From the NCBI GenBank assembly GCA_964057225.1, contig OZ059899.1:11966001-12030000 (forward strand): a stretch of 64,000 nt of DNA, written 5' to 3'. Source of the stretch: Auanema rhodensis (taxonomy: Eukaryota; Animalia; Nematoda). Numbering within the stretch: the first letter of the stretch is position 1; every line of letters begins with the position of its first letter. A program made the position numbers and the translations under genes. The notes below the pieces were generated by a model. The model was not told the DNA's origin. It worked only from the letters and a program-made list of their open reading frames with translations, and did no database searches. Below, piece by piece: positions 1 to 64,000 of this stretch.

Positions 1-163
1 TTAATTTAAAATACTTGATATAACTTGAATGTTAAATACATTTATATATATCCAATAAATCTTCACTTCTTATCTTCAATTATTTTTTTTGCTGCAAATG
101 TATATTTTCATTGTTATATCTCTGCCTTTTCTTTAAAAGTATCTTATTTTTATTTAAATTAGG

Positions 164-1009
164 ATGGGGAGAAAGGCTTGCGATGAAGCCGCTGTTGGGC
201 GAGCCCGACGTGGAAGACCGAGCAAGCATAAAAAAGATGACAACGTAACTAGAACTGGTTTCGATGGTCACTCAACCCCACCTTGGTAAGAACCACAATA
301 TTTTTGCACTATAGGATATCCATTTAAGGAGAAAAACGGTATCAGTTTATAAACAGCCAGTAACACTCGTTATGACAACAAGTAAGGATACTAAAAGAGG
401 TCCACAAGAAGATAAAATGAAAAAGACTACTAACAAATCCGAGTTTAAGCCCTTTCCAGTTTGTTTACCACTATTCTTCTTGTTTAATAATGATATGTTA
501 GGTTTTATGGGCCAAATCCTTGGAAGGTTTATCTTCATGTACCCCACTTAATGTAGCTGACAAGGTATACTTATCATTGTACACATTTTGACAAAAAAAT
601 TTAGTTGGATTTGAAAAAAGTCGAATATACTTCTGATCACTTACAAGTAGTTGGGAAGATGGATAAAGCATGTAACGTTATGGATGATGTATCAACGGCT
701 GCTTCCCTATTTAATACTTTGCACAACCCATTGCAACCAGGGTTTGATTGACACATTTTGCCAGTTTATATCAAGATTTTGCAGAGCATTTGGACAAAAA
801 GCCGATAAGGAAAAACTAGATAGTAATATTTGTTTACATGTAAATCCTGATCAGCCTATGCTAACGGTTTGAATTTTACTAGTTTGCATTGAACTTATTT
901 TCACTCATTCTAGGCGATTACAATATCTTCCGAAGAAATTCTTCACCAAGAAAAGCGAGTGTTAGATGCTCGAAAACGTTTGCAAGAAGTACTGAAACAT
1001 TTTGGATAA
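164..1009 (+). CDS. mbd-2: MBD2/3 family NuRD subunit (nematode type, lacking the methyl-CpG-binding domain); 5 exons
   Basis: The spliced translation contains RKTVSVYKQPVT, VLWAKSLEGL, NPDQPML and EEILHQEKRVLDARKRLQEVL. These match the MBD2/3 MBDa and C-terminal coiled-coil motifs (RQTASIFKQPVT, LFWEKRLQGL, IRKQEERV..RKKLEEAL). ATG at 164 follows an AG acceptor; TAA ends at 1009. Confidence 0.88.
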
Positions 1010-1310
1010 TAATTTACTTCAATTGGGTCTCTTACGCATATTCATATAATTTTGTAACATTTTGTATATATTGTTTGTATTCCTAACTTATTCGTGCACG
1101 TGTGCAGATAGTTCTGAACGTAGGTGCCAATTTTTTTATTGAATGTGACTTGTACATCACCCAATTTCCGTTCTTATATATAACTTGTTGTAATTTGTAA
1201 TAAATCCATCTTCTAAACGATCCACATATTATTTTACCGATTGTAAATAGAAAGCTGGTTGTTTTTATAAACGTGAATGCACGTGATGTTTCACGTTACA
1301 CGTAGATGTA

Positions 1311-1321
1311 GAGTATATAAG
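1311..1321 (+). promoter_or_regulatory. TATA box of the MSP-domain gene
   Basis: GAGTATATAAG lies about 45 bp upstream of the ATG at 1363 and resembles the nematode GTATA(TA)AA TATA consensus. Confidence 0.6.
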
Positions 1322-1362
1322 CTCAAAAAGAAGTAATATTCATCATTTTCACACCAAGCGAA

Positions 1363-1820
1363 ATGGCCTCTGTTGAGCCAAAATGTGCCCAATTCCCAGC
1401 AAATGGTGGAGTTGTTTCCCTTACTGTTACCAACCCAACTGGAGACCGGCTAGCTTTCAAGGTACTTAGAGACTAAGACGACACCATTAACAAAGGTTGA
1501 GATTTAAGGTTAAATCTTCAAATAACGCTCTCTTCACAGTCGGACCAGTGTATGGATTTGTTAACCCTGGTGAAAATGCAACTATTCAAGTTACCAGCAA
1601 AGGACCTTTGACCAAGGAGGAGAAAAAAATTGTCCAGTTTATTAATGCTGCCGGAGTCTCCGATGCTGCTGTCGCTTTTAATGGAAAGACTCCTCAATCG
1701 TCTGTAACTGTTCAATGTGTCATGGAAACCGCTGCCCCAGCTCCAGCCCCTGAGCAAGATCCTAACATGCCACCTCCTGATGCAGGTGCAGTGGAACAAG
1801 GTCAACCAGAAGAAAATTAA
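1363..1820 (+). CDS. MSP (major sperm protein)-domain protein, SSP-like, with a Pro/acidic tail; 2 exons
   Basis: MASVEPKCAQFPANGG...NPTGDRLAFK|VKSSNNALFTVGPVYGFVNPG contains the MSP-domain signature (AFKVKSSNN..V.PVYGF). Intron is 1462-1508. Confidence 0.88.
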
Positions 1821-2186
1821 ATAATGGAATCAATGTCAGCAATGTAGAATTTAAAAATTTTGCAAAAGAAAAATAAAGTTTGCAAGCCACAATTTCAAAA
1901 TTATGCATCAAAGGATTTTAAAAAGATTTCCTTGATAACTCAAACCAGATTATATTATTCAAATTTTACTTGTTTTCAAAATTAGAAAACATACTAGAAT
2001 TACAAAACGTTATACAATTTATAATATCTTTGGGCTCATGTAGGGCTGCGTGGCGGGACTATTTTGTGTACGATCAGGATCCTTTAAATGAAAAATATTT
2101 GATGAAATTCCTTTTGTAAATTAAAGTATTTAAGGATTTTGAATTTTAAAAGCCTGTAATGCATTAAATTATAATTTAACTTTATA

Positions 2187-2233
2187 GAAATGCAATTTAT
2201 AGGAATGCAATTTCTATGGAAATGCAATTTCTA
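2187..2233 (+). repeat. 3x tandem ~15-16 bp repeat (G)AATGCAATTT(A/C)TA
   Basis: Three copies are directly visible just upstream of the TTTCAG acceptor (2256-2261) that precedes eIF2-gamma. Confidence 0.8.
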
Positions 2234-2304
2234 TAGTATAACAAAAATGATGAAATTTCAGGTCTTGGTCCACTTCAAAGATCTAAGAAGTTGTAACAGC
2301 AAAA

Positions 2305-4194
2305 ATGTCTGCAGGTTAGTGAGAACTGCTATTTTTTTAAGAAATAAAAAATTTATTTTTCCAATTATTGTTAAAACTTTTCTAGATCACCAAGAAGAGT
2401 CTCAGCCATGGTTGTCCAAACAAGATTTAGACAAAATTGGAGCAGAAAACCTCACACCCTTAACCTCTGAGGTAACACGGCATGGTTTTTTTTATTATTT
2501 TTTTTTTCAGGTTATTTCTCGTCAAGCTACCATTAATATTGGAACTATAGGACATGTAGCTCATGGAAAGTCCACTCTTGTAAAGGCTATCTCTGGAGTA
2601 CACACTGTCAAGTTCAAAAATGAATTGGAAAGAAATATTACCATCAAGTTGGGTTATGCTAATGCTAAAATTTATCGTTGCTCTAATGCTGAATGCCCTC
2701 GTCCTGGATGTTACAAGTAATTATTTTTTATTTTCTTCTGTAATTAAATAGTACATTTTTAGATCTGCTGGATCGTCAACTCCAGATGAGATTCCATGTG
2801 AACGTTCTGGATGCGCCGGAAAGATGCAGTGTGTACGTCATGTATCGTTTGTAGATTGTCCTGGTCACGACATTCTTATGGCTACTATGCTTAACGGAGC
2901 TGCTGTTATGGATGCTGCTTTTCTTCTTGTTGCAGGTTCAATTTTTGACAACTGCTTCCCTTAAGTTTTTTTTGTAGGAAACGAGCCATGCCCTCAGCCT
3001 CAGACTTCAGAACATTTGGCTGCTGTTGAAATCATGCAGCTTCAAAATCTGTTAATTCTGCAAAATAAGGTATTTTGTCAGCCTTGGCATGTTTAATGAT
3101 ATAAATATTTAAGGTTGATATTATTAAAGAATCCCAAGCTCGTGAACAATTTGATCAAATTAAATCCTTCGTGCAAGGAACTGTTGCAGATAGTGCCCCA
3201 GTCATTCCCATTTCAGCTCAGCTAAAATACAACGTTGATGTATGCACTTATAATTTTTACTTCATTATGTTTTCCGTATAGCTTGTTTGTGAATATTTGT
3301 GCAAAAAGGTCCCTGTACCTCTTCGTGATTTTACTTCTCCCGCTAGATTGATTGTTATTCGCTCCTTCGATGTTAACAAGCCTGGATCAGAAGTAGAAGA
3401 TCTTAAGGGAGGTGTTGCTGGAGGTTCCATTTTAAGAGGTAAGGATTATTAAACGTTTCCTTTTATGTTGAGTGTTTTAGGTATTCTTCGCGTCGGGCAA
3501 GAAATTGAAGTTAGACCTGGAATTGTATCAAAGTCGGCTGATGGAAAGGTTCAATGTAGACCTATTTATTCCAAGATTGTTTCGTTATTTGCTGAACAAG
3601 TTCAACTTCAATATGCCGTTCCAGGAGGTATTTTAAATTTTTAGTTTCTTTACGATTTCTTTTTATTTATTTAGGTTTGATCGGTGTGGGTACCAAGATC
3701 GATCCAACTTTGTGCAGAGGTGATCGCTTGGTAGGACATATTCTGGGTGCAGTAGGAACGTTGCCCGATATTTTCACTGAGATTGAAATCAACTACTATT
3801 TATTGAGAAGATTACTTGGTGTTAGAACCGAAGCTAATAAGAAGGCTGCTAAGGTTGTTGCATGGACAGGAGATAGATTCTTATTTTGTTTCATTTAGGT
3901 TCAAAAATTATCTAAGGGTGAAGTGCTGATGGTTAACATCGGATCTCTCTCTACTGGTTGCCGCGTACTTGCTGTTAAAGGCGAAGCTGCTAAGATTGCT
4001 CTTACTGATCCAATTTGTACTGAAGTATGTTCTTATATCTTAGTTTGAACTTGATTATGTCTAAAACCTATTTCTTACAGGTTGGAGAAAAGATTGCTTT
4101 ATCTCGTCGTATTGAAAAACATTGGCGATTGATTGGATGGGGAACTATTAGAAAAGGAGTTACTATTCAACCCTTGAAACCTGAGCAACTTTAA
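2305..4194 (+). CDS. eif-2gamma: Eukaryotic translation initiation factor 2 gamma subunit; 11 exons
   Basis: Contains [65 protein letters not shown] and the C-terminal [17 protein letters not shown] is at 4192-4194. Confidence 0.98.
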
Positions 4195-4598
4195 ACGTTT
4201 TTTATGAATCGGCCTTTTGTATTGAGCTTTTCTTGTGTTGGCCTAAGCTGGTTTGTTTCTTGTTTTCTTTTTGGTACATTAGCAAAATTGCCCAGTTAAA
4301 AAACCCTTGTTCATGATCCCTTTGTAAGGTATTATTCTACCCATTCGATCTATATTTTATAGTCATCGGATGTGTTGGATCTGAATTGATCAAATAAATA
4401 TTTGGCGATTTTATTGTTGTTTGAAGGTGAATTTTGTTGTTATAGTTTTTTCAAGGTGATAAATAAAAATTTACATAATTACTGTTAATTGTATCTATCT
4501 ATATATTATGCAAAGACACTTTGATAAGCTTCTTCTTATCGCTCAAGGGTAAACCTGTTCGAAATTGATGAGCCATGCGGACGGCGTTTAAAATTTCA

Positions 4599-4611
4599 TT
4601 TTGGCGGGAAA
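4599..4611 (+). promoter_or_regulatory. E2F/DP (DREAM)-type binding site upstream of mcm-4
   Basis: TTTTGGCGGGAAA matches the E2F consensus (TTTCCCGC on the reverse strand). It lies about 110 bp before the mcm-4 ATG, and MCM genes are classic E2F targets. Confidence 0.7.
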
Positions 4612-4721
4612 TAAATGCGGGAGTTCACTGTGAAGGAAATCTAGGTGTCTTCTATTTTGCTGTTTTCTTTATGACATTGCTTTGATGAAATTAACTTAAT
4701 AAATTAATATATTTAAGGATA

Positions 4722-7979
<3,258 letters not shown>

Positions 7980-8564
7980 TTATAAGAACAAAATTTATAT
8001 ATCCATAAACAGTTTTAACTGAATTTTAATCTCGTTCGCAAGCTTCTTTTGTTTTATGTTGTAATTGTTGTCTGCGCCTTTGAATGATACTCATTACCGA
8101 CTGTAGAATGCGAATGTTTTGTACAATTTTGCAATCACGAAAAATAAATTGTTCCTAACATGATTATTGAGAAAAAAAATAATAATAGCAGTGGACTATA
8201 CTACAGACAACAGCTATTAGTTGATGTTCAGTAATATGTATCTGCAGTTGTTCGGGGTTTATAATTCAAAACTAACTGTATGTGGGAATTCGTCGTTTTC
8301 AAAAGACGTTTGTTTAAAATTGCAGAAGTTTGTTACTATTAGAAGTGATTTAGTGTTTGCAAAGTTCAATGACCTGATAAAAGAATTTTTATGCCAGAAA
8401 AATTGTTTACTACTTGCAATACGAAATATGAAGCTGCTATTATTGTGTGATAAAACATTAGTCTGACAACAGAATTTTAATCATTAAACCTTTTTAGTTC
8501 CAGTTTTTTATTTGTTTCTTGGAATTTTCATTCATTTATTGAAATTATAATTAGGCTAGGTAAC

Positions 8565-9081
8565 ATGATTGATATTGGAGCAGATGAGAGCTTATGTTCA
8601 AATTTAAAATCATTTTTGACAAAGTTGGAACAGATGAGGAAGGTTTGAAGAATGCTTTAGTCATTAAACTAGGTTTGTCATTTCAGTCGGATGATATCAT
8701 TGTTGTTGCCTTGAACAATGAGTTGCCGACGAAATCTTTTCCAGGTTGCGAAAAAAGTAGAAAAACGTGCGGCGAATTTCTGCTAAAAGCAAGTGTTTAA
8801 CGATGCTCTAGGAGTTATCTGTTATCATTGTAGGCAAAATCTTTGGAACAATGTAGAAACGCCCTTATCGATAAGTGTTTGACTTATTATGAGAACAAAA
8901 TTAGTTCGGCCCCAGAGCATGAGCTTAGATCTATTCGTGGAACGGTTACCTATTATTTGGGATTTAAATAGCTAAACGATTACTTCAGATTCGTCAAATA
9001 AAAGGACAAAAAGATGTTGAGGAAATTGTAAGCAGTAGAACGAACAAAGCAATAATGGAGCGTTGCGATCGTTTAGTATAG
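8565..9081 (+). CDS. CCDC58/MIX23 mitochondrial intermembrane-space protein; 4 exons, one GC-AG intron
   Basis: The spliced product MIDIGADESLCSNLKSFLTKLEQMRK-SDDIIVVALNNELPTKSF...TCGEF...RNALIDKC...DVEEIVSSRTNKAIMERC aligns by eye to CCDC58 motifs ([39 protein letters not shown]). Confidence 0.82.
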
Positions 9082-9254
9082 GAATATTATCTTTTTATAA
9101 AATGAAACGTTTACAACAAACCAGTTGTTTATTAATATATTTTTACACGTTCATATAAAATACCATCAATGCTATAACATTATTTACCAATAGAACGTAT
9201 GAAACATAAAAATCCGTAATGAAAGAGATCAAGCACGAATAATTGAATGTAAAA

Positions 9255-10622
9255 CTAATGTGAAAACTGCATTTTAAGATCATCCAGGTCGGGCAAGCCA
9301 ATGGGTGCTGCCCTATCCGTTCGCATTTGTATTATACGCTGCTGCTCCTAAAATCAACTTGTTAAATATAACTACATTATGAAATCAATAACCTGCAGAT
9401 TTGTAATTTTCCCATCACATAATAAAACTTCATGTTCTTGAACTGCGACCATGGCAGCAGCTTGTTTAACTTTCATCAATTCAGCAATAAGCTTATTTTC
9501 AACAGCCAATCCTTGAATAACAATATCGCTCTGAAACACATGGTGTATAAGCAGAAAAATGTTCAGATGTATACCATTTCCCCGTCGACTTCTAAATTCA
9601 ACTCTGTACGTTTTTTTTGAGCCAATTCAGCGTTGTAAAATCTCATCCAGGGTTCAGCTTCTTCGTCTTTCATCTATTTAATCATATAAATCATGCACAA
9701 TTTTATTTCAGGCAGAACCTTTTTAGGCGCTTGCTTCTCCTCAGACGGCGAACTTTCATGTTCTCGTTTTAATACTTTAGGTTGAACCTCCTCCTTCTCT
9801 TCTTTCACTTCTTTTTTGACTTCCTTCTCAATGATTGGTGTGATTTGAATTGGATGAGGTGGAGGAATAATTATAGGAACAGGCGGAACAAGAGTTGTGG
9901 GAGTACTCGGAGTTGCTGGTGATCGTTTGATATCTAATCTAACATCAATTGTATGTGTGATGTTAACTTGAGGCTGAAAGTAGATTGCGTGAGGGATCTT
10001 TGAGATAGGGAATGATATACCTTATATGGTTTGATAGGCGGCGGTAGCGGGCTATAGGGGGTCACAGGTGCTGGGGTGACGGGTGGACTAGAAATATCAA
10101 TCTTGATTCTAATGTCTAAATATCTTAACAGACGGAATAGATGGCGCAGCACGGGGAGGGGGTGGCACTGCTGGAGGTATTAACGGCATCGGAGGAAACT
10201 GTACCGGCGCTCCTGGAGGGAACGGTGGAGGATGAAACGGAGGAGGAGCTAAAGAATATATATTCTATGATTGATTTAGACGTATGTTGTACCAAAAGCT
10301 GGAAAACCAGGAGGCGGATGGAAAAAAGGAGGCATGAAGATTGGCGGTGGAGGAGGTGGTTGCATTACCTTAAAGATATTCATTCAACCCAATCTCCTCC
10401 ATCAGATTTATACCGTTATTTTCTGTTCATTACATAAGCGCTCCTGTTCAAGCTCAAAGTCCCTCCACTCTTTCGGTTTTTCCCATTGAGACACCTGAGT
10501 TACTAACATCTCAGACAAAGCAATTTAAGCTTGCCAACCTCTGTTTCCTTGTTGTAAAAATATTTCCTACCAGTGGAACTAAGTTGTTCAGACCATGGTC
10601 CGAACTCTTTCATCTCTTTCAT
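9255..10622 (-). CDS. WAC-like WW-domain adaptor with a Pro-rich middle and C-terminal coiled coil
   Basis: The N-terminal [29 protein letters not shown] closely resembles the WAC WW domain. The C-terminal ELMKVKQAAAMVAVQEHEVLL..KITNLQEQ resembles the WAC coiled coil. The start may be 10622 or 10613. Confidence 0.85.
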
Positions 10623-10914
10623 TTCATGAAGAACTTCTTAATTTCATTGCATAATAAATACATGCAATAGTTTGATATATATAGGTAATCAGATGATATA
10701 ACATCTTCTTATAGCATTCCCTTAATTTGTACAGAACACGTCCCAGTAAAACTTCGGACATAGGAGAGAAACAATTTTATAATCTCAACACGTCAGTTGC
10801 AAATATAACCAGTTCACTATCTAACTACAGAAAAAAAAGTAGCGAGAACAATTTATACTTACTCTTTACTCGCACTCTATAACAAATCAAAACTACAAAA
10901 ATTTAGTACACCGC

Positions 10915-13053
<2,139 letters not shown>

Positions 13054-13443
13054 CTCGAAGCCGGGAAGACCTCTACAAGCACTAGTTCAACCGTCAAAAC
13101 TGCCTCCTCAATGTGCTACCTATCACAGCAGAGAATGGCTGCGCCCGGGATCAACCACGAAAAGTTGGGTTACGGTATTCTTGGAAGACTGCCAATTATT
13201 CAAAGATTTTGTTTCTTTATCTATTTTTAAGGTTTTTTTAAACTTCGCTATATGAAATCATAATTTAGAATATAAATACCATAGTCGATGAGCAAAGTAC
13301 ACGATATCATAAAAACTTTAAATTTATTTTCCATTCACGTTTACAAACATATTTTCTTAAGTGTATATCAACACTACCAATATTTGGTTTCTGTGTTCTA
13401 AAGTATTCTTGTGTATTTCAATTTATTATTACAGTGAATTGAT

Positions 13444-15968
13444 ATGGATACTCAAGAATTACCAGAACCAACTTATGATGAGCCTATCCGAACTCAAGGT
13501 CCAGAACTTCCTCCTATTAGAGCTGATTTTGAAGTTGTATATATAACTGATACAAATAATATTTCACCACCTACTACTATTTCAAACGATATTGAATCTA
13601 AGCAAATTAACCATACATCTTCGAAAGAAGGTCCAAACAGTTCAAGGTTTGATTACAAGTATTAGGTATTTGGTATGCTGGGTGTTTAGTGAAGCTGAAG
13701 ATGGTGATAAAAGAATTAGACGGTCTACTAGGGATATTAGGAGGCCGAAATTTGACGATGAACTAGTAGAAAGTGGTGTAACACATCACTCCCCTAAGGT
13801 ATTATTTTGAAAATCATCCAGAAATGCATGTTAACATTCTAGAAAAGAACAAGCTCTGAACATTCAGCTGCTCCAGCTGAAGGACCATTACAGTAATTTT
13901 CCTTTAAAGCTGATAAGTTAATATTATATGATAATTCAGACCTGAAACCATTTGTTTACCTCCTGTAGCAAGCATACCTGAGACAGAACCACCCGTGGAG
14001 GTTCGTTTTTATTTCAAAAATAATATGACTTTCAAATATAGGAAAAGAAGGAGTCACCGATTAAACATACGTTACGGAAAAGAACAGCTTCAACAATAAG
14101 GGACCGTCAAGTATATTTTCTTTTTTGGAATGTTTATAATAAATTATTATCCAGGCTATGGAAGATGCCATGTATATAGAGGAGGCCGCAAGACAAGAAA
14201 AAAGAAAACGAGAAGCCCGCATAGCGAACAAGGATATACGTGCCAAAGTAGATTTTCAATCATTTATTTTAATATTTTTTTTGGTTAACTTAAATGCAAT
14301 ATTATTTATCTTGTTAAGGAACTTGCTGCTGCTAATGATGCAGCTAACGAAGCGCTATCTGCTGATAATTTGAAAACATGGACTAAAAATGATGATGTAG
14401 CTCTAATTACTGCTGTAACTCATGTAAGGTGTTTTCTACAATTTTTGAATCTAAATACTCTTTTAAGGTTTGTGATTTGAAAGTTGTTTTTGAGAATGTG
14501 GAATTCAGTAAGGATTATTCTTTGGTTGAAATTGAAGAGAGGTTTCTTGCTTTATTATACAATATTATCTTTACATACGTTGTTTCAGATGGTATCAGCT
14601 TATGTATGATGATGTTTTATCTCGCCAAGCAAAGAAAAGAATAAATGAAATGCAATTACACGATCTCATAAGAATTCAGGTACTACCTATAAAGAACTTA
14701 TATAACTTTGACCCGTTATCTTGATAGTCGAAGACTCCATTTTCCAAAAAAGAGGAAAACATTTTGTGTACAGTACCAAGTACTCCAATGCCAGAAATTA
14801 GCACGATGGAAGACTTATTGAGGTTGTTTCAATGTGTTATTTTTACTATTCATTTGTTAATTTATAGGAATCGTCCTGATGATTTCCATTCGGCTAGAAA
14901 TGCTCAAGTGCTTCTCGATCATTGGCATTTAATGAAAATGTAAGTTGACATTACGATTCATTAATATCATATTTACAATAATAACTTTCATTGTATAAAC
15001 AAAAGTAATAAGAACCGTGAATATCATACAATCGATGTGATACGAACATAGTTTTTGAGCAAAAAAGGGGGACGGGATTTATGCGGTGATGGTCAGGGTT
15101 GGAAAATGGGAGTTTTGCCTCATAAAATCACAAAATGAATGGGTAATAATGTTATTTTTAAAAACTCGCAATGATTTTATTTTGACAATAAACCACCCTA
15201 AAGATCCGTTATGTTTCATTGCCCAACATGCTATAAGTAAGAATTTCGAACGAGATTGTTTCCAAGCGTACATGAATAACAGAATTTAAAAAATTTAGAA
15301 GTGGAATTCTACCTATTTCACAACCACCTCCAGGACCCAACATAGCGCCAATTAATTGGGAACAAATTGAACAAACTGCTTCAGCGAGTATGATAAGAAT
15401 ATTAGCGGATTTTCAATCTTCTGATTATAGATGAGACTCATTTGGATGAGACCCGCAGTTTAAGAGCTGCAACAGCTTGTTCAATAGCGCAACAAAAATG
15501 GGCAAAGGTACGGAGGTTTTAAGCTGCTCAAAAATTTATACAATATTTCAGGTTGGTGTGGAACCTGTCACAGGAATCGCAAATGATTCTCAATTGGAAG
15601 ACAACGTAGTGGCTGTTATCCGAGGGCGAGTAGTACGGTTTCTAATAAGAACTGATAAAATAACTGTGGGACGATCCACTCATAAATCGAAGGTGGACGT
15701 TAATTTGGCACTAGAGGTTAGGCTTAAACTAGAAAATTTAGTACATTGCTACCTTATTCTATAGGGTCCTGCATTAAAAATCTCGCGTCGGCAAGCTATA
15801 ATAGAACGAGCACCAACTGGTGATTTTTCTATACTAAACATTGGTCGACGGCCGATACATGTGGATGGAAAAACGATTTCTTGTGATCAACGAACACAAC
15901 TAAGAGATGGTTCAGTGATAGAGATCTCTCTTCTTCGGCTCGTCTTCCGCGTAGCACACCATAATTGA
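13444..15968 (+). CDS. mcrs-1: Microspherule protein 1 (MCRS1; NSL/INO80 subunit, C-terminal FHA domain)
   Basis: Contains RRSTRDIRRPKFDDELV, WTKNDDVALITAV, IEERWYQLMYD, HWHLMK and the FHA region VIRGRVVRFLI..ITVGRS..VDVNLALEGPALKISRRQA. Confidence 0.92.
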
Positions 15969-18563
15969 TTATTCTGATGGTTCAGGCCTGAAACAATTTT
16001 GTATTTAATATATTATGATCTCATTTTATAAATATATAGATACGTTTACAAAATAAAAAATACATACCGTACATGAGGTTGCCGAACCGGTAAAGAGTCA
16101 GACGATAGTTGCTTGGGTAATGCGTTTAAACTAGATTCATCCCTAATCACTTTTGGTTGTTTATTAGTGAGTACTGGCATTGGTTTCTTCCCTCCGCCTA
16201 AACGAAAAATATATGTGGTCATATGAATGCTAAACTACTTCGACAAACCCATGCTGAAGAGGAAATTCCTCCATCCGCCCTTTTTATCTTGTTGTTGGGC
16301 GGCTGATAGTACCGCCTTAACAAGAAAACTTTAAAACTATGCAAACAACTAACAAACAACCTTATAAATTTGGGAACGAACAAAACGGGGATAGGAGTCT
16401 TTTGCCATAAGGGTAAAAACATGCTCTTCTGAATGCGTAAAAGCGTGTCTCTTCGCTGCATCACTGTCAGCTTTTCGGAGACAGTCCAACGTTTGGTCAA
16501 GTGTTCTATTATCAACGTTAACCTGTGACGCAGCATTAGGACCAAGGAATTCATCATAAATAGCTTGAGATTTTTTGTAAATATCTCGATTAGGCGATAA
16601 CTTTAGTTCTTGAATCTTTAACCAGAATCTAATATTTTCAGAGGAATATTCAGATTCTAAAAATGTTTCCAAGACCTACAACAATAATATTAAAATGAAG
16701 AAGAACTTTACGGGATTTACCTGCCGACCCATGCTATCTCTCACGAGTTCATGTACTGATAAGCCCCATCGTTTTACACGCAACTCAGTTGGTATTTCAA
16801 CGCTGAAATTCCAGAAACGATAAAAAATGTGAAAGTTCAAACTCACGAGTCAGAGTTAAGAATCCAGAAACTTTGATCTTCTGTAACCCAAGGATTTCCA
16901 CCGGGAACGGGGGGACTTAAGAAGGGATCATACTCTACCCGTTGATCAACCCATGTTACCATTCTAAAACAAGATGAAGTAGAATAAAATTTTACTAATT
17001 AAGTTACGTGTCGGAAGCCTTCAATGCTTTTAGCCACGGCTTTGTTTTGATACTGAATCTTAATCGTTCTATGGTATTTTTGTAGCCCTGCACTGTTGTT
17101 TTTCGAATACGACGTTCAAGCTAGAAGAAGTATTAAATTGATTTTTCTATATCTCGAAAAACTCCACTACCTTATGCATAGGTTGCTCCAGATACTTGTT
17201 TGGTCCAGGGCGGCGAGAACGCCAAAACGCACGCTCTTCGGAATCATAAACGACCTAAAGATATTATGACTATTCAGTTATTTTAAAACTATTGGAGAAG
17301 TTTTTCCAATAAAAAGTTCCGTACTTTGTCAGCCTTCTTCTTTTCCTTTTGGTGCTTAAGTTGCATTTCAGCCTGTTGAGTAATAAATCCCCACATATGA
17401 GCTAGCAGTTCGGCTAGTCTGACACAAACAAACGGTTTAAAGGTTTATTGATATAATATATACCTGTTGTAGGATTCAGCTTCATCATCCTCCAAGCCAT
17501 GTTTTTGCTCATTTCGAAGCAAGCGCTTATTCAAATATATTGCTAAAGATTGAACTTTATAAAAAAAACCTTAAGAATTAATGTACCATATTCAACATTA
17601 TCAGTATTAGTAGCGTGGGAGGGCCAGAAGTACGGACGTTGTAATCGATACAATGTTCCGTCCTGTTTAACTTCTTTAACTTCTTCAATTACAGGGAATA
17701 AATAGCCATATTGGACAAGTATGGTAGCAAGGTGCTCAGCCTCAAGGTCGCCGTCGCTGATGCCTTGGAATAACTGAAAAGCAAGATGATGATAAACAGT
17801 TTAACATATGATAAAATTTTCAAACCAACCTGCTCTACTAGAAGGGCCACAAGCGATGTTCCTGTGAGTGCTTGAGGTACAGCAACTCGGAAATACTTGT
17901 GTGTTTTAAGCTCAGCTCCTTCCAGTAAGCGACGACTGAGCACGTCCAGCTAAAATACAGTATCTTTTAAACAGTTTCACAATTATAATTTTTATTTTTT
18001 ATAATTTTTTTTTTCAATTTTGAAATAAATTTATCAGTTTTTATAAAAAACTATGACTTATAATTTTTCAATATGCAAAATGGAATAATAAACATTTTTA
18101 AACTAAACCTTTGGAAAACAAAGACATAAGTACAATGTGGAATGTTTAATATTATTATTTTTTATTTCTTATTTCTGATTGCTCATTAAGATCTCAGTAA
18201 AATGATAAAATAGTTAATATATCATAATTTAGAACAGATAAGAGCTATCTTAACAGTTATTAAACAAAAAAACATACGGAAACAAAGCGATAAGCAAGAT
18301 AAGAAACATTACAAGTAATTATGTCTTTGATTTTATAATTATAACAAAAGCATTTCTTGAATTCAAATAACCTTCATCTTTTCACAACAGAGCATTGTGA
18401 CCGACTTATACTAGAAGCGCGAAGACAAGAAAGCAATTTATCGAACTTTCAACGAACTATTGAGCGGTCGGGCTCAGTGGCCCAAGCTCATCCAAACAAA
18501 AGAGGTTTATCAATATTATCAGAATAAGTTGATCCAGCTCACCTTGGCCAGCGGAGTGGTCAT
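15969..18563 (-). CDS. eat-16: R7-family RGS protein with DEP-GGL-RGS domains (EAT-16 orthologue)
   Basis: The N-terminus MTTPLAKLDVLSRRLLEGAELKTHKYFRVAVPQALTG matches EAT-16. The RGS domain reads FLESEYSSENIRFW...QVNVD...LMAKDSYPRFVRS. The last micro-exon 15969-15987 is inferred from a GTATGT...TTTCAG intron. Confidence 0.92.
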
Positions 18564-18649
18564 GCGAGAGGAGCGCGACTGATCGTCGGTCGTCGCAGTA
18601 CTGCTGTCGCCGCGGGGCGCAACCAATGATTTCCAATAATTCCCAACGT

Positions 18650-18775
18650 ATGCGTGTGCTTGTGTGTATGTGAGTGTGTGCGAGTGTGTCTCCGTCGGGG
18701 CGCCGCCGTCGCCGCCGCCGCCGCTGCTGCTGCTCTGCTCTCTCCTCCCGCCGCCGCTGCTGCTGCTGCCGCTTC
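18650..18775. repeat. (TG)n-like tract followed by GCC/GCT trinucleotide low-complexity, GC-rich island 5' of eat-16
   Basis: Directly visible: tgtgtgtatgtgagtgtgtg, cgccgccgtcgccgccgccgccgctgctgctgc and ccgccgccgctgctgctgctgcc. Confidence 0.85.
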
Positions 18776-20285
18776 GTATCTGCGTCCCTGCCAATGCCTT
18801 TCTACGTCGGCACGCGCGTTCTGTTTCTCTCACTCTGCTTAACGCCTGTCGCGCGCGTGACCGAAAGCGACTGAATTTTGTCGCAAGAAGCTTGCAGAAA
18901 AGGGGACAGTTCCACTAAGCATACATCCAGATAGCTTTGATATATCTAAATGAGACTAACTACTTCTAGTTCCTAATGACTAAAAAAATCTGGGAGATCC
19001 AGAAACTAATTATTTTCAAATTGGCATACAATGATACATTGGATCCAATCATATTGGATCAAAAATTGGCATACAACGATACCTTAGATTATAACTGTTT
19101 ATAGAAAAATCATAAATTAATAAAAAATATGATAATTGTGTTATAAAACGCTATCATCGCTAACATTAATCTTTAAAATCAGTCATTAGTGCGCCATTTC
19201 TGCAAACTGTTTAACTCGTATGCACCCACATTTTCCTTTTTTCCACATCTCTTAACTGAGCCATCAACGTATTACGATATTAGAACATTCGAAGTAATTC
19301 AATGCGTTATGGCTCCAAGTTGTTGAACCACCATCGCCTGCTTCCACCCCCTCCCTCGACTGACTCTCGTTCTCGTCTCTTCATCCTATCTCTTTGTGCT
19401 CTAGTCATCACACTATTGCCTAGAGCGATGAGCCGAATGAAGGGGATCTAATCTTCATCTCCTTCGAATACTGTCCAAGACAAACAGTTTTACTCACGTG
19501 TTTATAGATATGCATGGAAAAACCAGTTGCATGACCCAACAACGATGCTTCTTTAATATTCTATCCAAAAATAGAACAAGGATATATGAGAAAGAGAGAC
19601 GAGCGATTTGGCTCTGAAGCAAGAACATGAACCAATTCATGAGATGTACCTAATGGAAACTTTGCCCCCAAAACCAAACGTGTTAGATAATGTGTCAATC
19701 CAGGAAAATTTGGTTTTCTCAGTAGTTTCTGTCTAACATTTAGTGCTGAAGCAACCAAGAGATAGACGCGGAAGCATCATGCTAAGCCATTAGGGCTTTG
19801 TTGGTAGCACAACGGATGCGGGATACTAACGATGAACGATTGTGCCTCAACCCACGCAGTTTTTGAAATAGCTTTCAGTTCAAAAATTTTTGACAATACT
19901 ATCTGAATATGTCTCATCTTTAATGAAGAAAAAACTTCCCCTTCTTCTTCTCTAAATTTTCAAAAATAGGGAAAAAAGTTACAATTCTTAACTAATAACT
20001 GAAGCCATGTACTAAATTCCATTTTATGTGGGAAAATAGAAATTCAACAAGCCCCACATGACAATACATGCGTCGGTCCTAATAAGGCTTGACACTAGGC
20101 AATTGACTTTTTGTATATTGGTCCTCACACGATTTATTTAGTGGCGACGCTATGCCAATCGATGTCTCATATTATGCGTTATATATTTAACATGTCAACT
20201 TTTTTTCAAATTTATTTAAATTTCTACAATTGTGAATGAAAAAAAAATATTTGAATGGGATAAATTTAGGGCGTATTGATGCGAA

Positions 20286-22552
20286 ATGGTTAAAAACTTA
20301 ATATTAAAATGCAAAGGCCTGCCGTACTCTTGTACAGTAGAAGATCTTCGAAAGTTTCTAGGAGGTTTTGTTTCTGCTGGCTTTTAATAGTTAGCAAGTT
20401 TTTTGAACTTTAAGATGCCGGAATTGCAAAAGTTGAACTCCCAATGCGTGATGGTAAAGCGATGGGCGATGCTACAGTTCATTTTGATAATGATATAGAT
20501 TACAATAATGCATTAAAGAAAGATCGCGAACATATGGGTCATAGGTACGTTGTTTTCTCTCTGGCTATATCAAATTTTTCTTCTAAAGGTATATTGAAGT
20601 TTTCCCTGCTGATGAAGACAGGTCTCGACCACGTTTCCCCCCTAGTGATAGGTTGTTACTATTAAGCAGTATCCATTATTAACTTCCATGATTTACAGGG
20701 GACGTGGTAGGGGTGATTATGGATACAATGGGCGAGGTGGAGGATCTTCTCGTCGTGGTGGGGAACGTACATCAACAGGCAATGATGGCATTGTTCGACT
20801 TCGGGGCTTACCATTTAGTGCAAGGGAAAGAGACATTTATGACTTTTTTGCTCCTCTTCCTATCGTTCATGTTTGTCAATGATCAATATGTTATATTTGA
20901 TGAAAGGGTGTTTCAGAGTGGTGTTCTTTTACCGGATTCTCGAGATGCCCCTAAAAATAATGGAGAGGCATTTGTGGTGTTTGAAGATTCACAATCAGCC
21001 AGCCTTGCTCTGCAACGTCACATGAAAAACATGCAACATAGGTTTGTTTTACTTTTTTCTTCGAATATTTTTTATTCATATAATCGTACACCCGTGGTTG
21101 GAATCTTTGTTTTATTATTCATTTTTATGCTTTTTGGCTTTTTTGTATTTCTAAATTATCGATTGTAAATTTGGCTATGAGCAAATAGCTATGGAAATGT
21201 GTTGGACGGTATGGCTAGTGGAGTTTTTCTTGATTCGGTTTCTAAGGCTAGGAATAGGTGTTAAATTTTGATTGTGCCACATTGACATTAGTTCTTTGCT
21301 CAGCTTTAATTTTTTCGAGAATTTTTTTTGGAATGGAGGTATTGGTCTACTTTAGGTATATCGAGGTATTCAATGCGACGTATCAAGAAATGGTTAGATT
21401 CTGTGATGATAATCGCTTGCGTGCTCCTCGCACTGGGGGAAGAGGTAATAGTTATGGAGCATCAGGAAGAGGTGGATACGATGAATATTCAAATCACGGA
21501 GGTTTTGGTGGTGGATCTCATGCTCCTCCGGAGTACGGAGGAGGGTATGGACGCTCTCCAACGTATGACCGTAGATCCGGTCCCTCCTATGACCCGGGCT
21601 ACGGATCATCTACTCCGGCAGACTATGGTTGGGGAGGGCCTGAAGCACGGGGACCCGAGCCCAGAGGCCCTTCAGCTGATCCATATGCCAGAGGGAGTGA
21701 TCCGTATATTCGGCAGGGGGTAGAAATGTATGGACGTCCTTCTGATACTTATGCCAGGCCTGCTTCTGAAGACCCATATGCACGACGAGCGTTCCCACCT
21801 GATGATGACTATACTAGACCTGTACGCCCGGATCCATATATGCGCTCAACCGATGCTTACGGGCGGCCAGCGGCAGGAGAATCCTGGAGAGAAGAGCGAC
21901 CAGAAAGTCAGCGGTCCACAAATCCTACAGGATATGGAGAAAACAATTCCTGGGATGGATATGGCTATGGATCAGATTATCGACAACATACGGGTGGTGG
22001 TCCGATGAGACGGGAAGCATCGGGTAGTGCCTGGAGGGATGATAGAAGGGAAGCTCCTCGTGGAAGGGAACGTCCTGGCCAGAAGTATATTCTCAAGATG
22101 AGAGGAGTACCTTTCAGAGCAGTAGAGACGGATGTTTATGACGTAAGTTTGTATCATTTAGTTATTGAAATGTGAGATCAAAGGGGGTTAGGGGGTTTTA
22201 TAAATTTGCGGGCAGTTTTGTTTTGGCTGAATTTCCTTGTCAGGCTGGTTGGATGGCATTCAATGTTTTTGAGATCAATCAACATTAAATCTTTCGTTTT
22301 CGTTGTTGACCTTGTTTTTATAGTTTTTCACACCTATACGCCCTCAAAAAGTTGAGATAATTCGAGAACCTGGAGGTAGGCCGTCAGGAGAAGCTAGAGT
22401 GGAGTTTGAAACCCGAAAAGATTATGACGAAGCCCTTCTAAAAGATAAGCAGTACATGGGTATGTTTGAAAGACATTAAATGTTTTTATTAATCGTTTGC
22501 TGTAGGAGCTCGTTATGTGGAACTGTTCCCCGATTTTGGTGGAAGATATTGA
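20286..22552 (+). CDS. hrpf-1: hnRNP F/H-like RNA-binding protein with three quasi-RRMs and a Gly/Tyr/Arg-rich linker
   Basis: qRRM signatures are ILKCKGLPYSCTVEDL...KDREHMGHRYIEVF, VRLRGLPFSARERDIYDFF...GEAFVVF...MQHRYIEVF, and LKMRGVPFRAVETDVYDFF...GRPSGEARVEF...YMGARYVELF. Confidence 0.85.
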
Positions 22553-22748
22553 ATTATAAGTTTTTTTATTTGATTCACGTTGCTTCATATTGTTATTATT
22601 ATTTCATACAATTTGTAATTTATATATTGCATTACCTAGACAAACTAATAAATAATTTAAATTCTTTATAAGACTTTTGGAATGAAAAGTTTTGAACTTC
22701 AAATTATCTCCTAATCCATAATGTATGAAGTTTATGGTTTTTATATAG

Positions 22749-25700
22749 ATGACGTTTTATCTGAAGGATGGTGAAACTCGTAGGAAAAATGTGTATGTAC
22801 CTGGCAGAGATTCGTTGGTCGATGAAGTAATGAGAGGATGGGAATCCAAGTGAGGAATTCCAAGAGTTTGGTGTTTAAAGTTTATAAATTATCATAGATA
22901 TTGTGTATTCTCTAATGCAACTATATGTATAACAACATTCAATGTTAATGGAAAAACTCCAATACAATCACTACCCAATTGGTTTCCTGAGGGAAAGGTT
23001 GCAGATTTTTATGCTATTGGGTATGACACACATTGAACGAAAATTTAAATCATAGTTCATTGTCTTACAGACTTCAAGAAATGGACCTCTCAGTAGGCAC
23101 TTATTTAATTGATAATACAAAAAAAATGGAAGAATGGTTGTCATGTATTAAAAATTCTCTGCCTGGTGGTCCCAGCAATTTCGAAATTGTAGGCTTTCTC
23201 AGTCGTTTATCCGATCTTATTGGTTAATTCCATATTTAGATTTCGTCAATGCGCCTTGTGGGCATATTTGTAGTTCTAATTAAAAATCGTGCATCAAGTG
23301 TACGAGTTACGAATGTTTCTACGAATTTCGTTCCAACCGGAATATCTGTTGGAATCAATAAACTTGGAAATAAGGTTATCTTTGCATAAACTGTTAAGAT
23401 AATTACAAAAGTTATTTTAAGGGAGGTACAGGTATTTCTCTAAAAATGAATGATACCTATGTCTGTTTTGTCAATTGTCATTTGGCTGCTGGCAATGCTG
23501 AAGTTGACAGAAGAAATCAAGACTTTCGGTATTTGAAATTGAAATTCAACTTTTAAATATCGAATTTATAGCGATATTTCGCAGTTATCTTTCGGTAACA
23601 ACCTCTCCTTATATGACCATGACGTCGTTTTCTGGTTTGGAGACTTGAACTATAGAATTAATGCTGAAAGTGCTGGCTGGACAGGAAATGATGTAAACAT
23701 TTAATAATCTCACAATTAAAACAAAAAAAACGTTAAGGTTCGTGATATTGCCACAAGTAAGGACTTTCCAACATTGTTCAAATACGATCAGGTTTTTATC
23801 ACTTTATTTTGAGTTTCCATGTCTTTCATTCAGCTGAAAGAGCAACAAGCCCAGAATAAATGTTTTGTCGGTTTTCAAGAGCCTAGCTGCCTAACATTCC
23901 GTCCAACATATAAATATGATCCAGGAACTTGTATTTGGGATACCAGTGAAAAGGTTTTTAAAACTTATTAAACGATGTTTTGACATATTTTTATTATTGT
24001 AGGCTCGCGCTCCAGCATGGTGTGACCGTGTTTTATATTGGACAAGAGCACAAAATTATGAGATTGAACAATATCTCTATGACAGGTGAATCGGCTTTGA
24101 CTTTTTATTTTCGAATAGATTTATGAATTTCTGTTAAAATTAACGTATACAAAAGTACAAAACAATCCACGTGGGTTGATGTGGATATCACTTCATTTTT
24201 TAACGAAATGCAATGTACAGTGGTTGAAATTTCTAAATTTAGTGACATAACACTATACCTCATATCCATTATTTCAGTGTTCCGCAAATCACTGTAAGTG
24301 ATCACAAACCCGTTAGAGCTGGATTCAATATGGTTCTCAAAGAAATGAATCAGGTAGTTTGTAGGTAGTTATTCCTATATACTTTCACGTTTAGGACAAA
24401 GCTGATGCTCTTTATGATGAAGCTATTAGAGAAGCTGATCGTAGAGCTAATGATAATCTTCCTCAGGTAGAATTAAGTGAAAGAGAGGTAAACTTTTATT
24501 TGGCTCCTATTATTTTGGTCTTGAAATTTTAGGTGGACTTCGGTGAAGTACGCTTCCTTGAACCTATATCACAATTGATTACCGTAAAGAACACCGGTAA
24601 ATGCTCCGTAAGTTCTATAAATAAAAAACAGTTTCTTATTACCCTTTCGTAGGTTCGCTTTAAATTCATGCTTCGCGAAAATAGTACAATAAGTGCAAAT
24701 TGGCTTCAAGTTACCCCTCCAAGTTATCTTATTCCCGTAGGGCAATCTACACAGGTTTGCTTGCCATAATGATTTGAGAAGTACTCTGAAAATTCAGATT
24801 TCCTTAACTGTAATTGTTGACAAGAAGATATCATGGGAGCTCACTGAAAATGATCTTCAAGATATTTTAGTAATGAATTTAGAACATGGACGAGATCATT
24901 TCATACCCGTAACAGCAAAATACTACCCTAGGTAATTTGATTACAAAAATAAAAAACATTTCCCGATTTGAACGATTTTAGATGTTTTGGTGTAACGTTG
25001 GAAAGACTAATAAGCAACAAAAGGCAGAACTCGAATCTTATAGATTTTGTAAGTTTTATTTAGTTTAATTAGTTTATGTGAAACATCTCTAGTTTCATCT
25101 CTTTGGTGCTCGTTATTAAACGAGTTGTTTCACATATAATAGATAACCATCTACGAATATATACAGGATGAAAGTGTAATGACCTTAACCCTTATGTCAT
25201 GCCATTCGTTGATTTCAAAGCTTTCACTCATTTTCAAATTCATGTTTAGGGTGATGCTAACGCCTCCGAAGACTTGTCTCCTCCAAACGTCCCTCGCGAG
25301 GTATATTCTGACATCTTAAGACCAGTTATTGGTCTATCATCAACTGTTTCATTCAACTGAATATTTTTCGCTTTCAGTTCTTCCGATTAGTGTCTGCGTT
25401 ACAAGCACAAAGAGTAGACAATTTAGATCTAGTAGATGGAATTCTCCGTAATCCAACTTTCGTTCGTGTGCGAAACGCTCTAGAAAATGATTGTCCAAAA
25501 GATCTAAGTAAGTTAAATTACAAACTAATTTTGATAAATGTCTTTGCTTAGCAAAATTGGATGTCTCATCAAATGACTTATACAATGTACTCATTCGCTT
25601 GGTGGATTCTTTGAAATGTATGAATTCATGCATTGTACGAAATACAAAATGTAATTCTGTTAATTCAGACCCACTTATCCCTGAAAATCGTCATGAAGAA

Positions 25701-26067
25701 ATCAAGAGATCTTGTCGCGAATCTGGTCGTTTATGGGCATTGATTGGATCATTGCCACCTATCAACGGGGCTGTAATTGAATATTTAATAAGATATTTAA
25801 CCGAAGTAGTTCGCCACAAGCCATCTGCAGAAGGTATATCATTCTTTCTATTTTAATTTTACTTACCGTTACCTTTGTGAAGATTTCCTCGTTGTGTGGG
25901 CTGATATATTGTTCCGAGACCGTAATTCTCAAAATATTGGAGTTCGTCCGACAGCTACAAGCAATAGTGACCCTAGAACAATTGCATTGTGGAGTTTATG
26001 TGCTTATGATAAGCAAGTTGCCATTTTTCACAGCCAATCTACACCTAAATTATCAAATTCCTCATAG
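22749..26067 (+). CDS. ocrl-1: OCRL/INPP5B-type inositol polyphosphate 5-phosphatase (5-phosphatase, ASH and RhoGAP-like domains)
   Basis: Contains TFNVNG, YAIGLQEMDLS, GNKGG, CFVNCHLAAG, HDVVFWFGDLNYRI, FRPTYKYD, PAWCDRVL and SDHKPV, followed by an ASH domain, a LIDF clathrin box and a degenerate RhoGAP domain. Confidence 0.95.
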
Positions 26068-26980
26068 GACGTAAATTAAATCAATCTTAAATTTCTAGGC
26101 TCAGCAAAAAAAAATTTGTTTACCAACTGACTGATTTTCAAAATGGTTAAAAATATCCGTTTTGACCTTATATTCTCTTCGTTTTTCCATCTTTACTAGT
26201 TACAGTCAGTAAAACATCTGAGTGAAAGAGTTTGCTTAGTGATCATCAAATGCTTTGATATTCTGTGAATATCAAACAATTGTAAAACTCTTAGGTGTCC
26301 ATTATTCATTAAAATGGATCAGATATTTCTCTGTTTGCCATCTATTCAACTTCACTTTGTTTTTTGTTTTTATCTGTCTTATCTTTCTAGAATACATATA
26401 GAAATAGGCTTGTTTACTATAAACAGACCGTGTCATGGTTTTTCCTTTTAAGCTAAAAACACAAAGTGACCTTCATTTTTATAACGAAGAGAATATTTTT
26501 AGAGGATTTCTCTATAGCTTTAATCCTTCTAGGATACTTATTTGAGGCTTGTAGAAACTCTATAGCATGTACCCATGTTAGTTTTCTGAGACTTAAGCTC
26601 TTCACTTTTATTTGAGCTTATATTAGAACTAATTTTGAATCTGTGATTATTATTTTATTTGTATTCTACTAACACCCCCCCATCCCACCCTATTCATTGG
26701 GTTCTTTGTAAATCTTAACTATTTAGTCTTATTCTTTGATTTTTATCAGATTTCTATTAACATTTTATTGAATTTATATTTATGTATATGTAACTTACAG
26801 GCATTTAATCTAGTGAAAGCCGACTAATGTGATATATCGTTCGTAGAAACCCGGTGCATTTATTCTGAATTAACAACGTTTTGAAATTATTATTTTCTCC
26901 ATTTTAATGGTTTTCAACCATATTTATCTTATCTTTCCTTTTTAGTATTTAAAGATATGGTGCCTTTAATGGGTTTTAGG

Positions 26981-28301
26981 ATGTCTTGGCTATTAAATGA
27001 TTTGCGAAAAAAGATGAATGAGACTTTAGCAAGTCTTGATTCATCCTATCATCCAGAAGGAGTTCCTGTGAGTTAGCTTGAGAAAGTTTTATGAATTCTA
27101 TTATATTGCAGTATGAAGAGAAAACTGAGGAATCAGAAGAAGAAAAGGCTGCTTCACCTAACGATGATACAAAGAAAGCTATAATTTCGGAAGATCTTCA
27201 ACAGAAAGGAATAGCTTTTGCTGGTAATAATTCAATTGGCGTATGCATAGATTATGATTTTTTTATAGCTAAATTGTTCGATTACGCTAAAGAATCAACT
27301 GTAATTGCGGGCAAAAGTCTTGAAGTTGTGAAAAATGCGGTTGAGAAACATGTAAGTGAAATGCTTTTCGAATTTTAAATTTTTCTTCATGTTCTCCTTT
27401 TAGACTCTGATTGGCGATTTCAATAATGAATTGGCTTCTTTTGAAAAAGAACTTGAGGTGTGTGGTTACTCTTGTTAATAAGCAGAAAGAGAAAGATCAC
27501 TATTTTGTTTACTACTTTAAGGGTAAAAAACACAAGCCAGTTCGTATCCCATGGGAAGGATTATCTGATGAAAGTTTGGCTAAAAAGCAAATGCTTTCCC
27601 TATCATTGGTATTCTTTTTGTTTGAAATGTGAAAGGTTTAAACTGTTTCTTTCAGGATCCTCATAATTTTTTGAGAGATTCCCCAGGAGATTCTGAATTC
27701 ACTGATGAAGAACAGCAGGCTATGGCTGCTATTCTGATAAAAGAGGACCCAAATTTGAATAAAGTTCGCTTCCAACTAGTCCCCAAACAGTACTTTTTTT
27801 TTGTATATGAATGTAATTTATAATGTTTAGATTAACCGAAACCAAATTTTGGAAAAATTATTTTTATCGAGTATCTTTGATTCGTCAAAGTTTAACTCTG
27901 GGAAACCATGACGAGCCAATCCCATCAACCGCTAATGAACAAGTTGATAGTTTGAAGAGTGTAGAAGAAAAAGAAGAAGATTGTAAAGAAAAGGTATACT
28001 TTTGCATTTTAATTGTTTTTGAATATAGTATATTCAAATTTTTAGTCTAATAGTGTAGAAGAAGCTCAAACGGAAACAAAAGAATCGGATAGCCAACAAC
28101 CAGGAAAAACTGAAGATTCTACGGCTGGTTAGTTCGTATAAGCAATTTATATCCTTGAATTGTTTCTTTTTAGATGAGGAGGATTGGGAAAGGGAGTTGT
28201 TATCAGACTTGAACGAGTATGAAGTTGTTAATGAGAAATCAGGAAAATCGGAGGAACAGTGGGAATCAGATATTCAGGATTTGCTAAACACAGCTGAATA
28301 A
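26981..28301 (+). CDS. BSD-domain protein, SYAP1/Sap47-like
   Basis: Contains [68 protein letters not shown] (BSD domain) and the acidic tail DWEREL...WESDIQDLL. Confidence 0.92.
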
Positions 28302-31300
28302 TTTGTTTATATGAAAAAAATCAAATACATATATATACATATACATATATACAACATTATAAGTTGAAAATTTTGATATCATTATGTAAATATGCAAAGA
28401 AAATTCTCGATTTGATGTATAGTAGCCTTTCTGCTTCTTCAATTCCACCATTAACCAAAATTTGTTTCAGCCTATTTTGTACAAAATACCTGTGATAATG
28501 CTTGCTGTTTTTCATGTATAAATTTTTTTAAAATCAATATAATACTAGACTGGTACGTAGTCGCATATCTGATATTTTGGTGTAGATAAAGTATTAGTGG
28601 GGCGTGAACTTCAAAAGAACATTTTTCTTTAGTTTTTATATTTAGATGATTATAAATATTATACTCTATAAACAAATGAATATTAAATTGTATACCACAC
28701 TTCTAACGAGAAAAATCTATTATAAACACAAACAAATAGCTGTTAGTTTCCTGAGTTATTTTTGCATTAGCTTCTCCACCTTCCTATGCTCTATCTACCA
28801 ACAACCAAATAACAAACAATATCTTTTCACTTTACAAATTGCTAATTTTTCTAATAAAGCTGTTCAAACTAGGCTTATATGCAATTTCTCAAGCGTCATC
28901 ATTTTGATCAATGTGCAAAAATATGAAAATAGCCAAATGAGACTTTACAAAAACGAAGCCCTTTAGCATCATATTTCTTGAAGTCTTATGATGTAGTTGA
29001 TCTTTTAAGTCTTATTATAACGAAGGATTTCAGCCTCTAAATAAGATTTTTTGTGATAAACCTCGTATATAGGACATGGTCTCAGTATAACTGTTGTGTT
29101 TATTAGGGTCTGCTTGGAATATTTCTCTAAACAAGAAATACGATGAGAGAGAGAGATTCTTGTTAATAGTTGAAGAATTCTGACTATATACATATGTGTA
29201 TGTACATATATGGATGAATGTGTCTGCGTGCATCACCCAAAAGACATCTTAAGTGAATTTTCTAAGTTGATTATGTGTAAATTGAACCGAAGAACCAATG
29301 AGCCTTCTTTTTAAGATTCTTTTTTGTTTCTTTTTCAACTTTTTTGCCTTTGCATAAATTACTTTCTAAAAAAAATCAATGAATGATTGAAAAAGTGGAG
29401 CAAACTCTAGAGATCTATATGAGTTGAAGCATTTATTTGAAATGAAAAAACATGTATCTTTATATAAATATATATCACTCAACATAAGTTATTATCAATA
29501 GTCCTTTTAGGTAAAAACTTGAGTATGAGTCGACATGTCAGTAGCCGATATAATTAGCTTAATAAGAGTTCTAAAGTGAATACTGGAAAAGAGGACAAAT
29601 AGAAAGTAAAATTGGAGAGAAAAACGAATGAATCCAAATGCTCTCTGGTCAGCTTTCATTTAGCATTTTGTGACATGTATGTAGATTCATGTATGCATAT
29701 CTCTATATTATTTGTATTATTCTGAATATAACGAAAAAAGAATTGACACTAGGAAACATTAGCTTATATTCATACTGTATATCTATGTATGTGCTCTTAC
29801 AAAATCATTCAAATGCCAAAATGAACGTTCATCTGCAATATATACCCTGTTTGTTTGAATTGGGAACTTCCGCACGAAATTTTCGTGATAACGTGAACAT
29901 GAAAAAATTCATTTTGCCTTTGATGTGCCCAACAGCCGGTTGCTTTCAAATCTTATTTCACTTTATCGCCAATCTCATACAATTACGGGATTTCTTTTGG
30001 AAAGTGTAAAAAAATGCCATGGATTTTCGAGTCCCAACTGGGCGTTAAATTGGATGGTTACAAGATAATTTGATTAATCGTAAAATGGATTCATTGGCTC
30101 GTAGACGAAACCCCACAAAATGGTACTTGAAAGCAATTCATCAATAGCCCTCTGAGTTTTAATAAACTGTGGAGAAAAAAACATTTGCAAGAGCTCTTTC
30201 ACCAATTCAAACAACAACAACTCTTTTTGATTTTTCTTTGCAGCAATAGTTTCCGACGTTGAATATCCTACCAAACATGAGAAAATTGCAATCATCTAAA
30301 GTTCCGGTGCTTTAGGTAACCGAAAGATCGAACAAAAAGTTCGGTTGTTTTCATATTTATAATAATAATTCAAACCAACTCCCTTGAGATAAATTAGTAG
30401 TTCTTACCATAATCTTAGCAAAGTTTGTATTTAAGTAGGTACCCCTCTGTTGTCCAGCTCTGAATTCAAAATCGAAACTACAAAACATCTTTTCTCCATT
30501 CAATAAAAGACTGAAAGATTAATAAATTTAAGCAATGTTATAGCCCAAACTATTTAAAGTTGAAAAATGTATTTTAGAACATTTATATTCCAACTTTGAT
30601 CTATATGAAGAAAGGCGGAAGAATTAAAAACTTTGATAAGCATTATACGACGTAGACAGTCTAATATGAAATATCATAAGGTGATTATGAAGCAAGATGA
30701 AATCAGAAGGCGGAAATATATATATAGTATATATATATATATATGTATGCATTTATGTGAACAAACGAGAATTCAATGATGAATAAGAGTTATTTGGTTA
30801 GAAATTTGAAATCAGAAGAAGCCTTTGTCCGTTCAGATAGAAAAATTTCATTTCAGCTATCAGCTTCTTCGAGGTCTTCTGAATCCTTTCACTCATATCC
30901 ATTTTACTTTTTTAGTCGAATTTCATAATTTGATTATTAAATAGCGTACAACTCGTGCAATGTAAATACAAATAAAAGATTGGACTACTATCGTTGGCAT
31001 AAGCTGTGAACTTTTTTTTCTTCATTTCCATCTATTTGGGAGAATGTAACATTTAAATTCTAGTAGCAAATTAAGGAAAGTGTTTGAGATTTGAATAAAA
31101 TAAAATTTTTGAAGCGGAAAAAGGAAACTGACCAAGCTTTCTGGTGCTTGGAAGATTAATAATATCCTATGTGAAAATATTATTTTAACAAAAAAAACAT
31201 AAAAATGAAAACTGACAGCTTGGAATGATAACATTTTCGAAAGAAAAAATATGTATAGCTGAAACATATGTAGCGTCTATGATGTGACATTGATTCATCA

Positions 31301-31754
31301 AAGCATGAATTTTCGGAACAAAAATGAGCACAAAAGTTTTTTTGCCAAATATTTCTGCTGAGATACGAAACACAAAAATATAAGATTTGCTAATAATTTT
31401 TTAATTGTAATGTGAATGCTATGACCTCTCTGATATATATTTTTTCAAATTTAAAAGAAAATCTCTTATTCTTGAGGTTCTCAAATTACAAATATATATA
31501 TTTTATAAGCCGTTCTCAGAGGCTGTCTGACTCTCATACACATATGCCTTGTGAATAAGCTGAAGCTATGCGCATACTTTTGGGAAAAAAGTTTTTACTT
31601 GAAAAAAAAATTATTTGTTATTACATATTCATGTTATATCTCATATATCGTCTAAAATCGAAGTTCTTCAGGATTTCATTTCGTTTTCAGATCCCCTTCG
31701 GAATCTTTTTATTCAGCTCTATTCAAGCACTTGGCTTGTAGCTGAGGGGAGGCA

Positions 31755-31801
31755 GGGGGCGGAGCTAGACGCTGACGAAGCCGTTAGCGACGTCGTCAGC
31801 G
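31755..31801 (+). promoter_or_regulatory. GC box plus inverted CRE half-sites upstream of the secreted proprotein gene
   Basis: GGGGCGGAG at 31756-31764 and the inverted repeat CGCTGACGA...TCGTCAGCG (31770-31801) sit in a local GC-rich island about 550 bp before the ATG at 32355. Confidence 0.45.
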
Positions 31802-32354
31802 ACAAACCTTCAGATGGCCTGCCCCTCTGAGCCTAGGCTGAGTGTGCTGTTGTGTAAGCGTGACTGCCAGTAGTCTGTTCATTCGCTAGGTCCTATCAGA
31901 AGAGCCTTGTGTCCGAAACGAAGACAATTATCACATCCGCTTAACATCTTCACTGATTTATTCATTTTTCCTATAAAAAACCAAATTATTGATTGTCCTA
32001 TCAGACTTTCAGTTGGTTTTCTAAGTCTTCATTCATCTGAATTATTCCATTTCAATAAACATTTCATATCACATTGGCATATACACTGAGTATATCCACG
32101 TGATTTGCCAAAAAAGGCTAATTATCGAAGCTTGGAGGAAGGAAACGATAGATCAAATCACGTTCCATCCTATCTACACACACACACACTAAACTATCAA
32201 TACCGTTATATTCCATCAGCTTATTCAACTTTCTAATTCATCATCTATTCATTGAACTAGCTATCGTCACTACTTTTCTGAGTTTATCTGTTAATCATTC
32301 CCATAATTTTTGTGAAAAACAGCAATCCATTAAATCGTCTATATTCATATAACT

Positions 32355-32910
32355 ATGGTTCGATTCCTTACTATCATCAGTCTTATACTTATTGGAGCTT
32401 ATCTTACATCAGCTGCTCCAGCTGTATCTAGTGTGAGTTCATCAATATCTAAAAAATTCTTTTTTTTTTCTATAATTTCATATGAAATCGTAAACTTTAT
32501 TTTTGAGAAAATACATCCGAATGCGATAACATTAAGCTATTACGTGATTCTGTTTTATTAGAACGTGATATACCTAATATCTTCTGGCTTTTGGCTATTG
32601 TTAGATCATCTGTCCACCTGTGTTTCATTCTTTTCCCTATTCTTTCATTCAAATATAAGTTGAATGCTCATTTGAGTTAATTTCATTTCTATCCATTGCG
32701 ATTAGTTCGTTTGGAATTATTTTTTTCCAAAATAAAGAGGATTAGGAGAAAAAAGCGTTAAAGCTGGAGACCAATCACTACCTCGTATTATATTGCTGTT
32801 GGTAGAATAACTGAACATCTTTTACCTTTCATTCTTCTATATATAGAATTGGAATATTTTATAAACATTTTGTGTTCTAAACAGAGAGAAAATAAATGAA
32901 GAGGACACAA

Positions 32911-32941
<31 letters not shown>

Positions 32942-34232
32942 CAGAGAGAGGGGGGGAGAGAGAAAGAGAGCTAGTTGGTGGTGGCTAGCGAGAGGACGTG
33001 AAAGAAAAGGTCAGAAAACAACAGAATATTGTATTCACTATTCTGTACTACTTTAAAAAGCTTTTTTGAATAAATAGTTATTTCTGGCAGGTTATTCGAC
33101 TAACCTATCCGTAATTATACAACTTAAAGCTGAAGCTTCAAAAGCTTTTTCTAAGCTATAAATGAAAAAAGATTGCATTTAGGAATACTTTTTGACCTTC
33201 TCATTTCGGTAACCCGGGATTTCAATGCTTTTTGTGTTTTATATTCAAAGTACTGAGGAAAATTGAAAATTATCGTAGGAATGGATATTTAAACGGAAAT
33301 TCAAAAGCAATTTATTAGTCGACGGAGGTACCAGAGATCGAACTGCGAGAGGATAAGACATTCATGAGAAGATATATATAGGAAATTGAAAAACAGCTTG
33401 TTGAACCTTCATATAGTGACTACTATTTCCATTTTTTTGTCCAAACATTGTTTTTGAACCTTGACTTGTCCATCAGATGGTCTTACAAACAAGCCTAAAA
33501 AGTTCGACAAGTCACAAGAAGAGAGTGTGTCTGCCTGTGAGCCAGAGGAAGTAGTATAAGGGGGGTCCTTGAGAGCAAGGATTACTGAAGAGAGAAAGAG
33601 TAAGCAATAGAGAGGGTGGAAGAGCGAGAGAAAGAGAGAATGAGACAACGAACTTGATGTTGGTCACGCCTAGTATTGCCTTTAGATAATATTGCTTTGA
33701 GCCCATAGCACGGACAAATTAATAAAATAAGCTGAAAAGTTCAATAGCATATCCTGAGTAGAATAGAAAACAGATCTAGATAAAGGTAGAGGAAGAGGAA
33801 AAGAATGATTGGGGGAAAGCGAATAAAGGGCTTTTCCATTACAACTTTGAAAAGTTGTGAGAGCATCAGCGATTGAGATCGGAAACGCGAGTACCAATAC
33901 TCCTACTACTCCTACCACTACTTTTCCATATATTCGATAGCTGGAACATTATATAATTTCTATAAATATCTTTTTACGAGAATATTACATCAGATTTTTA
34001 AAGATAAAACATTCCAAAAACAGGAAAAAGGAAAAATAGTTAAGAACGAATAAGAGCATACGTGATGAAATTATGTCAAGAGATTAGAAGAAAAAGTAAA
34101 TTTGTGCCTTTCTATGAGTACTAGAAAATATTGGAAATCCGATTCTCATTATTCCATTTGCATCATTTATGCCATCGTCTTTCTAGCTTTCAGATTTTTG
34201 ATCGAATTTTCATATATGCACCTCTCTCTTTC

Positions 34233-34279
<47 letters not shown>

Positions 34280-37200
34280 CCATCTATCTATCCCTTCCTT
34301 TTCAATAGATCTTGGTGCTATCTCAATATGTCCTTTTCCTTGCTTTTTCCTTTTTTTTCTGCATTTTTCTCATTAAAGGCTTGTAATTCTATAGCGAGAA
34401 CCTTCACATCTCATCTGACTCCATTCCTAGTTATATTGTGATCTCTGCCCTTAAATGTACACTACCCATTTGACTTATATTCTCACATCGTCTACATACA
34501 TACATATCTCTGCGTTGCTTTGTTCAATTTCATTTTAAGAAGAAAGATAGAAGAGATGATTTGACGGCTTCAGCTGTCAAAAGATAGTGAAAAAATGCCT
34601 TCAGACTATTACGGAACTCCGATTAGCAATGATCAAATGGCTTTCTAGTTAAATTGAACACTCTGTTCCAAAACCCGACCAAACAAGTCTGAATTGAGCT
34701 GTGCCGTGGCAGCTTTTCACAGGAAATTTGATTTGGTTATATGTAATTATACAATATGTAGAGCTATTTGGTATGCAAAAACTTTCAATTAAAAGTTCAC
34801 GTAAAATGCACTTTCGTTTCAAACTCACGTGTTAATAGCTGACAAACTGTATGAAACTTTTCAAGAAAACACAAGCATTTCCGGAACTTTTGTGAAGAAA
34901 CAATGAAGATGTGACTGCAGTCGGTCACTGTTTCGAGTTTTACTTCAAAGATTATAGCTCAAATCATTTTACTATTATTTTTAATTAAGCTATATGTTAT
35001 AAATAACAATTTATACATGTATGATATTAAGTACTATTGTCCTTTTATAAAATAGTAAATAGTTGTAATAGTGCTTCAGTAATTGGAGCAAAATATACAT
35101 TTTATTGGACCTCTGCCAAATAACAAAGATAATTCTCAATCATCTTCTTCTTATCACTTTTTTTTTGAAAAGTGATCCTAATCTAAATCATCATTAGTAT
35201 TAATGAAAAGTTCACCGGATGAAAAACCTACATGGTTATAACCAATTGTCCTCCACCCTTCTTTCCACGTTTTCATCCTCTTCTTCTGTCTTCAGTTTTG
35301 TTCAGTCTTCTGTCTTCTGTCTTATGTCATGGGCTTCTTTCCTATTACATTACTCTTAATCAAAGAGCTTGAATTACTACTTGAAACCTTTTTTACAACT
35401 TAACGCAATAACAAGTGAAAATATCGAAATAAATTGGGATAAACGTTATTTGATTGCAATTATGTAGATAAAAAATTTTTTTTGAATTGAAAATAGAGCA
35501 CATCTGCTGCTTATTATCTACGAATTCATTTCCTTCTTCTTTATTTTTTTTTGGTTTAAAAGGCAATATAAGGAGAAAAGAGGAAAACAAAACGTTCTTG
35601 CAAAGCTTTTCATTATTGTCAAATTTCTAAAACTGTAATTATTTTATAACCAAAAATGGATGAGCCAATTTAGAGTATGACTGGGGGAAAAGGGGCGTGC
35701 ATAGTAGCCGTCTCCTTGAGCTTTTTCTCCATTTGTATTTCTGTGCGAATTACTCATATTACTGACGGCTGATGACAAGATTTTTTTGTTCACAAATTCA
35801 TTTAATTGGTTAATTTTTGAAAAAAAAAACGAGGAAAAGCTCTTTGTATGTAACACGATAAGAAGATAAAGGATTTTTTTTTCTGAAACAAGAAAAACAA
35901 GTAGCAATCCTCTCTTCTTTCTTTTACTCCTCTGCTTTTGCTAGAAATTTTACATTTTGTTTTGTCTTCTTTCGGTGCCGTTACTATTAAATCTGGGCGA
36001 CTATAATTGAAAAAAACAGTCAGCTTTCTCGTTTTCTCCCAATATAAATAAATATTTCTATATCTAGTATATAGTATATAGATTGAAAAAAAGACTATTA
36101 CTGCTAAAGATTATTTTTGGAAAATTGAAAGTTTGAAAGGAAATGCATACATGAAAAAGCAAAAGCATCACCACCAAAACATTGTCTTCATACTATTATG
36201 TAATTCAAAATTAATTTTTCTTTCTTTTTCTGTCACTTTCTCTCTCTCTCTCTTTCGCGCTCTCTCTCTCTCGCTCCCTCTCTCTCCTCTCTCTCTCTCT
36301 CTCTCTCATATACATATGTATATGGCTTAAAGATATATGTATGTAGTATATTGAAAAAGAAGAAAAGAATGAACCATACATGAATCTGAATCTGCGCCTG
36401 TTGTAACTCATTCTATACAAATTATATTCAGTTTATCAATTATAGTAATGGATGTGAATGAATGTAAATGAGCTTAACTATCCAGATGCTTCCACTAAAT
36501 TGAATTTTTCAAACAAAAAAGCGAAAGATTTACAGAAATGAATGAACATACATACATGTACATACATATGTATGTTCTTTTAGTTCTTTTTAAAAATCAG
36601 ATTCTGATGAAGTGAAACCTTTTAGAGGATATCTCTTCTCTTTATACACATTATATAGCATTAATGCTTTAATGCCCGTAATTCTCGTAATGCGACAAAC
36701 TTAACGAATCAATATTGTGGGACTGAGAAAGCATTTTTCAACTTTTCGATTATATAATTGGAATTACGTTGGAATAAAATCTTATTAGTGAAACATACAT
36801 TATTTCATAACTTATGTTATTATGTTTTGAAAATAATATTTTTCATTCTTCGAAAAAGACAATTAATGACGGAAAATGGAGGACATTTGAAGGACGAAAG
36901 AATAAATAATCATTTTAGAAATTAAATTTTCTTCTTATATGCTTATAATACTACGTATTAAATGTAATAAATATAATAATCTTCTTTACAGAACAACAAA
37001 GTGTCAGCTTCCAAGAAAAGTCATGTCGCCTCCGAGTCAAAACATGGTTAGTTATCTTCCTCAACCTGTGAAGTGAAACTTTAATTCCTCCTTTCAGCTG
37101 CTGGTACTGGTGCGGCACGAAGCTTGAAGCGTGGTAAACGAGATGTATTAGCTACATTAAATGATGAAGAAGAAAAAGCATTAATTGATGAGCTCTCCGG

Positions 37201-38839
37201 TAATTTGTGAAAAATAATTTAAATTTCGAATTAAATTTTAATTATTCCTGAAAAGAAAAAAACCTTTGAACTTTATTATTTCTATGTTAAACAGCTATGC
37301 AATTGAGTTTTTATAATGAGCAATATTTAAAAACGTTTTTGCAAATGCCATGTGAGATGTGGAAGTTGCCACACCATCATAACATGAGCTCAAGCTGATT
37401 ACATAAAGTTCAAACAACTTATGTACAACTAATGAGACAGAAATCAAACTGCCTGTTGTTTAAAAAGGAAAGCTTTTAGCCTTTTTACTCAAATTGAACT
37501 CTGTGTTAAAGCTTTCCCGAATGCTTTTATGCTTCGGGCATTGAAAAATGAGTCTTTCAATAGCATTTAGCCTAGAGCCTAGCAAATTGTTTCATTGGCT
37601 CATATTGAGAAGCACATGTCCACATTCGCTGGAAATAGCTTTCGCATTTCGGAAAAAACGTCTTCTAGCTGTCTTATCGAGAATACTCTTGAGTACTGGC
37701 ACTTCCTATTCTGGTAAGAGAGAATAAAAAAAAGGAATTTAGTTGAGCAAAAAAAATCTGATGTTGTTTGATGTTGAAGAATCTAAACAAATATTCAAAT
37801 AACCACTGATGATTGTTGTAACGAAATATTTTGTGCTTCAAAGCAAAAATAAAAACTACTTATGTACAACTACTTCTTATGAAAATCTATAAGAAAGAAT
37901 ATTCGAAGCTCAAACTATAAAAAATGAAAAATCATATATGCAATTTACATTTTATTGAGAACGACTTCCTATTTCTTGGAAATTCATATTTGCGCAGGAT
38001 TAATTTTCGAATTTTTTAGTTCAGTAAAGAAAGAATAAACACTAACCTTCAGTTTTCTAAATTATTATTTGAAAAACGAGAGATACAACCGTTTGAGTTG
38101 ACTGCAATAAGGAAAATGAGATATCATTTGCATGTCATATGATTATGTCAATACCGTGATTTGGCAATATTTCAGTGACAGATCGTTTTTCAAAATAAAA
38201 ATTATTTCCTTTTCTTGTGTATTAATGATCAAATATTAGTAAATAATATAACATTTTATTATTATTTTATTATTGCAGAATTATCTGATAATGAGTTGAG
38301 AATTCTGAGCGCATATGTAGCTGGTGGAGTTACACCAGAAGTTATTACGGAGGACGATGAACTAGATGGCGACGAAATCTTGTTCGTTCCTGATTCTCCA
38401 ACTGAAGAAATTTATGAAATTGTGGAAGTACCAGATGAACTCATTGAAGGTTAGAAAACCAATTATACCAGAAAGGGAATGATGTTTTAATTCAGAACCG
38501 ATTGTGCTCCCACGCGATCGTCGAGCACTTTTAGAAGAGCTTGATGAATTGAATGATGCACCTGAAGGGGCCGAAATTGAAGAAATTCCTGCTCCGGTGA
38601 TTATTGAACAAGTTATTCCTATTGAAGAAGATCTTGAAGATGATGATTTTCAAGTGGAGGTTAGTGATGATGACGAGGATCTCTTGTATATAAAATTTTA
38701 GAACCCTATCATTATTCCTGAGCCAGTGATGGAAAAGTTGGTTGAAGAGGAAATTGAAGATATGGAATTGGAATCAAGAATTAGAGAAATGGCCAACATA
38801 TTGAATGAAAGGGTTTCCCGGGACCAGGCTCAGTACTAA
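32355..38839 (+). CDS. Secreted, highly acidic proprotein of unknown family (signal peptide, RGKR and RDRR convertase sites); 6 exons
   Basis: Exons at about 32355-32422, 36992-37046, 37098-37199, 38279-38449, 38496-38659 and 38702-38839 join in frame through GT-AG junctions. The product reads MVRFLTIISLILIGAYLTSAAP...RSLKRGKRDV...PRDRRAL...ELESRIREMANILNERVSRDQAQY*. Confidence 0.8.
32911..32970. repeat. (GA)n microsatellite
   Basis: Visible GA dinucleotide run in intron 1 of the secreted-protein gene. Confidence 0.9.
34222..34275. repeat. (CT)n microsatellite
   Basis: Visible CT dinucleotide run. Confidence 0.9.
36239..36307. repeat. (CT)n microsatellite
   Basis: Visible interrupted CT run. 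Confidence 0.9.
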
Positions 38840-40920
38840 AACGTTTAAGAAAAGTGGAAATTCTACAGGAATCGTGGTCTGAAGTCACCCATTTCATTTG
38901 TTGTTTCTCGTTTGTTCTCCTTGACGCCGGTTCCTAATAACTTGGTTTTGTACAGCTTGAAACATGAAAACGATGTTTGACAAAACTAAGTTAAATTTGC
39001 AGGTTTTCGAGATCTCTTAGATGAGGTTTCGGTCTCTCTTTCTATCTATGTATCTCTGTCTCCCCAATCATCTGTTACCTTCTCTCTCTTTTTCGTTTTT
39101 TTCAAACCAATTCCTTTTTTGACCATCTGTTAAAATGATATCGTTGTTTGATTACAAAAGAATAATTAATTATTTATTTGTTTTTCATAACAAAGATTTA
39201 TTTTTTTATTTTCTTGTTATTCTATCCTCTATCATACTTTCGTAATCTCAAATTCCCATGTAGATTATTCTTATAATTTGTAGTTCTCGTAGAGTAAAAA
39301 CATCATCTAACATTTCTCTCGAACCGTTTTTTTGGTCATATCCTCTTGTTCTACTGGTGTCTTAAGGGAAAAGGTTTTTTTTTACTTTATTCCCATCTAA
39401 CACCAACACATTTTTCTCAAAAAAAAAACAAAAAAAAACAAATATTTCAAATCTATCATAAATCTATATATAGTATAAGTGATTCTATTTCCTTAATAAA
39501 TCTTCCAACCTGTCTACGTCGTCTGTTATTTACAGAAAAATTAATTGAAATACAATACAAAGAGAGAAATCTACAATTATCTTCATAACTACTTTTCTTT
39601 TTAAATTTTTTAATGATCAATAGCATAAAAGCTATCAAATATTTTAAAATTATGCAAATAAAAGAATTTCTATTTTAACTGAATGATATTACAAAGAGCT
39701 GGGTTTAAAACACTTATCTACTTGTATAAATAGTTCTTCAAGTCAATAAATTATTTATATTTGGGTCATTTACTTATTTCAAGTTTTCATATGACTTTTA
39801 CTTAATAAAATCTTCAGGATATTGCTTCATGAAAAACAAATTTTAGCTACTAATATTAGTCGTTCTGTCGTCTGTCGTCTGAATATAACAAGAAACAATT
39901 CTGTTTTCTCTACTAGATTACTAATTCAATGTGAGATTAGAACTCGAACTGCTGTCATATGTTACTATCGAAAACATCACTGGAAAGATTAAAAGATGTT
40001 GTTGCCAATCACCAAGCTTCTAGTAGTTGCAGCAGCAACATGTGCAACAGTAGCAACCGTATATAGAGTACTTCGAATAATTTTCGGAACTTTAAATTCA
40101 TAAAATTTGTAATAATAAATCAAATTAAATCCAAGCTACTTGACAGTTACAATGCATTGCTCTTATAATAAATTATGTTGTTGTTCAGATTAGGTAAAAA
40201 CCAAAAAAAAATAAAAAAAATAAATCAATAACAGATGTGAGCCACATCTTCTTCTTCTTCTTCTTCAGCTCTAGCACGTATGATAAATCCATAACAGAAT
40301 TTTTCTTTTTGTAGTTTCGGATATTGAAAATATCCGAAGAGATCAAAGACCATTTATCAAACTATATCGTATAGCTTTGTTCGAAATATATATTATCTGC
40401 AGTCATTCTGTACTCTTCACACCTGTTGCTTCAATGAATTCTTTTTCCTATTTTACTTGTTTGTCGTCAATTGCAAATTTCAATAACTATCCTATCACAG
40501 CCGGACAATCTCATTTTGAATCCCTACATTCCGATGATCGCCATAACTGCTTCATGGATTTAATCCATAATTGCAATAGTAGACTTGTTAAACCTGCTGT
40601 TATTGTAAATATTAAAGGCTTATGGGCATTTTTTTGCAAAGAATATTAATAAACATCATAGTGATCAACTCTTAGTTATTGGAAATTGCAACAGTTTTGG
40701 ATGTTCGCGACGTACGATTTCGAAATCTATTTCCAGTTTCATTATCATTTTGATAGGTTTGAACCAACCTTTTTGGGTTAAGATGTCGTTGTCATACTAT
40801 ATACTTCTCTGATTTTAAAACAGAATGAACAAAAAAATTTTTCGTACAATATATATATACACATATTTGTGAAAACTATAATTTGAACTATGGCCTATAA
40901 AAATGTAATATGGAGTTTAA

Positions 40921-42849
40921 TTAAAAAATATCAAAGTTATCAACATGTTGGGGATGAACACGTTTTACATGCTTTTTTAGTTCACTAGCTAATGGATACT
41001 TCTTATCACAAAATTCGCATCCGTGATTCAGAACCTTCTCGTGTATCCGCCGTTTATGTATGCTGAGTGATGCTGGTGTGGAAAATCGTTTTTGACAATC
41101 AACACAAAGAAAAGGTAATTCTGGCTAAAAATAGATAAAACTATACTCAAACTTCAATTAATAAGCCAACTAACCGTATCAACCTTAGTATACATATGAA
41201 TATTTAACTGTTCTTTTCCATCGTGTTCTGGGTGTTTTCGCTTTATATGACGATTCCTGGATTGCATAGAAGCAAACACTTCAAGGCAATATGGGCACGA
41301 TTTATCTAAAAAAAGATAAGCAAATAATGTCATACGTGAATAACCAAGGGTATTTTTCCTTACCTTTCACTGGCCTACCAGAAACACTACTAATTAGGGA
41401 AGAGCAAACAGACACCGCAGGGCTAACTTGTGGACTACCAGCACATATTCTCTCTTTCGTTAGTTTTCTTTTTTCTAATATATGTTCCCTATTTAAACAA
41501 TAGTAACTATGTCTCTGAAAACAGTTGAATGAACAAAACATTTAAAAAAGGAAATATACTAACCTTATACTCTGATTCTAATCCGAAAGTTTTATGGCAT
41601 ATTTTACAATCAAATATTTTTTCTATAGCATTATCATCTAATCCAACAGAATGAACACTACTTTTGTGGATTGCTAAACTGCTTTCCTCTCTGAAAACAA
41701 ATTGACTGTAAAACAGAAAAAAACACCAGTAAACTGACTTAAACACAGATTTACACTTATTACACGAGAAATACCCATTTTTACTACGAATATGAGTTTG
41801 TTCATGCCTCCTCAAATGATGACCTCTCTTGAATCGCATATAACAGAATCGACATTTGAAAGCATATTCCTTAAAATAATTATAATTAAAACAATAATTA
41901 TGAAATAATATACCTTATTATTTTTTAAATGTTCATTTGATACATGTTGCCTACAAGACTCCTCGTCCAAGAATGCTTTACTACAGATAAAACAGCAAAA
42001 TACTTTTTTAGACTAAAAAACGATTAAAAAATAAAAATCTAATACACTGACAGTAACATACCCTATTAGCTTCTAATAATAAAGATCTCATTCTAGATAA
42101 TTCACGTTTCGACTTTTGTAATCTTTCCGTTTCCTCCTTAAGACTTAATTGTACTATTTCCCTTTCGTGTTCAGCTATAATTTCGTCTGCACGTTTTATT
42201 AGGGCTTGCTGTTGTAAAGCATATTCAGAGTCTTTATCGTTTAATTGTTCCTCAAGCTAAATAATTAGAATCATTAATAGAAAACTTGGCGCTATATTTA
42301 AACCTCATTGAGTATAACAGCATGCTCATCTTTCATTTGATAGTAATATTCATAGAATTCCTCATCATCTGAAGCGACATTTTCCTCAAGACTGGTACTA
42401 AGCTGGCTAAAACATGTTCATAAGTTAATTAAATTCCCAAAGGCTTAATAAACCTTTCATTTGATGAGAAAGATGAGTAGTCAAAGTCTAAACCGTCTAG
42501 TACAGCAGTGCTGGTCGAAGGTAGATTGTGTTCGAAGTAATTCTAAAAAAATATTATAAAAAAATGTATATTTTATAAATGCGTGGTTTATTCCCCTATT
42601 GTTTGGGTACTTAATATTACTCTAGTTTGAGGTACTATATTTTTAGGTTTAATTTTCCCAGGTTTGAGGCATTTTCTTTTAATACACATGTTTAAGTTTA
42701 TGAGTAATTACTGATTACGATATTAAAAAGAGAGAAAGGATAAAAGAAAAAAGCCTCTAATAAATTTAGAAATAAGAAACATAGTGCAGTACATGCACAT
42801 CAGAATTACTGGCAACGGCAATAGAAGATAACTCTTGATAAGTCTTCAT
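40921..42849 (-). CDS. Multi-C2H2 zinc-finger protein (about 7 fingers) with an acidic/helical N-terminus
   Basis: Fingers read CFICSKAF..SCRQHVSNEH, CRFCYMRFKRGHHLRRHEQTH, CNKCKSVF..SLAIHKSSVH, CKICHKTF, CPYCLEVF..RNRHIKRKH, CVDCQKRF..LSIHKRRIH and CEFCDKKY..LKKHVKRVH. The first exon (ATG 42849) is inferred from phase compatibility. Confidence 0.88.
42585..42698 (+). repeat. Tandem array of four degenerate SL1 spliced-leader-like sequences
   Basis: GGTTTAATTTTCCCAGGTTTGAG (42646-42668), ATTACTCTAGTTTGAG-GT (42616-42633), GGTTTATTCCCCTATTGTTTGG-GT (42585-42608) and TTTAATACACATGTTTAAG (42678-42696) each resemble SL1, GGTTTAATTACCCAAGTTTGAG. Confidence 0.7.
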
Positions 42850-43235
42850 AACAGCAAGAAATGAAACTAACGAGAAATATATTGACTCTCGAGAATCTGA
42901 AAAGTTAATATGAGTTTAAAATTGGAACTGTTCATATATAACAGCGGCATGTGAAAGATTAAAAAATCGGAATTGTAAAAAAGGAAATGAAAGAATGCAA
43001 CATATCTATGACAATATGACTGGAGTGTCACAACAGTCAATCCATTCAACCCACGCGACGCGACCGCGTTGCGGGATTCGTAGACGGTCCTGCAACGAAA
43101 TATTCAACTTTCTGGCATTTTTTCAAGTTTTAATAATTCCTGAAAAATTCATGTATAAATTACAGATTATGTTATAATTTTCGACAATATTATATAATTA
43201 AGTAAGATTCTTTCTAGGAAGGGTAAAAGAGGTGT

Positions 43236-46200
43236 ATGGCTGAGCAAAATTTTCACGGAGGACCGGTTATGCAATGTCGTATGGAGTGCTTGTATGTGAA
43301 TAGTAGTTTCAGTGAAATTTTTATATCCATGAATTCAGCTACATAGACGAGTCCTTCGATCGCACCTCATTTTTAAATTTTGGTGATGTTAAGCTAGAGC
43401 TATGTCTGGATGACCCATCATTGAGAGATCGTGATTCGGCAAGAATCCATACCAGTAATCTTTCGGATTTCAGAGGAGACGTATGTTTCGAATAACAGGG
43501 CATATCATAGAATTATTTAGACTCGTATTCCGCAAGGTCGATCATTGACTGTGTCTAAAAATCTGATTGCTTACCGATTCACTTTTGAAAACTCGACAGC
43601 TGTTCGCATCCTAAATAAGGAGTTGAAGAATCGTCGAGTTCTCAAGGTAAGTTAAAATATATAAATGCGGTATATTGTGTTTGATTCAAGCAATTTCTTG
43701 ATACTCCGGTTGATGTTCAATTCGCCACTCATTCTTGTCTGTTAGCCGTAGTTGATAACTCCAATAACTTATATGTATACAAAGTAAATGAAAGTGTTGT
43801 AGAACCGTAAGAAATTTCTGTTTATCGTAACATTAAACAAATATTTTTAAGTAAAAAGTATGTTCAAATCAGTGATTGGCCAGTTGATGAGAAATTGGGC
43901 GATAACACTATTTTACCTCGAATCTCTTGGTGTCCTTATGCACCTGAAAACCCTTCAGATCCAAGCGATGTATGTGATCTAATTGCTGTATTCAGAGTAA
44001 GATAATTGAGTAATTCCTGTTTAAACGATAGTTTTCTTGTAGGGAACTAAGGTACATGTGATCAATCTTAACATAATTGCTGCAAAATATGGCGATTCAG
44101 CTACTATTACATATGAAAAAGCCAAAGAGGTTGATGCCGTTCTTGTTATTGAAGATGAAGAAGTAATGAAATAATATTGTAAATTGTTTCTATATTCAAT
44201 ATTGTTTTACAGAATGTTTCTGTTGTATGCATTTCACCTGATTCTACAGCGGTAGCTGTTGGAACAGAGAAGGGGGTTGTTTCTTTCCATGTTATCAATG
44301 GTGACAAAGCAAAATTCGCGCACAGCTGGAGACCGGAAGTCAAGAACGGTATATCAGATCTGTTTTTCTTGGATGATATTTCCAGCCTGAACTCACCGAG
44401 CTCGTGAGTCATATACGTTAGTTAATCGCGAAATAATCAATACAGTTCTAGTGAACCGGAAAGATTCTGGAGGCACTGTGTAATTGTATCAAATGAAGGA
44501 CGTGATATAGCTCTTTTTGAATGTGAACGTTGGAAACGTAAAAGTGCGGTTTACTCAGTTAATTCTATTTGAAACTTCTTTGTCTGTTTAGGTTTTGTTT
44601 CGATTTCGTCAACATCACGTTTTAAAGCTTACATGGATCCTCGTGTTCGTTATGTGAATTTACTTGATGAGAGTGGAACAGTGAGTAAATTTACTGAATG
44701 TATTGCTCATTTGTGAATCTTTTTGAGGTTATGCTGTGTTTGGAAATACACCGTCCTGCACCAGTATTTGCTTCCGTCACTAAATTAGGATTCCATAGTC
44801 CTCTCATCTCAATTCATCCGTATGATGTTCAAGATTGTAATCTGAATTCGTCTTACGATGGTTTGTAACCGTACACTCATTAACCTTAAAAACAAAACGT
44901 AATTACAGGTGAATTAGAAGATGATTCTTCAGACGATCGTAACGATACAGTTATATCCTCATATATTTCATTAGGAACCAAGGCGTTAGCTCAGCTATCA
45001 GTAAATTTGGAGAAAGTGGAAGTATGGGTAAGTTATTGTTATAGTTCATCTAATATTATCAGTCGTTTAGGGTATTCGGGAATCGGATTCTGAAGAGTCA
45101 GCCAAGTAAGCCTGTTTTATTAGTCATTTTTTATTTTATGTTTCCTGTAGGGATGAGCCTCAACCTCCTCAAGATGCGTACAATGAGGCAAGGGAATCAG
45201 CTCGTTCTTGGCATAGTATGGACAAAGACGAAATTGATCAAAAATTCAGTGATTTAGGAAATAAAGTGAGTTTGATTATCTAATTGCATTAGTTGTATCT
45301 TCTTTTCTAGTTGGATCAACTTACTTATCAAGTACAGCGAATGGAAAATGATCAAAGACATGGTTCTGTTAATGATAACATCCTCCAATCTCTACAACAA
45401 TTTCGTAAGAATACTCGTCGTTGTTCCTTTTAAATGTTTTATTGATTCAGGAGAAGAATTTTCTTTACGGGAAGATCGTTTACTTGCTAATATATCCGAT
45501 TTGATGGAATCTAACAGAAGTGAGACTATTATGGTTATAAGAAATGTTCTTAATGAGAATTCTGTCGCTGTTCAAAATTCAATTCAAATGAACAATAACG
45601 TAAGGCATTTTGGAAGTCGTTTAGATGCCACACCTTTTTTTTTTCAGCAAGCGTCAGATTCTATAACTTCAAGAGTCACAGACTCACTTGCTAATATGAT
45701 TGTTCCTTCTCTTGATCGTATTTGTACTCAACTCTTCAAGCAGCTAAATGAATCATTCCGCCTTGGCATGGAACAGGTTTAAATTATCAAGTTTTTACCT
45801 ATTCTGACTATATGAATATACAGTATATGGTACAACTGCGAGCATTGCATAATGCAACTCTGGCAGCTGTTGCAAGTGCAACTCCAGCTCCTCCAGTGTC
45901 TGTTTCTGCTGATCGACAGGCTTTGATTCAAATGATTAAGGGTCGACAAGGATCTCAAGCTTTAGAAACTGTATGAAAGAAAATAATATGGATAGTTGAT
46001 AGGAATAATTGTAGGTACTAAATCAAGGCGATGTAAATGCTCTGGAATTTGTAATTAATCATTTGGACCCCGATGAGTTTTTCGCTTCAAATCACTTATC
46101 ACAAGCTGTTCTTATTTCTTTATGCCAACAGTTATCGTTACGTATTGAATCTGACACTGACCTGAAATTCAGGTAACTGAGTTTTATATTTAAATTTTAA

Positions 46201-46451
46201 CTTTTCTTGTTTTCAGATATTTTGAACACATATTAGAACGTCTTGATCCAGATGATCGAGACATAAGTCTCATGGTACCTAACGTGCTTCGAAGTTTATC
46301 TCAGGTTTTGACGGGTAAAACTTCTTCCAACTTACCTTTATTTCACCAAGAGAATATTTCAGAGATGCAAACTAAAAGTACAAATAACGCTGTGAAACGA
46401 CCGGCTCGTGTCTTGAATCAAATCATCAAAAGCTTACTGCAAAAAAATTAG
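43236..46451 (+). CDS. edc-4: Enhancer of mRNA decapping 4 (EDC4/Ge-1): N-terminal WD40 region, coiled coil, C-terminal Ge-1 domain
   Basis: The WD40 start reads GRSLTVSKNLIAYR...VRILN...RRVLK and PRISWCPY. The C-terminus LETVLNQGDVNALEFVINHLDPDEFF..LSQAVLISLCQQLS..DTDLKFRYFE..LDPDD is typical of Ge-1. Confidence 0.85.
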
Positions 46452-49400
46452 ATTCGAAGAAATACTTATCGTTAGAAAGAAAATGAGTGAGTGAGGCGCG
46501 TGAGAGGAAGGTAGAAAAATGGGAGAAAGATAATGATGTTTGCTTCTATTTATTTCATATTTAGATCAGAAGTGTAGAGGGTTTTTTTTCATATAATCTT
46601 CTTCAGAACATTAGTATAATTTAACTTATAGACTTGTATAATTATATTGCTCAGTCTTCAACATGTTTTGTGAAAACTCTTAGATTAGACTCGCGATTTT
46701 GTGATTCCTGACTTTCTTCTTGAAGCTTTGTTTTGTATTTTACTGATTAGAAAGAAACTATATTGATTTTTGGGTGCGACGTAACACCGTTTATGATCAT
46801 GCCACAACATCTGTACTCCATATCTTTTTCCAAATGCTTTGTAGAAGTGACGTCACTAAAAATTCCCTCCTTATATGATTATTGTAATGTTTATACCGGT
46901 ATGAAAATGTGGGTTAACAAGATCAATAAAGCATATCCCACAACCTTCTGTGTTTTTTTGTTGTGTTTTTTTGGGTTGTGTTTGAAACCCTTCTATATCA
47001 TTATCGTGTTCATATTTTTCCTATGATGACTCATATCTCTAACATGTGCTCTGGAACGTTATGTCTCTTTTCCGTTTGCCTATTTTTCCTCTTTCCTTCA
47101 GCCCACCTTCACCCGCCTCCTTTCATTCTTTTTTTTTATCTTTTTCTCTTCATCTCTCCCTTTTAGTGTTTGCGATTTGCTTACTTCATATTTTCCGTTC
47201 TGTTGTGCAACAAGGAAATATTCATACAACGAGAAACTTTTCGATGTATTTTACAATCAAACACAGATCGTTCGTTCTGTGGTTGCATAGACTATCTCTT
47301 TCTATCTGTCTGTATTCTTTTACCTTCGTCGTTCTTTATGAAGTCGAGACTGACGGAAATGTGCGTACATATTGAGAGAAAGAGATATTGAGAACAGAAA
47401 GAAAAAGGGAGGGAAAGAGGTTGGGGAAAAGGAAGGAAGAAAGAGATAGATCCCACGTGTCTCACAACAGCAGCTGCTGCTTCTTATTTTTGTCATTTCG
47501 ATTCTTGTATATGTTAAATTGAATATTTCGTTCAATTTTCTCGTAATTACCTTGGTTTTTTCTTTGAAAAACTCGTATCTTTCCAGTGAACTTCCTTAAG
47601 TCTTAATACTAGAATTAAGTCGGTCTTATTCTTAACCCTGCAATGTGTGAGCAGTTCAATGAGATCACAATCTTGTAAATCTTCATTGTCTGTAGTTCTA
47701 TATAATACAACTTATTCTGAAAACGATTGAACCTAAGAAACTTATTCGTTCACATTTTATTCAATCTTTCGTATTATGAAATAATATGACCTTTTTGTTT
47801 GCTCTAATCGTTCAGAACCTTCGCAACATGATGAGGGACAGAGAGAATGAGTGAAGGGTACATTTGAAAAGAGAGAAGCTAAAATAGATAGCTTATATAC
47901 TGAAGAGAAATCTCTCTTTTTCTTTTAATTCTCTTTCCCTTCTATATCTCTTCGTATCCCCAACATTACCAAACATCGAATTAGTTCAATGTTACTGCTC
48001 AATCACCAGTTTTCCTCTAAGATGGCTGTCCATGTCTACTGAGTGATTTGGGAGTTCTAAACGAGTTGACTAGCTCACATAGCATAAGAGGGATGTTACT
48101 GAGCATTGTTTAACACGCAATGGTCGGAAATTGAACTGCAGAGCATTTGTTTGGTTTCGTCTCCTCGAGCCCTACCCCCAGGCTTTTCATATGCACCACG
48201 AATCTATATTATATTGCCCTATTGACTCAATCTCTATTGTTGTGAGAAACGATTATAAACTAATACTTATTTCGATCACCCAAACCATACGGCTTTCATT
48301 ATTTCATTTTTGTTTTGCCTTCCACGTCTGTCTCTTCTGTATCCAATTCCTCTCCCACGCCCAACTATCTCACTTTTCCTCAAATTTACAGTCGATACCC
48401 ACCCCTCTTGCAGAGTGCGCTGTATTGCCTGACTCATCTGCTTTAGTACTGAAATAATTTCCTACTTTCGTCATTCTTCTAAGCACTTATCGGACTATCA
48501 AATTGCTATTGTATCAGTATTATGTGATGAACTTTTCAATGTAGTGTAGAGGAATATTGCAATCTCTTATCATTCAACTACTATCAATCTGGCAATTTCA
48601 GTCTTTAACCAAGTTCAAAATCAATTTTCTTTTAGCTAACTTTTCCATACTATACGAATTTTAAAATTTCTAATTAGCTGCAATTTTTGTTCTTTTCTTT
48701 GGATTATTTGAAAAAGAGAAGAAGATCGAGAGCCTTTTTTCTGTTTCTTTTGACTCCGCACTCGCCAGATATTCCTCTCGTCCTCCTTAAAAGGCTAGCA
48801 TGTTTGTACTCCACTGTGTCAACTAGAATGATGCTGCTCATCGCTATGTCACTCAAATTATCGTGGAAAGCTTCTTACCCCATTTACTAATCAACTTCAT
48901 GCCCTTTATGCAACATTCGTTTCCACAGTATTTTCCAATCAAACAGTCTGACTGTTTTTAACCTGAAGTACCTCCTGGTAGAGAAGAACATGTCACACTC
49001 TTTGAAGAAGCATATTTTTAAAAAGTTTCTTCATTAAAATACCTTTAAAATGCTTCTTTGCTTTCAATTTCTCGTTTACTAAATGCATTCAGGCTGAATT
49101 CAATTATTTCCATATTGTTCAATCTAACTGGTTGTCCAATTGTCTGTTTAACCAAACGATCATGCTTGTTTTCTAAAGATTCTACTATAGTTTAGCTTCA
49201 GTTTCATCTTTCCGTATGTTGTCTCTTCCGTATTTGGTTATTTCTATATCGCTCATCGTCTTTTCGTATTATCATATGATTGATTGAGCTTTTACTCTCC
49301 TCCGTCTCTTTTCATTCTTAAGCCGTATGGTGTCTATTGATTCACTCTCGTTACTAGCCACACATATGTTATGAATGACCTTAATTGGTTTGTGGTAGGT

Positions 49401-50880
49401 AGTTCAAGTACAGGAGTTGAGTTGTTTCATCTTCTTGTACACAATCGAGGTCACACACCATCATTGAAATGGACCGCCTCGATCCTTCCTCATCCTTCAG
49501 CAACATGTTGTTTTCTGAATTTTTCTCCAGAATTTCAGCACAATGCTTTGCTCTATCTTCTTACCGGCTAAATCATTCTTATTTCCATTGAAAGGCTGCC
49601 TCCACTCTTCTTTTTCCGTCTCATTTCCCTCAAATTTATATCTCAATCCGCGCTGGTCTATAATGTGCAGGCAGGCCACCAGTTCGTTATTTCTCAGCCA
49701 CATGCGTGGTCACAGTGCATCATCTGTGTCGTTTCCCCATCTCATATTGAATCGATTAGTCAATCGAATCTTTTTTCCAATCGACGTTCAGTTTTGTTTC
49801 TAGCAATTTCATCAAAATAGCTCCAATTTGTCAACCTCACATTCCGTATAAGAAATAATTGATTTGTAATAGGCTATCGCTATTTCCGAGCTGCTTGTCC
49901 GTCGGGAATTGCTAACGGTCGATGAGTCAGCGTCCCTTTCTGAAAGTCAGCTGGCACATGTTCCATGTAAGCTAACCCATATGCACCCGACCAATACCAC
50001 GATCTCTTCTCTCTCTTCCACACCATACTCATTGGCGCATTGTTATATGATTATGGAACTAGTTCCATGTCTTACAACTTTCGCATTTAAATTTTCCGTT
50101 TCCGGAAGACCTATGCGATTATAACTTGCCGCTGTTCCTCTCTTTTCATATTTTCATACCATACAAAGTCGCGCACACATCCAACGCACACATTGACGAA
50201 CATACACAACCTTGCTGACGACAACGACCACGACGACGTCAACCGCCTCCTTCTGTCTTACTTTCTGACCTCTCTCACCTTCTCTACTTCTACCAATTTC
50301 TCGTTTTCTATTTTCACCACGAAAAAAAGAGGCAATGCTCTGTTTTCTGTCATTGAAATTGATTTATGGATGCTATTTCGTGCAATTTCCATGGGCAAGG
50401 TATTGAATATAGCCACGGTACATGCTTAGATCAGCACATGCATCTATGGCCTAGCTTGGCCATTTATTTCCGAATAAGGCCATCCAGTTTCCCATTGCAC
50501 GATGTATGTGGCTTTTTAGTCGATTGAACATGGGTCAACTATGACAGCGAAATTCGAGCGGCAGCTGCAACATATGATGCAGATTAGCTTTATCTTCTTC
50601 GGGTTCTCTTTCTTTTACAGAACGACAGACACACGTGTTCTGCCTTTTGTGGTCAATAAATACATGACATCGGCATCATTGAATCCTCGCATGTTTTTTA
50701 TTTTTCTCTTCTTGTATCCTCAGATCCTTCTCATCTCTCAACAGTTTTTTTCTATAGCTATAGTCATCGTTCTATTGACTTTCTACTGTATTTTATTTCG
50801 GCTGTCTTTGATCTTTTTTTATTTCTTCGCATTCTAGCTTCGTGGACCAACTTGTAGATGAATGATTCTTAGGAGTGAAA

Positions 50881-53173
50881 ATGGCAACAGTTCAGGTTTT
50901 TTCTTTTTTTTTTGCAACTTTTGTACTTTTTTTCTTGTGAAGAATGATATTATGGCTGGCGGAAGCGTCAAGAATATTGTTGATCGTTTCTCGCGAGATT
51001 TTTCCTCCGCTAAACCTTCGCTTAACTCAAACGAGGTTAGAAAACGTAAGTTATTACTGTAAAACTTCTGATTCTCAAGTTAATGGTTTCAGCTGTAGGT
51101 CCTAAGCCTGTTGTTCACCCATTAGTTGTAGTTACATTTCAATATTCTTCTGCCCAAGCTGATGAGTTAAATTTGGTAGTTGGAGACACTATTGAGGTAA
51201 TTTTGGTTTATTATTCTATTTTTCTACGATTTGAATCGTTTTGTTTGGTATTTTTCACGTTTTACCACTAATAAGTGACTATCTTTTATGCTAATTATTT
51301 AGATTTTGGAAGAAGTTGAAGAAGGGTGGGCCAAAGGTCGTATTCAACGTACTGGTGAAGTAGGTGTATTTCCAACGAACTTCGTTGAAAGCAAAGGTAT
51401 TGGATTTACGTATTTTCCTTCAATTTTTATCGTTTTACAGGTTCTCCTGTTACTGCTCCCTCGATGTCCACGTCAATGACGACAAAAGAGGATACCGCTG
51501 TAGTGAAGAGAGTTGTTTCAGACGATAAACCCGAAGCAATTAAGAGAACTCCATCTGTCGTTCTCCCGTATGTTATTTACATAAGAAATTGAATATTTAT
51601 GTTTTCCATGTTAGAAACTCTTCAATTCCTCTGCTCTCTATGAGCAAAGAAGAAGTTAAGGATGAAAAGACCAAAGAAATGGCTAGAATTAAGTTCGTGT
51701 ATGAACCTCATCATGCCGACGAGTTACATCTCGACGAAATTGGTAATTAGCTTATGGTACTTTTCGGATTATTTTTTTTCTTAAGGATCTCTTATTGAAA
51801 TTTTACGTAAAGATTGTGGCGATGCTGGATGGTTTGAAGGAGAACTCAATGGAAAGAAAGGCTTGTTCCCTGATAACTTCGTGGAATTAGTCCAGGTATG
51901 TCATCTACTCAGTTCATTCCTTATTTTTTCTCATCTAATGGTTTCAGATGCCAGTATCATGTAAGTCCGGAAATCCGAAAGTTTCACATGTCGCTAAAAG
52001 CGATAAGCCGATGAAAGCTCCTTTGGTTCCGCCCAGTGATATATCCGTTGCTCCTCCAGCTGTTCCGGCGAAGCCCACTAAACCGAAATTCACCGAATCA
52101 GCTCCACCAATGAATAGTTGTGCGTTTCCTGATCTAGTTGATCTGAATAATTTCTACTTTTAGCTACTTCCGCTCCCCCCGCTCCATCTTCTTCAACTAA
52201 GCCTGTTTCCTCTAATTTTGCTAAAAACAGAAGCAGAGTTGCTCAGGTAATCGTTATCTAATCGATTGAACTTTAATATTTTAATGTTTAGGGATTAAAA
52301 GTTGTTGCCCCTGGTGATGCTGTGCCATCAGTACTCTCCAAATCTACTATTGTTCCTGGTTCTTATTCTGAACCTAGCGGTCCAACCAGCACTAGACCAT
52401 TAAGTACTATTGAGGTAAGAGAGTTAAAGCTAATACTTGTTTTTAATTGTTATTTTTGTTTGTGTAGCCTAGATATGAAGAAAGCGATGAAGCTACTCAG
52501 CTGAATCACGTCACTAAAGACCGTCCAAGACCTCCTGGTAAGAGACCAATGAGTGCTTTGGTTCAAAATAAGCGTCAGGTATGCCTATAAACTCGTTTTC
52601 AAATTTCTGATCGATTAACTAAATACAGTCAAATGACAATGTCCTCGAGAGTCCGACTGCATCATCGGATGGTTTTGTCCTCGTTTCGTCTTTAACTAAT
52701 CAGTTCCCGACTTCCACTGTTGAGGTAAGTTGTAGTTGTTTGATTCTTTAGTGGAAATCGATTTTATTGTTGTAACATTCAAGGCATCTTCTACTTCAAG
52801 TCCAGTTAAAACTTCTGTTGCCATGAAACCTTTCCTGAAAGAAGAAGTAAAGAAAGAAGAATTATCTGCGTCAACTTCTATGAAGTCGAATACATCATTC
52901 CCCGTGAAAGAAAAACCTTTCTTATCCAATACTACTGAAAGTAAGTTTTTCTTCGTAGAATTTCCGTCTTATCGCAATATTGTTACAGCACCATCTTTCA
53001 AATCAGCTGTTGGAGGTAGTGCTGGTGACTATGATTATGTGAGCAGAAGAGAGTACAATGAGCTGCTCAATAAGGTCTTGCCATTCTACTTAGCTTCTTA
53101 ACTTAATCCAAACGATTTACAGGTAGCTGCTTTGGAATGTAAGATAGCCAATCTTGAAAATGCCAATCGGTAA
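50881..53173 (+). CDS. CD2AP/CIN85-like SH3 adaptor (two SH3 domains, Pro-rich region, capping-protein interaction motif, terminal coiled coil)
   Basis: The SH3 domains read FQYSSAQADELNLVVGDTIE..EVEEGWAKG..GVFPTNFV and FVYEPHHADEL..DAGWFEGELNGKKGLFPDNFV. The CPI motif is LNHVTKDRPRPPGKRP and the C-terminus is YNELLNKVAALECKIANLE. The start is 50881 or 50952. Confidence 0.85.
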
Positions 53174-53719
53174 ATTATATCGTCCATCATTCGAACTACT
53201 ACTTCTGTTAGCCAAGGTTGAATAGCCTAAAAACGTGTCAAATTGATAGTCATGCAGATGTTTCTAATATATTTTGTCTATTTGTGTCTTTTATTGCTTT
53301 ATTATTCTCCTGTGATACTACATATTATGTTCTCTTCAGTATACCGTAATGATTTTGTTGTCTCAACAGGAATTCTGCTTTTGTCACAGTGAATTGAGCC
53401 ATTGAAAACGGACTTTTCTGTCCCTTTTTTCTTTTCTTCATTAGCTTCATGTGACCTACACTTATTTTCTTGCTTAAAAAACGGTTATTTTGGCAATATA
53501 TCAGGAGCTCATTCACCATTTTTCAATTATCACTATGGTATTGCTTTACACCAAATGTTGTGTGCTGCTCTATTTTCTCCATTTCCATATATTTCGTCTC
53601 TAACATCTCTTTATTCCCATCTTTAGTTTAGTTCAAAACAACATGTCATTGACCGATCAAGTGATTTTCTCTTCATCTATCTTCCTTTTTCGATGTTTCC
53701 CTCATATGCTTTTCTCATT

Positions 53720-53749
53720 TTCTCTCTCTCTCTCTCTCTCCCTCTCTCT
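53720..53749. repeat. (CT)n microsatellite
   Basis: Visible CT run downstream of the SH3 gene. Confidence 0.85.
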
Positions 53750-55053
53750 TTTAAATTCAAAGGAAAAACGCTCATTACTCTATGCTGATGTGACTTATTA
53801 TGGGGTGTGCTAAGCTCTTGTGAGAGTTATGTATTGTATTTTCTGCCTGTGTGTAAAAATTAAACAAAATGCTGTATAATTGTTCTGATTTTCCGACAAA
53901 ATAACAAGAAAATGCACTAAATGGTTGCGGAAGTCCCGCAAATGTAATGGTATACTTAAAAGAAAATTGTAATGTTTTACTGCCTTCATCATCATATCCC
54001 CATTATGGGAATGTGGAAACTTGGCATTCAATTAGTACTTCTCCAATGATTTTCTTTTTTTTGTCAACTTTTCTATTGAACCATCGTTCTAATTACATCT
54101 TTTTTTTGATTTTTTTTTACTTTCTCTTTTCAATTCATGAAGTGTTGAATATTTTCGAAGCTTATGACGTTAAGATTCTGATGTTGCAGAATTCTTTATC
54201 ATGAAAACTTAGAAATATCAAAAATTATTAATAGAATTGTTGGATAATTGCATATTCATTAGCATAACTTGATGTATTTTCGGTTTACGTGAAATTCCAC
54301 GTGGGTATGAGATAACACAAAGATTTATTTTTTGCAAAAAATGCTCTGGCAATCGGTTGTCTAATTGTAATGCTACGGAAAAGTTTTTTGTGATGTTCAT
54401 GCAGAGATCGTTTAAGCTGCAAACAATGCTCAAGTTGTCGAAACATTTCCCAGATGTCATGTGCAATGTTTTTTATGCTTGAGGCATTTTTTTAAGTTGC
54501 AAAAACAATTGAGTACCTCAAAAAGAGCTAGCTTGAGTTTTTTTAATTAAAAATATAAAGCTGCTGATATAGCAGAAGTTCACCAAGGATCTTTATTCAG
54601 TGAATAATTCATCAGTATGATAAAACATGAAACAGAATCTGTATTTGTTGGTATGAGACATTTGAAGTCAAGAACAAAACGTTGGAAAAAGAAACAGAAA
54701 AAAAAAGTAAAGACAAAGAAAAAAGCATAAAAAAAGAATTTCAAAGAAAGAGATCAGAAACTTTACGAGATTCTCGCATAAACACGCTAGAAAAAATAAA
54801 TAGAAGAGCTTAGAAGAGATCTAAGTAACCGTATCTACGTTTATTATTTTGTTTTCTTGTTTTGTTCAAAAAATTGTTTGATTATAGTTGAAATCTAATA
54901 GATTTTTTTTTCTTTTAGAATGAATAAATATGTATTAGACTCTGATTAGATTTAGAATGAATAAGCTTTTGAAGCTTTTATGGGAGAAACATGATTGAGA
55001 GATAAAGGATGTCTGCTGAGATGTATAGCAAAACAATCAAATGGATGATCAGC

Positions 55054-58000
55054 TTAATCAAGATGGTGCCATTGAGCGACTTGTCTTCCTGGATTCTCAA
55101 TTACTTCTGCAACGTGTGGATCGTCCATGTTCAGCAGAGCTCGCCCTATGATGTCATTTCGTTTGCTGCGATCATGGTTAATCACCTATAAGATGAATGA
55201 TGATGAAGAATGCTATCATGGTAAGAACTCACTTGTAAATCAATGACTGAACTGGCTAGTTTGTCATTTCCCAATTCAAATACAAAGGATTCATTATAAA
55301 CTGGGCAAGGTGTAGCACGACGTACATGTGTTTTCTTCTTAGCTAAACGTTCCCCTGTCTCCTTTCTCAAGTATAGTTTGACGTAAGGATCTGAAGTATT
55401 TGCAGTTACAAAGTTTAATCGCCTAAAAGATGCTAACCAGCTGTTTCATTGTCGTGTTTGGTAATTCCACGTCCTTTCAGAACAACAATAGTCAAATTGT
55501 TGAAAGCTGGTTGATAGGTCAATGATAGTAAGATCTCTCCACGATGAGCAACGCAATTATTAGCTCGAGGTTGTAATGGCTGTTCGACACGCATCTCTTG
55601 ATGCATCATCAGCTCAGCGTCAGCTAAGCGATAAACACATTCTCCAATTACAGTATCACGACTGTAACGATCAAATGCAACAGCCTAGAAGACAGAATAA
55701 TCTATATTAAGCTAAAAAGTTGCAAGCTATTTTAGTTAGAAACATGGTTTTTGGTCAGTGCAGTGGCATAGACGACCTTTATTAAATTTTTCTCTGCAAA
55801 AAAAGAAAACAGAAGAATATACTGAAACAGACGTCATATGGATAATAAGCTTCATTATCTATTTTTGAATTAATATGAATATATGTATGTGTGTGTGTGT
55901 GTCTGTGAAACAAAAATAATTAAATTAAGTACCTGAAGATGAAGACAGCTGAAGGCTATTTGTTCTTGGGTAACTCCATACATGGTAAACTGCTCATCAT
56001 ATTGTGGTGAAATACTACCACGAACAATACGTGTCTTAACACGATGATCACGTTCTGAAAAACAGATTTTTGTTTTCACAGCATTATGCTTAAGTTGCAG
56101 ATTATGCATTTTCTCATCAACCCCACCTGGTAATAGTTGAAGCTTTACATAGGGGTCGAGTAGGCATGATCCATCTCGAGAAACAACAAGTTCACACAAA
56201 TCTCGACAGTTGATAACACCAATCTAAAATGAAAATTCTTTGAATTTATTATTAATTTAGATAATGACAAGGAAGTTAATATTCTATTTGAAATTGAACA
56301 AAAGGCTTTATTTCAAATAGGATAAGAGACTAAATGCGATTTACAAATTTTAATATTAAATTTATTTTTTATTTGAAAAATCTAGATTTTTACTATAATT
56401 TAATCAGTTATGAAATCAAAAATAAAAAATTCAAAGAACAAAGATTAATAAATTTTAATTATAATATTATTATCTTTATTCCAAAAACTATAAAAAATTA
56501 CATCTATATTGTAATTTATGCGTTTGCTAAAAAGTTTTTTTTGTCCAAAAAACTGACAGCAGCAATTATATTATATGATCATTCATATTTTTAGAAAAAT
56601 AATTAAAAGAATAGATATGTATTTCTTATATTTTTGTAATTGAGTAGATACTGAATAACAAATTTTGAAATAAATTAAGTTTCATTCCTGAGGTGCACTT
56701 TCTGTCAAGTTTTCAGCAACAAACTCGAAAATATGCTTTCAATCTCCTACACACTCACAAACACAGATATAAAGCAGTTTTCAAATATTATTCTTATATA
56801 GATTGTATATGTTTATATGTAAATATGTTTATCTATTTACCTGAAGAGCCAGTGTCATGGGATCATAGCTAAGGCTGAAGTTAATAACTCCACGTTGAGC
56901 AGGAAGTTCCGATGGTGAAAGTTTTCGTGTACGATCCTCCAATAAACTTTGGAAGGGTACAATTGGACTTGGACTAAAAAATATAAAATAAGAATTTAAC
57001 TATATCAGCAATAGATATATCTTTATATTCTACATATATTTCATTATAATTAATTATTTCTTCCTCATTTCCAAGTACAAGTGTCGTCGTAAATACTACA
57101 GCAACCCATCTCTTGTCACCCCGTCCCCCCTTTTTCCCTTTTCTCTGTCTTCTTCCGTTCATTTTCCAAGAGCAAATGGAGGATGTCGACCCTCTTATAA
57201 AGCGGAATTCTAGATAGATGTCTTGTCAAATCTTAATAGACAAGGAAATGTCCCAGGAGAGACGAGAAAATCACCAGAAACCACAATATTCCAAAAAAAA
57301 GCGACAGAAAAGTTACAGCATCGCCCCCTACTACCTCACAAGTATGATATGTCCCTCTCTTCCCTTTTTTCTGCTCTCACTCTTTCATATAATCCCTTAT
57401 TCCCTGTGTGAAATGGGCTCAAACTTGTAAAACATAAGCCTACGGTAGTTTTTGTCGTGTTCTCTTCTCTATTACACATGTAATTAAATGGAGAGAATGA
57501 AAAGGAATTATTCACAATCACCAATCTCTTCAACCTACAATGCTTATTTGGATCTATTTTAGTTCATCTACACTAATGTAGAAAACCAGAAAACAAGCGG
57601 AAACTCTTGAAATCGTGTAAATAATAAATGGAAAATATACCCATCATCGTGTAAATAATTTTTTTGTTCAAATTTTAAAAAAAAATTCAAACCAAAGTTC
57701 TATTGTTTGAGATATTTTTGTTTTTTTTTTGCTATTTTTTCATTATCAAAATGAATATAATATACGAATTTGCTATCATATTTCTATTATACTGATTGAA
57801 ATATAGTTTTCTAGATAGCTACAATAGTGCCAGTATATATATATATAGAAACTGATACAATGTGACGCAGTCAGGAAGCTCACATCTCATCTCTAAGTAG
57901 CTGACAATGTTAAAACGGCTTTAGTCTTGGCTTTATATCCCTCTTTAAGCTTTTTCTACCCACCAGCTATGTTTTGTTTGATTTTAGGCAAAACGGCAGA

Positions 58001-58960
58001 ATAGTCATATAGCCTATGGAGGATAATGACATCAATTCGTATGGCTGGATGGAATGAAAAAGCCAAATTTTCAAAATACAACTGCAAACAAACCTTGAGT
58101 CACTTGACAACGGACTCTGTAATGGTGATGGGCTCTGCTTCAATCCGCCTGGTCCTTTTGGTTGACCATTACGAACAGCGACAACCTAGAAAAATAAAAA
58201 TTTTAAATGAAAATTGCTTTAGACTTCGTGCCAAAAGAAGAGAGGGTGTCGTAAGGTTTTCAAGTGAAAAGCAACTTGAAGCTCATATAGAGCTTTCAAG
58301 TTTCGAACCCCTTAGGTTAGAAGCTTTGAATTATACAATCAAGCATAGTATTCCCTAAGGATATTTTCAAGATTTCTTTATCATTGTTCTTTGAGAATTC
58401 TTCCAATATTCCGAAACATAAATTCAGCAAAATAAATCATATTTCATGAGAAATGCTTTAAGTTATAATGAATAAATCAAACTCTTCTAGAGCATATCAG
58501 TTAGTATAAATAAAAGAAAACTGTTTTCTTTTGAATTTTAAGAGATGTAATACTGTCATTTAACCATTTTTAGTATTATTTTTTATGTTTTTGTATTAAA
58601 TATAGTAATAACTCTAGTACTACTACTATTACTACTACTTCTTTCATAAGAAATAGAAGTAGCATATGTATGAAAAGATGAAAAAGTATGCTTATGTAAG
58701 TAAGTAAGACGATATGAATAAGCTTTGCATGTAGGAATAACATTACTCTCATCGTTCAATTCTTATAAGATGACTTATGATTATTCACAACTCTATGTTA
58801 TAGACAACATGACAACAGCATTATCATCATCGTATGTCTTGTGCTTTTTACAATTCAAACCCTTCTACTCTTCATTCATTCAACCAAGTCTCTATGTTAT
58901 TTCATTTCCTATTCATAATATACAAATGAAAAAATAATGAAAATCATTGAACAAACTCTT

Positions 58961-59020
<60 letters not shown>

Positions 59021-62000
59021 TTCTCTCTCGCTCATTTTACTCATGTTATCCTTTTATCTTACCTGTTTAGGTGGCTGATGTTGTTGCAACAGTAGACTAG
59101 GGTACTGACGTCTGCGACGAACAGCTAGAAGACCAGCGATTGCTATGAGACCTATCAAACCGACAGCTCCACCAACTGCCAGAAAAACCCATTCGTTATA
59201 TCCTTAACAAGTATAATTTTAAAATATTCGTTACAACAAATGAAAAAAAATATGTTTTGGGCTCATAATCCCAAGGGTATAAGGTTCAAAAATGTCGTGA
59301 CTATAGCTATTGTTCGTATTAATTTATTTTTGTTTTGTTTTGTTTTTGTTTTTTGAAAAAAAGAAACGAAAGAAAATATATTCACAAAAATAAAGTTTCA
59401 TTAAAATAAATATTGGTATTGTATCATTTGAAATAGTAATAGCATTCATTATAGTAAGATGAAGAAGGCATGACTGACTCTAGTAGACATGTGCCAATGT
59501 TTTGTGTGATCTTACTACGAAATAAACAAACTTCAAATTGCTTAAATTTTGGATCAAACTATTAAATGCTGTGATAATGGTTTTTCATTTTCTTCAACAC
59601 ACATACACACACACACAAAACAAACTATTAGAATCCACAAAAGCTATACATAGTAACTAGTTAAACGCAAAAAATACTATACGAATAGTTAATTCGAAGT
59701 GAAACGACAAAGTAATTATAATGAAGAGCAACTGTAATACTCGTAATTCCTACTCCTCCTGTTTTTTTGGGGCATTTTTCGATATAATGCGGCAAATATT
59801 TAAAATATTTTTTCTCAAAAAATATATAGGAAAATATAAGAAAAATAGATGAATTTTTAGATTTTCTTTCTACCGTTGTTATAAGAAATCAACTAATTCC
59901 ATTAATGTAAGAATCTTTTTGATCTTTAATCTCAGCTACCTTTAGATGTTCATGCTATCCTGATCTCAAAGTGTGAGGAAAAAGAATTGAAAATAGTATT
60001 TTTGAGAAAAGTGCTTTCCCCTGCACCCATGAAAACGTATTCTGAATGGTAAAAGACATACGAGCTTTGAAACCTCATTTCTCCATTTTAGTCAAATGGA
60101 TCGATGATCAACATTAAATTTTCTGAACTTGTATTGTCCTTTGAAGTCACATTTTTAATTCTCAGTCCCTTTGGCACTCCATTTTACTTCTATATTTCCG
60201 TTTTTTCTGTTCTCTTGTTCTCTATGATCTGAATTCATATTCAAAAACTTGAGAATCTATATGCTGTACATGACACTCAGAGCAGTTTGAAAGATATTAT
60301 GAGTTTGCATTATTTTCCTCTCGAATACCTTCCAATTCTTCAGATCTTAATACTCTGCTTCTCTCATCTTCTATTTAAGTTACCGTAATATTCTTGTTGA
60401 ACGATGGAATATCAAAAAGGAATCCAATATACTATTCCTGTTATTATCATAAGATAGTTATGTCATTATCTCAAAAATCTAAAAGTAATATTGAGGATTA
60501 TCTCAAACGAATAAAAACTATTGAAATCAGAAATCATTCAAATGAAACAAGGAAAACTCTCATGACATTTCAATAATATTTCTGATATGTATATATCAGG
60601 CAATTCCGTCATTCTTTCTATAGAAAATTCCATTTTTCTTTGTGAATATTTTGAATGAAAACCAAAAAAAAATGATTTTTTCTTCTTCGTTTTTCTATTT
60701 ATTAGAATACTAGCATGGACTAGTATTTCTCATTAATTTCTCGTTTCATGACCGTATTCATTTAAGCTATTTCAATCAACGATTCACCCCTCAGTCTCAT
60801 AAAATGACAACGAATGGTGTTAGTTTTAGGATTGAAACGCAAATCCCTCTCTCTCTCTCCCTCTCTCCCTCTCTCTCTAATAGCTAAAGGGTTTGCAAGA
60901 AGAAATGTCGTTTTACGTCATCGAGTTTCAATTGTTTGAGTATATGATTGAATTTGACGAGTTGCACGTACACCTGATAACAAAATAACATTAATCGATT
61001 ATGTTAATTTCATTTCACGTGACATTTCACGCCATAACATTCCATTTCGATCTTTTATTGCTGGGCTAAACGGTTGTGTTTGAATGTCATGGAATTATCA
61101 AAAATTATTAATTTCATAGCTGCATGTTGACATTTCAGTAATGTTTTTTTCATATAATTATATGGAAAAATAAAGGGCGGATTATAAGGAGAAGAGCGGA
61201 GCACTAGCGAGGATTTGAACAAGTATAACCATCCTCTTCTACTTATTTTCATTTCTATCGCATTAGAGAAAGAGAGAGAATGGAGAATGTTGTTGAAAAG
61301 TGAATTGCTGAAAGGAAATTCTAGTGCAATCCTAAGAAATCCCTTTCAGAAGATGTGCTCAATGATTGTAGGAGAGATTAAAGCTTAAATGTTATATGCA
61401 TAAACACATCGAAATAATGAGAATATTAAAAAGACGACTTTTCTATTTATTTTTCCTGTCAGAATACTACGAGAGATCATGACCTTTGTTTTGTTATATA
61501 AGGTTTCCATGAGAAAACAAAATCTCGGAAAGAAAAATCATTGTAGAATCCGATAAAAGATAGAGAGATATAATAAAGACAGAAGATAGCAGAAGAGAGA
61601 AAGAGAAAGAAAATTGAGAGAAAAAACAACATTTGCTGATCAAAAATGGCCGCTTTCAGCAAAACAACTTGTCTCTATGTATGTAAGCTTGTATTCACAA
61701 AATAAAGCAAAGGAATATGCTTGAAAAATGAATGAAAAAAGCTAACAAAAAGAAAGTAAAAAAAGAAAATGAGGTGAGTGGAAAATATAAGAAGAAAGGA
61801 CTAAAATCGAAAATCTACCTGCAGATGCATTTGTGGTAATTATTTCATGTAATCTTAAATACTTTCATATCTTATGTATTCAATGTAGATTTATAAAGAG
61901 TCAGATTATATTAGTTGGGATTATGACAAGCTTGCAACCATACCAACTATTATGAAAATTCCATTCGAATTAGAAACCAAATAAGAATATAGGATAGAAT

Positions 62001-62734
62001 TTCAAATGATTCTGTTTTTTTTTGCAATGAATGAAGGTTTTTTTTTTCATTTGAAGAACTAGATGAAGCCAATAATGAAGTCATAGAGATATAAAGAATA
62101 TTACTTGAAGAATATACATATGAAATATAATCAAATAAACATGAAAAAAGTTGCAGAATATTCTCATCTTATGATCATAAATGTTTTCTAATCTTTATTC
62201 CCTAGAACTAATATATTCAAATAGATTGTCATTCATTCAAGTAATTTTACTATTACATCACCAGTTGTTCTAACAATTCTTGAATATCAGGCGATGAAAG
62301 CGACATATGGCACACGAAAAAGCCTGACGTCATAAGTTGAATCAAGTAAACTATTTTAAAAATTTGTATTAAAACGTATCTTATTTCTTTAAATAACAGA
62401 GAAACAAGAAAAATGTGGAATTATTGTTGAAAAGACTTCGTGAGATGCAATAATACCAAGATGTATCTGAGTGAAATGGTCAAAATAAACAGGAGATATA
62501 GAGAATAGAGTCAGAAGACACTTCCGCGTGTTTAACTTGTTTTGTTAACGATACATACGATTTTAAACTTTTTTTTATGGATTTAAGAACTAATTAAGGC
62601 ATTATTCAGCAGAAAAGTTGAATATAGGTAGTGGAACAATGGCATATAATAACAGATTGATCGTATAAATTATGATTATGAAAGATCTTACCTTGTCCTG
62701 GTGGACGGTCCGGAGCAAACTGTACGGCCGGCAT
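55054..62734 (-). CDS. snt-4: Synaptotagmin, Syt4/11-like (N-terminal TM helix plus C2A and C2B)
   Basis: Exon 62692-62734 ([14 protein letters not shown]) splices in phase to the TM exon [33 protein letters not shown]2A reads [31 protein letters not shown] and C2B reads [34 protein letters not shown]. Confidence 0.82.
58956..59029. repeat. (CT)n microsatellite next to the 5' splice site of the synaptotagmin TM exon
   Basis: Long visible CT run. Confidence 0.9.
60847..60878. repeat. (CT)n microsatellite
   Basis: Visible CT/CCT run in synaptotagmin intron 1. Confidence 0.85.
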
Positions 62735-62784
62735 TCAGAAGCACGTTGAAACTGAATGTCCTCAGGGCACCGAATCAATTGAAG

Positions 62785-62830
62785 CGCACGCAACGACGCG
62801 CCGCGTCCGCCCCTTATTTGGCTATATAGT
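62785..62830 (-). promoter_or_regulatory. Core promoter of the synaptotagmin gene: TATA-like TATATAG, CArG box and CG-rich element
   Basis: CCTTATTTGG (62812-62821) fits CC(A/T)6GG. It is adjacent to GCTATATAGT, and a CG-rich stretch lies about 50-90 bp upstream of the ATG at 62734. Confidence 0.45.
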
Positions 62831-63648
62831 TTGAGAGCTCCAAGAGCTTTCAGTTTTTCGTCTGAATCTCTCCACTATGCCTGGCAGCCTCACTGTTTCA
62901 GGCGTTTTCCATCCATCTGTTTCTCTACCTCTATTCCTCCTCATATCATATAATCTTCTGTCCTTTGCTTCAGAATCAGTCAAATGAGCTCCGCCCATGC
63001 TCAGTTAAGCACAAGATGAACCAGTTGCATGCGACATAGAGTTAGAGAAAACAAAGCAACAGAGGAAGAAAACCAAAAAATAGCAAAGTTCTCGTTCAGA
63101 ACATCACATTTCATAGAGTTCTCTTTTACTTTTTGCTTATAACGGATGAAAGCATTGAAACATTTGCATGTAGTTCCGACAAAACCTGCCTGAATTACAA
63201 ATAGTGTCGATGCCTTCTACTAAATATAGAAAATCGAACTAATTTGATGAATAAGGAGATATTAAGAGTCATTATCGCTTCTTATAAGTCAGAATATTAT
63301 GATTAGTATTAGCTAGATATAGAAAATCGACATAAGCAACTATAGACTTATAAAAGTTTATTCGGAAAGAAATTGAATTTTAAAAGTGAATACGAAAATT
63401 CAGATCAATATTTACGACTACTTACGTTGAAAGCTGATATAACAGATGAAGGAATAATGTAAAAATACAATATACATATTGAGGGACAAATAAATTACAC
63501 ATGCATAATGTCATGATCAACACGACTTGAAAGTTTTGAGAAAAATGAAAATTTTAACGAGTTTATGGCTAGATATAGAGTCATAACTGATGTACAGTAC
63601 CCTTTTGCCCATTTTAATACGAGAAAGGGCATATCTGATCGTCCTTCA

Positions 63649-63978
63649 TTAAAGTTCTGTGTGTGATATCTTATGCAGAGCATCTCCGTAATTCGTAGCT
63701 TCTGAACCAACAAAGAGCTTATGCTCATCCACAATTTCAGCAATACTCAATTTACCATCCTGTAAAAAATGTTTTTTTGAAATCCGGTAATAAAGAGATA
63801 ACATTTGGTGATTGAATTCATTATCAGCAGAATAAACAAACCTGGTTTTTATCAGCTCCATTAATGAGGTGATTAGCTTCTTGTTTAGCTACGGCTTTGA
63901 CATCAGGAATCAGCCATTTACGAACTTCTTCACCTTTCAAAACACCATCTGCGTTCTCGTCGTATTCAGCCATAAATC
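63649..63978 (-). CDS. 3' end (last two exons) of a CREC-family EF-hand ER protein (calumenin/reticulocalbin-like); truncated by the window edge
   Basis: FMAEYDENADGVLKGEEVRKWLIPD..AKQEANHLINGADKNQ|DGKLSIAEIVDEHKLFVGSEATNYGDAL..HTEL* shows EF-hands, the CREC motif FVGS.AT.YG and an HDEL-like ER retention signal. Confidence 0.92.
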
Positions 63979-64000
63979 TTTAATTGGTAACAGATATGGC

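Follow-up and report, generated by a model that had tools for sequence, protein, structure and literature searches.

An antisense array of degenerate SL1-like leaders in a poorly spliced intron of an Auanema rhodensis zinc-finger gene

In Ascaris, the DNA of the 22-nt spliced leader is an internal promoter element. The SL1 RNA genes of nematodes (Rfam SL1, RF00198) hold this 22-nt leader in tandem, co-oriented copies, at a spacing of roughly 280 to 1000 nt in gene arrays, and each leader continues into an RNA body of about 100 nt with an Sm site and stem-loops. Leader copies lacking such a body are known from dinoflagellate retrogenes, which carry relict spliced-leader arrays that come from cDNA recycling (Slamovits and Keeling 2008, reviewed in PMC6050394). 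In these retrogenes, according to the review, the relics are taken as traces of leaders that have re-entered the genome; they precede a gene of the same orientation, and the copy furthest 5' is the youngest. SL1 is also a target of mobile DNA. The NeSL-1 retrotransposons of Caenorhabditis target SL1 (Malik and Eickbush 2000, cited in PMC4640811 and PMC3636483), and NeSL insertions are described, in the passage of PMC3636483 that deals with them, with target deletions and not duplications.

Here we describe four SL1 look-alikes in a window of Auanema rhodensis DNA, the whole stretch of 64,000 nt that was analyzed (128 kb on both strands). They stand in the same orientation, head to tail, on the + strand at 42585-42696, antisense to the zinc-finger gene that hosts them. 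The array resembles SL1 RNA genes in its tandem and co-oriented copies, which come within 3 to 8 edits of the 22-nt leader, and GT follows two of them, A and B. However, its copies are spaced 24 to 37 nt apart, and it has no RNA body, Sm site, stem-loops, or Rfam match. What it shares with the dinoflagellate relics is a head-to-tail row of degenerate sequences that resemble the leader of the organism itself and lack an SL RNA body. It differs from those relics because it is antisense in an intron, no gene follows it, the third copy is the best one, and two copies are followed by a donor-like GTA. NeSL-1 is comparable in that the SL1 exon serves as a recognized DNA target and SL1-bearing DNA is rearranged by nematode mobile elements, but no element or remnant adjoins the copies in the window.

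The array and its host gene

The gene model was built from RNA contigs of two runs (X10 and X12, from one study). The coding range lies at 40925-42849 on the - strand and comprises 10 exons that encode 428 aa with seven C2H2 fingers, as given by the RNA joints and the translation. Exon 1 (42793-42898) has its ATG at 42849-42847 and ends in CAT before the donor GTACTG. It is followed by intron 1 (42543-42792, with GT at 42792-42791 and AG at 42544-42543) and, according to the RNA joints and translation, by exon 2 (42454-42542). Intron 1 is 250 nt long, and the other eight introns measure 47 to 58 nt. The array thus sits in an enlarged intron of a C2H2 zinc-finger gene, as the preliminary description had held. 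Explicit joints in the RNA contigs define intron 1 and seven of the other eight introns. The remaining one, intron 5, lies in a stretch that was skipped as a repeat; it is placed at 41870-41913 from the numbering of the contig, in which exon 5 takes up exactly 100 letters.

For two introns of the gene, the RNA joints differ slightly from a naive reading of the sequence. They put the donor of intron 9 (41125-41174) at 41174, as ACG/GTTAGT. The same intron holds a weak SL1 look-alike in the sense orientation (41146-41167, - strand, GGCTTATTAATTGAAGTTTGAG), which matches at 16/22 and is at the background level of the window. Intron 6 (41691-41738) reads AA/GTCAGT..TTTTCAG according to the joints, and the finger spacing C-X2-C-X3-F-X5-L is kept. 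Where DNA runs cover the stretch, they are identical to the window. We found no paralogue of the zinc-finger gene in the window, and no relatives of the 65-aa exon 4 among 1.84 billion representative proteins. Two metagenome scans with single exons returned nothing or a generic zinc-finger match only, and an exact look-up of a large open reading frame found nothing.

The 5' end of the mRNA is at 42898. Contigs of both RNA runs stop exactly there, and a 106-nt contig of X12 spans 42793-42898. Directly upstream, at 42899-42905 on the - strand, is a TTTTCAG that is likely to be the trans-splice acceptor of the mRNA, judging from its letters and position. The preliminary description had treated the zinc-finger mRNA as trans-spliced. 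The position of the 5' end right after TTTTCAG agrees with this, but no SL1 letters were seen on that end in the RNA contigs, and we therefore only infer trans-splicing of this gene. The divergent neighbor on the + strand, which starts at about 43218, is a different case. At about 43216, before its first exon, an RNA contig shows the loose letters CCAAGTTTG, which are those of the canonical SL1 3' end, and the mRNA of this neighbor therefore receives canonical SL1 by trans-splicing. A first intron of 47 nt lies at 43292-43338. We considered whether a copy of the array could be a cis-encoded leader of this + strand gene and rejected the idea, because the letters are the canonical CCAAGTTTG and no joint leads from the array. 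Elsewhere in the window, a 183-aa exon at 11306-11860 (- strand) belongs to the ATP synthase alpha/beta family (Pfam E=7e-56) and is an ordinary housekeeping neighbor.

The copies were compared with the 22-nt nematode SL1, GGTTTAATTACCCAAGTTTGAG, by semi-global alignment (+1 for a match, -1 for a mismatch, -1.5 for a gap). Copy A (42585-42608, + strand) reads GGTTTATTCCCCTATTGTTTGGGT followed by AC, which gives GGGTAC, and scores 10.5. Copy B (42605-42631, + strand; score 12) matches the SL1 3' end at 14 of its last 16 nt. These are ATTACTCTAGTTTGAG (42616-42631), directly before the GT of a GTAC; the 5' part of copy B has two small insertions, and its initial GG is common with the end of copy A. 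Copy C (42646-42668, + strand), GGTTTAATTTTCCCAGGTTTGAG, is the best of the four, with a score of 16.5 and three edits from SL1, namely, two substitutions and one inserted T. The weakest is copy D (42676-42696, + strand), CTTTTAATACACATGTTTAAG, with a score of 9.5. Copies A, B, and D are each 6 to 8 edits away from SL1. The letters right after the leader are GTAC in A and B, GC in C, and TT in D, and the spacing from 5' to 3' is 24, 37, and 28 nt. An A-rich tract and an AATAAA follow on the + strand, 30 to 70 nt downstream of the array. The letters and the scores confirm the four look-alikes as they had first been described.

These copies are not SL RNA genes, and on this point, too, the preliminary description was right. 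SL1, SL2, and the other Rfam families gave no match, either in the window at the gathering score or locally up to E=10. No Sm site (AAUUUUGG-like) and no stem-loops were found after the copies, and the fold signal did not differ from that of shuffled sequences (z-scores of +0.19 and -0.49 for the two strands). Moreover, a spacing of 24 to 37 nt is too tight for SL RNA genes. The Rfam search and the fold z-scores likewise rule out another small RNA.

Nor does the array look like a dispersed or a simple tandem repeat. The intron has no second copy in the window, so that membership in a dispersed repeat or transposon family was rejected, and the inverted repeats around it are short and at chance level. 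Tandem Repeats Finder reported only a weak 15-nt, two-copy row at 42618-42648. The array does not qualify as a minisatellite, with its irregular spacing and with copies that are nearer to SL1 than to their sisters. One DNA run shows a break inside the array. In run X9, whose organism label is coded differently, a contig agrees with the reference as far as 42614, a position within copy B; its next 29 letters are unlike the reference and absent from the window. A neighboring contig has its boundary at 42615. This break may be a heterozygous structural variant or a tip of the assembly graph, since the neighboring contig simply ends at 42615. The footprint of an SL1-specific retrotransposon was rejected; the ambiguous break at 42614/42615 is not used as evidence, and NeSL elements are described as deleting their target.

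Likeness to SL1 and descent of the copies

The two highest SL1 peaks of the whole window, both strands included, are in this cluster. Beyond the cluster, 12 peaks of at least 9 were counted in the window, where the null expects about 9 per 128 kb. For the null we trained an order-3 Markov model on the window and generated 296 Mb. It contained three matches of at least 16 and none of at least 16.5, the score of copy C. It also contained 50 pairs of peaks (scores of at least 9.5, within 120 nt) but no triple and no quadruple. The density of the copies is therefore far beyond this background, and four independent chance matches are excluded, because the null did not produce even a triple. The null has to be read with the caveat that real genomes are locally more repetitive than a Markov chain. 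Therefore, the fair rival is a single chance unit that was duplicated on the spot.

This rival supposes that slippage duplicated an AT-rich stretch with an accidental likeness to SL1, and that the likeness is meaningless. Several observations are in its favor. SL1 is itself AT-rich, matches 6 edits away are no more frequent in the window than the background (intron 9 of the gene contains one), and the row at 42618-42648 has a weak 15-nt period. When the four copies are aligned without SL1, their consensus is only about 17/22 like SL1. Against it stands, to begin with, the 296-Mb null, which holds no match as good as copy C.

The relations among the copies weigh further against a chance unit. 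All four are nearer to SL1 than to any sister: copy A scores 10.5 against SL1 and at best 9 against a sister, copy B 12 and 10.5, copy C 16.5 and 10.5, and copy D 9.5 and 7.5. None of the three differences between copy C and SL1 is common to A, B, or D, and the common ancestor was therefore nearer to SL1 than copy C is. We then simulated the descent of the copies under two ancestors, a C-like unit and true SL1, conditioned on their observed likeness to C. The probability that A, B, and D are as SL1-like as they are was 0.37 with a true SL1 ancestor and 2e-4 with a C-like chance unit, a likelihood ratio of about 1700 in favor of true SL1, with the caveat that the copy units were delimited by alignment to SL1. 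The SL1-free consensus of about 17/22 means that the argument for a true SL1 ancestor leans on the SL1-guided alignment. Weighing these points together, we regard a duplicated chance unit as unlikely, and the copies are probably derived from SL1.

The letters beyond the leader bear on the source of the unit. GGTAC after the leader is common to A and B, and GAGG with a T-rich tail is common to B and C. Therefore, the repeated unit extended past the leader into a donor-like GTA. A unit of this extent fits better with the SL RNA or its gene as the source than with a mature mRNA, to judge from the shared letters.

This observation also bears on a second rival, modeled on the dinoflagellate retrogenes. 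A trans-spliced RNA could have been copied back into the genome repeatedly, with a new SL1 added before the old one in each round. The mechanism is documented in dinoflagellates, in the account given in PMC6050394. The array would suit it insofar as the relics are in tandem, share one orientation, and are decaying, and the A-rich tract with AATAAA lies 30 to 70 nt downstream on the + strand. However, the array is not followed by a co-oriented gene, an open reading frame, or RNA on the + strand, and the next + strand gene, at about 43218, is past exon 1 of the zinc-finger gene. The best copy is the third of the four (scores of 10.5, 12, 16.5, and 9.5 from 5' to 3') and not the 5'-most. In addition, the GTA after A and B is what an unspliced SL RNA or its gene would have, not what an mRNA would have. 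We consider recycled cDNA very unlikely as the origin of the array.

Retention of intron 1 and possible pairing with SL1

Intron 1 is poorly spliced. The main contig of X10, 1688 nt long, lacks the short introns, yet it runs unbroken from 42454 to 42898, through intron 1. In X12, unspliced intron 1 is present in a 310-nt contig at a depth of 25.4, the spliced joint from 42542 to 42793 has a depth of 25, and the flanking exons have depths of 62 to 76. Thus, intron 1 is kept in about half of the X12 transcripts, and X10 shows the retained form only. It is the sole retained intron of the gene; the other eight are spliced cleanly in the contigs of both runs. Intergenic bins have zero RNA depth, and DNA contamination is therefore not the cause of the retention. 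In the retained form, the reading frame stops after 27 codons.

The donor of intron 1, CAU/GUACUG, lacks a G at both -1 and +5 and is the weakest of the gene; every other donor has a G at -1 and/or +5. The weak donor is a plain explanation of the retention that makes no use of SL1. The locus is in this respect like known cases of retention at a weak 5' splice site: the gene's longest intron has its poorest donor and is retained in about half of the transcripts, its neighbors are spliced, and an early stop results. There is no difference in kind from those cases, and the locus is unusual only in that the intron contains a 22-nt complement of the organism's own leader. Apart from this, exon 1 and the acceptor contain a 9-nt perfect inverted repeat, AGUAAUUCU (42802-42810, 9 nt before the donor) and AGAAUUACU (42536-42544, which includes the AG of the acceptor). 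This repeat could hide the acceptor in the pre-mRNA; its occurrence is about at chance level for a 350-nt stretch.

The preliminary description had proposed that the pre-mRNA contains anti-SL1 sites that could pair with its own leader and thereby couple removal of the intron to leader supply. In the form considered here, the copies, mainly C, would pair with the gene's own leader or with the SL1 snRNP and would slow the removal of intron 1 or divert its acceptor, so that the amount of full-length protein would follow the supply of SL1. The copies, chiefly C, would then be a feedback sensor on trans-splicing, of an undescribed type, that reports the SL1 supply of the cell. The literature searched contained no account of intronic anti-SL1 elements.

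SL1 RNA and antisense copy C are predicted to form a duplex of -24 kcal/mol, the best in the window. The next best SL1 pairing site in the 128 kb of both strands reaches -18.8 kcal/mol, 5 kcal/mol less than copy C. The retention itself, confined to this one intron, at about half in X12 and as the only form in X10, argues for such control, as do the early end of the reading frame after 27 codons and the mRNA 5' end that adjoins TTTTCAG. However, a fold of the SL1-capped 5' part of the pre-mRNA gave a probability of only about 6% for pairing of SL1 with copy C, and adding the leader to the folded 5' part left the accessibility of the donor unchanged. The substitutions against SL1 number about 11, and one of them, G20 to A in copy D, is wobble-compatible in the antisense RNA. 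They therefore give no sign of selection for pairing, and all copies except C are heavily degraded. SL1 letters are absent from the 5' end in the RNA contigs, which also show no trans-splicing onto exon 2, and the weak donor alone accounts for the retention.

For pairing with SL1 the predictions point both ways, to a strong duplex between the two RNAs and to a low probability in the fold of the capped RNA, and the substitutions show no bias that would keep it. The expected retention is present in the RNA and is restricted to intron 1, but nothing in the X10 and X12 contigs ties it to SL1. We judge control of splicing by anti-SL1 pairing to be distinctly unlikely, and we hold a sensor role of the copies in equal doubt.

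The copies might instead act as DNA. A factor that recognizes the SL1 leader, possibly this zinc-finger protein, would bind them and act on a shared divergent promoter region. The role of the leader as an internal promoter element in Ascaris gives this idea a precedent, and the arrangement of the locus is compatible with it: the array lies 200 to 300 nt inside the gene, and the 5' end of the gene is about 320 nt from the divergent SL1 trans-spliced neighbor. However, the copies are worn, the RNA contigs show no RNA start within the array, and the zinc-finger protein is without a recognizable relative (65-aa exon, 1.84 billion proteins). A role as binding sites in DNA is exceedingly unlikely.

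A probable decaying relic and its meaning

The reading that we prefer, with confidence slightly better than even, is that the array is a neutral, decaying mini-array derived from SL1. In this scenario, a piece made of the 22-nt SL1 leader and the first letters that follow it (GTA..) would have landed antisense in intron 1 of the zinc-finger gene. It would have multiplied three or four times in place, head to tail, with the irregular spacing of 24 to 37 nt, through slippage or error-prone break repair, and the copies would have drifted since. The array would help to account for the 250 nt of intron 1, whose neighbors have about 50 nt. The poor splicing of the intron would come mainly from its weak donor, CAU/GUACUG.

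We infer the origin of the piece, its way of multiplication, and its lack of function from the present state of the copies, and neither the source nor the mechanism of the insertion is directly seen. Decay without function is consistent with the 6 to 8 edits in three of the four copies, which have no bias that would preserve pairing. The canonical SL1 3' end on the mRNA of the neighboring gene likewise agrees with an SL1 source. A point against a relic is that the window's strongest anti-SL1 site falls in the one intron that is retained, which is a coincidence if the array is a relic.

If the copies are mere relics, they show that a bare leader can get into a nematode genome and multiply in it when the remainder of the SL RNA gene does not come along. 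The entry of bare leaders is known in dinoflagellates, and the literature searched held no report of it in a nematode. If, on the other hand, the copies are functional, they would give the first example of a gene sensing how much of its own trans-splicing leader is available, by way of an antisense site within an intron that is retained.
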